Shown here: one piece after another, positions 1 through 53,069 of the stretch
Layout of the letters: every line of letters begins with the position of its first letter
Numbering within the stretch: the stretch's first letter is position 1
IMG/VR virus record: IMGVR_UViG_3300037883_000032
Location: 1-53,069 of that record
Length of the DNA: 53,069 nucleotides
Origin: a virus
Lineage: Duplodnaviria > Caudoviricetes
Strand: one strand, 5' to 3'
Position numbers and translations under genes: made by a program
The notes under the pieces: generated by a model
What the model was told of the DNA's origin: nothing
The model's input: only the letters and a program-made list of their open reading frames with translations
Databases searched by the model: none

Positions 1-1
1 T

Positions 2-727
2 CGCGACGTGGTAGAGGCCTTCGGCGAGTTCGGTCGTGGTGCGCCGCATCCCGGGCGCAGCCTTCAGGACGGCCGCTTCGAGAGATTTCACGTCCTTCTC
101 GGCGTACCCGGCCTGGGTGTGCAGCCGCGACATCGCGGCTTCAAAGTCCATCCCCATTTTGATCGAGACGGCGCCGGCGGCGAGGATCGGCAGCGACAGG
201 TTGTTCATCGTCTGGGAGACCTCGTGTGTGGTGCCCTTCAGCCGTTCGAGGCGTTTCGTGTGATCGGCGACCTGGGTGGTGTGTTTGCCGAGCGCCACAC
301 CGGTGCCAGCGGCGGCGGCGCCGAGGTTGCGTTGCGCGGCGGTCTGCGCCGCGGCCTCACCGGCGGCGGTCTTCGCGGTGGCCGCCTGGCCCTTCTGCGC
401 GGCGCTGAGCTTGTCCGTGGCGGCCTGCACGCGCGCGGTCTCGAGCGCCTGGTCTTTCTGTGCCTTCGTCAGGCCCGCGGTCGCGAGCGTCGACTTGTCC
501 GTCGCGGCGGTCGCGCCCACCTGGCTGGCCTTCACCCGCTCCCCGGTAGCGGTCGCCGCGGCACCGGTCTTCGCGAACTGCGCTTCGAGGGCGTGCAGCC
601 GGGCGCCGATCTGGTCGGCGGTCGCACCGAGCGTCTTGAAATCGACCGACAGCGCCTTGAGCTGGTTAGCGCCATGCTCCTGGATGTCGATCAGGAAGCT
701 GAGGACATCCTGGCTGAGGCCCTCCAT
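2..727 (-). CDS. Tape measure protein, N-terminal part (runs off the left edge)
   Basis: Hand translation from ATG at 727: MEGLSQDVLSFLIDIQEHG...Ala/Thr-rich helical region...LSLPILAAGAVSIKMGMDFEAAMSRLHTQAG...ELAEGLYHVA, resembling the TP901-type TMP core; directly follows the tail chaperones. Confidence 0.85.
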   Translation of the reverse strand, partial: MEGLSQDVLSFLIDIQEHGANQLKALSVDFKTLGATADQIGARLHALEAQFAKTGAAATATGERVKASQVGATAATDKSTLATAGLTKAQKDQALETARVQAATDKLSAAQKGQAATAKTAAGEAAAQTAAQRNLGAAAAGTGVALGKHTTQVADHTKRLERLKGTTHEVSQTMNNLSLPILAAGAVSIKMGMDFEAAMSRLHTQAGYAEKDVKSLEAAVLKAAPGMRRTTTELAEGLYHVA

Positions 728-736
728 CTCAGCCGC

Positions 737-1015
737 CTACACGTAGCGCGTCTGGTTCTGCTTCGCGCGTTCGCTTTCGACTTCGCGGCGCGTTTCCGCT
801 TCGCCGGCGCGAAACGCGAGCCAGTAGGCGTGGATGTCGCTCGGCAGGTCCTGCACGTCTTGCCAAGAGACCCCTCCCATGTCGCGGACAAGGACGTAGT
901 CGCTCCATGCCGGGAGGATTAATCGTCGCTCCTCTCGGGTGAGCGCCTCGAGCTTGATGCTCTTGCCGCGCGTGAGGAAGTGCGCGAGTTTCTGGGCTTC
1001 CTGGAGGAGTTTCCC
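737..1015 (-). CDS. Tail assembly chaperone, frameshifted C-terminal extension (lambda gpGT-like)
   Basis: -1 frame (GKLLQEAQKLAHF...QTRYV) entered at slippery G GGA AAC; no convincing own start; lies between chaperone and TMP. Confidence 0.75.
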   Translation of the reverse strand, partial: GKLLQEAQKLAHFLTRGKSIKLEALTREERRLILPAWSDYVLVRDMGGVSWQDVQDLPSDIHAYWLAFRAGEAETRREVESERAKQNQTRYV

Positions 1016-1374
1016 TCGGCCCTCCCGCGACCGATGCGGATCGCCTGCGTCACGCAGTCGTCGACCCATTCACCCGACGGGCCGTCGAGCGTGTCGTAGT
1101 CCCCGGCGGTGGGCTTGCCCTCGCCGAGGGACCACTCGACGGCGAGCAGGTCGAACAGCGTGCGGTTGATCTCCCTGGCGTTGGTGCGAACCTCAACGCC
1201 GGCGTCGGACCCGTCCGCCTCGATCCCGAACACGGCCGCTGGGATGCGGTAGTTCGAGTTGAGGTCCTGGACGGTGTCCTGGTCGCCCTTCGTGAGAACG
1301 GTCCGCAGCGTGAGCCACGCCGCGCCGTCTTTGAAGGTCTCGGTCTTGCTCGTATCTGCCTGCGTAAGCGGCAT
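919..1374 (-). CDS. Tail assembly chaperone (lambda gpG-like)
   Basis: 151 aa between tail tube and TMP; GGGGAGG SD; ...RAEGN at the slippery site followed by a low-complexity tail. Confidence 0.8.
   Translation of the reverse strand: MPLTQADTSKTETFKDGAAWLTLRTVLTKGDQDTVQDLNSNYRIPAAVFGIEADGSDAGVEVRTNAREINRTLFDLLAVEWSLGEGKPTAGDYDTLDGPSGEWVDDCVTQAIRIGRGRAEGNSSRKPRNSRTSSRAARASSSRRSPERSDD
1009..1015 (-). other. Programmed -1 ribosomal frameshift heptamer GGGAAAC
   Basis: X XXY YYZ in correct phase (GAG GGA AAC); -1 frame open to 737. Confidence 0.8.
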
Positions 1375-1408
1375 GTAAGGGGCCTCCCCAGGTCGTATGG
1401 ACCGGGGG

Positions 1409-1420
1409 ATCGTAGACCCC
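1409..1420 (-). promoter_or_regulatory. GGGGTCTACGAT motif copy 1 (putative late promoter, -10 TACGAT)
   Basis: Identical 12-mer upstream of four structural gene blocks. Confidence 0.6.
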
Positions 1421-1442
1421 GGGGCGGCTTACATGGTGGCGC

Positions 1443-2447
1443 TCAGTTGTACGCGGAGTTGGTGCCGTTCGTCCAGACCGTTTCGACGATGTTTTCCGAT
1501 TCGCCGAGCACCGTCGACCACGTGATCTGCTCGTTCAGCACGTCGCTCGCGGCCTGGAGGTTGAACTGGCCCATCGGGCGCAGGCGAGCGAGCTTGAATT
1601 CGATCTTGTTGAAACCGGTCGGTCCGCCGCCTTCTTCGATCGTGTACGCCGTTTCGTATTTCAACGTGAACGCGGGACCGGTCGCCCAGTTGCCTGCGAG
1701 CCAGTCGTTGTAGATGTTCGCGTTGAGGAAGTCGAGCGTCGTCTGAAACTGGATCTCGCGGCGGGTCGGGACGAGCCGCACGATGTAGATCTGTTTGTTG
1801 GCGGAGAACACGCGCTGCACGTGGTTCATCATCGTGAGCGTGTAGTCCTGGAGTTCCTGCACTTCGACGCCCTTGTACATCGCGGTGAGCCGCGAGTGGT
1901 CGATCGGCTGCTGGCTGTTGAACGTCGGCGTGGCGTTCGACGGCAGGCCGTAGTTCGGTGATGCGGGCGTTTCCTCTTTCTGGCCGAGGAGCGTGAACTC
2001 CATCGTCGCGAGCGCTTGCTGCGTGCCGCGTAGGATCACCTGGTCGACGTTGCAGCCAACGAGGCGGCGAGCGACGGTCTGCACGACGGCGTCGTGGTCG
2101 ACCTCGAGCGAGAAGGACGGGACGGTGATCTTCGGGACCATCGTGTGAATGCGTCCCGTTTTCGCGGCACCGGTAAGGGTGTCCGAGTTGGTGCCGTACC
2201 AGCCGGCGAGCAGCACGGGGAGCTGCTCGGGGATCAGCTCGGCGTTGATCGTCGCGCCGACCTCGATGCCGACGAGCGCGTCCACGACGTAGTCACGGGT
2301 CTGCCCGCGTGACTGTTCGGGGCGCGCGACCTTCGTGGTCGAGTTGATCGTGCAGATCCCCGGGATGAAGTTGGTCGGCGCTTTGAACGTGCCGAACGTG
2401 GCCTCTTTCGCCACTCCGATGATCTCTGCGCTTTGGATAGGCGACAT
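1443..2447 (-). CDS. Major tail (tube) protein
   Basis: 334 aa; N-terminal IGVAKEATFGT pattern typical of tail tube proteins, beta-rich; between terminator and chaperone genes; AAGGAG SD. Confidence 0.85.
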   Translation of the reverse strand: MSPIQSAEIIGVAKEATFGTFKAPTNFIPGICTINSTTKVARPEQSRGQTRDYVVDALVGIEVGATINAELIPEQLPVLLAGWYGTNSDTLTGAAKTGRIHTMVPKITVPSFSLEVDHDAVVQTVARRLVGCNVDQVILRGTQQALATMEFTLLGQKEETPASPNYGLPSNATPTFNSQQPIDHSRLTAMYKGVEVQELQDYTLTMMNHVQRVFSANKQIYIVRLVPTRREIQFQTTLDFLNANIYNDWLAGNWATGPAFTLKYETAYTIEEGGGPTGFNKIEFKLARLRPMGQFNLQAASDVLNEQITWSTVLGESENIVETVWTNGTNSAYN

Positions 2448-2480
2448 GGAGGCTCCTTCACTCGGGGACAGGGCCGGGCA

Positions 2481-3023
2481 TCAGCCGCGGCTCCGGCGTT
2501 GGCGGGCGACGAGCGTGAGGCGCGCCCCGCGATATACCTTGGTGTCCAGATCAATCAGCATGGGTCGAAGCTCGGTGATAGTAGAGGTCGCGACGGCTCC
2601 CCCAAACGTCGGCTCGATCCGCAGCGCGGCGCGGACCTTCTGCACGAGTTGCATCAGTTCGCGGTAGCCCGGCGACTCGAGGTATTCGCTCGCGCCGGCC
2701 TGTTTGGTGGGGACGGGTTCCTGGGCTTTGTGCTCAGCCTGAATGATGAGCATCGGGACGGTGTAGTCGTCCATGTCGGTGCCGTGAGGGCCACCCGTCG
2801 ACCCGCCGCGACCGTACGGGATGAGCGCGTCGTTCAGCGGGCTGATGAAGCCCACCGGCAAGCCGGGCGTCGGCCCCATCCCGATGTCGCCGAGCACCCA
2901 GTGCACGACGCTCGTGTCGGGCTGCTGCGCGAACACGGGTTTGTTCCCGAGATAGTTCGCGAGGGTGTCGAGCAGCGTCTCGTACTGGCCGGGCGCGCCG
3001 ATCACTTTGATCTGTTCAGCCAC
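2481..3023 (-). CDS. Tail terminator protein (putative)
   Basis: 180 aa directly upstream of tail tube; ALRIEPTFGGAV motif typical of terminators. Confidence 0.65.
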   Translation of the reverse strand: MAEQIKVIGAPGQYETLLDTLANYLGNKPVFAQQPDTSVVHWVLGDIGMGPTPGLPVGFISPLNDALIPYGRGGSTGGPHGTDMDDYTVPMLIIQAEHKAQEPVPTKQAGASEYLESPGYRELMQLVQKVRAALRIEPTFGGAVATSTITELRPMLIDLDTKVYRGARLTLVARQRRSRG

Positions 3024-3035
3024 AGGTCCTCCTCG

Positions 3036-3572
3036 TCATGGCAGTGGGGGGGTGTTCGCGCCGGCCCACGTCCCGCCGGCGCCGCCAAGCGCGAGCGGTT
3101 CGACGGGTGCGCGCACCCAGTTGCGGATGATCCGCGACACGCCGTTGACGACCGCGCGCTCTTTGGGCCAGATCGGGCGGGCGGGAATGTTGCCGGCGCC
3201 CTCGCTGAGGACCACCGGGATCTGCCAGCCGTTCACCTGCCAGTCGACGCCGATCACGACGAACGTCGAGGTCAGCTCAGTGAAGCTGTACGGGCCGTGC
3301 GCGGACGTGACCGACTCGAACAGGTTGCCGCTCGCGTAGAGCTGCCGAGTCGGGTCAGCGTAGCCCTGGCTCGCCTTACGCGCGACGGTCGACTCGGCGA
3401 GCGGCGGCCATTCCCCGAAGCCGCGCGCCTCGAAGCGCTGGCGGGTCTGCTCGCGAACGTAGTCCGCGGCGGCAGCGAGCGGCACCCGGAAGTCGGTGAG
3501 CTGGCTGGCGATCATCTCGACGCGGCGTTGCGCACCCGTGGTTCTCGCGGATTTCATCTGGACGCGCAGCAT
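3036..3572 (-). CDS. Virion morphogenesis / tail completion protein (Mu gpG / P2 gpS-like)
   Basis: RFEARG..WPPLAESTVARK...LYASGNL...IPARP motifs; start at TGATG overlap (3572). Confidence 0.75.
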   Translation of the reverse strand: MLRVQMKSARTTGAQRRVEMIASQLTDFRVPLAAAADYVREQTRQRFEARGFGEWPPLAESTVARKASQGYADPTRQLYASGNLFESVTSAHGPYSFTELTSTFVVIGVDWQVNGWQIPVVLSEGAGNIPARPIWPKERAVVNGVSRIIRNWVRAPVEPLALGGAGGTWAGANTPPLP

Positions 3573-3889
3573 CAGATGGTGCTCCAGACGCCGGCGCGTA
3601 GGAAGCCGTGCCAGCCGCCGGGCTTCAGGATCGCGGGTGTGACCGTGATCGTGCCGTCCGCGTGCTCGACGACCTGGTGGTGGCTGGGGCCGATCGTGCC
3701 CAGCTCGCCGGTTGGGTCCTTGATGTACCAGAAGGCGCGACTGCCGTCCTGACCGTCGCCATGAAGGACCTTCATGTAGGCGCCGAGCGGCGCGATGTTC
3801 TCGCAGTACTCCTCGCCCATCTTCTCCCAGGCATCCCAGCCCGCGCCAGGCTCGCCGAGCACCGCGTCGGGGAGGCGTGTGCCCTGCAT
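3572..3889 (-). CDS. Small paralogue 3 (DUF6527-like)
   Basis: EHADGTITVTPAI...WHGFLRAGVW; TGATG coupling. Confidence 0.65.
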   Translation of the reverse strand: MQGTRLPDAVLGEPGAGWDAWEKMGEEYCENIAPLGAYMKVLHGDGQDGSRAFWYIKDPTGELGTIGPSHHQVVEHADGTITVTPAILKPGGWHGFLRAGVWSTI

Positions 3890-4149
3890 CAGGCGAGCCT
3901 CCAGACGCCGCGCTCGAGGTAGCCGTGCCACAGCTCGCCGGTGCCGTCGCTGACCCGGATCGACGGGCTGACGGTGATCGTCCCGTCGTCATGCTCGGTC
4001 ACGTCATGCGCGCCGAGGTTGCCCAGGTGGCCGTTCGGTGTGCAGGCGTACCAGGTCCACTCGCCGTCGCTCATCACGCGCCCGTAGGCGCCCGGGCGGA
4101 AGCACGACTCGCCGCGCATCTCGCCGTCGGCTACACGGTGACCGTTCAT
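3889..4149 (-). CDS. Small paralogue 2 (DUF6527-like)
   Basis: EHDDGTITVSPSI...WHGYLERGVW; TGATG coupling. Confidence 0.65.
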   Translation of the reverse strand: MNGHRVADGEMRGESCFRPGAYGRVMSDGEWTWYACTPNGHLGNLGAHDVTEHDDGTITVSPSIRVSDGTGELWHGYLERGVWRLA

Positions 4150-4427
4150 CAGCAGGGCACCCACTCGCCTTTGATGATGTGCCCGTGCCAGCGTTCACCG
4201 GGCGCCATGATCGAGTTGCCCGGCGGGCACACGCTGATGGTCCCGTCATCGTGCTCGTCGACGACGTGGTAGTTGCCCTTGCTGTCGGGCGATTGCGGAG
4301 AGGCCAGGTGAAACCGCTGGCCCGTCGGGCAACACACGACCCATTCGACGGGGCCGTTCGTCAGCTTGCTGTACTCGCCGGGGTTCTCGGGGAACGTGTT
4401 GTCGGGCACCCGCTTGCCTTGCATCAC
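4149..4427 (-). CDS. Small paralogue 1 (DUF6527-like)
   Basis: EHDDGTISVCPPGNSI...WHGHIIKGEW; GTGA coupling. Confidence 0.65.
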   Translation of the reverse strand: MMQGKRVPDNTFPENPGEYSKLTNGPVEWVVCCPTGQRFHLASPQSPDSKGNYHVVDEHDDGTISVCPPGNSIMAPGERWHGHIIKGEWVPC

Positions 4428-4759
4428 TCACGCTCCTCGCAATACGCCGCGATGTGCCGCAGCCCGAACGTCCCGAAGCGCCGGATGCCTTTCACGACGT
4501 AGCGGCGCGCAACGCGCGTGCCGTCCGCAGCCACAAAGCCGCTCAGCCGGATCTCGTCCTCGTGACGCAGCCGCGTGACCCAGTAGGGCAGGTAGATGAC
4601 GTGCGTCGACTGGAGCGCGAACGGGACGGTGAGATCGACGGAGCTGATCGGCTCCAGGTGGCAAAGCACGTTGCGCCGCCACACTTTCATGTCGCTGCGC
4701 CCGGGCTTCGAGGGGACCGGCAGCAGCCGCCAGATGTCCGCTCGCTCGGTCAGTAACAC
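4424..4759 (-). CDS. Head closure / head-tail stopper protein (putative)
   Basis: 111 aa, beta-rich pattern (THVIYLP...EDEI...RYVVKG), upstream of the tail completion genes. Confidence 0.6.
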   Translation of the reverse strand: MLLTERADIWRLLPVPSKPGRSDMKVWRRNVLCHLEPISSVDLTVPFALQSTHVIYLPYWVTRLRHEDEIRLSGFVAADGTRVARRYVVKGIRRFGTFGLRHIAAYCEERE

Positions 4760-4806
4760 GGCGGCATCGTAGACCCCGCCTCGGCGCGCGCTACGATCCC
4801 GCCGTG
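4757..4806. promoter_or_regulatory. Back-to-back leaderless promoters (TACGAT on each strand); includes GGGGTCTACGAT copy 2 at 4766-4777
   Basis: TACGAT 6 nt before GTG on each strand; 16-bp inverted repeat with 1 mismatch. Confidence 0.6.
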
Positions 4807-5136
4807 CCGCGCGCCCCGAAGGCGAAACCGACGTTGATCGCGCCCATTCCGGTCACAGCAGCCCAGGCGACGCCGGCGTTCCTCACCGATGACCAGCTCG
4901 CGCAGCTCGGGCTATCGGGCGACACCGCGGCGGACGTGCTCCTCGACGCGACCGCCGTCTACGCACACGTGACCGCGAACCCGTACGTGAAGCGGGACGA
5001 GCTGGTCGCATGGGCGCAGAGCCACTGGGGCCACACGCCGCCGCCAGCGGGACAGCCCGGCCCAGTGGATCGCCTGAATGCCGCGATCGCGTTCCTCGAA
5101 GCGGCCGGGAAGCTCGCGGCCGTCAGCGTCGCCTAA
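4804..5136 (+). CDS. Hypothetical protein (opposite strand)
   Basis: 110 aa, phage-like codon use, own -10 element, convergent overlap with the 5133 gene. Confidence 0.6.
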   Translation: MPRAPKAKPTLIAPIPVTAAQATPAFLTDDQLAQLGLSGDTAADVLLDATAVYAHVTANPYVKRDELVAWAQSHWGHTPPPAGQPGPVDRLNAAIAFLEAAGKLAAVSVA

Positions 5137-5576
5137 GCCGCCTCTGGCCGCCAGCGGCGCTCGAGCGCCGCTTCGCCCTTCTCGCTCACGACGAGCACGT
5201 GTGCGAGTTTGCCCGCTCGCGTCGCGCGCTTGCGTGGGCTATCGACGACGAACCCGCCGCGCTTCAGCTCCCACACGCGCGGACCGACCGTTTTGTCGGG
5301 CATGTTCAGGCGTTGCACCAGTTCGTCGCGGGTCGCGGGACGGTCGGCGATCGCGCGCAGCACACGCTCGCGGTCACCGCTGACCTTCGGGGCCTGCGCG
5401 ATGGCCGCGGCCTCTGACGTGTCGGAGTCCTTCGTTCGAGGCGTGCCCGGCACGTCCTCGTCGCTGAGAACGGCTGGGTGCGCGAGCAGAAACTCGTCGC
5501 CGTCATGGATGCCGAGTTCGTCGCACGCCTCGGCGAGATCCCGGGGTGTGGCGGTGCCGCGTGTGAAGGTCCTCAC
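5133..5576 (-). CDS. Winged-helix DNA-binding protein
   Basis: TSEAAA...RVLRAIADRPATRDELVQRLNM...VGPRVWELKRGGFVVDS..R.TRAG pattern. Confidence 0.7.
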   Translation of the reverse strand: MRTFTRGTATPRDLAEACDELGIHDGDEFLLAHPAVLSDEDVPGTPRTKDSDTSEAAAIAQAPKVSGDRERVLRAIADRPATRDELVQRLNMPDKTVGPRVWELKRGGFVVDSPRKRATRAGKLAHVLVVSEKGEAALERRWRPEAA

Positions 5577-5605
5577 TCGCTCACCTGTCACACCACGAAT
5601 GTTCG

Positions 5606-5923
5606 CTATTTGCGAGGACGACCATGTTTCGCCCGCTGCAACTTGCGTTCGATTTCCGGCCAGTCGCTCGGGCGCCACACACAAACGTCGATGTCGCTCG
5701 CGATCTCGGCGAGCAGGTCCAGCCACTCCCGCTGCGCCGGCGAGACCCTGCCCTTCTCGGTCTTCAGCTCGGCGACGATCAGCCGGCGGTCGACCTTCGC
5801 GAGAACCAAATCGGGAAATCCCGGCGTGCTGCGACGACTATCGAACGTGTGATACGCCCACCAGCCGCATGCGCCCGCGAGGTCGAGAACCGCCTGCTGA
5901 AACTCGCGCTCGCTCTCACCCAT
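5606..5923 (-). CDS. VRR-NUC domain nuclease (resolvase-like)
   Basis: SEREFQ...GFPDLVL...AELKTEKGRVSPAQREW...VWRPSD PD-(D/E)xK motifs. Confidence 0.85.
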   Translation of the reverse strand: MGESEREFQQAVLDLAGACGWWAYHTFDSRRSTPGFPDLVLAKVDRRLIVAELKTEKGRVSPAQREWLDLLAEIASDIDVCVWRPSDWPEIERKLQRAKHGRPRK

Positions 5924-6657
5924 CAGCGCACGAACGGCTCGCGGGACGCCGCCGCCAGGATCGACTCGATGTGCGCGAGGCTGTGATATTGCCCGCCGTC
6001 GAGCCGGACGTAGCGCCGGTATTTGGCGATGCGGTCCTCCTCGTGGGCGTACCCCCAGTGCGCAACCCGCAGTCGCGTGTGCGCGCGCGGCAGCGCTGAC
6101 TCGGGGATCGCCTTGCATGCCATCCGGCGCTGCTGGATGCGGGCGCCCTGGTCGTGCTTGTAGATGCGGAACTGCGGCGCGGGCCACCACGCGCCGTCGG
6201 TGCGGTACGTCTCGCCAGCAGCGTCCCACAGGTGGTAGAACGTCGCGCTGAAGGCCTCCGCGGGCAGCGCCGCTAGGTCTCCGAGCACGGTGCGCAGATT
6301 GACGGCCTGTGGGCCGTTCTGGGGCGCTAGAAGCTCCTCGTCGGCGTCCAGGACCACGACCAGGTCCCCGGTGTCGAGGTGCTTGTCGCATAGGCGCATG
6401 AGCGCGTTGCGTACGTACGACTCGTCCTGGCGGAAAGACGGGGCTGCCCCGTTGGACCACCACACGTCGACCGCGTTGCCTTCCGCTTCGCTGGTGCCCA
6501 GCTTCAGCTCGCGTTGCAGCATCGCCTCGGTTCTCTCGTCGACGTGGTCGGCGACGGCGAGGAGCGTGTCGGCCCACTTGCTCGCGCGGCCGAGCACGAG
6601 GTCAAGGTGGCGATCTGCCTCGCCTGGCCCGACGATCATCGCGCAAGCTATCCGCAT
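5923..6657 (-). CDS. Glycosyltransferase, GT2-like
   Basis: N-terminal IACAMIV strand, ES.VRN, VVVLDADE (DxD), HWGY. Confidence 0.8.
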   Translation of the reverse strand: MRIACAMIVGPGEADRHLDLVLGRASKWADTLLAVADHVDERTEAMLQRELKLGTSEAEGNAVDVWWSNGAAPSFRQDESYVRNALMRLCDKHLDTGDLVVVLDADEELLAPQNGPQAVNLRTVLGDLAALPAEAFSATFYHLWDAAGETYRTDGAWWPAPQFRIYKHDQGARIQQRRMACKAIPESALPRAHTRLRVAHWGYAHEEDRIAKYRRYVRLDGGQYHSLAHIESILAAASREPFVR

Positions 6658-7238
6658 CGCCTTGTGGCCTCCTCGTAGATCAGCCGGTCGCGCTCGAGCT
6701 TCGCCGGTTCGTCGCCGCGGCCCTCGCTCGCCCAGTGGTGCATGAACCGATACGGCAAGCGAACGACGACCTCGCACCCGGCCCGCCGGCACTGGTCGGT
6801 GAACCAGTCGTCGGTGTAGTAGTGGCACTCCAGGCTCGGACCGATGTTGGCTTCCCAGTCCCGCCGGCGGCAGAACGGCACGACGCAGGTGTTCGTCGTG
6901 GGTGCCCAGTCGACGGGCACGCGGTCCCACCAGCCGCCGGCGCTCTCGATGCCGCCTTTGGGGGTGAGGATCAGCGGCGCAGGGATCTTGCACGCCCGGA
7001 GCGTCTCGAGAGCCGCGTCGTCCCACCCCTCGAGCGGCTCGAGGTCATCGGCGGTGAGGTGCAGGTACTCGCCGCCGGCTTTCGCGGCGCCATCGTTCCA
7101 CGCGATGCCGCACGTCGGGCGGCCGGGGATCACGATCAGCTCGATCTCCGCGTGCGAGCGCTCCGTGTAGGCGTTCACGCAGCGCTCCAGGTGCGCCTCG
7201 CGGCCGGGGATCGTGGGGATGACGACGGAGATCGTCAC
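6648..7238 (-). CDS. Glycosyltransferase family 2
   Basis: ISVVIPTI..R..HLERC, AWNDGA..A.GEYL...ADD, YYTDD. Confidence 0.85.
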   Translation of the reverse strand: MTISVVIPTIPGREAHLERCVNAYTERSHAEIELIVIPGRPTCGIAWNDGAAKAGGEYLHLTADDLEPLEGWDDAALETLRACKIPAPLILTPKGGIESAGGWWDRVPVDWAPTTNTCVVPFCRRRDWEANIGPSLECHYYTDDWFTDQCRRAGCEVVVRLPYRFMHHWASEGRGDEPAKLERDRLIYEEATRRCG

Positions 7239-8071
7239 AGCAGGTGGGCGAAGCGATCGCGATTCGCTAGCGCGTAGGGAGGCAGCTCGTCGTCGCCAGC
7301 GCGAAGGGCGTTGCGGTCCTGGCGGCCGAACAGGTCGCGGCCTGTCGCGAGACTGTCGCCGATCGTGCTCGGGTTGTTGTAGGCGTCGGTGTCCAGCTCG
7401 TGATGCGCTGCGCTGCGCAGCTTGTACGCGACGGCGTCGGGGCCACCCATGTAGCTCAGGTGCCAGCCGAGGCCGGGTGCGGCCTGCTCACCGATTTTCC
7501 ACGCTTCCGCTTCGCGGACCCGTTGCAAGCTGTTGTCGTAATAGCGCAGGATCGCGGGGGGAAAGAAGCTCGCGATCGGGATCATCGTGTCGTGCCAGCG
7601 CCACCGCAGCCGGTACACGAACTGCGTCATCCGCGGCCTGACGATCCGCGGCTCGAGGTTCGGCACCCACGTCGCGCAGTCCGCGACCACGTGCGGGAAC
7701 GGGATCTCGTCGAGATCGCTCAGGAGCAGCAGGTCGTCGTCCTTGAGGTCCCACAGGCCCGCTGAAAGCGCGTCGCGCTGGTGATGCTCGCGCCGCCAGC
7801 GGTCTGAGTCGCCTTCGCAGCCGATCGCGTGCGGCTCCCGGTAAACGCTCTCGCCGGCGGGCATGTCCTCCACGACGATGTAGCGGATCTTGTCCTCCCA
7901 CTGCCGGAACCGGCTCCAGTTCTCAGCCAGGTACAGCGGCTTCGGGTCGCCCGAGTAGGTGACGGGCGCCTCGGCGATGACGTGCACGTCGACGACAGGG
8001 TCTAGTTCGGCGAGACGGATCTCGAGCACGTCCAGCTCATTGAAAAACGGGGTGAGACTGTAGGTCTTCAT
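7235..8071 (-). CDS. GT17-family (GnT-III-like) beta-1,4-GlcNAc transferase
   Basis: FFNELDVLEIRL.EL..VVD...AEA..T.SG.PKPL, RE..QRDAL, SDLDEIP, GWHLSY.GG, KL.S..H.E. Confidence 0.8.
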   Translation of the reverse strand: MKTYSLTPFFNELDVLEIRLAELDPVVDVHVIAEAPVTYSGDPKPLYLAENWSRFRQWEDKIRYIVVEDMPAGESVYREPHAIGCEGDSDRWRREHHQRDALSAGLWDLKDDDLLLLSDLDEIPFPHVVADCATWVPNLEPRIVRPRMTQFVYRLRWRWHDTMIPIASFFPPAILRYYDNSLQRVREAEAWKIGEQAAPGLGWHLSYMGGPDAVAYKLRSAAHHELDTDAYNNPSTIGDSLATGRDLFGRQDRNALRAGDDELPPYALANRDRFAHLL

Positions 8072-9036
8072 CGGTGGCCTTTCCTGATGCTGCTGTGAGT
8101 GGCGTGGGACGGCTCCTCGCTCTCGGTCCAGTCACCGTTCGCGTCGAAGCGGGTGACCCACTCGAGGACCTGGGGGAGGCCCTCGCTCAGCTCGACCGTT
8201 GGTCGCCACCCGAGCCTGCGCAGCTTCTCCGTCGAGAGGCGCTTCACGACGGTCTGCGCGGCGGGCGCGGGGATCAGGTCGATCAGCTCGGTGCTCGCGC
8301 CGGCGAGCTGGCAGCAGCGCTCCGCGAGGCTCAGCATCGACAGCGGACGGTCGTCGCGGCCGATGTTGTAGATGCCGGTCCCGGGCACCCGCGCGTCGTA
8401 CCCGGCGCCCTTCTCGAGCACGAGGCGGATCCCGCGGACGGTGTCTTCGATCCAGCACCAGGACCGCTCGGCGCCGTCGTGGATCGGGATCGGCTTGCCG
8501 TGATGGGCCTGCCAGAGAATGTTGTCGAGCGCGCGGCGACCCACACCCGGCGGCGCACCCGGCCCGTACGGCATCGAGAGGCGCACGATCTTCAGCCCGT
8601 CGGGCGCGTAGAGCTGCAACGCCTCCTCGCCCCAGCGCTTCGTAAGGCCGTAAAGGTTGTGGGGCAGCACGCAGCTCGAGGTCTCGTGGCAAACACTGTC
8701 GCGGTGGTCGCCGTAAACCTCGCTGCTAGACGCGTACAGCACGGGGACGCCGCGCTGCCCGCACTCCTGCGCGACGACAGCGGTCAGCTCGGCGTTGCTG
8801 CTGATCGTGTGGCGCAGGTCACGCTCGCCAAACACGCGGCCGACCTGGGCGGCGAGATGCACGAGCGCGTCTGGTTCGGTGATGCGGTCGAGCCAGCCAG
8901 CGAGACGACCCGGTTCGCGCAGGTCGTAGCCGTGCTCGAGGATGTCGGCGCCGTGGATCGTGTGGCCGTTGTTCTTCAGCTCGCGGACCAGGTGAGCGCC
9001 GATGAAGCCGCGGTGGCCGGTGACGAGGATCTTCAC
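8068..9036 (-). CDS. NAD-dependent nucleotide-sugar epimerase/dehydratase
   Basis: ILVTGHRGFIG Rossmann motif, HLAA, ASSSEVYG, YGLTK (YxxxK), YGPG. Confidence 0.92.
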   Translation of the reverse strand: MKILVTGHRGFIGAHLVRELKNNGHTIHGADILEHGYDLREPGRLAGWLDRITEPDALVHLAAQVGRVFGERDLRHTISSNAELTAVVAQECGQRGVPVLYASSSEVYGDHRDSVCHETSSCVLPHNLYGLTKRWGEEALQLYAPDGLKIVRLSMPYGPGAPPGVGRRALDNILWQAHHGKPIPIHDGAERSWCWIEDTVRGIRLVLEKGAGYDARVPGTGIYNIGRDDRPLSMLSLAERCCQLAGASTELIDLIPAPAAQTVVKRLSTEKLRRLGWRPTVELSEGLPQVLEWVTRFDANGDWTESEEPSHATHSSIRKGHR

Positions 9037-9704
9037 GACGCCAGCTCGGCTTCCCATGCTTCGCGGCCCTCGCGTGCCAGGTCCGCTCGTTGCCCGCTCG
9101 GGCTGGAGGCGTGGCGGTGCAGGAACGTGAACAGGCCGCTGTAACCGACCTCCCAGCCCGCCTTGCGTAGGCGGTGGCAGAAGATCGCGTCCTCGTAATA
9201 CAGCCGAGGCATGTTGCTCATCCCACCCACCTGCTCGTACGCCTCGCGGCGGATGAGCATGATCGAGCCGCTGACCTGCGCGACCACCTCGAACGGCGTG
9301 ATGTACTGGCCGATGTCGGCCTGGCCGTAGGAACGTCCGCCGGCGGGACTGCCCGCCTCGAGGATCCCGGCGTGCGCGATGAAGCCGCGCGGGTCGCGCT
9401 GGCGTGGTCCTAGCACGCCGAGGCGGGGATGCTCGTGGAATAGCTCGAGCAGCGGCCCGATTCCCTCCTCGGGGAACTCCACGTCAGCGTTGCACGCGAT
9501 CAGGATCGGGGTCTTCGCGAGGTCGAGGTCGCGCGCGAGCGCGGCGGCGTAGCCGATGTTCGTCGGCAGGTTCTCGACGTAGGTCGTGTGGACCGCCTTG
9601 AGCCATGTTGGTCGGCCGATGCTCTCCCGGCAGCGCGCGGCCAGCTCGGTGGTCTTGTAGCTCACGATCGCGACGGTCGCGGTGAGCGGCGTGTGCTCGT
9701 TCAC
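9033..9704 (-). CDS. Glycosyltransferase family 2 (WbbL-like)
   Basis: VAIVSY, NIGYAAA, NADV, VSGSIMLIRREAYEQVGG, LYYEDA.FC.R...AGW. Confidence 0.88.
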   Translation of the reverse strand: MNEHTPLTATVAIVSYKTTELAARCRESIGRPTWLKAVHTTYVENLPTNIGYAAALARDLDLAKTPILIACNADVEFPEEGIGPLLELFHEHPRLGVLGPRQRDPRGFIAHAGILEAGSPAGGRSYGQADIGQYITPFEVVAQVSGSIMLIRREAYEQVGGMSNMPRLYYEDAIFCHRLRKAGWEVGYSGLFTFLHRHASSPSGQRADLAREGREAWEAELAS

Positions 9705-10474
9705 AGCGCGTACCGGTCCCAGACGTGGCGGGCGTACGTGCCCGGCAGCCAGCCAGCGGTGTAGCCGGCGAGCTTCAGGTTGATCCCGAAGCCGATGTCC
9801 TCCCCCGACTGGTGCCAGCGGTAGCGGACCTTCGAGAACACATAGCGTGGCATAAGGATCGCGCCCATCGGGATGTCGATCGGTTGGACGCCGCCGGCTT
9901 CGCGGGTCGCCTCATCGACTTCAGCGCGTTTCCATGCCCACGTGCCGAGGTCTTGCGGGCGGCCCGCTTCGAGCGCCTCGCGGGGGTGGTGACGCTCGTT
10001 GCCGAGGATCCCGGCGTTGCACGTCCATGTGGCCGTTGGGTGAAAGCTGAGGCGCGGCGCGACCACGTCGACGTTCTCAGCGTCGCAGCCCGGCGGCAGC
10101 GTTGCGATAGCCGCCAGGAGCCGCTCGATCGTGCGGGCGTCCTCGAGCATGATGTCGGTGTCGAGCGACAGCAGGTGTGTCGCGTCGGTGCAGACGGTCG
10201 CCTCGGCGAGCATCAGGTTCCGCAGTCGCGTGAGGGTGTGGAACCGCTCGTTGTCCTGGCGGTCATGCGGTGGCGTGCTCTCGTGGTGGCGGATCGTCGG
10301 GATCTCCCAGTCCTGCGCACAGTCACGGATCGCCTTCCATGTGTCGTCGCCGCGCTGGCCACCGTGGATCAGCAGCACCTGGTCGGGCTTGACGGTCTGC
10401 TGCGCCAGGTACCGGTACCAGTGGGGGAGCGCCCAGTCTCTATCAGCCACCGGCGCCGCTACGACGAGCTTCAT
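9701..10474 (-). CDS. GT-A fold glycosyltransferase
   Basis: VVAAPV.DR, LRN, LSLDTDI (DxD), GEDIGF. Confidence 0.75.
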   Translation of the reverse strand: MKLVVAAPVADRDWALPHWYRYLAQQTVKPDQVLLIHGGQRGDDTWKAIRDCAQDWEIPTIRHHESTPPHDRQDNERFHTLTRLRNLMLAEATVCTDATHLLSLDTDIMLEDARTIERLLAAIATLPPGCDAENVDVVAPRLSFHPTATWTCNAGILGNERHHPREALEAGRPQDLGTWAWKRAEVDEATREAGGVQPIDIPMGAILMPRYVFSKVRYRWHQSGEDIGFGINLKLAGYTAGWLPGTYARHVWDRYAL

Positions 10475-10842
10475 GCCGCCGCCCGTTCGCGCTGCTTCGC
10501 CTCGCGCTTACACGTGCGGCAGTCGCGTCCTATAACGCGCCCGTCGCGGTAGACCAAACGCGTGTTCGCCTCGTCATAAGGATGCCCACGCTTGCAGTGA
10601 GTGCGCCCACGATTCCAGCGCGGCGGCTCGACGCCATCGAAGTCCGCGTGGCAGCGTTTGCACAACTCCAACCAGTCCTCACGCTTGCGGGTGTAGACGT
10701 GGTCGATGCTGGCCCACTCCGTCCGGCCGACGTGGCCGCACCGCTCGCAGCGCCCGCGGCGCTCGAAGTGCCGCTGGACCCACCGGTGGAGCGTGCTATA
10801 GCCGTCGCGGTCGGCGACGGGCGCGGCGACGACGAGCTTCAC
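10471..10842 (-). mobile_element. Free-standing HNH-like homing endonuclease gene
   Basis: Y.TLHRWV...CERCG...EWA...DWLELCKRCH followed by THCKRGHPYDEANT...CRTC; first 13 aa duplicate the start of the downstream GT. Confidence 0.75.
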
Positions 10843-11330
10843 TTGCCCTTCTTCGCGCGCCGCGCGTTTTCGCGGCGCACCTTCCGGGGTGGCTCGGGGG
10901 CCGCCATGAGCGGGGTCTCGCCGTCCGGCCCGTAGAGGCCGGTGTCGCTCGCGGCGTGCTGCTCGGCGCTGGTGGCGACCTGCTCGAAGATCTCGGCGAG
11001 GGCCTTCATCTTGCGCAGGAACAGGTCCTCGAGGGTGATGAGGCCTGTGTCGACGAGGATGTTGGAGATCGCGTTGACGAGGGCGTTGCGTTCGGCGTCC
11101 TCCGGCACGCCGTATTCGCGGCCTGGTTTGCTGATCTCTTGCAGTCGCTCCAGCGAGGCCTTGATGCGATCCTGGCAGGCCTGCGCGATCGCCCGCTGGC
11201 CGGGTGTCATCGTGACGCCCTGCTCCTCCTCGCCCTCCTCGCCCTTCTGCGCGTCCGCCTCCGGCTCGGCCTGTGGCTCGGCCTGCTGGTCGGCTTCGTC
11301 GCGCTCTCGCTCGTCTGTCAAGTCTGCCAT
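10839..11330 (-). CDS. Hypothetical protein, acidic N-terminus and basic C-terminus
   Basis: 163 aa; GAGAGG SD; GTGA coupling to the next gene. Confidence 0.7.
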   Translation of the reverse strand: MADLTDERERDEADQQAEPQAEPEADAQKGEEGEEEQGVTMTPGQRAIAQACQDRIKASLERLQEISKPGREYGVPEDAERNALVNAISNILVDTGLITLEDLFLRKMKALAEIFEQVATSAEQHAASDTGLYGPDGETPLMAAPEPPRKVRRENARRAKKGK

Positions 11331-11494
11331 GCGCGCACCCTCTCAACGGCAGCGGATAGAACGCTTGCGGAGGCCCCGCGGGGGGACCGCGGGGCACTCG
11401 AATCGGACCAGTCGGGCAACCCCCACGAGACCCAGCGGCGAAACTCCACGGCGGCGGGCCAGAGCAGGAGAGGGGCGATCAGGACACGCCTACA

Positions 11495-11523
11495 AGTGTC
11501 GCACGCTGCGACACGTTTGTCAA
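11495..11523 (-). promoter_or_regulatory. Sigma70-type promoter TTGACA-17-GACACT overlapping palindrome GTGTCGCA-CGC-TGCGACAC
   Basis: Consensus -35 at 11518-11523, 17-bp spacer, perfect 8-bp inverted repeat at 11496-11514. Confidence 0.7.
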
Positions 11524-11528
11524 GGGCG

Positions 11529-11645
11529 TCACAGGACCCAACGGTGCTCGCGCCAGTCCTCCCATTTGGCCCGCACTAGCCAGTACCAAGGCAGCAGCGC
11601 GATCGCGCCGAGGATCACGCTGCCGATCCAGCCAACGATCGTCAT
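11529..11645 (-). CDS. Small membrane protein (38 aa)
   Basis: MTIVGWIGSVILGAIALLPWYWLV hydrophobic segment; ATGA coupling. Confidence 0.55.
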   Translation of the reverse strand: MTIVGWIGSVILGAIALLPWYWLVRAKWEDWREHRWVL

Positions 11646-12421
11646 CGACGCGGCTGGTAGGGCACACCGACCGAGAGCGCCGACGCTTCCGCGGCCGGCG
11701 CGAGCGGCTGGTCCGCGCGGCTGTAGTAGCTCTTGCGGACCGCTTCCGCGTTCTTCTGCTGTTCGTTCGCCTGGAGCGTGTACGCCTTCGCGAGATCGGA
11801 GAAGCTCATCTCGCTGTCGCCGGCGCGCGCGGTCGCGAGCGCACATTTCGCGGCGAGCGCGCGCAGCGCTCGAGCTGCCGCGTTGCCGATCACGGCGGGC
11901 ACCAGGCCGTCGGGCACTTCCCCCAGGTTCGCGAACGTGACCGGCCCCGCGACCCACGCGCGCGCTTCGTCGAGGAACCCTTCGAGGGACTTGTCTTGGA
12001 AGTACGCCCACGCGTACGTGACCTGGAGCTGTTCGACGGGCGCCACGGCGAGCGCGAACACGCCGCTGGTGTTCACATCTTCGCTCGGCGTGACGGGCGC
12101 CGGGTTGCTGTCGACGAACGCGACGAGCGACCCGGGCACAACGAACACGGGCGCGAAGTTCTGTGTCGGCACGGCCGTGAAGCGGACCTGGAACTTCGTG
12201 GCGGTCGGGGTGGCTTGCTGCATCACCTGGTCGGAGAGATCCTCGAGGCGCGCGATGCCGAGCGTCTCGCCGTCTGAGGTCTTGCCGTCCTGGATCGCGC
12301 GCTTCAGGCGGTCCAGGCCGAGTGCGACGGTGGTGAGGATCAGCGTCGGCTTCGGGTGTATGCCGGCGAGGGCCTCGTCGACGGGCGGTGGGTCGACCTC
12401 GCCACGGTGACGGATCGGCAT
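11642..12421 (-). CDS. Head-to-tail adaptor protein (putative)
   Basis: 259 aa downstream of the capsid genes; ...YAWAYFQDKSL..FL...AAARALRALA pattern typical of adaptors. Confidence 0.6.
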   Translation of the reverse strand: MPIRHRGEVDPPPVDEALAGIHPKPTLILTTVALGLDRLKRAIQDGKTSDGETLGIARLEDLSDQVMQQATPTATKFQVRFTAVPTQNFAPVFVVPGSLVAFVDSNPAPVTPSEDVNTSGVFALAVAPVEQLQVTYAWAYFQDKSLEGFLDEARAWVAGPVTFANLGEVPDGLVPAVIGNAAARALRALAAKCALATARAGDSEMSFSDLAKAYTLQANEQQKNAEAVRKSYYSRADQPLAPAAEASALSVGVPYQPRR

Positions 12422-12774
12422 CAGACTGCTCCGAGGTCTTCGATGATGACGATTTCCTTGTAGCTTTCGTTCGGGAACGTCTCGAGCTGTTTTTTACCGC
12501 CGACTTCGGGCCATTCAACCTCGACCTCCGCTTTCCACGTGCCCGTCGTGGCGGTGTCTTCAGCGAGGAGCTGCGCTTCGATCTTGCCTTCTTTGGCTTT
12601 GGCGATCGTGCACGGGATTTCGAGGACCGTCGACCCGGACTTCATGATGAGCGTTACTTTCAGCGCCGCGGTCAGGTCCACCGCTTCTTTTTTGCCGGTT
12701 TCTTCGTTGACCTGTTCCAACACCATCTTGATGGTCGGGAACGTGTCGTGGCGCTTGAGTGTGAGATCAGCCAT
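12421..12774 (-). CDS. BppU N-terminal-like (DUF2479-like) virion protein
   Basis: LKRHDT.P...VDLT...G.....DT.T.GT.KAEVEV.W....TFP motif. Confidence 0.65.
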   Translation of the reverse strand: MADLTLKRHDTFPTIKMVLEQVNEETGKKEAVDLTAALKVTLIMKSGSTVLEIPCTIAKAKEGKIEAQLLAEDTATTGTWKAEVEVEWPEVGGKKQLETFPNESYKEIVIIEDLGAV

Positions 12775-13488
12775 TTAGCCTCCGCTCAGGGACAGTAGTC
12801 GTGAGACCGGCGCGAACTTCACGTCGGTCTTGTAGTTGGCGACCTTCGCTTCGCGCTGCTGCGCGGTGAGCTGCACTAAGCGCTGCTGCGCGGTGATCGC
12901 TACGCCGCGTGACTGCGCTGTGACGCCCAGAGCGCGCTGCTGCGCTGTGACACCCAGACTACGGCCGGCTGGTGCGAAACCCACGTCCGTGGGCGGCGTG
13001 ACCGCGAACGTCGTTTCCGTTTCGAGGTCGAGGTACCAGAAGTACAGCTTGCTCGCCGCCGAGGAGCCTTTGTTCTGGCTGAGGCGAAGCTGGAGGTTTT
13101 CGAGCATCGTCGCGCTGATCGCTCCGACGTGCGTGATCGAGTGCCACGCGGCAACCGACGGCCCCACTTTCAGGGGGGCGAATTCGCCGCCTTCGGAGAT
13201 CCAGGCGTGCAGGGACACTTCGCCACCGGTACCCACCGAGCAATACGCGTAGAGCGTCACCGACAAGATCGTCTCGCCGGGCAGCGGCGAATAGATGTCG
13301 ACCTTGAGGTACTCGTTCTTCCCTTCGGCCGAGTTTTCGACGCCATTTTCGAGCTGTTCGGCGTTCGGCGCGGTTGGGTAGAGCAGGCCAAGTCGCTTCG
13401 TGCGTTCCCAGCCTTTGGCGCCCGTCGGGAAGTGCGTCCACTGGTCCTTGAAGTCTTCGCGCGGGTAAAGGATCCGGTGGTTTATCAA
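12775..13488 (-). CDS. Hypothetical virion-associated protein
   Basis: 237 aa, beta-rich, C-terminal (G/A)VTAQQR repeats; in head module. Confidence 0.55.
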   Translation of the reverse strand: MINHRILYPREDFKDQWTHFPTGAKGWERTKRLGLLYPTAPNAEQLENGVENSAEGKNEYLKVDIYSPLPGETILSVTLYAYCSVGTGGEVSLHAWISEGGEFAPLKVGPSVAAWHSITHVGAISATMLENLQLRLSQNKGSSAASKLYFWYLDLETETTFAVTPPTDVGFAPAGRSLGVTAQQRALGVTAQSRGVAITAQQRLVQLTAQQREAKVANYKTDVKFAPVSRLLSLSGG

Positions 13489-13489
13489 C

Positions 13490-14023
13490 TCAGAACACGT
13501 CCACGGCCGGCCCGAGTGCCTTGCGCCACGCTGGTTCAGTCGCCGCGAGTTTGCCGGCGAGCACCCAGTCGATAAATTCGCGACAGCGCGTGGCGGGCAG
13601 CGGCGTTCCCCAGTCGCCGTTCGGCAGCTCGCGGAAGCCCGCGGATCGCAGCGCCTTCTCGCCGAGCGAGCCTGGTGCGACGCTCATCGTGTTCCTAAGC
13701 AGCCCGACGGAGGTCCACCACGGCTCCAGGCCGACCATCAGGTGAATGAGGAGGCCTTTCGCGCGGAACGCCGGTTCGATGCTCAGGTCGGCGCAGTGAA
13801 CGTGGCGGGGGTAGTAGTCGAGCTTGTAGACGCCGATGCGGGCGCCCAGGTTGCTCGTCCAGATCACTTCGACGCGGAGCGTGCCGTCTTCGCCGGGGTC
13901 TTCGGTGATCGCTGCGGTTGAGCCGGGGAAGGCGGTGGTGAGGTCGACGATCGCCGCGAAGGCCGCCGCTGCACCTTTGCCGTAGCGTTTGTCCAGCGGC
14001 GGGAGAGCCAGCCTGCGCGTCAT
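13490..14023 (-). CDS. GNAT-fold acetyltransferase-like protein
   Basis: DLSIEPAFRAKGL (acetyl-CoA-binding motif A-like) and LRSAGF motif B-like. Confidence 0.55.
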   Translation of the reverse strand: MTRRLALPPLDKRYGKGAAAAFAAIVDLTTAFPGSTAAITEDPGEDGTLRVEVIWTSNLGARIGVYKLDYYPRHVHCADLSIEPAFRAKGLLIHLMVGLEPWWTSVGLLRNTMSVAPGSLGEKALRSAGFRELPNGDWGTPLPATRCREFIDWVLAGKLAATEPAWRKALGPAVDVF

Positions 14024-14030
14024 CCGTCGC

Positions 14031-14720
14031 TCAGCCTTTGCGGGGGTGCTGCACCTTGCCACGCCCCCGGCGCCGCCCGGGCTTCGCCTTCGCCTCTGGC
14101 GCAGGCGCGGGCGCGTCCACCTCGAGCTTCGCGTCGCTCATGTCGATCGTCTCGACAGCGATCGGATTCTCCTGTAAACCGGGTTCGCCGGGTTCGCCCG
14201 ATTCGCTGGGATCCGCGGTGGTCGCTGCCGGCTGGTCGCCCATCAGCTTCGCGCGGAGGTCCTGCGTCGAGAGCAGCGTGTCGTCGGTGTCGTGCAGCAC
14301 GACGTAGCGGATGCCCTGCTCGGCGCACCACTGCGTCTTGAAGGCGACGTTCTTCTCCGCGCGTTCCTCCTCCTGCACACCCGGGTCGTCGCTGTGGAGA
14401 ATGTCGATCAGGATCGGGGCTGGCCCGTCGTATGGCCGGTCGCCGGGCGGGAAGTAGTAGCGCTCGAACTCCTCCGGCTCGGTCGACGCGCCGTCGGGCG
14501 TCACGATCCGGCAGTCCTGGACCATGTGGCGTTCCATGAAACCGGCGGTGCCGACAGCGGCCGAGATCGGGTCGCCGGTGTCCTTGTACGTCGAGTCGTT
14601 CGGGTCCGGCTCGTCGTCGTAGAAGTCTTCGCCGATCGTCAGCCCGGCCTCCGGCAGCGGGTTGCCTTCGGCCAGGTGCTCCATCAGGTCCTGCTCGCTC
14701 ATGACGGTGTCGGGCGGCAT
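14031..14720 (-). CDS. Acidic hypothetical protein, possible degenerate DUF559/Vsr-like core
   Basis: ILIDIL...KTQWCAEQGIRYVVL pattern; AAGGAG SD. Confidence 0.6.
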   Translation of the reverse strand: MPPDTVMSEQDLMEHLAEGNPLPEAGLTIGEDFYDDEPDPNDSTYKDTGDPISAAVGTAGFMERHMVQDCRIVTPDGASTEPEEFERYYFPPGDRPYDGPAPILIDILHSDDPGVQEEERAEKNVAFKTQWCAEQGIRYVVLHDTDDTLLSTQDLRAKLMGDQPAATTADPSESGEPGEPGLQENPIAVETIDMSDAKLEVDAPAPAPEAKAKPGRRRGRGKVQHPRKG

Positions 14721-14732
14721 GCTGGGTCTCCT

Positions 14733-15089
14733 TTACTTGAGGACGCGCGCGTTCGCGCCGTCGGGCACGTTGAGAATATCCTGCGTCCGGTCGGAGCTTT
14801 CGCGGTACGCGGCGAGCTGGCCGGCGTAGCGCTTCTTCAGCTCGAGCAGCTTCGCGAGCTGCACATCGGAAAGCAGCAGGCCCGACTGCACCGATTGGAC
14901 GAACGCACGGGCGAGTTCGTTCTCGACGTTCGGCGAGCCGCTCGCGGCCTCCTCCTTCAGGATCGCGTAGAGGTCCGCGACATCGCGGACGGTGCTGGCG
15001 TCCTGGTAGTAGACGACGTGGCTCTCGCCGGCCTGGTAGGTGCCCTCACGCAGCCGTGCGATCGCCTCGCGCAGGTGCGCGGCGTTCAC
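14733..15089 (-). CDS. Putative internal head protein
   Basis: 118 aa, LREA/LREG motifs near the N-terminus; directly downstream of the capsid region. Confidence 0.55.
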   Translation of the reverse strand: MNAAHLREAIARLREGTYQAGESHVVYYQDASTVRDVADLYAILKEEAASGSPNVENELARAFVQSVQSGLLLSDVQLAKLLELKKRYAGQLAAYRESSDRTQDILNVPDGANARVLK

Positions 15090-15091
15090 GG

Positions 15092-15456
15092 TCAGCTCCC
15101 GGCACTGGACTTCATGTCGGGGTATTTCCGGTAGACCGCGGCCTTGACGCGCGCCTCCTCCCCGCTGAGCGCGCGAGCGCGTTCGCAGCATGCGCGCGGT
15201 CCTGGATCGGGTAGCTCCCCGGCCCCGGTGCCTTCTCCGGGATCGCGAACTGCGACTTGTCGAGCGCCTTGCGAGCGCCCGTGGTGAGTTCCGCCTCGCG
15301 GAGCGCCCACTCGATCTGTTCGGCGGTCGGGACCGCCGGCTCGGGTAGCGCCGGCGGCGCCTGCGCCTCGCGGAGGTGGGCAAGGTAGACCGCCGCCCCG
15401 ACCGGGGAGGAGGCCGAGGCGGCGGTCTCTACTGGGGCAGCGCCGGTGTCAGACAC
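15092..15456 (-). CDS. DUF6582-like head protein, split by an apparent frameshift near 15160
   Basis: LTTGARKAL.KSQFAIP...YPIQDRAHAANALAR in one frame; EEARVKAAVYRKYP in the -1 frame. Confidence 0.6.
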
Positions 15457-15471
15457 GCGCAGCCGCCGCCT

Positions 15472-16596
15472 TCAGTTGATGCGGAACAGGTACCTGGACT
15501 CGATGACGGCCGTGTTGAAACGCCGCCTGATGCGCCACCGGTACTGGTCCCGGTTGAATGATTCGCCGGCGTTCTGCGCCTCCTGTGCGACCTCGAGCGC
15601 GGCGCGGTCCTGGAAGACGAGGGACTTCTTCGCCTGCATCAGGAACGCGGCTCCGTGGACGCCGTCGAGGCCCTTCGTGGCCGCGAACGCCGAGGGGAGG
15701 AAGCGGCTGACCTTCAGGCTGAACAGGCCCTGGAGCGGGTTGGTGGACATCGTCCATCCGGTCCCGCCGGACGTGGCGGTGTTCGCGGTCTGCCCGGCGG
15801 CGCCCGGCACCGAGGGCTGCAACGCGGACTGGAGCAGCACGGCCGCGTTGAACTCGTCGGTGGGGGACACGAGGAGCGTGTCGGGCTGCACCATGATGAG
15901 CTGACCGAGGGGGTCTTTCATCACGTGCAAGCGGATCGTGGCTTCTTCGAGCGAGGCGCGGGTCAACCCGACTTTTTCGCCTTCGATCGTGCCGCTGATC
16001 TTGTTGCCGATCGTCGTGTTGTATTCCGCCGCGAGGATCGCGTTCATGACGGCCAGCTCCTCGACGTAGCGGACGCGCTCGCCCATCGTGGAGGCCTTCT
16101 GGATGATCTGCCCGGTCTGGTCGTCTTCGACCAGCTCCCGCTCCACTTCGAGCATGCGCCCGAACTTGATGTTCTTCAGGCGCTTGTCGAGGCCCGCCAG
16201 GCGGCTGCCCTCGAAGCGCTGCGACGGGTTGACCTGCTTCGGCAGCTCAGCACCGTAGAGAGGCCCGTACAGCTCCTCGAATTTGTCGCTGTTCACGACA
16301 CGAACGAGGTCGGGGTAGATCACGGCGACCTGCTCGTACGCGTCGAACAGGAAGTTCTGCACGCCGGCGCGCAGGAGCGTCGGGAAGCTGGTCTCGGCGA
16401 CCGCCTCGCGGAGTTTCCGTACGGACAGGGTGCGGTGACGCCAGTTGATCTTGTCGCCACCCTCGACGACCGCGGCGGCCTCGCGTAGCGCGACCTGTTC
16501 CGCGTTCTGACGGTCTTCGCGGTTGCGAAGGATCAGCTCGTTGTTGTCCGGGTCATCGACCCCGAACGGGTTACCTGGGCGGAGTGCGAAATCCAT
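15472..16596 (-). CDS. Major capsid protein (HK97 fold, Mu gpT-like)
   Basis: 374 aa; SFPTLL, KFGRMLEV.REL.EDD.TG.I, P..LLVSP..E, NPLQG motifs; follows protease and decoration genes. Confidence 0.9.
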   Translation of the reverse strand: MDFALRPGNPFGVDDPDNNELILRNREDRQNAEQVALREAAAVVEGGDKINWRHRTLSVRKLREAVAETSFPTLLRAGVQNFLFDAYEQVAVIYPDLVRVVNSDKFEELYGPLYGAELPKQVNPSQRFEGSRLAGLDKRLKNIKFGRMLEVERELVEDDQTGQIIQKASTMGERVRYVEELAVMNAILAAEYNTTIGNKISGTIEGEKVGLTRASLEEATIRLHVMKDPLGQLIMVQPDTLLVSPTDEFNAAVLLQSALQPSVPGAAGQTANTATSGGTGWTMSTNPLQGLFSLKVSRFLPSAFAATKGLDGVHGAAFLMQAKKSLVFQDRAALEVAQEAQNAGESFNRDQYRWRIRRRFNTAVIESRYLFRIN

Positions 16597-16634
16597 GTCA
16601 GGTCAGTCCTTTCTCTACTCAGGTTCCGTAGGGG

Positions 16635-17234
16635 TCAGATCGCCGCTGCCGGCGCGAATTTGGGGGCGAGCAGAACACGGATCCGTAGACCGGTGGTGCC
16701 CACGATTTCCTCGGGGACGGGGGTCGCCTGGCCTGGCCGCGGGACGGCGGGCGGGTCGACGATCACGTAGCCGACGAGGTTGTTGGCGGTCACGCCCGCG
16801 TTGCTGATGGTCTGAGCGTCCGCGCCGAGCGTGACTTTTTCGTAGGGCTTGTACGTCTGCCCGTTCGTCGCCTGGAGGAACACGATCGCCTTGCAGAGCA
16901 CGGGGACCTGCGCCATCGGCGGTTCGAGGGTTTCGCCGCCGCCGTACACTTCGGGTTTGTTCCCGCCGACCGCGCACCCGATGAGGCCTTCGGAGTTATG
17001 CGCCGTTTTGCCCGTTTCCACGTCTTTCGGTTCGATGCATGGGCGGGCCGTGAAGTTCACGGCGTCCCAGAAGACGAGGTCGCCCTCGTTGATCGTGAAT
17101 TCCGTGGTGACGACGACGGACTGTCCTAGCTCGTCGTGGTCGATGATGCTGACCGGGTTCGTGTACGCCGAGGTTGCACCGGCGAGTCGGGGCAGCACAC
17201 CGTCGTTCGCGGCGATTATGTCCTTGAGCTTCAT
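16635..17234 (-). CDS. Head decoration / capsid cement protein
   Basis: 199 aa between protease and MCP; INEGDLV...IG.A pattern; AAGGAG SD. Confidence 0.65.
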   Translation of the reverse strand: MKLKDIIAANDGVLPRLAGATSAYTNPVSIIDHDELGQSVVVTTEFTINEGDLVFWDAVNFTARPCIEPKDVETGKTAHNSEGLIGCAVGGNKPEVYGGGETLEPPMAQVPVLCKAIVFLQATNGQTYKPYEKVTLGADAQTISNAGVTANNLVGYVIVDPPAVPRPGQATPVPEEIVGTTGLRIRVLLAPKFAPAAAI

Positions 17235-17269
17235 GGCGGTGTGGCTCCTTTACGCTCGGATTGGGAGGG

Positions 17270-18784
17270 TCAGGCCGCGGCCTGCTCGGGAAGGATGGGG
17301 ATGCCCGCCTCGGCGAGCCGCTCGGCGCCTCCACCGGTGGGGGTGGCTGAGCCGATTGGACGGAGCGCGCCGGCGCCCTCGACGCTGGCGGGCGCGCCGA
17401 TGCCGAGGCTCTCGCGGAACCTCGCGAACAGGTCCTCCTCGTACGCCTTGACGCTCTCCAGGTGGGCCTTCATCGCGTCCTCGCCGTCGAGCGTCACGAG
17501 GGTGTTGAATAGGCTCGTCGCTTTGTCGGCGGGCACCTCGGCCTCGCGGAGCACCTTCGCCGCGAGCTGCGCGCGCTCGAGCGACGTGTTCTTCGACCGC
17601 AGCTCGTCGCGCTCGGTCGTCAGCTCGGTGACCTTCGCCTCGGCCTCCTGGAGCTTCACTTCGACCGCGGCGGCGTCGCCGGCGCCCTCAGCCTCGCGGA
17701 ACTCGACCTTGACCTCCTGCTCGATCTCGGCTTTCGCGAGATCAGCCAGCTCGGCCTCGGCCTCACGGAGGCCCGTGACGGCACCCTTCACGTCCTCGTC
17801 GCTGGCGCCCTCTTTCGTGAGCGCCGCGAAGCTCTCGCGGATCTTGGCGTGGGCGGCGGTGAGCTTCGGGGTGAAGTCGGCGAGCTTCATGGTGTGAGCC
17901 TCCTGTGGGCTAGGTAGATGCGTCCGTGCCACGCTCTCGCGTAGCCGGCGAACGATGGTGCCGCCCGCGGCGGCCCTGGTCACCACATCGGCGCTCGGCG
18001 CCTCCGTGATCTTGCGGCAGATGTTCATCCGCTGCCCGGCGACTTCGCCGGCTTCGACGAGGCCACCACCGTCGATCGAGATGCCGCAGAGCTGCACACC
18101 GTCGCCTCTCGCGGCGATCGCGCTCTCGAGCAGGTCGACGAACCACTTCTGGCCTTTGTTGACGACGAGTTCGGCGACCGCGGCCGGCTTGCCTTTGCTG
18201 CCGGACTCCACGAATCGCACGTTGCGGTAGTAGCCGACGAGGGTACGCACGCTGCGCTCCGGCCGGTTGGCCTCCTCGTCCTTCCCGGGATGATCGGCGT
18301 ACGCCTGCATCCCGTTGAAGACCCCGCTGGACACGGCCTCGCGCAAAGCCTGCGCGGTGTAGAAGACGTTGTCGCGCTTGTTGCCGGGGCCTTCGCTGAG
18401 CAGCTCAACCTCGTACACGGGGCCGCCCGTCATGCCGTTCGCCTCGCGTAGCTTGAAGGTGCCCTCGGTGAGGGGGTTCAGCGCGACGCTCTCCTGGATC
18501 GCGGCCTTGATGAGACCGGACCCTTCGCACGTCGGGCAGATGTCGCCGTCTTTGATGCCCGTCGCTTCGCAGGTCGGGCAGTCTTTGGTGGCGCGGTTCC
18601 CGTCGTCGCCGTCACCGTCACCGTCGCTACCGACGGACGTTCCGCCGCCGGCGCCGCCGCGCACGAGCTGCGGTGCGCTGGTCTCCGCGACGGCCTCGAG
18701 GAGACGTACTTTGCGGAGCCTGCGCGCGAGGGTCGGGGTCGATCCCCGTAGGCGCGCAAACATTCCCGGAACGATGAGCTTCAT
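17270..18784 (-). CDS. Prohead protease-scaffold fusion with N-terminal CxxC zinc finger
   Basis: EGPGN..D..FY...AL, MQAYADHP...ERSV..LVG, GISI (Ser), SAD.VT..AAGG; coiled-coil scaffold C-terminus; CPTCEATG..CPTCEGSG. Confidence 0.85.
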   Translation of the reverse strand: MKLIVPGMFARLRGSTPTLARRLRKVRLLEAVAETSAPQLVRGGAGGGTSVGSDGDGDGDDGNRATKDCPTCEATGIKDGDICPTCEGSGLIKAAIQESVALNPLTEGTFKLREANGMTGGPVYEVELLSEGPGNKRDNVFYTAQALREAVSSGVFNGMQAYADHPGKDEEANRPERSVRTLVGYYRNVRFVESGSKGKPAAVAELVVNKGQKWFVDLLESAIAARGDGVQLCGISIDGGGLVEAGEVAGQRMNICRKITEAPSADVVTRAAAGGTIVRRLRESVARTHLPSPQEAHTMKLADFTPKLTAAHAKIRESFAALTKEGASDEDVKGAVTGLREAEAELADLAKAEIEQEVKVEFREAEGAGDAAAVEVKLQEAEAKVTELTTERDELRSKNTSLERAQLAAKVLREAEVPADKATSLFNTLVTLDGEDAMKAHLESVKAYEEDLFARFRESLGIGAPASVEGAGALRPIGSATPTGGGAERLAEAGIPILPEQAAA

Positions 18785-18795
18785 GAGCGCCGGGC

Positions 18796-18807
18796 ATCGT
18801 AGACCCC
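18796..18807 (-). promoter_or_regulatory. GGGGTCTACGAT motif copy 3
   Basis: 11 nt upstream of the protease ATG. Confidence 0.6.
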
Positions 18808-18828
18808 GGGTGCGGCGGCGAGTTGGTT

Positions 18829-19299
18829 TCAGGCGCTCGTCAGCATCGCGAGGAGACCCTCTAGCCGCGGGTTGTGCTGTGACGGTTCGCGCGGGCTTTG
18901 CGGCAGCTTCTGAAGACCACGCTCTAGGCACATCGAGCCGAGGTGGTAGCTCATTTCCTTGCGAGCGCGACGCTGCGCTATCTCATCGCGGTGAGCGTGC
19001 GTGTAGCGTTCAAACGCGTCGAGGTAGAGACGCTGCGCAGGCGTGACGCGATCGTCGCCCCACGCGCAGCCCACCGGGTCCATCCATCCGGCCTCCCACG
19101 CCACCGCGATCGCCTGGTGCCCGTTGTGAACATCGAGCTTGAGGTAACAGGCATGCAACGCCGTCCGCACGGTGCTTACCGTGACGCTCATATCGAGCGC
19201 GATCTGCGCGTAGGTGCCTCCCGCCGCTAACAGCCGCAGCGTGTTCCACTGGCCCGGGTGGAGCGGGCAACCGTCAGGGACCGGGGTCGCGACGTACAT
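18829..19299 (-). CDS. LuxR-type HTH transcriptional regulator
   Basis: LRLLAAGGTYAQIA.DM.V..STVRT.L...Y.KL.V.N..QA.A.A...G. Confidence 0.8.
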   Translation of the reverse strand: MYVATPVPDGCPLHPGQWNTLRLLAAGGTYAQIALDMSVTVSTVRTALHACYLKLDVHNGHQAIAVAWEAGWMDPVGCAWGDDRVTPAQRLYLDAFERYTHAHRDEIAQRRARKEMSYHLGSMCLERGLQKLPQSPREPSQHNPRLEGLLAMLTSA

Positions 19300-19302
19300 C
19301 GC

Positions 19303-19644
19303 TCACCCGACGACCTTCGGCCACCGCCACGAGCCTGGCTCGATGTCCTCGCCGACGAGCGGCTTTGCCTGGGGGATGTCCCACTCCTGGTACACGCCTC
19401 CGACGTTCTCGGCGATGCCGTGTGGCGCGGGGACCTTGAAGTCTTCGGCGGTCGCGCGCTTGCCGGGCGGTCCTGGCGTGAAGACGACCAGGTGCACGTT
19501 CGTCGACGAGCTGCACCCGGGCAGGAGACCAGCGTCGACGTTCTTCTGGTTGAGCGTGTCGATGGTGCCCGCGACGATCGCCGGGCAGTCGTAGTCACCG
19601 GTGCGAGACCGGTAGATGACGATGCGGCCGATCGTGGGCTTCAT
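19303..19644 (-). CDS. Conserved phage hypothetical protein
   Basis: MKPTIGRIV.Y...PAIV...V.L.VF...W.WP pattern; GAGGAGG SD. Confidence 0.7.
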   Translation of the reverse strand: MKPTIGRIVIYRSRTGDYDCPAIVAGTIDTLNQKNVDAGLLPGCSSSTNVHLVVFTPGPPGKRATAEDFKVPAPHGIAENVGGVYQEWDIPQAKPLVGEDIEPGSWRWPKVVG

Positions 19645-19883
19645 GCTGGTGCCTCCTCGGCAGTGACGGCGAAGCCCTCGAGGCCCAGCGCGCGGCCCGC
19701 GCCGACGAGCAGCTTCTGCCCCAGCCGCATGGCTTGCTCGGGCGACAGCGACCAGTAGTCAGCGCGGCCGTCGCTCGCGCCGGCGGGCGTGCCGGCAATG
19801 TAGAGCGTCAGGAACCGGTGCTGGCCCTCGTCGTCGGGTGCCCAGGACTGGATCACGTCGGTGTGCGTCTCCGGGTAGTCCAT
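19641..19883 (-). CDS. Hypothetical protein
   Basis: 80 aa, GGAGG SD, coupled to the next gene. Confidence 0.55.
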   Translation of the reverse strand: MDYPETHTDVIQSWAPDDEGQHRFLTLYIAGTPAGASDGRADYWSLSPEQAMRLGQKLLVGAGRALGLEGFAVTAEEAPA

Positions 19884-19885
19884 GC

Positions 19886-20170
19886 TCAGTGCCTCCAGTT
19901 TTGTCGGACGATGATGATGTCGGTCGCCTCGTTGTAGGAGACGTTCCGTTCGACTTCGGCCATCTGCCGCTTGCTCTGGATGCTGTAGCGGCGGTGAAAC
20001 AGGTCGAACCCCGCGAGAATGTCGGCGAGCGTCGCTGCTGAGCCGGGCGTGTCGTTGATCGCTTTCGCGACGCGGGGCGCGCGGTTCAGGAGCCACGCCC
20101 AGGCGTTCAGGATCTCCGGTCCCATCTCGATCGACGCGCGGCGAGGGGAGGCTGCGGCGGGGGCGCTCAC
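19886..20170 (-). CDS. Hypothetical protein
   Basis: 94 aa, GTGA coupling. Confidence 0.5.
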   Translation of the reverse strand: MSAPAAASPRRASIEMGPEILNAWAWLLNRAPRVAKAINDTPGSAATLADILAGFDLFHRRYSIQSKRQMAEVERNVSYNEATDIIIVRQNWRH

Positions 20171-20274
20171 GCGGTTTCCACCAGCACGACCGCAGTGCAG
20201 ATGATGGCCGCGACCGCGATGCAGATGATCGTGAAGCAGATCCAGCCGAACTTCGTGTCGTCGAGGTCGTTCAT
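20167..20274 (-). CDS. Small single-TM protein (possible lysis accessory)
   Basis: 35 aa hydrophobic FGWICFTIICIAVAAIICTAVVLV, coupled to the lysin stop. Confidence 0.5.
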   Translation of the reverse strand: MNDLDDTKFGWICFTIICIAVAAIICTAVVLVETA

Positions 20275-21251
20275 GCCGCGAGTTCCCGCTTGACTTGCTG
20301 GCCTTCGCGCTCCCACTTCAGGCACCGCGGTCCGCGGTGTTCGTGGTTGTGCTCCCGCCGGCGGCAGCCGTACACCACGAGCACACGACGCAGGGTGCGC
20401 TGACGAGCGACAAGCGCGCGCTTGTCGACGGGGCGCTTGCGGACGATGCTGGTGAGGCCTTCGTCGCGGCTCAGGTCGCTCGCGCCGATCCCCGGGATCG
20501 AGTGGGGGAACGCGCCGATTTCTCCGTCGGTGTGCTGCCACGCGACGCGGTGCCCACGACACAGGAAGCACCCGGGCGAGCTGCCGTACGCGGCGTCCCA
20601 CTCGGGGTCGTTCGGGCGGGCGCCACCGGGATAGGTGCCGCTGCTGGAGTAGTCGGGGCTGGGCAGCCCGGTCTTCCGTTCGACCTCGCGACTGAAGGCA
20701 CCCATGCAGCCGGATGGCAGGGGGACCTCGCCGTCGCCGATCAGCGGCCCGCTGTCGAGACCGCCCGGGATGAGACTGAGGGCGTAGTCGGCCTCGCTCG
20801 CGCAGTTCGACCAGGGCCGCTCGAAGAAGTAGACGGCGTGCCAGATGTGCAGTTCGCGGACTTCGCGGAGGTAGCGCAGGAAGACCGTGTCGTGGTGGCT
20901 GCCGTCGGCGACGCGGATCACGACACCGCAGATGTGGGAGCGGGCTTCGCGCCAGTTGATGTGCGGCTGGAATTCGCTCACGTCGGGGACCTGGCAGCCG
21001 CCCGTCGCCGTCGGTGCGACTGGCGAGAGCTGTGATGCGGTCGCGCGCGCCGGCGTGCAGACACCCATCACGCCGTGGCCGGCGTTCGGCACGCATGAGT
21101 GCGGGGCCGCTTCGAGCGGCGCCGTGGTGGGCGCGGGAACGGTCCTGGTGATGGTCCGCGTCGAGGTGGTGCTGGAGTCGATCGCGGCGCCGATGATGCC
21201 CGCGCCGATGGCTGTAGCGATGAGCGGTGCGACTAGCTGGCTGCGCTTCAC
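20271..21251 (-). CDS. GH25 muramidase (lysin) with N-terminal signal/TM segment
   Basis: PDVSEFQ..INW, VYFF, DGE (DxE), W.AAY, AWQHTD, DLS; hydrophobic N-terminus plus Thr/Pro linker; GGGAGG SD. Confidence 0.85.
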   Translation of the reverse strand: MKRSQLVAPLIATAIGAGIIGAAIDSSTTSTRTITRTVPAPTTAPLEAAPHSCVPNAGHGVMGVCTPARATASQLSPVAPTATGGCQVPDVSEFQPHINWREARSHICGVVIRVADGSHHDTVFLRYLREVRELHIWHAVYFFERPWSNCASEADYALSLIPGGLDSGPLIGDGEVPLPSGCMGAFSREVERKTGLPSPDYSSSGTYPGGARPNDPEWDAAYGSSPGCFLCRGHRVAWQHTDGEIGAFPHSIPGIGASDLSRDEGLTSIVRKRPVDKRALVARQRTLRRVLVVYGCRRREHNHEHRGPRCLKWEREGQQVKRELAA

Positions 21252-21304
21252 GGAATGCCTCCCCGCAGTGGTTTCGAGGGAGGCTTTCAAGCCCGTCGGA
21301 CGGT

Positions 21305-21517
21305 CTACGTGCGGCGCAGCCGGGTGTAGCCCTCCTTCTCCATCCGCTTGATGACCTGTGGGCCTGGCTCGCCGTCCGGGTAGTGGCCCTTCGGCACGGC
21401 GATCCGTGGCCCGTCCGTGACGCCCGGCTCCAGGTCGAGCCGGGCAGCCTCCTCGTGCCGCAGGCGGTCGGTGAACGACGGGAACTCGACGGTCTCGAGA
21501 GCGCCGCTGCGCGTCAC
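21305..21517 (-). CDS. Hypothetical protein
   Basis: 70 aa, GTGA coupling. Confidence 0.5.
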   Translation of the reverse strand: MTRSGALETVEFPSFTDRLRHEEAARLDLEPGVTDGPRIAVPKGHYPDGEPGPQVIKRMEKEGYTRLRRT

Positions 21518-21762
21518 CAGTCGCCTCCCGTGTTGTCGATGTCTACCGTTGCCATCGAGAAGCGCGGATCCAGGCCATCACCGGGACCGACCTCGACGTG
21601 CTCGCCGTCGAGTCCCTTGCGCATGACGTGGAGACTACCTCCCATCGAGGCGAGGTAGAGGGTGTCAGGCCATCGCCGAGCTAACCGCTGTAGCGATTCG
21701 ATCGCGCGACGCTCATCCTCAGTGCGGACGAGGATGCGCACGCTTCCACCGGGCGGCAGCAT
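21514..21762 (-). CDS. Hypothetical protein
   Basis: 82 aa, TGATG coupling. Confidence 0.55.
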   Translation of the reverse strand: MLPPGGSVRILVRTEDERRAIESLQRLARRWPDTLYLASMGGSLHVMRKGLDGEHVEVGPGDGLDPRFSMATVDIDNTGGDW

Positions 21763-22031
21763 CAGAGGCCGTGCTTGGCGAGGTTCGCGCGCGTGACCTG
21801 CTGGTAGCGCTCGTCGTCGGCCAGGTCGTACAGGTGCTCGCCGGCGATCTCGCGCGCTTCGCTTTCCTCGAGCTGCGACATGCTGGCCGTGAACGGGTCC
21901 AGCTCGACCGTGTGCCACAGACCAGCGGTCTGCTCGGTGGGGAGCCACGCCTCGAAGTGCAGGCTCCCCGCGGGCTGTTCGCGGAGGAGGCCGTAGTCGA
22001 AGTGCTGGTGGAAGCGGGCTGGGGCTGTCAT
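21762..22031 (-). CDS. Small acidic protein, candidate immunity protein for the MuF toxin
   Basis: 89 aa starting 5 nt after the MuF-RelA stop; function inferred from position only. Confidence 0.55.
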   Translation of the reverse strand: MTAPARFHQHFDYGLLREQPAGSLHFEAWLPTEQTAGLWHTVELDPFTASMSQLEESEAREIAGEHLYDLADDERYQQVTRANLAKHGL

Positions 22032-22036
22032 GGTGC

Positions 22037-23857
22037 CTAAAGTGTAGCCCCCCGCGACAGCGAAAGCACGCGTTTCAGGCGGTCCAGGAGCGATGGTTTC
22101 TTCGGTGGTTGCAGCAACGCGGTGCGCTCGGCGGGGGTGAGGCTCCGCTCGATCCCGGACGCTTGCCCGGCGACGACGTACCGGAAGTGCACGCGGCCGT
22201 CCTGGTCGATGCGGGTGATGAGCGCGGGTTTGCCGGGCCACTCGGAGATCTCGCCGGCGCGTGGTGGGCCGCCGGCGACGCGCTCGGGGAAGATCACGGC
22301 GTCGGCTTTGGCTGGTGGTGTGGCACGCTCCGCTAGACCGTACACGCGTCGGCTTTCGACCGTCGCTTTGTCGAGCTGGCGCTGCTCCGCAAGGGTGCGG
22401 TCCCCGGTTTTCTTCTCCAGGATGGGGCGGACCTGGTCGTAGAACTGGTGGCCGCCGCCCTGCTCCTTCGCGACCATCAGCGGGATCGTGTTGATCTGTA
22501 GCTCCGCGACGTGCCCGTCGGGGCTGACCAGGTGCATCGAGAGGTCCTTGTAGCCGAACGTGTTCGCGCCCGTGTTGATCTTGCTGCCCTGCTCGCGGGT
22601 GAAGCGGTTCTCGAGGCCGGTGACTTTCCAGCCGGCGGCGTCGGCCTCCTTCACGATGGCGTGGAGTGCGGCGGGCAGCTCCTCCATGCTGGGCACGGCG
22701 ATCGTGCCGCGAACGATGTCCTTCAGCTTCGTGAAGTCACCCGCGTACTTCGTCTTGACCTTTTCGAGACCGCGGCCGTCTTTCGCCTTCAAGGGTGCGG
22801 TGATGACGAGGGGGTGCTGGACCTGGCTGGCGGCGGCGCGGGCGCCTGGGCTGACCTGCTCGATCGCGCCGAGACGGTCGCCGGCACGCTGGAGGATCTG
22901 GTCGAACGCGGGCTTGACCTTCTCGCCCTGCGCCCAGAGCTTCTCGGGGTCCGCGATCTTCTGCCCGGGGTCTGTGTGGAAGTTCTCGCGGCTCATGCGC
23001 CCGAGCTGTGTCACCGCGGCTTGCTGTGAAGCGGTCGGCTCGAGCACGGGCACGCTCGCGCCGAACAACGCGGGTGGTGGGCTGGTGAGCGCTGCGCTCC
23101 ACTCGCCGGGTTCGCGGGCTTCCGCGATCCGCGCGATCGTCGCTTCCTCGTCCTGGCTGAGTGGTGGGAGTTCGCCTTCGGGGCCGACCTGTTCGTCTGA
23201 GGCTTGCATCACGCACCGGCAGCCCGCGTTGCAGATCGTGTCGCCCGCACCGGGACGTGTGGGCCAGTCCGCGAGCGGCATCGGTGGGAGGCCTGCCAGC
23301 TCCTCGCAGTCGCCGCAGACGCGCTCGTCGGCCTCCGGGAGCCATTCGAGGAGCTGCCCGTCGGCGTTCGCTGCCTGTGCGTAGCCGTCTTGCTCGCCGG
23401 TCCAGGCGACGCTGTCACCGGCGTTGAGCCGCCACGCGTTGCTGTCCGCCCATTCTTCGACGGCGAGGGCCTCGGCGTGCTGCATGATCTCGCCGGGCGG
23501 GATCTCGCCGGCCCTGGCGAGATCCGTGCTCTGCTGGAGATGGTCTGAGGTGGGGACGGTCGCGAGGAGTTCGCCGACCATCCGGTCGAGGCCTTTGCGG
23601 GCGCCACCGAGCGCTTCAGCTTGCGCTTCGGGGTCCGGCAGGGCTGGCGGCCGGTAGGGGCGCAGACGCACGGCGAGGAGGACCGCGCCGGCGCCGGCCG
23701 CTAGACCGATGTCGGCTTCGTCTTCGGACGGCCCCGGCTGGGCGGGGTCCTCGTCGGGTTCGTAGCTCGCGACGCCGTGATGCCACGCCTGGACGTACGT
23801 CTCGTCGAGCAGCCGTGCCTGTGCAGCGTGAAACTGCTGCACGGCGCCGGGGTCCAC
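22037..23857 (-). CDS. MuF-type minor head protein fused to a RelA/SpoT-like nucleotidyltransferase domain
   Basis: MuF-like W...DERVC.DC...PG.G.T.C..GCRC; C-terminal PLK...R..EK..KY.GD..KLKDIVR, GYKDL, AELQI, H.FY. Confidence 0.8.
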   Translation of the reverse strand: MDPGAVQQFHAAQARLLDETYVQAWHHGVASYEPDEDPAQPGPSEDEADIGLAAGAGAVLLAVRLRPYRPPALPDPEAQAEALGGARKGLDRMVGELLATVPTSDHLQQSTDLARAGEIPPGEIMQHAEALAVEEWADSNAWRLNAGDSVAWTGEQDGYAQAANADGQLLEWLPEADERVCGDCEELAGLPPMPLADWPTRPGAGDTICNAGCRCVMQASDEQVGPEGELPPLSQDEEATIARIAEAREPGEWSAALTSPPPALFGASVPVLEPTASQQAAVTQLGRMSRENFHTDPGQKIADPEKLWAQGEKVKPAFDQILQRAGDRLGAIEQVSPGARAAASQVQHPLVITAPLKAKDGRGLEKVKTKYAGDFTKLKDIVRGTIAVPSMEELPAALHAIVKEADAAGWKVTGLENRFTREQGSKINTGANTFGYKDLSMHLVSPDGHVAELQINTIPLMVAKEQGGGHQFYDQVRPILEKKTGDRTLAEQRQLDKATVESRRVYGLAERATPPAKADAVIFPERVAGGPPRAGEISEWPGKPALITRIDQDGRVHFRYVVAGQASGIERSLTPAERTALLQPPKKPSLLDRLKRVLSLSRGATL

Positions 23858-23860
23858 GGG

Positions 23861-24187
23861 TTACCCGTCTGTGGGTGCGGCGGTGCCCTGCGCGACCATC
23901 GGGTCGCGTTCGTTGCTCGCGATCTGCGCGCCGGCCAGCTCCGCGCCGCCGACGGCCAAGGCAGGCTCGCTGTCCTGTTTGTCCTGGATCAGCGTGGCGG
24001 CCTGGTCCTCGATTGACTCCGCGGGACGCTGGCCGGGCAGCTCGAGCGTGGGCGGGTCGGCGCTCGGGAAGTTGTCGCCCTTCGGCTCGGCCGGCTTCGC
24101 GGCGGCCTTCGGAGCAGCGGCTTTCTTCGGGGCCGCTTTCTTCGCGGCGGGCTTCCGGGCTTTCGCGGGTTTGCTTGCGGTCGGCAT
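23861..24187 (-). CDS. Hypothetical protein with K/A/P-rich histone-like N-terminus
   Basis: KPAKARKPAAKKAAPKKAAAPK; GGAGG SD. Confidence 0.65.
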   Translation of the reverse strand: MPTASKPAKARKPAAKKAAPKKAAAPKAAAKPAEPKGDNFPSADPPTLELPGQRPAESIEDQAATLIQDKQDSEPALAVGGAELAGAQIASNERDPMVAQGTAAPTDG

Positions 24188-24250
24188 GTGGCCTCCAGTC
24201 TGAGAGCGGTCCTCTAGCTTGCGTGAGCGTACGGGTTCCTCACGACGGCA

Positions 24251-26452
24251 TCACCCGTCCCCGTTGCGGCCGTGAGGGTGAATGGCACGCGCGAGCCTGC
24301 GGATATTGACCCTGCTCTCGGCACGGTACTGCTCGCCCGCGTCCACATACTCGGGGTCATCGGGCCTGCGGCGTGGGATGCGAGCGCCGGCGCGCGCGGC
24401 CTCGCGGATCGCGACCTGCACGATCTCGACGAGCGTCGGGTCGGCCTCGCGCATCTGCCCGCCGCCGCCGGAGTCCCGGCGAATGTTCGCCTTGCCGGCC
24501 TGCGTCATGACGTTCTCGTCGCCCGGGATGCCCGAGCGGCCGGGTGCGCGTGGGCCTGGCGGCGTACCCGGTGCACCACCGCCCGCTTCCGCGCCTGGGG
24601 GTGCGGCTTCGCCCGGACCGGGCATCAGCAGGCCTGGCGGCTGGTCCTCGCTCGAGCCGGCCTTCGTCGGGTCGAGCTTCGGCGACTGGCGGTACTGGGC
24701 GTTCACCATCGGCCGGCGGATCGTGCCGTCGCCCTGCTTCGGCTTCGTTTTCTCGATCGGTTTGCCGTCCGGGCCGAGAACCTGTGGGCCGCTGTCGTCC
24801 GGCTCGTCCTCCTGGGCGTTGGTGAACTCCTCCGCGATTTTCTTCTGCTCGTCGTCCCAGTCGAACGTCTCGATGTCGAGCTGGCGGGCGCCCATCGCGG
24901 CGGCCGTGTCCTTCGAGATCCAGTCCATGCTCTCGGCGAACGCGATGTCCTTCAAGGCGGCGGAGCGTTCCTCGACGGCGATCGCGGGGAAGATGAACTC
25001 GATCTCGGCGTCCTCGCCAGTGAGGTTCGCGGCGGCGAACACGCGGCGCGCCATGTCCTGAAGGATGCGCTGCGAGAACCGCTGGCGGCGCTCGAAGCGC
25101 TTCTGGCCCGGCTCGGTCGCGACGAGCGCGCCGGCGCGCGCGGTGCTGCCGCCGTGCGCGGCGGTCCACAGCCACTGGCGGCTCACACCGGTGCCGAGGC
25201 AGCACATCTCGACCAGCTCGTCGACGCTGGTGTCGCTCGTGGCCGTCGAGCTGGTGAATTGGAATGCGTCCAGCTCCACCTGGTCGTTGTGCCCGATAAT
25301 CGAGCCAGCTTCCGGGGTCTTGCCTTGCGGGAACAGCTCGTTGCGGACGGTCGCTACGTCGCCGGCGTGACCTTTGACCATCAGGTTGAACACCATCCGG
25401 GCTTCCATGTCGGACCGGATGACCTTGCTCGTCAGGAGGTCTTGGAGGCGCTTGAGGTAGCCCAGGCTGGGGAACAGGTCTGAGCGTCCGCGGACCTCCT
25501 GGCTGCGCACGTTGAGGCGGTAGTGGTCGACCTCCTCCGGCGGGATCTGCCGGATCGTGTACCGCGTGACCGCGCCCGGGTCGGTCGGGCCGGTCGGCGC
25601 CTGGTCGCCGGCGGGCGGCGCGAATAGCTGCGAGCGCTCCTGCTCCTGCTGGTGGTAGAAGTAGACGGTCTCGCGGTCCTCCTGGTCGGTCACGATCTCG
25701 TAGATCCCGGCCGGGTCGAGCGACCGGACGACGAGCGGGCAGCCGTACTCGGGGTCGGGCGGCACGTCGAAGTAGCGCAGGAACAGCTCGCCGTAGCTGA
25801 ACGCGTCGCCGAGGATTTCCTCGAGGCGCTCGTCCATCTTGTTGCGTTTCGCGAACGCGTCCCACACCTTCTGGCCCGCCTCGGTTTTCGCGACGGCTTG
25901 CACGCCCCGGCCGATCACGAACTCCGTGGCGATTTCGATCGCGCGGTGAGCGATCGGGTTGTGGTGGAACGCCTCGAACGCCTTCGCGTTCTGCGCGAAG
26001 TAGTCAGCCCAGTAGAGCTGCCGCGTCGCGGGGCCGGGGATCAACGGAATGTAGGGGCTGGTGACACCACCGCCGAACGGGAGGGTGGTATTGACGCCGT
26101 AGCTCCACCAGTCGAGCGGTTCGGCCTCGCGGAACTTGACCTTGTGCAGCTCGCCGTAGTGCAAGCCCGCGAGCTTCGGCTCAGCCTCGCGCAGGCGCCT
26201 CACGGTCGCCTGGATCGCGCGGCGGTCGTCGTAGCGCTTGATGCGATGCTCCACGAGACGACCCTCACGGAAGCGGCCCTCCCAGAAGCGGCCGGAGAGC
26301 TGCCAGTCGCCCGTCGGCGCAGCGTCCGGGCAGGGCGGCAGTTCCTTCGCGATGTCGTACTGGTACTGGTCCGCCGGTGGCCTGACGAGGAAAGCGTGCG
26401 CGCGGCCGGGGTCGCGGTCGCGGCGCGGCTGGCTCGGGCTTCTACCTGGCAT
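24251..26452 (-). CDS. Portal protein with N- and C-terminal extensions
   Basis: NP.A.R.IE...FV.GRG, YGELFLR, RGRSDL...L, KRFERRQ; position between terL and MuF. Confidence 0.88.
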   Translation of the reverse strand: MPGRSPSQPRRDRDPGRAHAFLVRPPADQYQYDIAKELPPCPDAAPTGDWQLSGRFWEGRFREGRLVEHRIKRYDDRRAIQATVRRLREAEPKLAGLHYGELHKVKFREAEPLDWWSYGVNTTLPFGGGVTSPYIPLIPGPATRQLYWADYFAQNAKAFEAFHHNPIAHRAIEIATEFVIGRGVQAVAKTEAGQKVWDAFAKRNKMDERLEEILGDAFSYGELFLRYFDVPPDPEYGCPLVVRSLDPAGIYEIVTDQEDRETVYFYHQQEQERSQLFAPPAGDQAPTGPTDPGAVTRYTIRQIPPEEVDHYRLNVRSQEVRGRSDLFPSLGYLKRLQDLLTSKVIRSDMEARMVFNLMVKGHAGDVATVRNELFPQGKTPEAGSIIGHNDQVELDAFQFTSSTATSDTSVDELVEMCCLGTGVSRQWLWTAAHGGSTARAGALVATEPGQKRFERRQRFSQRILQDMARRVFAAANLTGEDAEIEFIFPAIAVEERSAALKDIAFAESMDWISKDTAAAMGARQLDIETFDWDDEQKKIAEEFTNAQEDEPDDSGPQVLGPDGKPIEKTKPKQGDGTIRRPMVNAQYRQSPKLDPTKAGSSEDQPPGLLMPGPGEAAPPGAEAGGGAPGTPPGPRAPGRSGIPGDENVMTQAGKANIRRDSGGGGQMREADPTLVEIVQVAIREAARAGARIPRRRPDDPEYVDAGEQYRAESRVNIRRLARAIHPHGRNGDG

Positions 26453-27164
26453 CGACGGGCTGCATCGTAGACCCCCCCTCGGCAGGTAGCCCCAGCAGGC
26501 GCTCCAGGCGGTCGAAGACGTGCGGCGGGCACGCCGGGTCGCTCTGCACCCGCTGCCATAGCAGGATCAGGTAGTCGCGGCCCAGCTCGGGCAGCCGGCC
26601 GCCCATGCGCTGCTCGAGCGCGTCGATCTCCGCGATTGCCTGCTGCGTGTCGGGTGACGGCTCCGGGACGCGGTGCGCGCTGCGCCGCTTCTGTTTGCGT
26701 AGGGCCTCCGCGCGGCACTCCGGGCTGTGGTAGCTCGAGCGGGAATGCTCGGGCACGAACTCCTCCTCGCACCCCTCGAGCGCGCATTCGCGGGTGACGG
26801 GCTTGCCGCCGCGTGCCGCTTCCTCGCGCTCCTTCCGCTTGCGGCGCTTGCGCTTATCGGTGATGCGCCGCTGCCCGCGCACGGCCTCGTCGCGACACTC
26901 AGCGCTGTGGTACGCCTGCGCCGGCGCGGAGGGCAGGAAGATCTCGCTGCACCCGTCCCGCCGGCATTCCTTCTCGCGTGGCACCCACCCCGGGTATTGC
27001 GGCGTCTCCTCCTCCTGCGCGAGCTGCTTCTTCGTACGGCGGCGCTGCGGCTCCTGGTGGCGAACACGAACCGTGGTGTCATGGCCGGGACGCCTCGCGC
27101 TCGCTCCCAGCTCCGCGATCTTCCTATCCATCTCCGCGGCAGCCGCGCCCGTCGGTCGCGGCAT
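26442..27164 (-). CDS. Basic protein with two tandem C-x4-C...YHS.EC zinc fingers
   Basis: ECRRDGCSEIFLP...YHSAECR and ECALEGCEEEFVP...YHSPECR; TGATG start. Confidence 0.7.
   Translation of the reverse strand: MPRPTGAAAAEMDRKIAELGASARRPGHDTTVRVRHQEPQRRRTKKQLAQEEETPQYPGWVPREKECRRDGCSEIFLPSAPAQAYHSAECRDEAVRGQRRITDKRKRRKRKEREEAARGGKPVTRECALEGCEEEFVPEHSRSSYHSPECRAEALRKQKRRSAHRVPEPSPDTQQAIAEIDALEQRMGGRLPELGRDYLILLWQRVQSDPACPPHVFDRLERLLGLPAEGGSTMQPVDAR
26464..26475 (-). promoter_or_regulatory. GGGGTCTACGAT motif copy 4
   Basis: 11 nt upstream of the portal ATG. Confidence 0.6.
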
Positions 27165-27505
27165 CAATGGCCCCTGCGTCGGCGCATCTTCTCGCGGCAG
27201 CAGCGGCGACATTCGCGGGCGCCGTCAGCACGCCAACGCGTATTCTCCTCGTCGTAAGGATGACCGGCCGGGCAGTGCGTCTTGCCGCGCTGGTGGCGCG
27301 CTGCGCCGTTCCCACCGTCAAAGGCCTGGTGGCATGGCCGGCACAGCTCGAACCAATCGTGCCGCCAACGACTGTAGCTGTGACCCACGCTCGCGTATTC
27401 CGTCGGGCGGTCGCCGTGCGCGCAGAACTCACAGCGACCCGTGCGTGGAAAGTCCGCGTTCAGCCGTTTGTGAAGCCTGCTGACGCTCGGCACGGATGGC
27501 GACAA
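27164..27505 (-). mobile_element. HNH-like homing endonuclease, paralogue of 10471-10842 (start uncertain)
   Basis: LHKRL...CEFC...EYA...DWFELCRPCH...KTHCPAGHPYDEENT...CRRC. Confidence 0.7.
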
Positions 27506-27644
27506 TAGTCAGATGACCGGCGGAAACGGTAAGCTGCGCGGGCTGCGTGAAGTCGAACGCGGGGACCTGCATGGTCTGCCCACCGCCCTGTGCGCGAGAG
27601 CGACCTTCGGGAAGGGCCTTACGGTGGGACCTCCTTTCGCACAT

Positions 27645-27680
27645 ACGCCCCGGCGCCAGAAGCACAACACCGGGGCGTTT
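27645..27680. terminator. Strong hairpin after groES (possible terminator)
   Basis: ACGCCCCGG (27645-53) pairs with CCGGGGCGT (27670-78), extendable with G-U pairs on the minus strand. Confidence 0.4.
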
Positions 27681-27692
27681 GTGTGCTCGAGG

Positions 27693-28145
27693 TCAGTGAA
27701 CCTGCGCGGCCTCCCGGCCAGGCGCCGGCTCAACCGCTGACTCGTCCGGCTCCTCCTCGTGTGACGCGTCGTCGTGCGTCTCGACGCGCTGGAGGTGAGA
27801 GACGCTGCCGCCCTCCTCGCCGTCGCCTTCGACGACCCTGCCGAAGATGTCAGCCTCGCGCAGCAGGACGATCTCGACCAGGTCGACCTTTAGCTCGGTC
27901 CCGCCGTATTTGCTGTATAGGACCTCGTCGCCGACCTCGAGCGGCTGGTAGCCGTGGGTGATCTTGAGACGCTCGCGTTCCTGCGCGGCCTCGACACCGA
28001 CCATCGGTCCCATCGCGATGATCCTGCCGCGGTGCGGCTTCTCGCGGGCCTGCTCGGGCAGGATGATCCCGGACTTCGTGACCAGCTCGTCGCTGATCGG
28101 CTCGACGACTACGCGGTCGCCCATCGGTTCTAGCGTGGCGCTCAT
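27693..28145 (-). CDS. groES: Co-chaperonin GroES (Cpn10) with acidic C-terminal tail
   Basis: LEPMGDRVVVEP...TKSGIILPEQAREKP.RG.IIAMGP...LEVGDEVLYSKYGGTELKVD...LLREADI. Confidence 0.93.
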   Translation of the reverse strand: MSATLEPMGDRVVVEPISDELVTKSGIILPEQAREKPHRGRIIAMGPMVGVEAAQERERLKITHGYQPLEVGDEVLYSKYGGTELKVDLVEIVLLREADIFGRVVEGDGEEGGSVSHLQRVETHDDASHEEEPDESAVEPAPGREAAQVH

Positions 28146-28201
28146 GTGTGAGCCTCCCCGTTCGTGTTTAGAGCGGGCGATGCTATCGGACGAGCCGGGT
28201 C

Positions 28202-28312
28202 TCAGTAGCGGCGCGTGTTGCGCCGGCGGTTGCGCTTCAGGTAGCGCGCGAGCAACTCCACGCCGCCGGCGTACAGCACGATGCAGAGGAGGATGATCGC
28301 AGCGACGGTCAT
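28202..28312 (-). CDS. Small membrane protein (36 aa)
   Basis: MTVAAIILLCIVLYAGGVELLARYLKRNRRRNTRRY: TM plus basic tail. Confidence 0.5.
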   Translation of the reverse strand: MTVAAIILLCIVLYAGGVELLARYLKRNRRRNTRRY

Positions 28313-28316
28313 GGGT

Positions 28317-28415
28317 CTAGGACAGACTGAGGGAGCGGCCGGACGGATGGCGAAGGGCCGCTCCCTCAACTCGCATCGGCGCGCCCCGGGGGGACCGTGA
28401 GCGCGCGTGTCCTAA
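28317..28415. ncRNA. Candidate structured RNA (three-way junction)
   Basis: Closing stem, 13-bp perfect hairpin (28328-40/28356-68) and a second GC hairpin fill the intergenic gap. Confidence 0.3.
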
Positions 28416-28425
28416 CCCTCTCGGG

Positions 28426-28788
28426 TCAGCCCTTGGCGGCTTCCTCAGCCGCCGTGAGATGTGTTGCCGCTTCGCCGAGATGCCCGGCGATCGCGGACGC
28501 TTCGCCCTGCAAGGCGGTGATCTCGGCGTCCGTGAGCGGCTGGCCCGCACGGAGACCTTCGATCACTTTCTGGAGGTCGGCGAACTTCGTGCCGGCGGTC
28601 GCGACGACACCTTCGAGGGTGCCCTCCTCGGTGGCGAGGGTGGCGATCTCGTTCTTCAGTTCTTCAGCGGTTTTGTCCATGCTTCCGACCTTTCGTGAGA
28701 GGGTGTTCAGCACCCGGGTGACCGGCGACAGCCGTGCGTCAAGCAGATCGCCGATCGCCTCGAGGTCCTCCTGGTCCAGGGTTGCCAT
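28426..28788 (-). CDS. Hypothetical coiled-coil protein
   Basis: 120 aa; TAGGGT 8 nt upstream of ATG. Confidence 0.65.
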   Translation of the reverse strand: MATLDQEDLEAIGDLLDARLSPVTRVLNTLSRKVGSMDKTAEELKNEIATLATEEGTLEGVVATAGTKFADLQKVIEGLRAGQPLTDAEITALQGEASAIAGHLGEAATHLTAAEEAAKG

Positions 28789-28839
28789 TCCCCGGCACCC
28801 TACCGGCCGCCGGCGAGCGCAACCGGCGGGTTTCTGTCG

Positions 28840-29076
28840 CTAATTGCGACTTCCGGTGATGGACAGCCGAGAGCAGTCGCACTCCAGCGACGGCATGCGG
28901 TCGTCGATCTCCAGCGTCACGCGCAGGCTGCGCGGACGCACGTCGTACGCGAGCACCTTGGCAAGCACCGGCTCATCGCGACCCTCGAGCGCGACCGGTA
29001 GCCGGTCGGGTAGCTCGATGTCGTCAGCGAACCGGTTAAACGGCCCGGACGGGATTTCGAGGCTGATGACGGACAC
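28840..29076 (-). CDS. Hypothetical protein
   Basis: 78 aa; TAGAAT 7 nt upstream of GTG. Confidence 0.5.
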   Translation of the reverse strand: MSVISLEIPSGPFNRFADDIELPDRLPVALEGRDEPVLAKVLAYDVRPRSLRVTLEIDDRMPSLECDCSRLSITGSRN

Positions 29077-29127
29077 GGCCCATATTCTAGGGCGCGCCAG
29101 GCGGAAAAGTGTCGCACGCTGCGAAGG

Positions 29128-29223
29128 TGCGCACGACGGGAATCGAACCCGCGACCGCCGGCTTGAAAGACCGGAACTCTTTGCTCACCCGAGAGTGAAC
29201 GTTGACCACTGAGCTACGTGCGC
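29128..29223 (-). tRNA. tRNA-Glu(UUC) with a hairpin insertion in the D-loop; CCA not encoded
   Basis: 7-bp acceptor GCGCACG/CGTGCGC, D-stem GCTC/GAGT, anticodon arm CCGGT-CTTTCAA-GCCGG, T arm GCGGG-TTCGATT-CCCGT; TAGGAT 6 nt upstream. Confidence 0.85.
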
Positions 29224-29326
29224 CCGGTCATCCTACAACGACAACGAGCGTCCCGAAGGACGCCCGTGTGCCGTGGTGGCAGCGGCCCTTCAAGCCGCCG
29301 CAGTCTAGCGTGCCGGCCCGGCGCTC

Positions 29327-29413
29327 TCAGCGCCGAGCCGTGCGCGGTTCAAGGATGACCGCGGCCACAATGACCACGGCAAGAGCAACCCCCAAGATCA
29401 GTATGTATCGCAT
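29327..29413 (-). CDS. Small membrane peptide (28 aa), leaderless
   Basis: MRYILILGVALAVVIVAAVILEPRTARR; TACGCT 6 nt upstream. Confidence 0.5.
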   Translation of the reverse strand: MRYILILGVALAVVIVAAVILEPRTARR

Positions 29414-29433
29414 CGGCAGAGCGTAGCCGAGCG

Positions 29434-29736
29434 CTACGACAGCTTGATGTTGTGCTGGCGGACGGTGACGACCATGCCCTCGATCGTCTTCTCCGGGAAC
29501 GCGAGCGTCACCCGGCCGCGGGCCTGCGCGATGACCTGGCCGTCAGCGTCGGTCAGCACGACACCGACTTCCTCGCCCTGGTCGAGCTGCGGCAGGCCTT
29601 CCGAGGCGTCCATCGTCTCGAGTGCACCCGAGACTTTGATCGAGGACACCAGCGGACGTGCGACCTCACCGCGGTCGCCCCACGGGGGGGGGCCGCCCTT
29701 GTACGCGTCGAAGCTGAGCTGGCCTACTCGCTGCAT
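29434..29736 (-). CDS. Hypothetical protein
   Basis: 100 aa, GGGGAGG SD. Confidence 0.6.
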   Translation of the reverse strand: MQRVGQLSFDAYKGGPPPWGDRGEVARPLVSSIKVSGALETMDASEGLPQLDQGEEVGVVLTDADGQVIAQARGRVTLAFPEKTIEGMVVTVRQHNIKLS

Positions 29737-29801
29737 GGAGTGCCTCCCCTGGTGGTGGTTTCGCGGGGACGCTACGCGCGAGCGCGGACGGCCAGGTTGC
29801 G

Positions 29802-31262
29802 CTACCCGAATTCGCTCTTGCTGTATTTCCGGCCGCCCGTCGCGCTGCCCTTCGGCTTGCCCGTCTTCGCCCCAGCCGGGCTGCCCAGCACCGGGAACTG
29901 GTTGATGAGGAGGTACCCGAGCGTGTCGAGCGGATGCTCGTAGTAGCCGTCCTTCTCGTACGTCTCCTGGAGGATCGGCTCGTTCCCGCTGCTGCCCATC
30001 GGCGGGCCAACCTTCTTCCACTGGGCTTGCTCGAGCGCCTCGATCAGGAACTCGCACGAGCTGTGAATGTGAAGACGGTCGTCCTTCAGGAGCTGCTTGA
30101 TGAGCGTCACACGGTCCTTCGGTGCGACTTCCTCGGCGAGCACCCGGATCCCGAACTGTTCGACGGTGAAATGATCGGACTGTGTCGCGACGCTCGTCTG
30201 TGCCTTGCCGGCCGGGTCGCAGCCCGCCGGCGCGTCCTGGGTCTTTACGCCGAGGTCGAGGTCCATCACGACGACCTGCTCCATCATGTCTTTCGTCGTC
30301 GTCTTCTCGGCGTGCAGTTCGGCGTACACGAACACGTGGCGGCGCTGCTCGATCGACGCCCACAGGTGAACGCCGTGGTGGTAGCCGAAGTCGATGCCGC
30401 GCACTTGCGGCCAGTTCGCGTTCGGGTCTCTGGTCGCGTTCGTGACGTGCCGTTTGCGGTCGAACTCCTCGCGGAACACGCTCGCACCCGGGAGCTGGAA
30501 AGCGTCGAGCCACTCGGCGGGATACTCCTGGAGCAGGTCACGCTCGGTCGCCATTTCTTCGCGCTTGCGCTGATACCAGATCTCGTCGCGGTCGGGGTGC
30601 GCGTCCCACGGGATGAACACCGGGAAGAACCGGCTGGTGCCACTGATCGCGCGGCGCCATTCCGCGGCGTACGGGTTGTGAAACCCGACGGCAGTCGACA
30701 CCCCGATGAGCCTCCCGCCGGCGCTCAAGGTCGGCAGCAGGCTCGTCAGGATCTTCTGAACGCCGCGGATCTTCGCCCACTCATCGACGAGCACGAGCTG
30801 CGCCGTCGCGCCGGACCCGGCGAATTCGGTCGCGGCGAGGCTCCAGATCTTGCCGCCGTTCGCGAACTCGAGTTTGTCGACCACGTCCTTCGTCTTGACC
30901 GGGCGCAGCTCGTGCGGGAGCCGTTTGTGCATGAACCGCACGCGATCGAGCAGCTCGACGGCCTCGCGAAGGCCACGGTTGAGGATCAGCGCGGTCATGC
31001 CCAGATTGCAGCTCGTGTGCCACAGCATGTACGCGAGCGCCAGCCAGGACAGGCCGAGCTGGCGGGCCTTCAGGAAGATGATGCGGTCGTGGTCCTCGAT
31101 GTCGTGCAGCGCGTCGACCTGGAAATCCCAGAGGTCGAACGGGATGGGTGGGCCGCCCTCGCCGTCTTCGATCTGGCAGTGCGGGATGAAGTGCTCCGGG
31201 AGCAGCCGGGCCTTCGCGATCTGCCGCGGGGTGAGCGGCCGTTTAGCTCCCGGCGGCAGCAC
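29802..31262 (-). CDS. terL: Terminase large subunit
   Basis: LWDFQ, KARQLGLS (Walker A), LVLVDEWA (Walker B), VSTA, QEYP, GIDFG nuclease motif, HPLDTLGY; start could be 31262 or 31310. Confidence 0.93.
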   Translation of the reverse strand: MLPPGAKRPLTPRQIAKARLLPEHFIPHCQIEDGEGGPPIPFDLWDFQVDALHDIEDHDRIIFLKARQLGLSWLALAYMLWHTSCNLGMTALILNRGLREAVELLDRVRFMHKRLPHELRPVKTKDVVDKLEFANGGKIWSLAATEFAGSGATAQLVLVDEWAKIRGVQKILTSLLPTLSAGGRLIGVSTAVGFHNPYAAEWRRAISGTSRFFPVFIPWDAHPDRDEIWYQRKREEMATERDLLQEYPAEWLDAFQLPGASVFREEFDRKRHVTNATRDPNANWPQVRGIDFGYHHGVHLWASIEQRRHVFVYAELHAEKTTTKDMMEQVVVMDLDLGVKTQDAPAGCDPAGKAQTSVATQSDHFTVEQFGIRVLAEEVAPKDRVTLIKQLLKDDRLHIHSSCEFLIEALEQAQWKKVGPPMGSSGNEPILQETYEKDGYYEHPLDTLGYLLINQFPVLGSPAGAKTGKPKGSATGGRKYSKSEFG

Positions 31263-32067
31263 CCGCCCGCTCCAGCGCCCACGCGAGCGGCGGGCGTTTC
31301 TCCGTCGCACCGCCGAGCTGCGGCTGCCGGTCTTCCTGGCGGGCGCGCTCGAGCACGGTCTCGAGGACTTCGTCGCAGCGCTTCGCGAGGTCCCGTAGCG
31401 GCCAGTGGCGGTGTTCGTGCACGCCGAGGTTCGCCTGCGCCATGCGGCTCACTCCGACCGCTAGGAACGCGTCGATCGTGAGTGCCGGCTCGATCGCCCA
31501 CCGTGACTCGAACGGCAGGTGGACCGCTAGCTCGCGTGTCATGGCGGTCTCGCCGGCGAGCGGCTGCTCGAGCCATGCCAGCTCGGGGAAGTACGCGCGC
31601 ATGATGGGACGCCCGAACAGGTGGTTGAGCCGGCCGCCGCCGTCGGGGTCGCCGCCGAGGGGACGCTTGTAGTAGCCCTTCACGAAATCCGCGTCGCCCT
31701 TCAGGATCGGCTCGCACATCGCGAACACGTAATGCCGCTGGATCGATCGGCTGTCAGCGTCGAGGAACAGGACGATGTCGCCAGTGAGAACGGATAGGGC
31801 GCGCCACATCGCGTCGCCCTTCCCGAGTACCGGTCCCATGCTCGGCATCAGGGTGCTCTGCCGGTGAACCTCGGCGCCTTGGCTCGCCGCGATGTCGGCC
31901 GTCCAGTCGGTTGACTCGTCGACGACGACGACCTGGTGAATGTAGCCGTCCTCGCGCATCTTGATGAGCGGCGCGAGGGCCGCTCCGATCGTGGACTCCT
32001 CGTCGACGGCGGGGAAGCACACGCTGATCGTTTTGCCGCTGGTGAGAAACTCCTCGTGTCGTTGCAT
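31243..32067 (-). CDS. Glucosyl-3-phosphoglycerate synthase-like glycosyltransferase (GT81-like)
   Basis: ISV..PA.DEE.TIG, GKGDAMWRAL, LFLDAD, FVKGYY.RP, GGGRL, FPEL..L.QPLAGE, H.H..L..L. Confidence 0.85.
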   Translation of the reverse strand: MQRHEEFLTSGKTISVCFPAVDEESTIGAALAPLIKMREDGYIHQVVVVDESTDWTADIAASQGAEVHRQSTLMPSMGPVLGKGDAMWRALSVLTGDIVLFLDADSRSIQRHYVFAMCEPILKGDADFVKGYYKRPLGGDPDGGGRLNHLFGRPIMRAYFPELAWLEQPLAGETAMTRELAVHLPFESRWAIEPALTIDAFLAVGVSRMAQANLGVHEHRHWPLRDLAKRCDEVLETVLERARQEDRQPQLGGATEKRPPLAWALERAGAAAGS

Positions 32068-32097
32068 GGCGCGGCAGGCTACCCGTATGCCCGGCGG

Positions 32098-32355
32098 TCA
32101 GGCGTCGCGCCAGCCGTGCATGGTGACCGTCTTGCCGAACCCTGCGTCGATCTCCCTGGTGAACGGCACCTGGCGACGAGGGACGCGCCCGCGCTGGTCG
32201 AGCGTGCCGCCGGCGAGCACGTGAGCGACGCTCGCCTCGAACTCCTCGATCGTGAGGCTGCCGTCGACGAACGCGGCGCGCGCCATCCCCAGGTGGAAGC
32301 TCTCGCGTGACGGTGGCGATTCGGCCTTGCGCCGGCGCGGCGGAGCGTGGCCCAT
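32098..32355 (-). CDS. Hypothetical protein
   Basis: 85 aa, TGATG coupling. Confidence 0.5.
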   Translation of the reverse strand: MGHAPPRRRKAESPPSRESFHLGMARAAFVDGSLTIEEFEASVAHVLAGGTLDQRGRVPRRQVPFTREIDAGFGKTVTMHGWRDA

Positions 32356-32498
32356 CAGCGTGACGGTGGCGGGCGGCGTCGGCGTGGCTTCGGTGGCGCC
32401 TTGCGCAAGCGGTCCATGATCTCCTTCGGCGACGCGACTTGCTCGCCGTACCCGCGCGGGCGCTTTTTCCCCTTCGGCACCTGGCGCTTGCGGTTCAT
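32355..32498 (-). CDS. Small basic protein
   Basis: 47 aa Arg/Lys-rich, coupled on both sides. Confidence 0.45.
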   Translation of the reverse strand: MNRKRQVPKGKKRPRGYGEQVASPKEIMDRLRKAPPKPRRRRPPPSR

Positions 32499-33145
32499 CG
32501 ACGGCGCCCTCGTGCGTCGTTGACGAACAGCCCGGTGGCGTAGCCCACCACGGCGAGCATCCACGCCACGAGGATCCAGAACAGCGGCGCGCCTTCGTGG
32601 CTGCCGCTATGCAGGATGATCGCGAGGACGAACATCCACGGGAACGTAGCTTTCCACAGCCGCATCGCGCGCTGGCGGTGCGTCGCCCAGTTCTCCGCGC
32701 GCTTGTAGATCGCGCTCGGAATCTCCATGCCGCCGGCAAGCTGAGCGACGAGAACGAGCTGGTCGGGCTTTACGGCCAGCACGCCGTACTCGGGCGCCCA
32801 CACCTGCCCGAGTGGGTTGTCCGCGAGAGCGACGATCTCGGCCTTGTAAGCGCGCCACCCGTTCGGGTGGATCTGGATGTCGTCGTAGCCGAGGACGACG
32901 CCGTAGACGGGCGGCATCGTGCCTCCCCATAGCTCGCGTAGCTCCTCGAGGCTGGAGCAGGCGTTCATGCCGCAGTGACAGCCGGGGTGCGGCGCGACGT
33001 GGCGCGTGTTCCCCCAGCAGCTCGCGCGGTTCTCGCCCGGTATCCAGGCGTAGTCGTTAGCGCTCGAGAGGAGTTGCAAGCGCTGGTCGTTGGGCCGCCA
33101 CCCGCGGTAGCCGATGATCGGCTCGTTAAAGCTGACGCCTTTCAC
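32495..33145 (-). CDS. Conserved hypothetical protein with Cys/His motif and C-terminal TM helices
   Basis: GYRGW...W.PG...A.C...H.AP...C.CG; hydrophobic C-terminus. Confidence 0.65.
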   Translation of the reverse strand: MKGVSFNEPIIGYRGWRPNDQRLQLLSSANDYAWIPGENRASCWGNTRHVAPHPGCHCGMNACSSLEELRELWGGTMPPVYGVVLGYDDIQIHPNGWRAYKAEIVALADNPLGQVWAPEYGVLAVKPDQLVLVAQLAGGMEIPSAIYKRAENWATHRQRAMRLWKATFPWMFVLAIILHSGSHEGAPLFWILVAWMLAVVGYATGLFVNDARGRRR

Positions 33146-33266
33146 GCCGGTGTCGGCTCCGGTGTCTTCACTGGCGCGGGTGTCTCGCGCACGGGTTCCT
33201 CAGCCGGTGGTGGTAGGCGGCGCGGTGGTGGTGCGACGGCGGGGACCTCTCCAGGACGCAGGCCCA

Positions 33267-33467
33267 TCAGTCGCTCACCAGGATCCAGACGGCGAGTGCG
33301 ATCAGCGCCGCGTCGAACACGACGACGAATGTGATGCCGGCCGTCCAGCCGGCGAAAGTGACGTGCTGTGTGCCGTTGAGGTTTTCGATCACGCCAACAC
33401 TCATCGGCACGGTGCACCAGATCAGGAACACCGCGGCGACGGCTCGCCTGACGATCGCCCACATCAC
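33267..33467 (-). CDS. Small two-TM membrane protein
   Basis: Two hydrophobic segments in 66 aa; coupled. Confidence 0.6.
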   Translation of the reverse strand: MMWAIVRRAVAAVFLIWCTVPMSVGVIENLNGTQHVTFAGWTAGITFVVVFDAALIALAVWILVSD

Positions 33468-33823
33468 GCTGCCTCCTGTCTGATCGCGTAGTCCAGCTCA
33501 CTGTCAAGTATCCGCGCGCGGCGGACGACCTCGAGCGTCTCGTTGAGGCGCAGCTCGGTCTCTGGCAGCAGCGGCACTTCGGGTCGGTGGTCCGGCTCGA
33601 AGTGGCTGTCGCGGGCATCGCGGAACGCGGTCTTCACCTTCTCGAGGTCCTCCGGGCTGAGCAGCTCGCGAGCGAGTTTCATCGCGGCGAGCAGCCCCTC
33701 GTGCTCGTCGAGGCGCGTAACGACGTGGTCGGGATAGGGCATCTCCATGTCTTGCGCTGCCTCGATGTCGCCGGCGACAGCGTCGAGCGTTGAGAGCACC
33801 ATCGCTAGCAAGTCAGCGTCCAC
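33464..33823 (-). CDS. Hypothetical protein
   Basis: 119 aa acidic, helical. Confidence 0.55.
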   Translation of the reverse strand: MDADLLAMVLSTLDAVAGDIEAAQDMEMPYPDHVVTRLDEHEGLLAAMKLARELLSPEDLEKVKTAFRDARDSHFEPDHRPEVPLLPETELRLNETLEVVRRARILDSELDYAIRQEAA

Positions 33824-33828
33824 ATGGG

Positions 33829-33993
33829 TCAGTCTCGCCGTGGCGCCAGATAGAAGGCTTGCGCCAGGTATACGCGGATCGCGCGCCTGATTTCAGCGGA
33901 GACGGTGCGGTCGTTCTCGCGCGCCAGGCGCTCGAGCTTCTCGAAATGCGCGCGCGGGATCCGCGCGCTGATCTGCACGTCGCTGTCAGGCAT
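33829..33993 (-). CDS. Ribbon-helix-helix (Arc/CopG-like) protein
   Basis: Hand translation: VQISARIPRAHFEKLERLARENDRTVSAEIRRAIRVYL. Confidence 0.75.
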   Translation of the reverse strand: MPDSDVQISARIPRAHFEKLERLARENDRTVSAEIRRAIRVYLAQAFYLAPRRD

Positions 33994-34183
33994 CGGTCAT
34001 CCGTTTCAGCGCGACCCACAGCTCGTCTCGTCCTCCACGTTGAAAGGATCGCGATACCTCGTCCGTGAGCGGGTCGCGCGCGGCGTTCCCGATGATCTGC
34101 CCGAGACGCTGGTCGGGGTACGTGAGCCACGCCTGGCGAAGCAGGGCGAGCATCGGCTCGATCCGCGCGACGGGCCTACCCAC
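33986..34183 (-). CDS. Small conserved protein (YihD/DUF1040-like), apparent compensating frameshifts
   Basis: R..ARI...L.LLRQAW..YPDQRLGQII.N; the expected DPFNVEDE motif sits in another frame. Confidence 0.5.
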   Translation of the reverse strand: MGRPVARIEPMLALLRQAWLTYPDQRLGQIIGNAARDPLTDEVSRSFQRGGRDELWVALKRMTDA

Positions 34184-34520
34184 CGCGCGCCTCCTCGAGC
34201 GCCGCGATCATTCGCTCGCTCAGCGCGAAGCCCTCGGGCATCTTCACCATGTGCGGGCCACGGATGCTGAAGATCGACATTCCGCTGTGGTCGGCCTCCC
34301 ACTTGTCGGCCTTGCGGGCGACCGGGAGCAAGATCACCTGGTGACCGTCGATAGGCGCATAGGCGAGCACGAACAGCTCGGGCCACGGGTCGATAGGCGC
34401 GCACCGCCACGCGAGATGCTGGCCCGTACGGAAGTGCTCGACGCCGGCACGTCGCTCGATCAGCCAGACGCGCCGGGCGGCCTCAACCACCACGTCCTCA
34501 AAGGTCGGCAACTCAGCCAT
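34176..34520 (-). CDS. Hypothetical protein
   Basis: 114 aa, overlapping the terS stop. Confidence 0.55.
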   Translation of the reverse strand: MAELPTFEDVVVEAARRVWLIERRAGVEHFRTGQHLAWRCAPIDPWPELFVLAYAPIDGHQVILLPVARKADKWEADHSGMSIFSIRGPHMVKMPEGFALSERMIAALEEARGG

Positions 34521-35145
34521 CCTCAGCCTCCAGCACCTCGATGCCCTCATCCTCATCCAAGATCGCCACGATCCGCTCACGCTTCCCACGCGGCAACTGC
34601 GCCGGCTGGCGGTCACCCAGCAACGCCTCGATCTCCACCGTCCCCGTGTGTTCGATCAGCTTCGCGTCACGGCGGCCGTACTCGTTCGGGAACATCCGCT
34701 CGAGCAACACCATCGCCGCTTTCCAATCTTCCGCCGCGGCCTTCGTGACCTGGCCCACCAGATAAACCTTGTGCTTCACCTGCGTCACGCGCACGGCAGC
34801 CGAGAACTCGGTCAACTCGTTCGCCTCGCCTAGCTCCTCGTACTTCGCGGCGCGGGCGAGCCATTCGTCGAGGGTGGTGGGTGCGATGCCGGCGTACACG
34901 GCGGCATCCTTCTTCCACACGCCCGCTTTCAAGGCCTCGATGATCTTGTGCTTCACGTCGTCGGTGAACAGGCTGGGGCGGTGTGCGGTGCCGGCGTGGC
35001 TGGCGCACACGTCCATGCCTTTCTTGCGGTGGCGTTTGCATGGCTCGCCGTTTTGCTTGCGGCGTGTGCATAGGAGCGGCTTGGGTTTCCTGGCCGGCTT
35101 GGCGGGTTTCTTCTTCGCGGGTCGTTTCGCCACGGCGGTGCTCAC
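34513..35145 (-). CDS. Putative terminase small subunit
   Basis: C...G.PC...C.SH.G zinc motif, HTH (AAVYAGIAPTTLDEWL), DWKAA..LLER.FP..YGR. Confidence 0.7.
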   Translation of the reverse strand: MSTAVAKRPAKKKPAKPARKPKPLLCTRRKQNGEPCKRHRKKGMDVCASHAGTAHRPSLFTDDVKHKIIEALKAGVWKKDAAVYAGIAPTTLDEWLARAAKYEELGEANELTEFSAAVRVTQVKHKVYLVGQVTKAAAEDWKAAMVLLERMFPNEYGRRDAKLIEHTGTVEIEALLGDRQPAQLPRGKRERIVAILDEDEGIEVLEAEDG

Positions 35146-35342
35146 TTGCGCTCCCAGATCGTGAACCGGTTGCAGCCGGGGCACCGGCGCTGCGTGTGGG
35201 TCTTGCCGTTGCGCTCCGCCCAGTTGTGCCAGGCGATGTAGCCGGCGGGGCCTTCGGTGTGCGCGGCGCGGTTGGGGCAGTCCTCCGGCTTGATAGTGCC
35301 GGGCGCTGGTGCGTCCGCGAGCGGCGCTTGCATCCGGCTCAC
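35142..35342 (-). CDS. Small zinc-binding protein
   Basis: C...HT..P.GY.AW..WA....TH.Q.RCPGC. Confidence 0.6.
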   Translation of the reverse strand: MSRMQAPLADAPAPGTIKPEDCPNRAAHTEGPAGYIAWHNWAERNGKTHTQRRCPGCNRFTIWERK

Positions 35343-35668
35343 GACGATACCGTCCGCGCGTCGGGCTGACGGCCAGCCAGGACGCGATCGCGGACGTGCT
35401 CGGCGATGCGCTTGTCCACGATCCGGCAGACTTTGCGCAGCAGGGCTGCGCGGCTCCGCCCGTAGAAGCCGGCTTCGTGGTACATCGCGAGCGGTATACC
35501 CTCGATGCGATCGGCGCGGCGGTCGGGGTAGCTGATGTCCTGCGGGATCGAGATGCCGCCGTCGACCCTCCACACGCATGCTCGGTTTCTCACGACCGTG
35601 AATCGGGAGCGGCGGTAGACCCACGTGCTGCTGCCGTCGCTCGCTTCCGCGATCAGTGTGGGGGTCAC
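35339..35668 (-). CDS. Hypothetical protein
   Basis: 109 aa, GTGA coupling. Confidence 0.5.
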   Translation of the reverse strand: MTPTLIAEASDGSSTWVYRRSRFTVVRNRACVWRVDGGISIPQDISYPDRRADRIEGIPLAMYHEAGFYGRSRAALLRKVCRIVDKRIAEHVRDRVLAGRQPDARTVSS

Positions 35669-36024
35669 GCGGGGCGCTCCTGTCTCGGCTTGTACCAGGA
35701 ATCGCGGAACCGCTGGAGCTGGCAGGGGTTGAACTCGATGCGCCAGAAATGTTCGACGGGGCGGCCGTCACGGATGCCGAAGATCTCGCTGACCGTGTCG
35801 ACTTGCGCGGCGTACGTGTTCGCGATGTCAAGCGCCTTCCACGGCTCGCCGAGCACGTCGATCGTCGGATGCTCGTAGGAGTGGCCCGGGCCGCCCTCGC
35901 AGGACTGGCACGTCTCGATGCCGTGGTCTTTGAAGATGCGGAGGATGCGAACGATGCCGGGGTCCAGCGTTTCGTGAGGGAAGTGCTCTTTCGCCCACGC
36001 GAGATCCTCACCGAGTTGGGTCAT
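35665..36024 (-). CDS. Conserved phage protein (LD.GI...GIET..SCEG..H motif)
   Basis: 119 aa; motif recognised, function unknown; GAGGA SD. Confidence 0.6.
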   Translation of the reverse strand: MTQLGEDLAWAKEHFPHETLDPGIVRILRIFKDHGIETCQSCEGGPGHSYEHPTIDVLGEPWKALDIANTYAAQVDTVSEIFGIRDGRPVEHFWRIEFNPCQLQRFRDSWYKPRQERPA

Positions 36025-36203
36025 GGTTTCCTCACCACCTCCTCGATCGTGCGCACGATCCGGTCGACGGCGTCCGGGCGCGTCGTCGCGATCCCGTCGT
36101 AGCGGCGGTCGCCGGCGACCTGTACTTCCCACTCCCAGCCCGGCGCGGCGTGCACCGGGTCGAGGCTGATCCGCACGGCGAGATCCTTGACGCCGAACTT
36201 CAC
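36021..36203 (-). CDS. Hypothetical protein
   Basis: 60 aa, coupled. Confidence 0.5.
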   Translation of the reverse strand: MKFGVKDLAVRISLDPVHAAPGWEWEVQVAGDRRYDGIATTRPDAVDRIVRTIEEVVRKP

Positions 36204-36403
36204 GGCGCCCGCTCCCCGGAGCCACCACAGTCAGGGCAGGGCTTTGGCCCAACCACGCCGCCCGTCTCCGGGTCAACGATGTCGAGGTAGCCGTCCCCAT
36301 CGCAGCGAGCGCACGGGCGCTTCCGGATAGGCCGGACGCCGCGCTTCGCCTGGTGCGAGAGCGGCTCGCCACCGCGACGCAGGTGTGGGGAGATCCGGCT
36401 CAT
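36200..36403 (-). CDS. Small CxxCxGxG zinc-finger protein
   Basis: CARCDGDG...CPDCGGSG. Confidence 0.6.
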   Translation of the reverse strand: MSRISPHLRRGGEPLSHQAKRGVRPIRKRPCARCDGDGYLDIVDPETGGVVGPKPCPDCGGSGERAP

Positions 36404-36693
36404 GGAAGTCGCTCGCCTAGGAACTCGACGCGTACGTCCTGGAGCGCGACCTCGCGGTTCGAGCCGCGGCGCTCATCCTCGGTCGAGAAGCCGCGCTTCA
36501 GCTCCCGCGCGGCACCTATCCGCCGGTCGAGGAACGCTGCGAGCTGCTCACGCTCGACGACCTCCGCTGGCCGTGGTGTGAGCCACGGCGCGACGACCAA
36601 GGCCAGCACAGTGCGCAGTTCCCGCCAAGCCGCGCGCGCGGCCGCGACCGCGGCCTCCATGCTGCCCATCGGGGTCATCTCGGGCTGCTTCAC
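36400..36693 (-). CDS. Hypothetical protein
   Basis: 97 aa, coupled. Confidence 0.5.
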   Translation of the reverse strand: MKQPEMTPMGSMEAAVAAARAAWRELRTVLALVVAPWLTPRPAEVVEREQLAAFLDRRIGAARELKRGFSTEDERRGSNREVALQDVRVEFLGERLP

Positions 36694-37658
36694 TCGCCCA
36701 CCGCGACCATGCGCTCGAGCAGCTCCAAGGCGGACCCCTTGATGCTGGTGGTGGTCGGCTCGAACCTCTCGCCCCAGACCTCGAGGATCTTGGCGCGCAC
36801 GGCCTCGCGGACCTGTTTACGGAAAGCCGCCCCAGCCGCCCAAGCCGCCTCAGCCGCCCCAGCCGCCCAAGCCGCCTCAGCCGCCCCAGCCGCCTCAGCC
36901 GCCCCAGCCGCCCAAGCCGCCTCAGCCGCCTCAGCCGCCCAAGCCGCCTCAGCCGCCCAAGCCGCCTCAGCCGCCCAAGCCGCCTCAGCCGCCCCAGCCG
37001 CCTCAGCCGCCCCAGCCGCCCAAGCCGCCCCAGCCGCCCCAGCCGCCCAAGCCGCCCCAGCCGCCTCAGCCGCCCCAGCCGCCCAAGCCGCCCCAGCCGC
37101 CCCAGCCGCCTCAGCCTTGTCTTTAAGCGCCTTGGCGACGGCCTCGCGAACGCGTCGACGGAGATCTTCACGGAGCGGCAGCCAGTCGGGCAGGCCCTTC
37201 TGAATCTCGACAATCGCGAGCCGCATCGAGCGCGCGTCAGCGCGGTCGAGAATCTCGCTACGCGTGCGTAGCGATGCGGCGGCCTCGGTCGCGCCAGCAA
37301 GGTCAAGCCAGAGAGGCAACGCGACGCGGGTAGCCCAGTCCGTCGCGAGGAAGCCGCGGGCCTGCTCGTGGTCGTCGTGGGCGGTCGCGGCGACGCGGTC
37401 CGCGTTTTCAAACACCCAGTAGTCGAGCGCGTCGCGTCCCGCCTGGTCGGTGAGGTCCTGGAAACGTCGCAGGAACGCGGCGATGACCTGGCTGCAATTG
37501 TCGGGGTGGTCCGTCCATTCTTCACCTGTGACCCATGCCCACTTCTCCATCAGGCAGAAGCCGCACGGCTTGCCGTCGGCCGGGGGTCTCGAGTGACCGC
37601 CGGTGGATAGGGGGATGTCGCGGACGGCCTCTAGCCGGTCCTTCAGGATGACGCTCAT
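36690..37658 (-). CDS. Ala-rich repeat protein
   Basis: G.H...C.ME...GE.WTDHP.N.S.VI N-domain followed by about 32 AAx triplets. Confidence 0.75.
   Translation of the reverse strand: MSVILKDRLEAVRDIPLSTGGHSRPPADGKPCGFCLMEKWAWVTGEEWTDHPDNCSQVIAAFLRRFQDLTDQAGRDALDYWVFENADRVAATAHDDHEQARGFLATDWATRVALPLWLDLAGATEAAASLRTRSEILDRADARSMRLAIVEIQKGLPDWLPLREDLRRRVREAVAKALKDKAEAAGAAGAAWAAGAAEAAGAAWAAGAAGAAWAAGAAEAAGAAEAAWAAEAAWAAEAAWAAEAAEAAWAAGAAEAAGAAEAAWAAGAAEAAWAAGAAFRKQVREAVRAKILEVWGERFEPTTTSIKGSALELLERMVAVGE
36825..37116 (-). repeat. 9-bp tandem repeat GCGGCT(GGG/TGG/GAG), about 32 units
   Basis: Read directly; encodes AAG/AAW/AAE. Confidence 0.95.
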
Positions 37659-37683
37659 CGGCTTGCTCTCCTATTCGTAGTGT

Positions 37684-37863
37684 TCATATCGGCCACAGGT
37701 TCTGGTAGCTGACGACGATCTCGAGTGCCTGCTCCTCGGTGAAGTTGTTCTCGACGAGCGCGACGTAGTAGCCGCGCAGAATGTGCGCGCGGGTCGCGAG
37801 GCCCGCGATGGCCTGGTCGATGTTCGCGAGCGGGTCCGGGATCTCCGGGTCCTCATCGCTCAC
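37684..37863 (-). CDS. Hypothetical protein
   Basis: 59 aa, YY.ALV...FTEEQAL motif. Confidence 0.55.
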   Translation of the reverse strand: MSDEDPEIPDPLANIDQAIAGLATRAHILRGYYVALVENNFTEEQALEIVVSYQNLWPI

Positions 37864-38291
37864 TTGCGCTCCCGTGGTTGTGGTGGCGTGCCGAGACCGA
37901 TCCACGTCAGCATCAGTTCCGGCTTCGGCTCCTCGGCTTGCTCCGGGTGGTGCAGCTCGACCCAGTGCTTGCCGATCGTGCCGACGTTGATGTCCATCGG
38001 GAAGTGCAGCCGGCACTCGCGGCAGGTCATGGCCCAGTTGTCATCGTCGGCGGCGTCGGATGTGGCGCCTTCGCGTGGCTGGTCCCAGCACTCGTCGCCG
38101 TCCCACGGCCACGCGATGTTGCTGTAGTCGCGCGGGGTCTGGAGTTCCTCCGCGCGGATCGCGGACAGCGCCGCGACGATCGCATCGTGCAGGCCCTGGC
38201 GCTCGCCCCAGTTCTCACCCTCATACCCCGGGCCGTCGTACGCGGCCTGCGCGGCGGCGAGGACCGCGTCGCTGAGTTTCCGGTCGGGCAT
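37860..38291 (-). CDS. Hypothetical protein with a CxxC...H motif, leaderless
   Basis: 143 aa; TAGCCT 6 nt upstream of ATG. Confidence 0.6.
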   Translation of the reverse strand: MPDRKLSDAVLAAAQAAYDGPGYEGENWGERQGLHDAIVAALSAIRAEELQTPRDYSNIAWPWDGDECWDQPREGATSDAADDDNWAMTCRECRLHFPMDINVGTIGKHWVELHHPEQAEEPKPELMLTWIGLGTPPQPRERK

Positions 38292-38300
38292 AGGACCAGG

Positions 38301-38807
38301 CTACCCGGGCGGCTGGCTGTCGACGAACACCGCGCGGCGCGCCGCGCTAAACAGGCCGTCCTGCACGAACCGTCGACCATCGGTGCAGCGGTAGTCGACG
38401 CTCGTCCACGTGTCGCCCGTGACCTCGACAACGATCGCGATCGTGCCGATCTGCGCGTCGCCCTCGATCTCCTCGTACTTCGTCGCCATGTCCTCCATCA
38501 GGCCCATCGCCATCGCACCGAGCTTCGTCGTGTCGTCGTAGTCGAGGTCGCGCGACCAGCTCCCGCCGGCGAGCATGAAGTCGACGTAGCTGTCGGGGTC
38601 GAGATAGGGAAGACCCGACTCGAACTCGTCGAACGGGCCGTCGCTCCGGTTGACGTAGACGGGCGTGCTCGATCCGGTGATGAAGATCCCCTCGCCAATG
38701 TTGAGGTTCGGGTCGAAGCCGTGGCCGGTCACGCGCTGCGCTGCCCACTTCGCGATGTCCGGGCCGCCGAGCGCGATCTTGACATCGGCGCGCGTCACGA
38801 CGCTCAC
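38301..38807 (-). CDS. Acidic hypothetical protein
   Basis: 168 aa, phage-like codon use. Confidence 0.6.
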   Translation of the reverse strand: MSVVTRADVKIALGGPDIAKWAAQRVTGHGFDPNLNIGEGIFITGSSTPVYVNRSDGPFDEFESGLPYLDPDSYVDFMLAGGSWSRDLDYDDTTKLGAMAMGLMEDMATKYEEIEGDAQIGTIAIVVEVTGDTWTSVDYRCTDGRRFVQDGLFSAARRAVFVDSQPPG

Positions 38808-38838
38808 GGTGTTTCACCGTCAAGTGCCACGTGAAACG

Positions 38839-39054
38839 TCACCGGCCTTCCGCCGCGGCGATGCACGCCTCGCGCGCGTCGTGGTAGGCCTCGCCGAGGA
38901 TCCCCTCGTCGCTGCGGAACGCGCGCCACAGCTCGTCACGCAGCGGCTTCGGGACCGAGAACCAATGGCCCTTGCACATCAGCAGATCGCGGCTGTGCTG
39001 GATCGTGCAGCCCTCCACAGGGCACTCCCGGGTGTGCTGCACCGTGCGGCTCAC
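38839..39054 (-). CDS. Small zinc-binding protein
   Basis: CPVEGC...LMC..HW..VP..LR. Confidence 0.65.
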   Translation of the reverse strand: MSRTVQHTRECPVEGCTIQHSRDLLMCKGHWFSVPKPLRDELWRAFRSDEGILGEAYHDAREACIAAAEGR

Positions 39055-39278
39055 GGTTCGACCCCGAAGAACGCTGTGACGACCGACCGCGCAAGCTCTG
39101 GCGATCCGGCTGCCTTTGCGGCGCGCGCGAACGCCGTGTTGTCGCGAAGCATCGCCTCTACACCAGCCTCCAGGTGCGCGTGCGCGAGGTCCAGGTCGAG
39201 GTCGTCGTAGCGGTTCGGGAAGCTACGCCCGCCGCGCGCCGCGGCCCTGACGACCGCCTTGCGGGGCTTGTATTTCAC
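39051..39278 (-). CDS. Hypothetical protein
   Basis: 75 aa, GTGA coupling. Confidence 0.5.
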   Translation of the reverse strand: MKYKPRKAVVRAAARGGRSFPNRYDDLDLDLAHAHLEAGVEAMLRDNTAFARAAKAAGSPELARSVVTAFFGVEP

Positions 39279-39538
39279 GTGGCTTCACCCGGAACCTCGA
39301 TCGAGGCGGCGACCGCGCTCGTCGACTCGCTCACCGTCAGCTCGGCGAGGACACGCTCGGCCTGGCTGAACAGCGAGTCGGGGATGTCCAGCGCGATCGC
39401 GAACGCGACCGTCGGCACGTGCCCGTCGGCATTCTCCAGCGGCGAGTGATCCGGCTTCGTGCTCGCCTTCGTGTACGTTCGGCCGCGCAGGCTACCGCTC
39501 ACGCCGCGGCCAACCCGGACGTAGATCTTCGTCTTCAC
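39275..39538 (-). CDS. Hypothetical protein
   Basis: 87 aa, GAGGAGG SD. Confidence 0.55.
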   Translation of the reverse strand: MKTKIYVRVGRGVSGSLRGRTYTKASTKPDHSPLENADGHVPTVAFAIALDIPDSLFSQAERVLAELTVSESTSAVAASIEVPGEAT

Positions 39539-39756
39539 GTGCCCTCCTCGGTCTCGCGGTCGGGGTCGCGCCATTCGAGGACCGCCGTCCAGTGCCAGTC
39601 GACGGTCTTACGGTCGCGGCGCGGGAAGATCGCGGGCCTGAAGTCGATCGAGATCACACGCTGCCCGGGTTTCAGGTGCAGGTCGATGAACGGCTCCTCG
39701 CCCTCCTTCACGCGCTTGACGACACCGGTCCGCTGGCTGATCTGGACGAGCGTCAT
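39535..39756 (-). CDS. Hypothetical protein
   Basis: 73 aa, coupled. Confidence 0.5.
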   Translation of the reverse strand: MTLVQISQRTGVVKRVKEGEEPFIDLHLKPGQRVISIDFRPAIFPRRDRKTVDWHWTAVLEWRDPDRETEEGT

Positions 39757-40037
39757 CGCATCCGCTCCAGCCTGCCGCGCCGGCGCTTCGGTGCCGGCCG
39801 GCGCGCCTTGCGCTGCGCGTGGCGCCCATCACCGTGAGCGGTCCCGACCGGCGGCATCCGGTGCCGTGTCGGCCGGGTGCGCTGTGGCGCGGTGAACTGC
39901 TTCACCGCCCGCTGAAGCTGGCCGCCCTTGCCGTACTTAAACTTGCGTCGCCGGAGAGGCTCGACCGGGACGCCGTCGACCTCGACGAGCTGGACCGGCT
40001 CGCCGCGAATCTCCTCGCCCCGCCTACCGCGCGCCAC
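39753..40037 (-). CDS. Basic hypothetical protein
   Basis: 94 aa Arg-rich. Confidence 0.45.
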   Translation of the reverse strand: MARGRRGEEIRGEPVQLVEVDGVPVEPLRRRKFKYGKGGQLQRAVKQFTAPQRTRPTRHRMPPVGTAHGDGRHAQRKARRPAPKRRRGRLERMR

Positions 40038-40040
40038 GGC

Positions 40041-40322
40041 TCAACCCCCGGAAGGCTCGCCGGCGGCGCTCGACGCGGCGGGCGCGGCGGGCGGCGCGGT
40101 CTCGCCGTGCACGTGTTTGAGGATCTGCTCCTCGAAGCCCGCGATCGCGTCACGGAAGCGGTCGAGCAGCGTCCCGTCGTCCTGCGCGGGGAGCTGGACG
40201 GTGCGCGCGAACTGCTCGCCGGCGCCGTCTGACCCCTGAAGGCTCACGCCGAAGCGGACCTTGTCCGCGCGGCGCGTGACGCGCAGCGACGCGACCTGCG
40301 TGGTGGGAACGGTATCGGTCAT
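40041..40322 (-). CDS. Hypothetical early protein
   Basis: 93 aa; ACCGAAGGAGGC start-associated motif and TGTCGCA promoter motif upstream. Confidence 0.65.
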   Translation of the reverse strand: MTDTVPTTQVASLRVTRRADKVRFGVSLQGSDGAGEQFARTVQLPAQDDGTLLDRFRDAIAGFEEQILKHVHGETAPPAAPAASSAAGEPSGG

Positions 40323-40447
40323 GTGGTGCCTCCTTCGGTGGGTGAGCGAGTAGCTGCCTGCGACAATATCAGCCGTCCGGACGGGAAAGTTTCCGCCGCT
40401 CCGGCGGCTACGGTCGGGCCTCCCGACGCCCCTAAAAGGAGGCCCGA

Positions 40448-41230
40448 ATGACCGTCGCTGACCTGGTAGCACCCGCCCGCGCGCACGTCTACGGCAAGCG
40501 CTGGCCGCACCCCGGCATGTCCTTTCCGCAAGCCGACACGAGCACCCTCAAGATCCTGACAGAGGTCGACCCGCGCTCATGGATGTGGCCCGCGCTCAAC
40601 CAGCTCCAGATCGGCTCGTGCACCGCGAACGCCACCAGCCGGTGCTTCCGCGCCGACGCACACATGGACGGCCACGACTGCGGCGAGCTGTCCCGCCGCT
40701 GGATCTACCACTTCGAGATGGCGATCGAGGGCACCCTCGGCCAGGGCGACGTGGGCGCCATCGGCCACGACGCGTTCACCGTCGCGAAGCACGGCATCCC
40801 CGACGAGGCGCTCTACCCCTACAGCGACAACATCGAAGACTTCGAGATCAAACCGCCCGACGTTGAGCCGCGCGCATACCGGCTCGGCAAACCCGTCCGG
40901 TCGGTCCCTCAGACCCTCGAAGCGATCAAGCAAGTCCTCTCGAACCGGCAGACGATCCCGCTCGGCTTCACGGTCTACGAATCCTTCGAGGACACGTCGT
41001 GGTGGGCGTCGGGTGAGATGCCGATCCCGGCACCCGGCGAGGAAATCCTCGGCGGCCACGAGGTCCTCGCCTGCGGCTACCTGAAGGAATACCCGCACCA
41101 CATCCTGATGCTGAACTCGTGGGACACGAGCTTCGGGATCGGCGGGTACTTTTTGATGCCGCTCGCGTACGTGCTCGACCGCTCCCGCGTGAGCGACCTG
41201 CGCACGATCCAGCGCCCCGCCGGCAAGTGA
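40448..41230 (+). CDS. Papain-like C1 cysteine peptidase
   Basis: VDPR, NQ..IGSCTANA (Gln/Cys), LS..WIY, GGHEV (His), LNSW...FG.GGYF (Asn); AAGGAGG SD. Confidence 0.9.
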   Translation: MTVADLVAPARAHVYGKRWPHPGMSFPQADTSTLKILTEVDPRSWMWPALNQLQIGSCTANATSRCFRADAHMDGHDCGELSRRWIYHFEMAIEGTLGQGDVGAIGHDAFTVAKHGIPDEALYPYSDNIEDFEIKPPDVEPRAYRLGKPVRSVPQTLEAIKQVLSNRQTIPLGFTVYESFEDTSWWASGEMPIPAPGEEILGGHEVLACGYLKEYPHHILMLNSWDTSFGIGGYFLMPLAYVLDRSRVSDLRTIQRPAGK

Positions 41231-41742
41231 AGCTGCTCAAGACCGCCCAGGTCCCGATCGAACAGCTCCAGCCGTACCCCGGCAACCCCCGGAACGGCGA
41301 CGTGGACGCGATCGCTGAGAGCCTCGCCGTGCACGACCAGTACCGCGCGATCGTCGTGTGGGCCGTCAACCCGACGACGCGCGCCGAGCCGATGCAGGTG
41401 CTCGCCGGGAACCACACGTTCCTGGCGGCGCACCAGCTCGAGCGGCCGAAGGTCCTGTGTCACCTGATCGAATGCGACGACGACGAGGCGCGACGGATCT
41501 GCCTCGTCGACAACCGCACGAACGACCTGGCGGGGTACGACAGCCAGCAGCTCGCGGACCTGCTGAAAGACCTCGAGGGTGACTTCTCCGGCACCGGCTG
41601 GGACCAGGACGGCCTGGACCGCCTGCTGAAGCAGATCGCGACGGACGAGGCGCAGCAGCTCGACCCGCAGCAGGAGGCAACGCTGACGTGCCCGAAGTGC
41701 GGGCACGAGGCGCCGTCCGGGAAGTTCAGGCCCGAGAGCTAG
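41227..41742 (+). CDS. ParB/Srx N-terminal domain protein with C-terminal CxxC
   Basis: L.PYPGNPR.GDVDAIAESL...Q.R.IVV...VLAGNH...DNRT; TCPKCG. Confidence 0.85.
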   Translation: MKLLKTAQVPIEQLQPYPGNPRNGDVDAIAESLAVHDQYRAIVVWAVNPTTRAEPMQVLAGNHTFLAAHQLERPKVLCHLIECDDDEARRICLVDNRTNDLAGYDSQQLADLLKDLEGDFSGTGWDQDGLDRLLKQIATDEAQQLDPQQEATLTCPKCGHEAPSGKFRPES

Positions 41743-42056
41743 CGCCGGCGGGCGCGGCGACGGCGGCAGGCCTCGTCCGAGACCTCCTTCGAGATCAGCT
41801 CGCCCCACACGGTTCCGGACAGGCCGTCCTTCGCCTCGGCCGCCTCGATGCCCACTCCGAGCAGGACGTTGATCGCGAGCCACATCTCCCTGTCGGGGTC
41901 GATCTTGTCTTCGTCGCCGAGGTTCGGGTGCCGGTCGCATTCGTGGTTGTACCGGTCGATGTAGGCGAGCACCCGCCGCCATGTGCCACCGTCGATCTCG
42001 AGGGTGACCTCGTGGCTCTCGCCGAGCCAGCGCCGCATGCGCTCACCGAGATCCAT
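41739..42056 (-). CDS. Hypothetical protein
   Basis: 105 aa. Confidence 0.5.
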   Translation of the reverse strand: MDLGERMRRWLGESHEVTLEIDGGTWRRVLAYIDRYNHECDRHPNLGDEDKIDPDREMWLAINVLLGVGIEAAEAKDGLSGTVWGELISKEVSDEACRRRRARRR

Positions 42057-42318
42057 GCCTGAACTCCCCGCGCTGCTCCATCGCCTGCTGCGCCTTCTCG
42101 GTCGCGCCGGCCGGCATGAAGCCGTGCTCCTCCAGCTCGCGCGTCATGTCGACCTCGGTCGCGCCGTGGTAGATGACGACCTCGACGCCCAACCCGATCG
42201 CGTCCCTGGCGTCGATACGGATCGGCTGCCCCGCGCGCAGGCGCGTGAGGTTCATGTCAGAGAGGCCGAGGAACACGATCGGCTTGCGGCCCTCCGGCTC
42301 GGCGCGGAAGCGGATCAC
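42043..42318 (-). CDS. Conserved phage hypothetical protein
   Basis: LGLS..NL.RL..G.PI...I..G.TE..M motif. Confidence 0.6.
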   Translation of the reverse strand: MIRFRAEPEGRKPIVFLGLSDMNLTRLRAGQPIRIDARDAIGLGVEVVIYHGATEVDMTRELEEHGFMPAGATEKAQQAMEQRGEFRHGSR

Positions 42319-42701
42319 GCCGGCAGCCTGTAGAGGGATTTGGGTCGCGGGTCGCGCGGATCGGGGGTCTCGTGCACGACGCGTTTGCGGACAAGCGAGC
42401 GCATCGTGGTCCCGAGCACGAACCCCTCGGCCTGGTAGCCCGACCACGACTGCGGCCCGTGCGCCTGCCGGCCATGGCGGATCACGGGGGGGAGACGTAT
42501 CCATTCGCCGATCTGCTGCGCGGTCACCCAGCGGCCACCATCGCGGACGGCGCCGTTGTCGAGCATCGCCTGGCACGCTTCGCGCTGGCGCTCCGTGAGC
42601 CGGGTGCCCGTGCCAACGCACTGCTCGCACCGGGCGTAGTTCGTTCGGGCGTGCACGATGGTCATGATGCCCTCGCCGGCGCAGCGCTCACAGTCGGGCA
42701 T
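42315..42701 (-). CDS. CxxCxGxG zinc finger plus winged-helix-like protein
   Basis: CERCAGEG...CEQCVGTG; SLVRKRVV...YRL. Confidence 0.55.
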   Translation of the reverse strand: MPDCERCAGEGIMTIVHARTNYARCEQCVGTGTRLTERQREACQAMLDNGAVRDGGRWVTAQQIGEWIRLPPVIRHGRQAHGPQSWSGYQAEGFVLGTTMRSLVRKRVVHETPDPRDPRPKSLYRLPA

Positions 42702-43012
42702 CAGCCCGGCTCCCGCTGCGCCAGCTCCCAGCCGACCATCAGCGCTTGCGTCGACAGGCCCTTCATCGCCGAGATCACCGCGCCCTTCGGGTCCTCGCCC
42801 TCGGCGATCCGTTCGCCCATGATCGCGTGGAACGTGCTGACGAGCTTCGCGAGGAAGTGATCGACCTCGACCGCGTCGATGTCCATCCCGACGTACACGA
42901 GGCGGTTGCGGGGATCGTCCGGCTCGAGGCTCTCCCCGGTCTCGTCCTGGTCGAGGCCGGCGCGCTGAAGACGCAGCACGACGGCCTGCCAGGCGTCATC
43001 AACGGCGCTCAT
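42701..43012 (-). CDS. Hypothetical protein
   Basis: 103 aa, TGATG coupling. Confidence 0.55.
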   Translation of the reverse strand: MSAVDDAWQAVVLRLQRAGLDQDETGESLEPDDPRNRLVYVGMDIDAVEVDHFLAKLVSTFHAIMGERIAEGEDPKGAVISAMKGLSTQALMVGWELAQREPG

Positions 43013-43018
43013 CGCAAC

Positions 43019-43690
43019 CTACGATGCCTTCACCGTCACTAGGCCCTGTTCGTTGTACTCCTGCACCTTTTCTTCGCCTTCGACCGTCGCCACGGCCAGC
43101 GGCTCGCCCGGTGTGCCCACCGCTTCGAGTTCGCCCGTCGCCGCGCCGCTCCATTCGAGGAAGCTCGGATGCAGTGCGCTTGTGCCGTTGTGCCACACGG
43201 GCCGCAGCGGCACCCCGAAGGATTCGCGGTTCCGCGCCTCCCACGTCGGTTCACGTTCCCTCGGTGTGTGGCACCGTTCGAGCGTATGGCTCGGTCGCAA
43301 CGCTTCGGCGTACGGCTTGCCGCCCGCGAGCTGCCCGAGTTCATACCCAAGCCACGGTTCCGGGAGTTCCATAGACACCCAACCTTTGCACTGGTTGGTG
43401 CCTCCCCCGACCTGTTCACAGTCGTAGCTCGCAGACGCGCCAACCACAAACATCGACCGTTCGGGGTCGTTGCGAATGACGCCCGCGTTGACGTAGCGAC
43501 AGGTAAGTTCACCTTCGATGCCGCTGCTAAACCGCGCTTCCGCCTTGATCGTCTTCGATCCCCACGACACGACCGTCGTCGGTTCGACCATCTTGGCGCC
43601 GTTGACGTACCAGTGCGGCTGCGCCGCCCCAGCGGGCGCCACTCCAAGCGCGGCGATCGCCACGACCGCTGCTGCTATTGCCTTGCGCAT
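43019..43690 (-). CDS. Secreted protein (Sec signal peptide)
   Basis: MRKAIAAAVVAIAALGVAPAGA-AQPHWYVNG; several Cys; lower GC. Confidence 0.7.
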   Translation of the reverse strand: MRKAIAAAVVAIAALGVAPAGAAQPHWYVNGAKMVEPTTVVSWGSKTIKAEARFSSGIEGELTCRYVNAGVIRNDPERSMFVVGASASYDCEQVGGGTNQCKGWVSMELPEPWLGYELGQLAGGKPYAEALRPSHTLERCHTPREREPTWEARNRESFGVPLRPVWHNGTSALHPSFLEWSGAATGELEAVGTPGEPLAVATVEGEEKVQEYNEQGLVTVKAS

Positions 43691-43718
43691 CAGCCCAGCC
43701 TCCTCTTTCGTTGCTTGT

Positions 43719-44411
43719 TCATGACGTGCAGACGATGATGACTTTGGCCTGCACCGCGGTGTTACCGCCCTGTTCCACACTGAAGGCCCAGCCGCCACCC
43801 GGCAGCGGCCGGGATGAGTACCACTCCACGTGAAAGCCTTCACCTTGACCACCACCCGTGAGGCGATTCTTCCCGGTGCCGCAGTAGATGGTCGCAATGG
43901 AGAGCGTGCCGGGGCCGTTCGAGGGCACGCCGTTTTCAGTGAGTTCTTCCTGGCTGCCGAGGGAGCCGGTGACGCCTGTAGCGCCGGTTGCACCCGTGTG
44001 GCCGGTCGGCCCGGGTGGCCCTCCAGGCGTGCCGGATGCGCCAGTGGCTCCCGTTGCGCCCTGTGGTCCTGTCGGGCCGCCCGCGGGACCAGTCGCCCCG
44101 GTCGTGCCCTTTTCGCCGCGTTCACCCGTCGCGCCCGTTGCTCCGGTCGCGCCCGTGACGCCGTTGTAGCCTCGTTGGCCTGTCGGGCCTTCAGGTCCGC
44201 GCGGGCCTCGTTCCCCGGCGACGCCAGTCGTGCCGACGTTCGACGGTCCCTCTTTGCCTTCTCGTCCTTCCGGCCCCGTCGGGCCAGTCGCGCCACGCAG
44301 GACCTGACGCACCGGCGCCTTCGAGTGATGACGCGAGGCGGCGAGCGCCCCGCCCGTCATTGAGAATACAAGCGTCACGATTGCCGCGACGCTCGCATAG
44401 CTGCGTTTCAT
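43719..44411 (-). CDS. Secreted collagen-like protein
   Basis: YASVAAIVTLVFSMTGGALAA signal, long G-X-Y run, C-terminal C..G....GGG...C domain. Confidence 0.85.
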   Translation of the reverse strand: MKRSYASVAAIVTLVFSMTGGALAASRHHSKAPVRQVLRGATGPTGPEGREGKEGPSNVGTTGVAGERGPRGPEGPTGQRGYNGVTGATGATGATGERGEKGTTGATGPAGGPTGPQGATGATGASGTPGGPPGPTGHTGATGATGVTGSLGSQEELTENGVPSNGPGTLSIATIYCGTGKNRLTGGGQGEGFHVEWYSSRPLPGGGWAFSVEQGGNTAVQAKVIIVCTS

Positions 44412-44449
44412 GGTCTGCCTTTCGTTGTGGTGTTGGCGCTTCACGATGT

Positions 44450-44662
44450 TCACGGCTTGCCGTTCCGCAGCGCGCGGTGGACCGTCGCGCGGTGCACGCC
44501 GGCCAGCTCCGCGATCTCCGTCACCGTCAGCTTGCCCTTCTCCTTCGCGTCGCGCGCGATCTTCGCGAGCTGCCCGTTGACTTTCGCCAGCTCACGCTCG
44601 CTGTGCTCGCGTTCCTGACGGTGCTTGCTCAACTTGAAGCGGTACGTGTCTGCCCGGCTCAT
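44450..44662 (-). CDS. HTH DNA-binding protein
   Basis: LTVTEIAELAGVHRATVHRAL. Confidence 0.8.
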   Translation of the reverse strand: MSRADTYRFKLSKHRQEREHSERELAKVNGQLAKIARDAKEKGKLTVTEIAELAGVHRATVHRALRNGKP

Positions 44663-44874
44663 TCTTCTCCTCTCAGCCGTTCGGCTTCGCGGACGGCTTC
44701 GTGCTGCTGGGTCGCTTCGCGTTCGCGCGCTTCGGTGTTCTTCCGTTCGTCGTTGAGCTGCTGGCAGCCTTCGTTGTGCTGGACGCACGCTTCGCTCGCG
44801 GGGGATTCTGACCCGCAGCCTATTGCGCCAGCGGACAGCGAAAGTACGGTGAGGATGATCGCGAGGGCCTTCAC
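44659..44874 (-). CDS. Small lipoprotein
   Basis: MKALAIILTVLSLSAGAIG-C lipobox-like. Confidence 0.6.
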   Translation of the reverse strand: MKALAIILTVLSLSAGAIGCGSESPASEACVQHNEGCQQLNDERKNTEAREREATQQHEAVREAERLRGEE

Positions 44875-45182
44875 GGGTCGACCCTTTCGTAGTTGACGTT
44901 GAAGCTCGTCAGCGGCCTGTTGGGCATGCCGTCGGTGTCACGGACGGGGTGTGTCGGGTCGACCGCGCGCACGTACTCGAGGGCCTCGCGGAAACCGGGG
45001 AAGCGGCGCGCCTTGTCGCGGTCGGGGGTGGTGACCAGGTGCGGGTATTGCCAGCCGAGGGGCGGGCAGCCCTCCGGGACGTGCATGGCGTAGCGGCCCG
45101 GGTCGTACTCGATCAGATAGTGGCCGTCGAGCGCCGTAGCGATCGGGGTGCTGAGGCCCACGAGCTGCACGATGGTGCTCAC
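44871..45182 (-). CDS. Hypothetical protein
   Basis: 103 aa; KA.RF...EA...R.DG.PNRPLT motif. Confidence 0.6.
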   Translation of the reverse strand: MSTIVQLVGLSTPIATALDGHYLIEYDPGRYAMHVPEGCPPLGWQYPHLVTTPDRDKARRFPGFREALEYVRAVDPTHPVRDTDGMPNRPLTSFNVNYERVDP

Positions 45183-45538
45183 GAGATCGCCTGCTCAAGT
45201 CGCTGCTTGCATGCCGGGAGGAACGCCGCCTCGACGCCCTCGGCCCAGGCGGCGCCGAGTTCGTCGTACGCGACGGCGGAGAGCGGCGGCTTGCCCTCGC
45301 CGATGAGGCCCACTGCGTCGCCGACGATGCCCAACTCCTCCGCCAGCTCGCCCTGCTGGATCGTTGGGCGGGCCGGGATCACCTGCGCGCGTTCGCTGCG
45401 CGTCGCGGTCCGGCTGGCGAGGGTGCGCAGCGCGAGCTTCGCCTTCACCGGGTCGGTCGTGGTCCAGGACGCGGCGGCGCGCGCGGATCGTTCGCCGTGC
45501 GCGCGCGCGGCCTCGAGCTGCGCCGGCGTGGCGCTCAT
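45179..45538 (-). CDS. Hypothetical protein
   Basis: 119 aa, ATGA coupling. Confidence 0.5.
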   Translation of the reverse strand: MSATPAQLEAARAHGERSARAAASWTTTDPVKAKLALRTLASRTATRSERAQVIPARPTIQQGELAEELGIVGDAVGLIGEGKPPLSAVAYDELGAAWAEGVEAAFLPACKQRLEQAIS

Positions 45539-45741
45539 GCCTTCGCTCCGCGGTCGTGGTCGCGCTCGTCGAACTCTCGCTCGGCCAGCTCGCCGAGGTC
45601 CTCGAGGGCGCCCGCGTAGTAGGGCTTCAGCATGGTGCCGACCGGGTTGGCGAGCTTCATGAGCACGTCCAGCTCGTGCTCGGTCAGCTTCGCGAGCGGG
45701 CGCTCGACGGCGTGCCGGCGGGTGATCTCGGCCGCGTTCAC
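45535..45741 (-). CDS. Hypothetical protein
   Basis: 68 aa, GTGA coupling. Confidence 0.5.
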   Translation of the reverse strand: MNAAEITRRHAVERPLAKLTEHELDVLMKLANPVGTMLKPYYAGALEDLGELAEREFDERDHDRGAKA

Positions 45742-46100
45742 GGCGCGCTCCAGAAGCGGTCGACGCACAGCGGCGTGATGTCGATGCCACTGTCGAGCAC
45801 GTACACGCGGGCGAGGCCCTGCGCGTAGCTACCCTGGATGCCGTAGAGCGAGTAGTGCGCCATTCCCTCCGGCGGGTCGGGCACGTCAACGAGACCGTCG
45901 ATCGCGACGCCGGAGACCTTCGGAATCTTGAGCTGCTCGATGCAGGCTTTGATGCCGAGTGCGGGCATCATCGCGAGCTGCTCCGGTGGCGGTGACTGCC
46001 AGGTCAGCTCGGCGATCTGCTGCTCGATCTGCTCGCGGTATGGCGCGAACTCCTCGCCGATGTTGAGCCAGTCGCGCTCGGGCGCGATGGTCGTGGTCAT
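45738..46100 (-). CDS. Hypothetical protein
   Basis: 120 aa; ACCGAAGGAGGC motif upstream. Confidence 0.6.
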   Translation of the reverse strand: MTTTIAPERDWLNIGEEFAPYREQIEQQIAELTWQSPPPEQLAMMPALGIKACIEQLKIPKVSGVAIDGLVDVPDPPEGMAHYSLYGIQGSYAQGLARVYVLDSGIDITPLCVDRFWSAP

Positions 46101-46774
46101 GCTTCGCCTCCTTCGGTCGGGCACTGGACGCAGCGCGCGCCGGCGGCGCGGGTGTACCGGATCGCCTGGCCGCGCTCGAGCGCGGCGCCGCAGTCAGCGC
46201 ACGCGCCGGCGAACCGCGCCGTGATGATCCGATCGACCGGGCCGCTGACCTGCTCGCGCTGAAGCTGCTCCAGGCGCTTGCGCTGCCGGCTGATGTTCCC
46301 CGACAGGTTCGTCAGCACGTAGCCGCTGTAGGGCTGCGCCTGGTCGCGCTCGTACGCGGTCATGGTCTTCAGCTCGGCGCGGTGCTCCTTCCGGTAGGCC
46401 GCGTTCGCCGCCTTGACCTGCTCGCGCTGAGCCTCGAGGGCCGCGATCTTCGCGGTCAGTTTCTCGACCGCGTCGGGGTCGTCGCTGTAGATCGCGCGGT
46501 CGGCTGCTGCCTCGATGTGGTCCGCGCGTGAGCGCATGCTCGCCGCCTTGTTGGCGTGCTCGAAGCCCTGCTCGGCGTGCGCGATCATGCGGTCGCGGTC
46601 GCGTTCCGCGCGGCGCTGCGAGTGGTGGCCGGCGAGGATCGGCTGGCCGAACGGGATCAGCGCGCGGAGCTGGTCGTCGGCGTGGTGCGCCTGGTCGGCC
46701 TTGATCTCGCGGCCGTCAGCCCAGCCGCGCAACCGGTCGGCCTTCGCCAGCCTGCGCTCGCGGTAGGTGGTCAC
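46097..46774 (-). CDS. DUF3560-like protein
   Basis: IPFGQPIL.GHHS.RR..RDR, SDDPDA.EKL..K...LE, Y.L.N...NI.R...RL. Confidence 0.8.
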   Translation of the reverse strand: MTTYRERRLAKADRLRGWADGREIKADQAHHADDQLRALIPFGQPILAGHHSQRRAERDRDRMIAHAEQGFEHANKAASMRSRADHIEAAADRAIYSDDPDAVEKLTAKIAALEAQREQVKAANAAYRKEHRAELKTMTAYERDQAQPYSGYVLTNLSGNISRQRKRLEQLQREQVSGPVDRIITARFAGACADCGAALERGQAIRYTRAAGARCVQCPTEGGEA

Positions 46775-46794
46775 TGTGCCTCCCTCGGTGGTGG

Positions 46795-46995
46795 TCATGC
46801 TGCCACGTCCAGGTTCCACGCGACCGTCTTTTCCTCGAACTGGAGGACGGTCGCGCTCGACTTGAAGGCGGGCAACTCGAGCGACACGCGCTCGAAGTGG
46901 ACCCGTCCGCCAGCGATCTTCGTGATGCGGACCTCGTTAACGCCCACGAGCTGCGACATTTTCAAGATCTGGCCGACGTGGTGGCTGCTGGTCAT
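46795..46995 (-). CDS. Hypothetical protein, leaderless
   Basis: 66 aa; ATG 6 nt after TACACT. Confidence 0.5.
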   Translation of the reverse strand: MTSSHHVGQILKMSQLVGVNEVRITKIAGGRVHFERVSLELPAFKSSATVLQFEEKTVAWNLDVAA

Positions 46996-47387
46996 AGACA
47001 TAGTGTAGCAGCTTGCGACACTCTGCGGGACCGGTCGAACTCCTGCTGGGCAGCGATCTCCGCGTCGAGTGCCGCGACCGCCCGGAGCCTCGGCTCCTCG
47101 GTCAGCATGATGGAGTCCGGCCCGTTGTAAACGACCAGCGTGCCATCGCTGTAACGATGCACGGCGTACAGGTTGACCCCCGCAGTGTCTTCGTTGAGCA
47201 GCCGCGTGATGCGGCCCCACACGACCTTCCGAAGCGCGCGCGAGTCGCTGTAGTCGTCGGCATTGTAGAGCCGGGTCGCCAGCCAGTATGAGCTGTCGGC
47301 CCACGAGAGTGCGACGATCACGGCTCCCGGCTCGGTAAGCGCCGGCCGGGCCGTGTCTGCGATGCGCTGAATCCAGTCAGCGTTCAT
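46992..47387 (-). CDS. Hypothetical protein
   Basis: 131 aa, TGATG coupling. Confidence 0.55.
   Translation of the reverse strand: MNADWIQRIADTARPALTEPGAVIVALSWADSSYWLATRLYNADDYSDSRALRKVVWGRITRLLNEDTAGVNLYAVHRYSDGTLVVYNGPDSIMLTEEPRLRAVAALDAEIAAQQEFDRSRRVSQAATLCL
47002..47022 (-). promoter_or_regulatory. TGTCGCA-N3-TGC-TACACT promoter/operator motif
   Basis: Near-palindrome AGTGTAGCA-GCT-TGCGACACT; related copies at 11496, 29108, 40347, 47724, 48757. Confidence 0.65.
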
Positions 47388-47686
47388 CAGCCGGCCTGCA
47401 CGATCTTGCGGCTGACGGAGTCCAGCCAGCCGTGGAAGGCCCGGAACGCGACACCGGCCCGCAGCTCCCACCGCTCGCAGTAGACCTCGCCGGCGACCTC
47501 GCCGTCGTGCCACTGGGCGATGTAGCTCTTGCCGTCGCCGGTGGCGACGATCTCCTGGACGGCGGCGGTACCCGCGAGCACGTCGGCCACGGGCACCTTG
47601 CCGTACGAGAGCTGATTCACGATCAGGGCCTCCCCGTACTCCGTCGACGGGAACTGGTCCCGGCACTTCAGAGCGGAGAGATCCAT
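47387..47686 (-). CDS. Hypothetical early protein
   Basis: 99 aa; ACCGAAGGAGGC motif and promoter motif upstream. Confidence 0.65.
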   Translation of the reverse strand: MDLSALKCRDQFPSTEYGEALIVNQLSYGKVPVADVLAGTAAVQEIVATGDGKSYIAQWHDGEVAGEVYCERWELRAGVAFRAFHGWLDSVSRKIVQAG

Positions 47687-47723
47687 GTGGTGTCTGCCTC
47701 CTTCGGTCGCGTGGTGTCCTTGA

Positions 47724-47742
47724 AGTGTAGCACGCTGCGACA
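47724..47742 (-). promoter_or_regulatory. TGTCGCAGCGTGCTACACT promoter/operator motif
   Basis: Extended -10 TGC-TACACT within the palindromic motif. Confidence 0.65.
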
Positions 47743-47744
47743 GC

Positions 47745-47987
47745 TTATGCGTCGCGCTCCCACGCAGTCGTGTACCCGACGAGTTTCCCCCACTGGTTCC
47801 ACAGGCGCCGCTCGACCTTCGTGACCTGCGAGACCAGCAGCGACCGGTCGTCTAGCCACCAGTCCGGTGACGGCCCGGGCAGCGAGCTGCGTCTGAGCCG
47901 GCCGAGTTTCGCTACGCCCTCGACCGTGACCCTTACCTGCTGGCCTTGCAGGCGGGCGAGCGTCGCGAGCAACTCGGGGTCAATCAC
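47745..47987 (-). CDS. Hypothetical protein
   Basis: 80 aa, GTGA coupling. Confidence 0.5.
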   Translation of the reverse strand: MIDPELLATLARLQGQQVRVTVEGVAKLGRLRRSSLPGPSPDWWLDDRSLLVSQVTKVERRLWNQWGKLVGYTTAWERDA

Positions 47988-48328
47988 TCGAAGCTCTCCC
48001 CGTATATCGCGGCGAGCACGTCCTGCGCCGACGCGCGCGACGGCCCGAGCCGCGTGACGAACACGTCGAGCGCGTTGTCCGGTCCGGTGGTGCCCGGACG
48101 GATGCCGGTCCCACCACAGCGCTTGCAGTCGGGACGAGCCTCCTCGGTGCAGTTGCAGTAGTCGTCGGGCGGATCCTCGTAGGTTTCCGCGAGCCGTCTG
48201 ATCGTCGCGGCGCGCTGCTCGGCCCTCTCGCGAGTGCGGAACGGGCCGACCGCGACCTGTTCCTGCCACTCGACGAGAGGGGCCAGGTCCATCCCCGAGC
48301 GCTGGAGCACGACGACGTAGCGGCTCAT
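47984..48328 (-). CDS. Hypothetical protein with CxC...CxxCxGxG
   Basis: 114 aa, TGATG coupling. Confidence 0.55.
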   Translation of the reverse strand: MSRYVVVLQRSGMDLAPLVEWQEQVAVGPFRTRERAEQRAATIRRLAETYEDPPDDYCNCTEEARPDCKRCGGTGIRPGTTGPDNALDVFVTRLGPSRASAQDVLAAIYGESFE

Positions 48329-48555
48329 CAGGCCTCCTCGTCGAACCGTTTCCAGAGGGCGTCCTTCACCGCGATGCGCTTGCACGCGCTGTCGTCGTCC
48401 GTCAGGCCCTTCAGGTCGCGCAGCGCCCGGTGGAGATCCTCCCGGGACGCGGCGAGGTACGCCCACTGCGCGGCCATATTGATTTCCAGCAGCCGGATGT
48501 CCTTCCGGGGCCGGCGTGGCTCGCGCGGGCGAGCTGGCGGGCGAACGCGCGACAT
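48328..48555 (-). CDS. Hypothetical protein
   Basis: 75 aa, coupled. Confidence 0.5.
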   Translation of the reverse strand: MSRVRPPARPREPRRPRKDIRLLEINMAAQWAYLAASREDLHRALRDLKGLTDDDSACKRIAVKDALWKRFDEEA

Positions 48556-48722
48556 CACTTGCGGCGCGCCCAGTGCGCTTCGACCTGACACGCCTTCGCC
48601 CATCGGTAGGCGCTTCTGCCGATAGGCCGAACGTGCAGGCGGCCTTTCTCGACGGCTATGACATGGCAGTGCTGCTGGTCGACGCGCGCGATGTCGCCGA
48701 CCTTGATACCGGTGAGCCTCAT
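48555..48722 (-). CDS. Small SH3/KOW-like protein (55 aa)
   Basis: Hand translation MRLTGIKVGDIARVD...; ACCGAAGGAGGC motif and TACACT upstream. Confidence 0.55.
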   Translation of the reverse strand: MRLTGIKVGDIARVDQQHCHVIAVEKGRLHVRPIGRSAYRWAKACQVEAHWARRK

Positions 48723-48776
48723 GGTGGTGTCGCCTCCTTCGGTGTGGTGTGGCGGGAGTGTAGCAGGCGGCGACGG

Positions 48777-50021
48777 TCACGCGTCGAACATCGACGGTGT
48801 CACGCCCGCCAGCCGGCGCTCAGCGAGCCGCACGTACTCGGGGTTCAGCTCGAGGCCGATCCCCCGTCTACCGTTCGCCACGGCGACTTCCAATGTCGTG
48901 CCGGAGCCGGCGAAGGGATCTAGCACGATCCCAACTCCCGAGCCATCGTCGTGATCGCACGCCGACTCGAAGCCCAACGTCTCTGTCGTCGTGCGGTTCC
49001 CGGGATTCTCATATGTTATCTCGACTACTCGCTCCCACGGTGCCCCGCACACGCCGCAGGCCTGGCGGGGGGTACCCGCGAGCACCATCGGCTCGATCAG
49101 CTTCGGCGGGAACGTGGCGAAGTGCGCGTCCGGGTAGGGCTGGGTCGCGATCTCCCACACCGAGCGCTTATTGCGCCCCCGGCCTTGGCGGCCATCCGCG
49201 CGTCGGATGCCTCTGTTGGGCGCCATGAGGCCACCGGACGGCTCCGGTCGATCCAGGACGGTACGCACGTGATCGGTGCCCGAGTCGGGCTCCCGGATGG
49301 CCACGGCGTCATAGAAGTAGCGGGCACTCTTGGTGAGCAGGAAGACGTACTCGTGCGCGGTGGTGGGCCGGTCCGTCACGCTCTCCGGCATCGGGTTCGG
49401 CTTGCTCCAGATGATGTCCGAGCGCAGGAACCATCCGTCCGAGCGCAGCGCGAGTGCGACCGTCCACGGAATCCCCAGCAAGTCCTTCTCCTTCGCCCAC
49501 GGCCTGACGCGACGTGAGTCGCGATCCTCGGGGATGCCCACGCCCTTCGCGGACCGGCCAAAGTTGCCCTTGCGCGGGCCCGCCGACCGCGCATAGCTGT
49601 CGCCTAGGTTCAGCCAGAGAGTGCCGTCGATGCGGAGGACGCGGCGGACCTCACGGAAGATCTCGACTAGCTTCTCGACGTACTCGGCCGGCGTCTCCTC
49701 AAGCCCGACCTGTTGGTCGATTCGCCGCGCGCCGCACTTGGGGCATTCCCCGCTGTACTGCGGACGGCGGTCAGCGACCTTCTGGCGGATCGCCTCGTCC
49801 GTCAGCCTATTGTCGTAGTCGCCCAGCGTCGAAGCCGCCGTACCCCCGGGCATCGGCGCTAGGTGGTCACAGCTCGCGCTGCCGCTCGTCCACTCGCCAG
49901 TCCCGTAGTCCCGCAGCCCGAAGTAGGGCGGCGAGGTGATGCAGCAATGCACCGACCCATCCGACATCTCGCGGAGCCGCTCGCGCACGTCGCCCTCGAA
50001 GATCTCCCAGGTGCCGCTCAT
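48777..50021 (-). CDS. DNA methyltransferase, N4/N6 beta class
   Basis: ITSPPY (motif IV), LWLNLGDSY, IIWSKPNPMPES..DR, HFATFP, VLDPFAGSGTT (motif I). Confidence 0.93.
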   Translation of the reverse strand: MSGTWEIFEGDVRERLREMSDGSVHCCITSPPYFGLRDYGTGEWTSGSASCDHLAPMPGGTAASTLGDYDNRLTDEAIRQKVADRRPQYSGECPKCGARRIDQQVGLEETPAEYVEKLVEIFREVRRVLRIDGTLWLNLGDSYARSAGPRKGNFGRSAKGVGIPEDRDSRRVRPWAKEKDLLGIPWTVALALRSDGWFLRSDIIWSKPNPMPESVTDRPTTAHEYVFLLTKSARYFYDAVAIREPDSGTDHVRTVLDRPEPSGGLMAPNRGIRRADGRQGRGRNKRSVWEIATQPYPDAHFATFPPKLIEPMVLAGTPRQACGVCGAPWERVVEITYENPGNRTTTETLGFESACDHDDGSGVGIVLDPFAGSGTTLEVAVANGRRGIGLELNPEYVRLAERRLAGVTPSMFDA

Positions 50022-50447
50022 GCCGCTAGTCGATCTCGTTCGAGCCCCAGGATGTATTCGCCGACGAGCCTTCCGAGTTGGACTTGAACTCCGTCGCCGA
50101 GAGCCGACAGTCGGGATCGCTCCACCCGGCGGGCGCGCCGATCATCCACTCGACGAATGAGGGGCTCAGGCGCAGGTCCGTGAACCTGCTCCCAACGTCG
50201 GATTGCGGGTCCGTACTCGCCCCACTCCACTGGTATGCCACGTCGGTCAGTGTCGTCCCCGAGTGGTGTCGGCTGTCTGCGCGACGCCCCGACAGTCGCC
50301 GACGATGGTGACACCGGGGTATCGGATCCCGAGGACTTCTCTACGCCACGCGTCGACCTCGCAGAGCCACTCGTGTCTCCACCCGGCGAGGGTGAGGCCG
50401 TAGGCGAGGAGCCCGATGCCGAGTCCGCCGACCGTCGGGGCATTCAT
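50018..50447 (-). pseudogene. C5-cytosine methyltransferase remnant with large internal deletion
   Basis: Degenerate motifs I-III (GIG...AGW...CEVD...VL..RYP...GD) then stop; motif X (RLSALGDGV) and motif IX-like (LSPSFVEWMIG.P.GW.D) in different frames; no PC or ENV motifs. Confidence 0.7.
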
Positions 50448-50947
50448 GTCGCCATTCGCGTTTGAAAGTGCGCGGGGGTCTCGGCCTCGGGGTGAGCGCC
50501 AGCGGCGAGGCGCAACACGACGAGGCCCCGGTCCTTGGTGAGCCGGTCGAGGCGCTTGAAGCCGGCGCGCAGGAAGCACCGGCCCGGATCGCGCTTGCGG
50601 CGAATCTTCGAGGCGTCGACGAACGTGAGCGTCCCTCCGGGGGGCGGTGCGCCCCACTCAGCGCGGGTCGCAGCGACGGCCTCGCAGATCAGCTCGCTCG
50701 ACAGGTGTTCGCTCTCGTTGCGGAACAGCGTGCAGATCCACGCGTCACCAAGACCGTGCATCGTGTACGCGTGCAGCGGCCAGCTCGTTACCCAGCCAGC
50801 GTCGCCGGCGGCCGTGATGAGCGGCAGGCACCGGCCGGGCGGCGCGAACTGCGCAGCTCCGACCGTCTTGCGACTGTAGTGACGGTCGGCGAGGGCTGCC
50901 AGGCGTGGGTCGGCGCGCCACGTCCGCTGCCAGCGTGGGGTGCTCAT
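50444..50947 (-). CDS. Conserved phage protein, possible Mom-like GNAT DNA-modification enzyme
   Basis: DRHYSR...QF.PPG, C.LFRNE...SSELI..A, T.VD..K...PG.CF..AGF; next to the methyltransferases. Confidence 0.55.
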   Translation of the reverse strand: MSTPRWQRTWRADPRLAALADRHYSRKTVGAAQFAPPGRCLPLITAAGDAGWVTSWPLHAYTMHGLGDAWICTLFRNESEHLSSELICEAVAATRAEWGAPPPGGTLTFVDASKIRRKRDPGRCFLRAGFKRLDRLTKDRGLVVLRLAAGAHPEAETPAHFQTRMAT

Positions 50948-51348
50948 GTGTAATCCCGCTCGAGTGCCCACTCCAGGTCCAGCTCGCGCGCGAAGTCGAA
51001 CACCCACCGTGCGAACCGCAGCAGGAGCTCCTTCGAGAACCGCCGGTAGCCGCTGTGATGGTTCGCGTGGCAGCGTTTGCAAACCGCGAGCCGGTTACGG
51101 GTGTCGAAGCGGACGGTCTCGAAGTCGTAGCCGCGCTGCCGTGCGTATTTGCGTAGCGTCTGCTCCTTCACGATGTGGTGGCCTTCGGTCGCTGGGCGTT
51201 CCCGGCAGGCGACGCAGATGCTGCCGCGCACCGCGGCGTTCCACAGGATCTTGCGCTTGTCGACCTGGCGGTGGCCGATCGCCTTGCCGCCCGTCATCAC
51301 GACGACGCGGCGTAGTGGCTTGCCGCGTTTCAGCGCGGTGCGCTTCAC
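50944..51348 (-). CDS. HNH endonuclease
   Basis: KRT.LKR.KPL.R N-terminus, CVAC, GHHI, N.LAVCKRCH..HH. Confidence 0.8.
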   Translation of the reverse strand: MKRTALKRGKPLRRVVVMTGGKAIGHRQVDKRKILWNAAVRGSICVACRERPATEGHHIVKEQTLRKYARQRGYDFETVRFDTRNRLAVCKRCHANHHSGYRRFSKELLLRFARWVFDFARELDLEWALERDYT

Positions 51349-51956
51349 GTCTTCAGGGTCACCTTCGCGCGGCGCGGGCCCGGGGAGCCGGGGACCTTCG
51401 CGCGGTCCAGGGCAGCGCCGGTGCCGGCCACCTTGCGCAGCGCGTTGATCCCCGCGGCGATCGCGCCAGCGCTGTGGTCGGCCTTCGCGATCGGCAGCTC
51501 GTTCTCGCCGAGCGTCAGCTTGATCTGCGCGAGGCCTTCGGCGACGCCCTTCAGCGGCAGGTTCAAGGGCACGTCGAGGGTTAGCGTGACCTGCCGGCGG
51601 AGCGCTTTGCCGGCGGCCTCCGCGGTGATCGTGCCGCGCTCGACGAGCGCGAGCAGCTCGACCTCCAGCAGGTCGGGCGGGTAGGTCTCTGTGCCGGCCG
51701 TCGGCGAGCTGCCCTTGATCTCCCACTGGCGGCCCTCCTTCGGGTCGCCGACGCGCAGCGTCCAGGACGCCTCGCGGTCCATGCGGGCGACCAGCTCATC
51801 GCTGACCGCGCCGGCGGCCTCGGCGAGGGCCGTCCGCACTTCGTCCAGGTTGCTCATGTACTCCGCGAGGCGCTCTGTCGACGCGTCTAACGGGACGATC
51901 TCACCGGTCTTGAAGTCGACGACCTCGGTCGTGACGACTGCGATGGCCTCGGCCAT
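51345..51956 (-). CDS. Hypothetical protein
   Basis: 203 aa; VD..TGEI N-terminus typical of recombination-module genes. Confidence 0.65.
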   Translation of the reverse strand: MAEAIAVVTTEVVDFKTGEIVPLDASTERLAEYMSNLDEVRTALAEAAGAVSDELVARMDREASWTLRVGDPKEGRQWEIKGSSPTAGTETYPPDLLEVELLALVERGTITAEAAGKALRRQVTLTLDVPLNLPLKGVAEGLAQIKLTLGENELPIAKADHSAGAIAAGINALRKVAGTGAALDRAKVPGSPGPRRAKVTLKT

Positions 51957-51957
51957 G

Positions 51958-53067
51958 TCAGCTTCCCTGCTCGGCGACGCGTTCGCCGTACTCGCGGTCG
52001 AGTTTCTCCTGCTCGCTCTCGCCCTTCGGGGTCGTCGCTGGCGCGGGCTGTGTCTCGTCGCGCTCGGCCATCTTGCCGAGCGTTTCGCGGCGCTTGCGGA
52101 CGGCCGCGGCGACCCTCGTGACCTGTGCGAGCGCGAAGTGCGGAAGATACGCCTCGCGGCGGGCGCCGGCGCGGTCGACGCCGGCGGCCTGTTCGATCTC
52201 GTTCAGGATCGCGCCGATCGAGTTGTGGTCGGGCGCCACGTCGGGCTTGCCGAGCAGGTACGCGATCGCGTTGCGCGCGTTCGTGACCTGCGCCTCGGTC
52301 GCCGCCGGCCCGTACGGCGGACCGGCCGCCGGCGCTGCCTCCGAGGTCTCGCCGTTCTCGGTGGCCTCGGCGGTCGCCTGGTCCTCCATGTCCTGCGTGA
52401 ACAGCGCGCTCGCGCCGGTGACGAGGAGAACAGCGTCGACGAGCGCACGCTTGCGCGCCATCTTGATGACCGTGTTCCACAAGTCCGGCAGGTCGGGGTT
52501 GTCGATCTCGCCGACCTCCTGACCCTCGATGTCGTGGTTGCCGACCGCGAACTTCGCGTCACAGCCGCCGCGCTTCTTCCAACACACCCAGCCGCCGCCG
52601 AACTGCGGCTTGCCCTTGATGATCGCCTCGACGCCGCACGTCGGGCATTTCCGCTCCTGTTTGCGGTAGGCGTACTTCCGCTCACGGGTCGTGCAGAGAC
52701 CCTCGCCGCGGCCGAGGCGCGCGCCCGTCACGGCGTGAAAGATCGTGCAGTACGCGGGGACCGTCAGGTGGTCACCTGGGCCGTAGCGCTCGTCGTGGGT
52801 GATCTGCACGTCGAGCTGGAATAGGACGGCGAGCTTCTCGGCGCCGGGCTTCAGCAGCGTGGGCTTCTGTGTGCCGGGGATCACGCCGTAGTCGACATCG
52901 ACCTGCATCGCGTCCTCCATCGCTTCCTTGATCGTGTCGAGGCGCTTGACGAGATCGCCGGCGTTCACGTCCGTCGTCGCGGGAACGGGCGCGGGGGTGG
53001 CTGGCATCAGTGCCTGGCCGACGACCTGGCCCGGCTCGACGACGGTCGCGTCCTGGATGTGCTCCTC
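51958..53067 (-). CDS. Putative ssDNA-annealing/recombination protein with zinc ribbon (5' end beyond window)
   Basis: DYG.IPG..KP.L.KPGAEKL...NT..KMA.KRALVDA...FTQD.ED; CPTCG..C...C insert; frame open to the edge. Confidence 0.6.
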   Translation of the reverse strand, partial: EEHIQDATVVEPGQVVGQALMPATPAPVPATTDVNAGDLVKRLDTIKEAMEDAMQVDVDYGVIPGTQKPTLLKPGAEKLAVLFQLDVQITHDERYGPGDHLTVPAYCTIFHAVTGARLGRGEGLCTTRERKYAYRKQERKCPTCGVEAIIKGKPQFGGGWVCWKKRGGCDAKFAVGNHDIEGQEVGEIDNPDLPDLWNTVIKMARKRALVDAVLLVTGASALFTQDMEDQATAEATENGETSEAAPAAGPPYGPAATEAQVTNARNAIAYLLGKPDVAPDHNSIGAILNEIEQAAGVDRAGARREAYLPHFALAQVTRVAAAVRKRRETLGKMAERDETQPAPATTPKGESEQEKLDREYGERVAEQGS

Positions 53068-53069
53068 GG

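Follow-up and report, generated by a model that had tools for sequence, protein, structure and literature searches.

An HNH-type endonuclease gene that begins with the first 13 codons of the adjacent glycosyltransferase gene in an uncultured soil phage: a candidate recombination joint

Introduction

Free-standing homing endonuclease genes are presumed to spread through the repair of DNA breaks, and phage mosaicism is presumed to be shaped by them. The closest described systems are mobA-mobE of phage T4 and the HNH genes of Cluster J mycobacteriophages (PMC2988022, PMC3706429), in which a small HNH-type gene is wedged between co-transcribed phage genes. As described there, such genes have no promoter of their own, are patchy in presence and variable in copy number, and sit at exchange boundaries; they have their own starts and are intergenic (a “precise insertion” in Cluster J). 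PMC2988022 also describes nuclease genes inside a host coding sequence whose function survives (mobE in Aeh1 nrdA, mobA at T4 gene 60, and a seg-like gene at gene 43 of phage 25), the host gene being split into two polypeptides that reassemble. For the T4 td intron, one-sided homing is reported (Parker, Belisle and Belfort 1999, via PMC2988022), with homology on one side and a nonhomologous or microhomology junction on the other, and homing with one-sided homology in phage T4 runs via illegitimate double-strand-break repair, according to the same review. In fungal mitochondria, free-standing GIY-YIG and LAGLIDADG genes occur with partial duplication of the neighboring gene (the atp9 N terminus, atp6, and cox1); these are organelle genomes and other nuclease families, in which the duplicated pieces have been called pseudogenes.

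Here, we describe a locus in a tailed phage (Duplodnaviria, Caudoviricetes) represented by IMG/VR record IMGVR_UViG_3300037883_000032, of which positions 1 to 53,069 were analyzed; this whole stretch is referred to as the window. Both the phage and its host are uncultured. The window carries an HNH-type gene that resembles the T4 mob and Cluster J genes in all the respects named above except that it begins with 13 codons of its neighbor; its sequence also lies below the Pfam HNH thresholds, and it is a predicted nuclease only. Whereas td homing was studied in the laboratory with a GIY-YIG enzyme encoded in an intron, the gene described here is natural, in frame, and free-standing, and unlike the split host genes, the glycosyltransferase (GT) gene that it adjoins remains undivided: the insert is followed by another, complete 5′ end, and the 13 codons left behind serve as the nuclease leader. 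A limited search of the literature, made partly through excerpts, turned up no phage HNH gene described as starting with a duplicated neighbor start.

Results

The features of the locus, and a second HNH gene elsewhere in the window, are as follows.

9033..9704, minus strand: second glycosyltransferase gene (GT2-type; Pfam Glyco_transf_21, Glyco_trans_2_3, and Glycos_transf_2), right-flank marker in the mosaic test
9701..10474, minus strand: GT (GT1), predicted GT-A fold glycosyltransferase gene, 257 aa (model, Foldseek, and invariant residues)
10436..10474, minus strand: downstream copy, GT codons 1 to 13, with the rare codons GTA, GCT, GAT, and AGA (GC3, 0.69)
10471..10842, minus strand: putative HNH-type endonuclease gene, 123 aa plus stop (PHROG HNH families, conserved residues, and model)
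10804..10842, minus strand: upstream copy, HNH codons 1 to 13, a GC3-rich spelling of the GT 5′ end (GC3, 1.00)
10842..11330, minus strand: g163, 163 aa (ORF list), whose TGA stop overlaps the HNH GTG
11642..12421, minus strand: g259, conserved structural-module gene, left-flank marker in the mosaic test
27164..27505, minus strand: paralogous HNH gene, core 52 to 54% identical, no 13-residue leader

The paralogue sits near the portal gene.

HNH codons 1 to 13 (10842-10804) and GT codons 1 to 13 (10474-10436) encode an identical peptide, (V/M)KLVVAAPVADRD. On the minus strand, the upstream copy reads GTG AAG CTC GTC GTC GCC GCG CCC GTC GCC GAC CGC GAC and the downstream copy ATG AAG CTC GTC GTA GCG GCG CCG GTG GCT GAT AGA GAC. 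Spaced by 368 bases, the copies mismatch at 9 of 39 bases, of which 8 (in 7 codons) are synonymous and the remaining one distinguishes the start codons, GTG versus ATG; at all 8 synonymous positions the upstream copy has C, and the longest run of identity is 13 bases. Direct reading and recomputation thus agree with the original prediction, which had reported a 13-residue match with nine DNA differences. The flanks upstream of the two copies are alike at 13 of 30 bases, and past codon 13 there is no match. Within the 53-kb window, a six-frame scan found no third copy (no other 12-mer with at least 8 of 12 residues identical), nor were there further 39-mers within 12 mismatches of the copies.

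The stop of g163 overlaps the HNH start (GTGA), and the HNH stop overlaps the GT start (ATGA); no read-through HNH-GT fusion arises, since the HNH frame ends in the TGA that overlaps the GT ATG. Between 10842 and the conserved HNH core, which begins at about codon 14 to 15 (GYSTLHRW), there is no in-frame ATG, GTG, or TTG. Scanning of 9000-12600 detected no promoter-like sigma-70 site and two terminator-like sites (1.7 in shuffles), both on the plus strand. No intron or other Rfam family was found at an E value of ≤1 on either strand of the same interval, and the gene is free-standing with its own stop, as expected from the claim that the element is neither intron nor intein borne.

Assignment of the 123-aa protein to the HNH superfamily is moderately supported by sequence and modeling. 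Two CxxC pairs and residues H48, D56, and H65 precede a zinc-ribbon-like C-terminal module (C/H-CxxC), and the protein's PHROG “HNH endonuclease” matches (E values of 5.3e-7 and 1e-4; residues 76-122 and 58-122) fall mostly in the C-terminal zinc-ribbon part. Among 18 aligned sequences, C32, C35, C61, and H65 are invariant, D56, W57, E59, and C64 are near-invariant, and H48 is conserved in most. The family comprises 10,223 proteins at an E value of ≤0.001; a word-based protein search with the HNH protein returned only three proteins, the window's own included. No Pfam family was matched at an E value of ≤0.01 (PF01844 [HNH], at 2.5, fell far short of the cut-off), and Pfam HNH families had 0 matches among the 18 members at that threshold; two remote database relatives carry PF13392. 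The predicted structure (pLDDT, 85) has strands at residues 41-45 and 57-61 and a helix at 62-68. Foldseek found no PDB match at an E value of ≤0.001, the best HNH-nuclease fold match being the Gme HNH nicking endonuclease 4h9d (E value, 0.48; probability, 0.80), with weak matches to Cap5, McrA, and TagI; a PDB sequence search with the 18-sequence profile gave nothing at an E value of ≤1.

The downstream neighbor is, by its predicted structure, a GT-A fold glycosyltransferase with a DxD motif (D105-T-D107). The model (pLDDT, 80; pTM, 0.83) has at least 500 Foldseek matches in the PDB at an E value of ≤0.001, with COLGALT1 (E value, 1.6e-12), GlfT2, LH3, TarP, and Mnn9 on top, and D105 and D107 are invariant in 9 GT sequences. 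No CAZy-type family was assigned, because no Pfam family reached an E value of ≤0.01. Neither a Pfam nor a PHROG family was found for g163.

In the GT model, residues 3-9 form strand beta-1, which is consistent with the claim that GT needs the duplicated residues. To the HNH family, the sequence comparison indicates, the 13-residue leader is foreign: it is missing from 15 of 15 inspected top family representatives, from the paralogue, and from the HNH protein of a related locus, L003. It is probably disordered, residues 1-9 of the HNH model having a pLDDT below 50. The original prediction had suggested a survey of homologous HNH genes for repeats of their neighbors' starts at the peptide level. 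Such repeats were looked for at 24 other HNH loci (the window's paralogue, L003, and 22 from IMG/VR, some of them near-duplicates), with the window as a positive control (z = 5.1), and no exact or near-exact repeat of the downstream gene's start was seen. Two candidates, L036 and L037 (z of about 4), were rejected, as their alignments were gapped and of low complexity and contained stops.

An HNH gene adjoins GT in 1 of the 11 informative related GT loci (9 lineages), namely L003; L012 was left out of this count because it lacks the GT 5′ end. HNH-family copies number two in the window, one in the L003 record, and none in the L004 record, all three records being fragments. The gene is sporadic, in line with the homing element that the original prediction had inferred, and its presence and absence among syntenic relatives, as read from the sequences, is that of a free-standing homing gene. 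L003 carries an orthologous HNH gene (67 to 69% identity) at the same position but without the 13-codon leader; its HNH-stop/GT-start overlap is kept (GTGA), and its left junction differs. Insertion in frame after codon 13 had been put forward as a property of the element, a view that this leaderless orthologue contradicts: the insertion after codon 13 belongs to the left junction of the window's lineage. A possible decayed remnant of the duplication in the 3′ end of L003 g164 (best local score, 23) was rejected because the score was not significant, being equaled by 6% of 388 L003 control windows.

In the HNH-free loci L010 and L011, homologues of g163 lie directly upstream of GT. The 155-aa homologue in L010 overlaps the GT start (ATGA), and the stop of that in L011 is 4 bases before the GT ATG. 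The HNH gene of the window takes the start and the stop-start overlap that an HNH-free allele gives GT, which matches the proposed use of the native start and coupling. The GT 5′ ends read GCG CCC GTC GCC GAA CGC GCG TGG GCG in L010 and GCG CCC GTC GCA TTC CGG GAC TGG GCG in L011. Over 24 bases, L010 agrees with the upstream copy at 21 and with the downstream copy at 16, L011 at 19 and 13, and the two window copies with each other at 16. The GC-rich spelling anticipated for HNH-free alleles was found in these two, the closest, although their GTs are just 49 to 55% identical to the window's; no close HNH-free relative with the exact upstream spelling and peptide was among the loci found. The AGA and GTG of the downstream copy recur at the same Arg and Val in L003, the sole other HNH-linked allele. 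The matching sites in the nearest HNH-free alleles are GTC and CGC or CGG, and HNH-free alleles vary there; AGA at that Arg occurs in none of the 10 HNH-free loci, the HNH-linked alleles being two sisters.

Between g259 and GT, nothing intervenes in L004, L007, and L018; four loci have g163-like genes there, and L017 has other ORFs. Another relative, L013, is found on a contig of a Conexibacter MAG. Among 50,697 deposited phage genomes, a distant-mode blastn search with 9000-11400 gave no match, and a scan of viral contigs for g163 gave 25 pattern hits, none confirmed, and no close relatives.

Relatedness was compared across the HNH gene in a mosaic test based on three genomes and four genes, which differ in rate. 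To the right, protein identities for window-L003, window-L010, and L003-L010 were 69, 51, and 49% (GT1) and 64, 53, and 50% (GT2); to the left, they were 62, 61, and 57% (g259) and 37, 38, and 37% (g163). By these values, the genes right of the HNH gene group the window with L003 and those on the left do not, so that ancestry appears to change at the HNH gene, as at free-standing homing genes, in this small sample. Between the window and L003, synonymous divergence is higher for HNH (pS, 0.705) than for GT1 (0.41) and GT2 (0.42); HNH and GT may therefore have separate histories, and a weaker codon bias in HNH could also be the cause.

Discussion

The anatomy of the repeat, the sporadic occurrence of the HNH gene, the allele types, and the change of relatedness across the gene were observed directly. 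In our judgment, the 13-codon repeat is probably a recombination joint between two related phages, an HNH-free left parent and an HNH-bearing right parent. The left parent would have had GT directly after g163, with a GC3-rich 5′ end and a start that overlapped the g163 stop, and would have contributed g163 and GT codons 1 to 13. The right parent would have had a free-standing HNH gene coupled to its own GT allele, a unit as in L003, and would have contributed the HNH core and the whole GT. On one side, homologous exchange would have taken place somewhere in or beyond GT; on the other, a nonhomologous in-frame join would have set the left parent's GT codon 13 before about codon 3 of the HNH gene, which would thereby have lost its own start. 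The HNH gene would now be translated from the former GT start, coupled to g163, with a leader that is probably disordered, and GT would be intact because it was brought in entire from the right parent. Both copies of the 13 codons would be orthologous alleles that differ only synonymously because each was kept under selection as a GT N terminus. If so, the first 13 codons of the target gene persist in both parental versions, one beside the other, in a soil phage, where a nuclease gene has a captured start and the host gene is whole with neither intron nor intein. Natural joints that show the entry of a homing gene into a diverged genome are seldom so legible.

A more specific account, to which we give somewhat less than an even chance, is that this recombination was one-sided homing, in which the HNH enzyme would have cut the 5′ end of an HNH-free GT and repair of the break would have drawn on a co-infecting genome that bore the HNH gene but had a g163 flank too dissimilar for pairing. 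As in td one-sided homing, the flanks differ in likeness, the window and L003 sharing 37 to 42% protein identity in the g163 flank and 65 to 69% in the GT flank. The downstream spelling would, we infer, be uncuttable by the enzyme, and the GT 5′ end around codon 13 is offered as a guess at the target region.

More doubtful is the full reading of the window as the exact footprint of natural homing by an uncharacterized actinophage HNH family, which joins several features. The break point in the HNH-free allele would be marked by the place, after GT codon 13, where the upstream copy stops; the GTG and AGA common to the HNH-linked alleles would be an immunity polymorphism; the captured GT start would be the nuclease's only route of expression; and the diverged 39-base direct repeats would make the insert cleanly reversible, recombination between them restoring an intact HNH-free GT. 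Were all this true, an intron-free, intein-free homing gene would occupy a coding sequence without cost to the gene that it entered.

The same recombinant could have come from ordinary illegitimate recombination or copy choice during co-infection, with the HNH gene as a passenger or in the service of the phage, for example in DNA packaging. PMC3706429 describes illegitimate recombination as a widespread source of phage mosaicism, the stretch between g259 and GT also varies among loci that lack HNH, a paralogue sits near the portal gene, and HNH family membership has no more than moderate support. We nevertheless consider this rather improbable: the joint falls exactly at the 5′ edge of the nuclease gene, presence in 1 of 11 loci with copy numbers of 2, 1, and 0 is what free-standing homing endonuclease genes usually show, and nuclease genes have been described at the boundaries of exchange (PMC10448857).

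Originally, the downstream copy had been taken for a recoded 5′ end, carried or evolved by the element, that abolishes the HNH site and reduces repeat-mediated deletion of the HNH gene. Its odd spelling is real: among 7,813 codons of 33 high-GC3 frames, GTA makes up 1.6% of Val, GCT 6.4% of Ala, GAT 8.9% of Asp, and AGA 1.8% of Arg codons, so that 4 of its 13 codons are rare, as had been claimed, against a GC3 of 1.00 upstream. Directed recoding would also fit the run of identity of at most 13 bases, the AGA and GTG shared by both HNH-linked alleles with AGA in none of the HNH-free loci, and the drop in GC3 from the whole gene to the 5′ end, which is greatest in the pair of HNH-linked alleles (−0.21 and −0.34). 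In their GT genes, however, the window and L003 are sisters, and the sharing of AGA and GTG therefore counts as one event. HNH-free L017 has GTG and AGG, and the GC3 drop is equally large in the distant HNH-free L004 (−0.33); the first 13 codons of neighboring genes are likewise low in GC3 (0.69 to 0.77), so that low GC3 at the 5′ end is not peculiar to HNH-linked alleles. The start region of GT is less stably folded than that of HNH (−22.8 versus −30.9 kcal/mol), an ordinary translation-initiation reason for using rare codons, and neither fold differs from shuffles (z = +0.63 and −0.71, respectively). The HNH-free alleles L004, L007, and L018, whose GTs are 77 to 85% identical, differ pairwise in the same 12 codons by 1 amino acid and 6 to 8 synonymous codons. 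The GT start is indeed respelled, but a designed or selected recoding is not needed and seems unlikely to us; the striking “synonymous recoding” is a caution, being the ordinary look of orthologous alleles in this GT segment.

Drift within the genome is excluded as the source of the eight synonymous differences, and an in situ duplication, in which the first 39 bases of GT were copied onto an L003-like HNH gene before the copies drifted apart, is very improbable. L003 does attest a leaderless HNH gene at the same place, and the copies are close together. Yet in simulation none of 200,000 trials of 8 random substitutions left the peptide unchanged (only 29 of 108 single changes are synonymous, as are only 8 of the 27 changes to C that can be made), and a leader predicted to be disordered does not account for constraint of this kind. 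Moreover, a foreign HNH-free allele resembles the upstream copy more closely (21 of 24 bases) than the downstream copy does (16 of 24).

The record is a metagenome assembly, and the contigs of run X2, which belongs to a different study, break off close to each copy, with no bridging piece among those listed. One joint in X2, 10382 to 11271, was considered as an HNH-free allele and rejected, as it skips 888 bases and such an allele would skip about 368; its shorter side has 22 letters at 85% likeness, and joints of this kind frequently stem from other organisms. Over 9000-12500, the record is matched without a single difference by an independent 11,439-base Logan contig from run X1, and the junctions are not an artifact of the IMG/VR record alone, with the joint supported by this one sample, possibly the source sample. 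A chimeric assembly of an HNH-bearing and an HNH-free strain is extremely improbable, since that contig spans the locus, a shared run of at most 13 bases is too short for a k-mer graph to cross between the copies, and an in-frame joint with an intact HNH gene would not be expected of it.

The peptide (V/M)KLVVAAPVADRD is encoded twice on the minus strand, as codons 1 to 13 of a free-standing HNH-type gene (10842-10804, the upstream copy) and as codons 1 to 13 of the GT-A glycosyltransferase gene, GT, that follows (10474-10436, the downstream copy). The copies differ at 9 of 39 bases, exactly as the original prediction described: one difference is the opening base of the start codon, and the other 8 are synonymous and fall in 7 codons, with C in the upstream copy at all 8 of these sites. 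Their similarity stops at either border of the 39 bases, the longest identical run is 13 bases, and a six-frame search of the window showed no third copy retaining at least 8 of 12 of these residues. The codons GTA, GCT, GAT, and AGA, picked out as atypical, are rare, with shares of 1.6%, 6.4%, 8.9%, and 1.8% of their own amino acids among 7,813 window codons. GC3 over the first 13 codons is low elsewhere too (0.69 in g163, the gene before HNH; 0.77 each in g259, the epimerase gene, and g278). The g163 stop overlaps the start of the upstream copy (GTGA) and the HNH stop that of the downstream copy (ATGA); both the insertion footprint and the captured start proposed earlier are supported.

A Logan contig of metagenome run X1 covers 9000-12500 with 0 differences, although X1 is possibly the source sample and its support is then not independent of the record. 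Run X2, a soil metagenome from a study other than the probable source's, contains pieces of GT and the HNH gene identical to the window (0 differences over 1,207, 210, 158, 305, 152, and 209 bases within 9000-12500), so the phage is present in at least two data sets; neither copy is bridged by any X2 contig piece listed.

The window is a linear IMG/VR record of 53,069 bases (G+C, 68%; estimated completeness, 66%), with almost all genes on the minus strand. Its genes for a portal protein and for protease- and capsid-like products (PHROGs), together with one for a tail tube protein (Pfam Phage_tube_2), mark it as a tailed phage. None of 50,697 deposited phage genomes was matched at blastn sensitivity by positions 9000-11400. 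The head genes are separated from the tail genes by a sugar-modification cluster.

Genes around the repeated peptide
12421-11642, minus strand, g259, left-flank marker
11330-10842, minus strand, g163, 163 aa
10471-10842, minus strand, HNH-type gene
9701-10474, minus strand, GT (GT1), GT-A transferase, sugar-modification cluster
9033-9704, minus strand, GT2, GT2-type transferase, sugar-modification cluster
8068-9057, minus strand, NAD-dependent epimerase/dehydratase, sugar-modification cluster
7235-8071, minus strand, family-17 glycosyltransferase, sugar-modification cluster

These four sugar genes (7235-10474, minus strand) are embedded among the virion structural genes, with the tail tube gene (1443-2447) downstream of them, and by analogy may act on virion proteins as glycosylation targets. 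Glycosylation of virion proteins is an idea from mycobacteriophage work. The gap between g259 and g163 (11331-11641) is 311 bases long, against 480 bases at the same place in the related locus L003; it contains no gene-strand ORF of at least 40 aa fitting the codon bias among those listed and, by simple scan, no sigma-70-like promoter or minus-strand terminator.

No Pfam family was found for GT. Its model (pLDDT 80, pTM 0.83) strongly matches GT-A glycosyltransferases, including COLGALT1 (E 1.6e-12), GlfT2, TarP, and Mnn9, and the D-x-D at residues 105-107 is invariant. Because residues 3-9 form strand beta-1 in the model (pLDDT ~94) and all nine relatives compared keep P8, V9, A10, R12, and W14, the repeated peptide is part of the enzyme core and indispensable to GT.

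The upstream gene likely encodes a putative HNH-type nuclease: PHROGs assigned it as HNH endonuclease (E 5.3e-7), Pfam yielded no HNH assignment, and structure comparison gave weak HNH matches, the best to the Gme HNH nicking endonuclease (probability 0.80, E 0.48). Its family (10,223 proteins at E ≤ 0.001; 531 at E ≤ 1e-10) starts near "GY..H.W" and has two CxxC pairs, conserved His and Asp residues, and a terminal C/H-CxxC module that occurs as several repeats in many other proteins. The pattern of residues ~80-113 (10504-10605, minus strand), THC..GH....NT......R.CR.C, has 3-6 tandem matches in many database proteins 200-560 residues long. The module looks like a reusable zinc ribbon and is probably a DNA-binding repeat. 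The KLVVAAPVADRD leader is absent from all 15 family representatives inspected, from the L003 orthologue, and from a paralogue in the window, and residues 1-9 are modeled with pLDDT < 50. Downstream of the start at 10842, the frame has no further start codon before the conserved core, so the protein can be made only with the leader.

The paralogue (27164-27505, minus strand; core identity, 52-54%) is flanked by a GroES-like gene (27693-28145) and the portal gene (24251-26452). Its stop and the next ORF's start overlap, and it shows no leader duplication. A search for duplicated neighbor starts among homologous HNH genes had been suggested; our survey of 24 other loci of the family gave none, and the window's arrangement is so far a single case. 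One family copy is present in the 68.6-kb record of L003 and none in the 48-kb record of L004.

Pattern scans with GT and its alignments identified 12 distinct related loci. The informative set comprises 11 loci in 9 lineages; L012 was left out (no GT 5′ end), and L013, L015, and L016 are almost identical to one another. By tblastn, HNH adjoins GT in L003 alone, the closest relative (identity, 65-69% for GT and 67-69% for HNH). There the HNH stop and GT start overlap (GTGA) as in the window, and HNH has its own GTG start (MDVNYSTAHRW), overlapping the end of the preceding gene g164, with no GT-like leader; thus, the HNH-GT unit is common to both, and the left junction is peculiar to the window. 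Among the 10 HNH-free loci, GT is immediately preceded by a g163-like gene in L010 and L011 (overlapping as ATGA in L010; stop 4 bases ahead of the ATG in L011) and is coupled to the g259 homologue in L004, L007, and L018; other ORFs intervene in L017.

Protein identities for window-L003 / window-L010 / L003-L010
GT1, right of HNH: 69 / 51 / 49%
GT2, right of HNH: 64 / 53 / 50%
g259, left of HNH: 62 / 61 / 57%
g163, left of HNH: 37 / 38 / 37%

The window and L003 group together only to the right of HNH, which, for these three genomes, is suggestive of an exchange boundary at the repeat. In the window-L003 comparison, pS is 0.705 for HNH (10471-10842 versus L003 3651-3992), 0.41 for GT1, and 0.42 for GT2, with similar nonsynonymous divergence (0.23, 0.20, and 0.28, respectively); the higher HNH value may reflect weaker codon bias or a separate history.

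The spellings were compared over eight codons (24 bases) around the invariant Pro. The GC-rich spelling predicted for HNH-free alleles was borne out in the nearest relatives, with the upstream copy matching L010 at 21/24 and L011 at 19/24 bases and the downstream copy at only 16/24; the outcome named earlier as refuting, AT-richer codons in HNH-free alleles, is not seen in these two nearest relatives. Spelling is mixed in more distant HNH-free alleles (many A/T-ending codons in L004; GTG and AGG in L017). Both the downstream copy and L003 have GTG at Val9 and, at Arg12, the rare AGA, a codon that none of the 10 HNH-free loci has at that position; since the window and L003 are sisters for GT, the sharing counts as one event.

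The window structure is most likely the product of recombination between two phage parents. Parent 1 would have had the g163-GT order, without HNH and with the GC-rich spelling, and parent 2 the HNH-GT order. Homologous recombination in or beyond GT would account for one side, and a non-homologous, in-frame join of parent-1 GT codon 13 to the start of the HNH core for the other. Protein identity to L003 is 37-42% on the g163 flank and 65-69% on the GT flank; the former is far too diverged for homologous pairing to be feasible. HNH's own cut may have triggered the event, with the break possibly near codon 13 and GAC (Asp13) a candidate microhomology; the second codon of the L003 HNH gene is also GAC.

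The downstream copy is more plausibly an allele native to the donor than the purpose-made recoded replacement originally proposed. The HNH-free loci L004, L007, and L018 (whole-GT identity, 77-85%) show pairwise differences of 1 amino acid and 6-8 synonymous codons across the 12 codons in question, so directed recoding is not required, and the copies look like orthologous alleles from phages about as related as these three. The GT-start peptide is well conserved, and its synonymous sites change fast. Neutral drift of a local duplicate was ruled out by the synonymous-only divergence: of the 108 single changes, only 29 are synonymous, and none of 200,000 simulated trials with 8 random substitutions left the peptide unchanged.

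The nearest phage idea is the T4 mobA/gene 60 cassette, whose nuclease gene carries along part of the host gene, and this part protects the site. It is well established that phages have free-standing HNH genes lodged between other genes; these are sporadic, promoterless, and located at exchange boundaries, with examples in the T4 mob genes (PMC2988022), "precise insertion" in Cluster J mycobacteriophages (PMC3706429), and an ICP1 study (PMC10448857). The known insertions in coding regions, such as mobE in Aeh1 nrdA and mobA at gene 60, split the host gene, and "one-sided" T4 intron homing, by illegitimate double-strand-break repair at microhomologies, resembles the window's diverged g163 flank and more similar GT flank (PMC2988022). 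The fungal mitochondrial parallel drawn earlier, gene-end duplications adjoining free-standing endonuclease genes, is described (PMC7487136); the literature searched yielded no description of a phage nuclease gene with a duplicated neighbor start. As a clean natural joint, this one case proposes, from its sequence, a target region for the putative nuclease family.

The interval between the g259 homologue and GT varies in content. In L004, L007, and L018 it is empty, with a stop-start overlap; in the window, L003, L010, and L011 a g163-like gene occupies it; in L013 and L014 it spans ~230-330 bases with no clear gene; and in L017 it contains two other ORFs, one with a terminal CxxCxGxG motif. 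L013 (3001-3702), a relative of the g259-GT-GT2 block in a 242,610-base GTDB contig of a Conexibacter sp. MAG, is almost identical to two IMG/VR contigs (L015 and L016); it may be a prophage and hints at Actinomycetota as the host group.

Follow-up and report, generated by a model that had tools for sequence, protein, structure and literature searches.

To our knowledge, bacterial elongator tRNAs are taken to follow one cloverleaf. Among described systems, class II tRNAs (Leu, Ser, Tyr and Sec) have five helices and keep their extra stem-loop in the mature, translating molecule, with the arm leaving the core between the anticodon and T arms. The non-canonical D-loop introns of archaeal tRNAs are short inserts in the D-loop of the gene, flanked by a bulge-helix-bulge (BHB), and they are spliced out. 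At the variable site of the D-loop, single nucleotides are described as recognition elements, since the supernumerary U20B of tRNA-Glu flips out and leads GatCAB to reject tRNA-Glu (PMC2811023), and A20 is the main determinant for bacterial ArgRS (PMC9976931), as given in the available parts of both papers. A D-loop arm is not mentioned in the available part of a review of non-canonical tRNAs (PMC7609411), and a full-text literature search of articles returned no description of a D-loop hairpin tRNA.

Here, we analysed an uncultured viral contig of 53,069 bases (the window, taken at its full length; completeness about 66% by CheckV) and describe a 96-nt tRNA gene that has a whole 7-bp helix at the same molecular site as U20B and A20. 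Like class II tRNAs it has five helices, but at 20a/20b its extra arm leaves the D-loop, which puts it across the core from theirs. Unlike the archaeal introns, the insert has no BHB and is present in contigs assembled from RNA. A fifth arm at this new position is undescribed in the literature searched. It belongs to what seems to be an essential decoder, a bacterial clade conserves it and phages of that clade copy it, and the molecule that bears it is still a tRNA. From comparisons of sequence, we consider it probable that the phage carries, in working form, a copy of a five-armed tRNA-Glu(UUC) that is specific to a lineage of bacteria, and that this copy supplements GAA decoding.

Structure and setting of the 96-nt tRNA gene

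The gene and its parts lie on the minus strand of the window and are as follows:

29128..29223, minus strand: tRNA gene, 96 nt, anticodon UUC, five helices (Rfam RF00005, 60.6 bits; family model R1, 105.3 bits, full-length)
29217..29223, minus strand: acceptor stem 5' strand GCGCACG, pairing with CGTGCGC at 29129-29135; family cells 100% paired
29128..29135, minus strand: acceptor 3' strand and discriminator A; CCA not encoded, CCT next
29180..29210, minus strand: D-loop, 31 nt, G18 and G19 kept; insert after GGU, in the 20a/20b variable pocket
29183..29200, minus strand: extra hairpin (fifth arm), 7 bp and CTCG loop, from covariation and RNAfold
29158..29174, minus strand: anticodon arm, loop CTTTCAA, anticodon UUC at 29165-29167; stem covaries across the family
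29136..29152, minus strand: T arm GCGGG, TTCGATT, CCCGT; family cells 100% paired

The Rfam alignment runs from end to end of the gene (model positions 1-71, E 1e-10; the gathering score of RF00005 is 29), and in the cmscan alignment a 25-nt insertion follows the GGU of the D-loop. Pairing of all four canonical arms, which the initial annotation had reported, can be read directly from the sequence and agrees with the end-to-end match; its 31-nt D-loop, 7-bp hairpin at 29183-29200, 96-nt gene length and CCT after the gene were also correct in every coordinate and length. The D-stem is GCTC/GAGT (4 bp, one G-U), the anticodon stem is CCGGT/GCCGG, the variable loop is CGGTC (5 nt) and the acceptor/T branch is 7/5. 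The strands of the extra hairpin, GTTCACT and GGTGAGC, form 7 pairs, 2 of them G-U, within 18 nt, and RNAfold gives -6.5 kcal/mol for the insert alone. The elbow elements are present (AGTGGT, GTTCGATTC, and G15 with the last C of CGGTC) and are invariant in the hairpin-tRNA family, most members of which are also missing an encoded CCA. With the elbow held by G18/G19 and the T-loop, the hairpin would project from the outer corner of the L-shape.

ARAGORN returned 0 tRNA genes for the window, and elsewhere it mis-types the hairpin tRNA as '???', Pro(ggg) or Ala(ggc). Of the checks proposed with the initial annotation, the covariance search recovered homologues with the insert and ARAGORN gave no call. 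Because ARAGORN misses or mis-types this tRNA, genomes of the clade would seem to be without a GAA decoder, which amounts to an annotation gap.

The window has a GC content of about 68% and almost all of its genes are on the minus strand. The tRNA gene is flanked by the large terminase on one side and, on its downstream side, by a GroES homologue and the portal. The features of this neighbourhood are:

29802-31310: large terminase (TerL)
29230-29235, minus strand: weak -10-like hexamer TAGGAT, 6 nt upstream of the tRNA; promoter scan without a call
29107..29124, minus strand: short palindromic hairpin directly 3' of the tRNA, with an 18-nt exact repeat at 11494-11511
27693-28145: GroES homologue
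24251-26452: portal
20271-21290: GH25 endolysin, bacterial-type

The GH25 endolysin indicates that the host is a bacterium. The 96-nt tRNA is the sole tRNA on the contig and the single Rfam match of the whole window. A consensus scan of 28700-29900 gave 0 promoter-like and 0 terminator-like sites, so the -10 box of the initial annotation stands as a hexamer but is not called as a promoter; the palindromic hairpin is possibly a terminator or an operator, the terminator scan making no call there. A blastn search with 1.2 kb around the tRNA found no match among cultured phages, and a TerL search matched 3 distant viral loci, 0/3 of which have the hairpin tRNA.

The hairpin-tRNA family in phages, bacteria and RNA libraries

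An exact search with the 3' half of the tRNA matched two viral contigs (L006 and L007), whose tRNAs have the same ends and anticodon loop as that of the window; their D-loop inserts differ in sequence and still fold as hairpins. Two broader pattern scans of the viral collection gave 99 and 31 stretches, and an exact pattern with the window's own anticodon arm gave 0 matches. The resulting viral set holds 14 distinct hairpin tRNAs, that of the window included. The 13 other contigs have no proteins in common with the window except for one weak match, and their GC content ranges from 39 to 69%, which indicates that the hairpin tRNA is spread over unrelated phages. In cultured-phage records, 786 matches to the tRNA cover its 3' half only, and 0/786 reach at least 80% of the query. 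Some viral relatives combine the scaffold and the arm with other anticodons, namely CCU (L012, identical to L022), UGC (L044, with G3-C70 and not the Ala pair) and UUU (L060, whose insert has 32 nt). There is therefore no strict link between the arm and Glu.

Covariation was measured in two alignments. In the 14 viral tRNAs (A1), 6/7 pairs of the extra helix are changed on both sides, and pairing holds in 89.8% of its cells; 0/500 shuffles attained the covariation observed over the whole structure. The second alignment (A2) was restricted to members with an 18-nt insert, 8/14 viral and 13/33 distinct host sequences (21 in total), the host sequences being chosen to differ at 5 or more positions. 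Here again 6/7 pairs of the extra helix are changed on both sides, 98.0% of its cells are paired, and the whole structure is 99.0% paired versus 35-49% after a shift of the 3' partners by 1-3 columns. The sequences of the hairpin loop vary, and many are of the UNCG type.

These results bear on whether the gene is a relic or an error, i.e. a pseudo-tRNA, an attP remnant or an assembly artefact. Such an origin might be suspected from the missing ARAGORN call and from the nature of the contig, an uncultured viral fragment, but the gene is full-length with five intact helices, compensatory changes run across 14 viral and 33 distinct host sequences, a search of the window found no tyrosine integrase and the architecture recurs in independent assemblies. 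We regard it as extremely improbable. The outcomes that the initial annotation had named as refuting its reading (random decay in homologues, an att remnant, an assembly artefact) are excluded by the covariation and the independent assemblies. Its proposal that the intact stems point to selection is borne out by both alignments and by the retention of the hairpin in RNA-derived contigs, and its five-armed tRNA(UUC) proves to be intact by the Rfam score and the covarying extra helix.

Beyond phages, a D-arm pattern run over one genome per prokaryote species found at least 120 loci. All of the 80 matches listed (80/80) are metagenome-assembled genomes labelled Solirubrobacterales, Solirubrobacteraceae, Conexibacteraceae, Thermoleophilia or 'Actinomycetes', several of them complete chromosomes. 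In 120 host copies (of at least 120), the anticodon loop is CTTTCAA in 114, CTTTCCA in 4 and another sequence in 2, and the insert is 18 nt long in 116. The host context is chromosomal and housekeeping (polysaccharide deacetylase, alpha/beta hydrolase, transketolase, transaldolase) and is syntenic in two chromosomes. One of the hosts, G001, is a complete 3.57-Mb chromosome. The covariance model R1 gave a full-length match in 1/151 genomes of a class sample, G001 itself, and matches in 2/41 genomes sampled from the family of G001, while the pattern found the hairpin tRNA in 21/401 genomes of that family, in single copy in 20/21. GluRS identity to G001 is 62-65% for hairpin-bearing genomes of other lineages versus 71-72% for two hairpin-less family members. 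With distant lineages having the hairpin and closer family members being without it, the distribution is patchy, and, on this GluRS comparison, loss or transfer of the hairpin tRNA has happened.

The initial annotation had also considered a non-canonical intron; in that case the small insert would be spliced out of the functional tRNA. An insert at this place in the D-loop does recall the non-canonical tRNA introns of some archaea. However, no BHB is seen by inspection (10 nt on the 5' side and 3 nt on the 3' side frame a 7-bp helix), where archaeal-type introns have two 3-nt bulges, a 4-bp helix and removal, and the window encodes a bacterial-type GH25 endolysin and GroES. The insert of 18-25 nt lies in the D-loop and matches no Rfam intron family, whereas group I introns have hundreds of nucleotides and a group I core, and mostly interrupt the anticodon loop. 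The UNCG-type stable loops and the fixed length suit a structural arm.

RNA libraries argue against the intron as well. All of the sampled words of the host tRNA (6/6) are contained in 14 soil metatranscriptome runs from 13 studies, and four runs from four studies were compared with the G001 locus and its 60-nt flanks. Contigs from these four libraries retain the insert; they span about 1496-1598 of the locus, hairpin included, with 0-1 differences, and are unlike it beyond these limits. One contig, 133 nt long and of depth 31.9, has after the genomic C at 1597 a further C and then a run of A, an end which reads as discriminator, CCA and poly(A) tail. As these are contigs from RNA libraries, DNA contamination is possible, their ends are unprovable and contigs of other species would also diverge at the tRNA borders. 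None of the contigs of the 4 RNA runs skips just the hairpin. The RNA evidence for a mature, hairpin-bearing tRNA can therefore be called good but not final, and removal of the insert as an intron is highly improbable. In one of the runs (X3), a contig has 154 other letters between the first 22 nt of the tRNA and its last 23 nt.

Scaffold identity and proposed GAA decoding in the host

Canonical bacterial tRNA-Glu(UUC) and the hairpin tRNA have several features in common, namely UUC with A37, G1-C72, the 7/5 branch, G18 G19 and the TTCGA T-loop, and the hairpin tRNA fills the same UUC slot in host genomes and phage arrays. They differ in that the canonical molecule is without a hairpin where the 96-nt tRNA has one of 18 nt in its D-loop, and in that the D-stem of the hairpin tRNA is GCTC/GAGY (4 bp) and its variable loop has 5 nt (compared with the canonical copies of G016, G116 and G124). 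Identity of E. coli and bacterial tRNA-Glu has been described as U11-A24, U13-G22:A46 and no residue 47, which gives an augmented D helix (PMC9976931, available part). The anticodon-loop set for Glu (U34 U35 C36 A37) is present in the loop CTTTCAA, with C37 in 4 of 120 host copies (of at least 120), but the D-arm set is absent, as the hairpin tRNA has C11-G24, C13-G22 and a 5-nt variable loop. Its Glu-like features are limited to the anticodon loop and G1-C72, and by sequence its scaffold is a non-Glu class-I one.

Other assignments of the scaffold were compared. The long variable arm and the 8/4, 9/3, 8/5 or 9/4 branch of class II tRNAs, tRNA-Sec and allo-tRNAs are replaced by a 5-nt loop and a 7/5 branch. 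The tRNA-Arg elements A20, C35 and U/G36 are absent, since positions 35/36 are U/C and position 20 is U and then the hairpin; the remaining one, A/G73, is present as A73. The acceptor stem of the host copy is that of the tRNA-Arg(CCG) and tRNA-Arg(ACG) of G001, and the best matches of model R1 elsewhere are tRNA-Arg (15 fetched: 12 UCU and 3 ACG). An Arg-derived scaffold was considered and is not favoured by plain identity, which over 78 positions is 59 for Lys, 57 for Met and 57 for Arg.

Full typing of two complete chromosomes indicates which tRNAs could read GAA. In G001, where 46/46 Rfam tRNA hits were typed, Glu(CUC) is present, canonical Glu(UUC) is absent and there are two UUC tRNAs, the 96-nt one and an odd 71-nt one. 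The latter is without G18 G19 and has the T-loop CTCGTAC; it was not found in 4 other genomes searched, including the hairpin-bearing G352, and it could take part in GAA decoding. The chromosome G540 belongs to another lineage and likewise has Glu(CUC) and no canonical Glu(UUC), with the 96-nt tRNA as the sole UUC tRNA among those typed (38/49 Rfam hits, the 11 left out being of class II length, 82-90 nt; a sub-threshold Rfam hit yielded no gene).

When a canonical Glu tRNA was the BLAST query, 7/7 hairpin-bearing genomes yielded Glu(CUC) alone and 3/3 hairpin-less genomes yielded both Glu(CUC) and Glu(UUC), but these absences of canonical Glu(UUC) are weak, since the same query missed the divergent Glu-like tRNA(UUC) of the hairpin-less family member G155, which was found by full typing, and in G540-G547 it found no Glu tRNA and matched Lys(UUU) only. 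The G155-type Glu(UUC), used as a BLAST query without a positive control, was found in 0/15 hairpin-bearing genomes.

The meaning of GAA in these hosts was examined with 516 ORFs from 120 host loci and 5076 blastp pairs (identity 55-92%, length 150 residues or more). Over these pairs, the codon opposite GAA is a Glu codon in 72.1% of cases (43.2% GAA and 28.9% GAG) and an Arg codon in 2.7%, and opposite GAG it is a Glu codon in 71.4%. As GAA and GAG are alike in this respect, GAA means Glu. A check of the same point in rpoB involved only 4 and 7 GAA codons in a poor alignment. G001 has a single GluRS-family gene, which indicates that it has no GlnRS, and we take it that Gln-tRNA is made there by the indirect GatCAB route. 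Given that GAA is Glu and that the hairpin tRNA is the sole UUC reader in G540, charging of the hairpin tRNA by GluRS would follow, and the 96-nt tRNA appears to be the GAA reader, carrying Glu, in hairpin-bearing Solirubrobacterales.

Bacteria also keep special non-ribosomal tRNAs, and a scaffold that is not Glu-like could suit a tRNA-like RNA that works outside translation, such as a regulator or a substrate for an enzyme of tRNA-dependent biosynthesis; a non-translational role had been listed in the initial annotation. This reading fits poorly with the complete host genome G540, where no UUC tRNA other than the hairpin tRNA was found, and with the use of GAA as Glu in the host loci. Furthermore, the host context examined held no conserved biosynthetic neighbour, and phage arrays place the hairpin tRNA in the UUC slot. 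We hold such a role to be very unlikely.

What is proposed, then, is that some Solirubrobacterales (soil Actinomycetota) would have no canonical tRNA-Glu(UUC) and, in its place, a 96-nt tRNA built on a non-Glu class-I scaffold with a 7-bp hairpin in the D-loop variable pocket (20a/20b) that probably stays in the mature RNA. If the hairpin tRNA is the sole GAA reader, the translation machinery can accommodate a bulky arm next to the elbow, and a remodelled scaffold can take over from the tRNA of one amino acid.

Possible roles of the fifth arm and of the phage copy

In the extra arm only pairing and length are conserved and the loop sequence is free, which suggests a steric or architectural role over a sequence-specific binding site. 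Our leading guess, drawn by analogy, is that the hairpin serves as a steric element, for identity or as an anti-determinant, in the pocket where A20 is read by ArgRS and an extra D-loop base makes GatCAB turn tRNA-Glu away. The helix might shield a re-purposed scaffold from ArgRS and GatCAB, or provide a D-arm feature to which GluRS can hold. The hairpin tRNA would thereby be a natural five-armed elongator tRNA in which a non-Glu scaffold is the only GAA reader in part of the Solirubrobacterales and the helix is a working identity module, a proposal that we put forward tentatively. If it is true, a phage tRNA(UUC) needs a copy of the arm before it can be charged and used, and ribosomes, RNase P, EF-Tu and the CCA-adding enzyme accept a helix beside the tRNA elbow. 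Such a molecule would also be a natural chassis for tagged or orthogonal tRNAs.

Alternatively, the hairpin may be a tolerated expansion with no function, an insertion frozen at a solvent-exposed site of the loop and paired since an unpaired insert would be harmful. D-loops vary in length at 20a/20b and an extra base there flips out (PMC2811023, available part), which is in line with this, as is the free loop sequence with only pairing kept. The GluRS sequences point the same way. In a comparison of 9 hairpin-bearing with 6 hairpin-less genomes (G153 left out), no indel accompanied the hairpin, and the one separating column (residue Q359 of G001) is too weak to interpret. A functionless insertion is harder to reconcile with the 18-nt length of 116/120 host copies (of at least 120) and with the persistence of the arm in phage contigs of 39-69% GC and in arrays of otherwise ordinary tRNAs. 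Moreover, a hairpin-less version of the scaffold with the UUC anticodon was found in none of 10 related genomes. We find this alternative rather doubtful, and a role of the arm in tRNA identity remains our leading guess.

The host of the phage would be a hairpin-bearing member of the Solirubrobacterales, as judged from tRNA likeness and GC only; in 101 genomes of the host order, a TerL search run without a positive control found no prophage relative. The window tRNA is identical to the G001 copy at 77/96 positions, differing in the acceptor stem and the hairpin, and outside the hairpin it is identical to copies of other host lineages at 71/78 positions at best. The anticodon loops of phage and host are the same (CTTTCAA). 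GAA makes up 144/656 Glu codons in the window (22%, 34 ORFs) versus 37/273 in the host (13.6%, 9 ORFs) and about 13% over all host loci, a modest difference between phage and host.

Similar to phage-encoded tRNAs known for codon supply or counter-defence, the window gene is thus a host-like tRNA for a codon which the phage uses more than the host, and it differs from such tRNAs in general in that it copies a host-specific, non-canonical architecture. With a single-copy GAA reader in the host and a higher use of GAA by the phage, supplementing a scarce tRNA is the simplest benefit. Phages rely on the charging and decoding machinery of their host, and the same architecture would be copied for that reason; once expressed, the phage copy, the only tRNA on the contig, would most likely raise the supply of the single-copy host GAA tRNA for use on the ribosome.

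Phage tRNAs that counter tRNA-cleaving defences are on record (PMC12409363, available part), and the phage copy might instead be a spare part that replaces or decoys a host tRNA(UUC) hit by an anticodon nuclease or another tRNA-targeting defence, with small sequence differences giving resistance. It is the sole tRNA of the contig, and its divergence from host copies in the acceptor stem and hairpin could be of that kind. The hairpin, however, is common to the host tRNA and cannot distinguish phage from host, the anticodon loop is the same as the host's, and no nuclease or toxin partner was found. An anti-defence role is unlikely in our judgement, and it can coexist with codon supply. The initial annotation had listed nuclease evasion or decoy among the possible functions of the five-armed tRNA; as the reason for the arm this finds no support, since the chromosomal tRNA(UUC) of the presumed hosts has the arm and an identical anticodon loop. 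Nor was a RelA-like toxin of the phage's own, also named there, recovered in a six-frame search of the contig, about 66% complete, with Pfam RelA_SpoT (PF04607).

Four phage tRNA arrays contain ordinary Glu(CUC), those of L077 (28 tRNAs), L116 (29), L105 (11) and L126 (4), and in all of them the only UUC tRNAs are hairpin forms, which ARAGORN misses and model R1 finds. Phage arrays mirror the tRNA set of the host, which argues that in such hosts the UUC slot has to be filled by the hairpin architecture. If the hairpin tRNA is the sole GAA reader, phages track host-specific features of tRNAs. The hairpin tRNA could also help to predict hosts, as a marker of phages that infect an uncultured clade of soil bacteria. 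The array of L116 holds a second, more divergent hairpin tRNA(UUC) at 801-892.

Atypical tRNA genes in viral contigs

In some viral contigs the hairpin tRNA was accompanied by another atypical tRNA gene; these are listed here by locus.

L006:1003-1125, 123-nt tRNA-like gene, directly upstream of the hairpin tRNA
L109:9631-9719, 89-nt tRNA-like gene, directly upstream of the hairpin tRNA
L116:801-892, second tRNA(UUC) with a D-loop hairpin in a phage tRNA array, D-stem GCTG/CAGC

L006 and L109 are both high-GC viral contigs. Of their two tRNA-like genes, one has inserts in the D-loop as well as in the anticodon loop; in the other, the anticodon loop contains a structured insert and the T-loop is odd. 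As for the second hairpin tRNA of L116, both its D-stem and its hairpin are unlike those of the first hairpin tRNA in the same array.

Insertions of 20-60 nt, in or after the anticodon arm, were found in dozens of viral tRNA genes recovered by the pattern searches (L008-L104). These genes share a common start, GTAGCTCAGTGGT, and several of them recur across different contigs (e.g. L025, L035, L039, L049, L100 and L103). It could be that the insertions are small introns, or that these genes represent additional expanded tRNAs. A D-loop hairpin of another kind was observed in L028, which is the same as L045.

Atypical tRNAs in the presumed hosts and in soil RNA

The two presumed host chromosomes, G001 and G540, code for other odd tRNAs.

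G001:C1:419040-419110 (L288), 71-nt tRNA with anticodon UUC, without G18 and G19, T-loop CTCGTAC
G001:C1:878214-878286 (L259), 73-nt class-I tRNA with anticodon UAA
G540:C1:2020750-2020890 (L420), 75-nt tRNA typed '???' by ARAGORN, with a four-base anticodon call (gacg)

The 71-nt UUC tRNA was present in G001 alone among the 5 genomes searched for it, and it may be a special-purpose or a decaying tRNA. The class-I UAA tRNA is found alongside a normal 83-nt tRNA-Leu(UAA), and none of the 46 typed tRNAs of G001 has the anticodon UAC (Val). The clade of G001 may have further remodelled tRNAs reading A-ending codons. In G540, the 75-nt tRNA has an anticodon loop that looks enlarged.

In the soil metatranscriptome run X3, compared with positions 1441-1656 of the G001 hairpin-tRNA locus (L269), one 330-nt contig carries 22 nt from the start and 23 nt from the end of the host tRNA, joined around a stretch of 154 unrelated letters. 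It may represent a relative whose insert is far longer, or else be chimeric.

Hairpins and auxiliary genes of the phage

Two hairpin elements were noted in the window.

29107-29124 and 11494-11511, exact 18-nt palindromic repeat (stem TCGCA, loop GCG, stem TGCGA)
29246-29265, minus strand, hairpin of 8 bp whose loop is TTCG, with GTTGTCGTTGT directly after it, in the interval that separates the terminase gene from the tRNA

The repeat copy at 29107-29124 lies immediately 3' of the tRNA; the other, which forms a longer hairpin, lies beyond an ORF ending near 11530 and adjoins a TTGACA. This repeat may act as a terminator or an operator. The hairpin at 29246-29265 looks like a terminator, and a consensus scan of 28700-29900 made no terminator call there. 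Auxiliary genes of the phage (7235-10474, 27693-28145, 31243-32067 and 40448-41230) encode three glycosyltransferase-like ORFs, an NAD-dependent epimerase/dehydratase, a GroES co-chaperonin and a papain-family protease.
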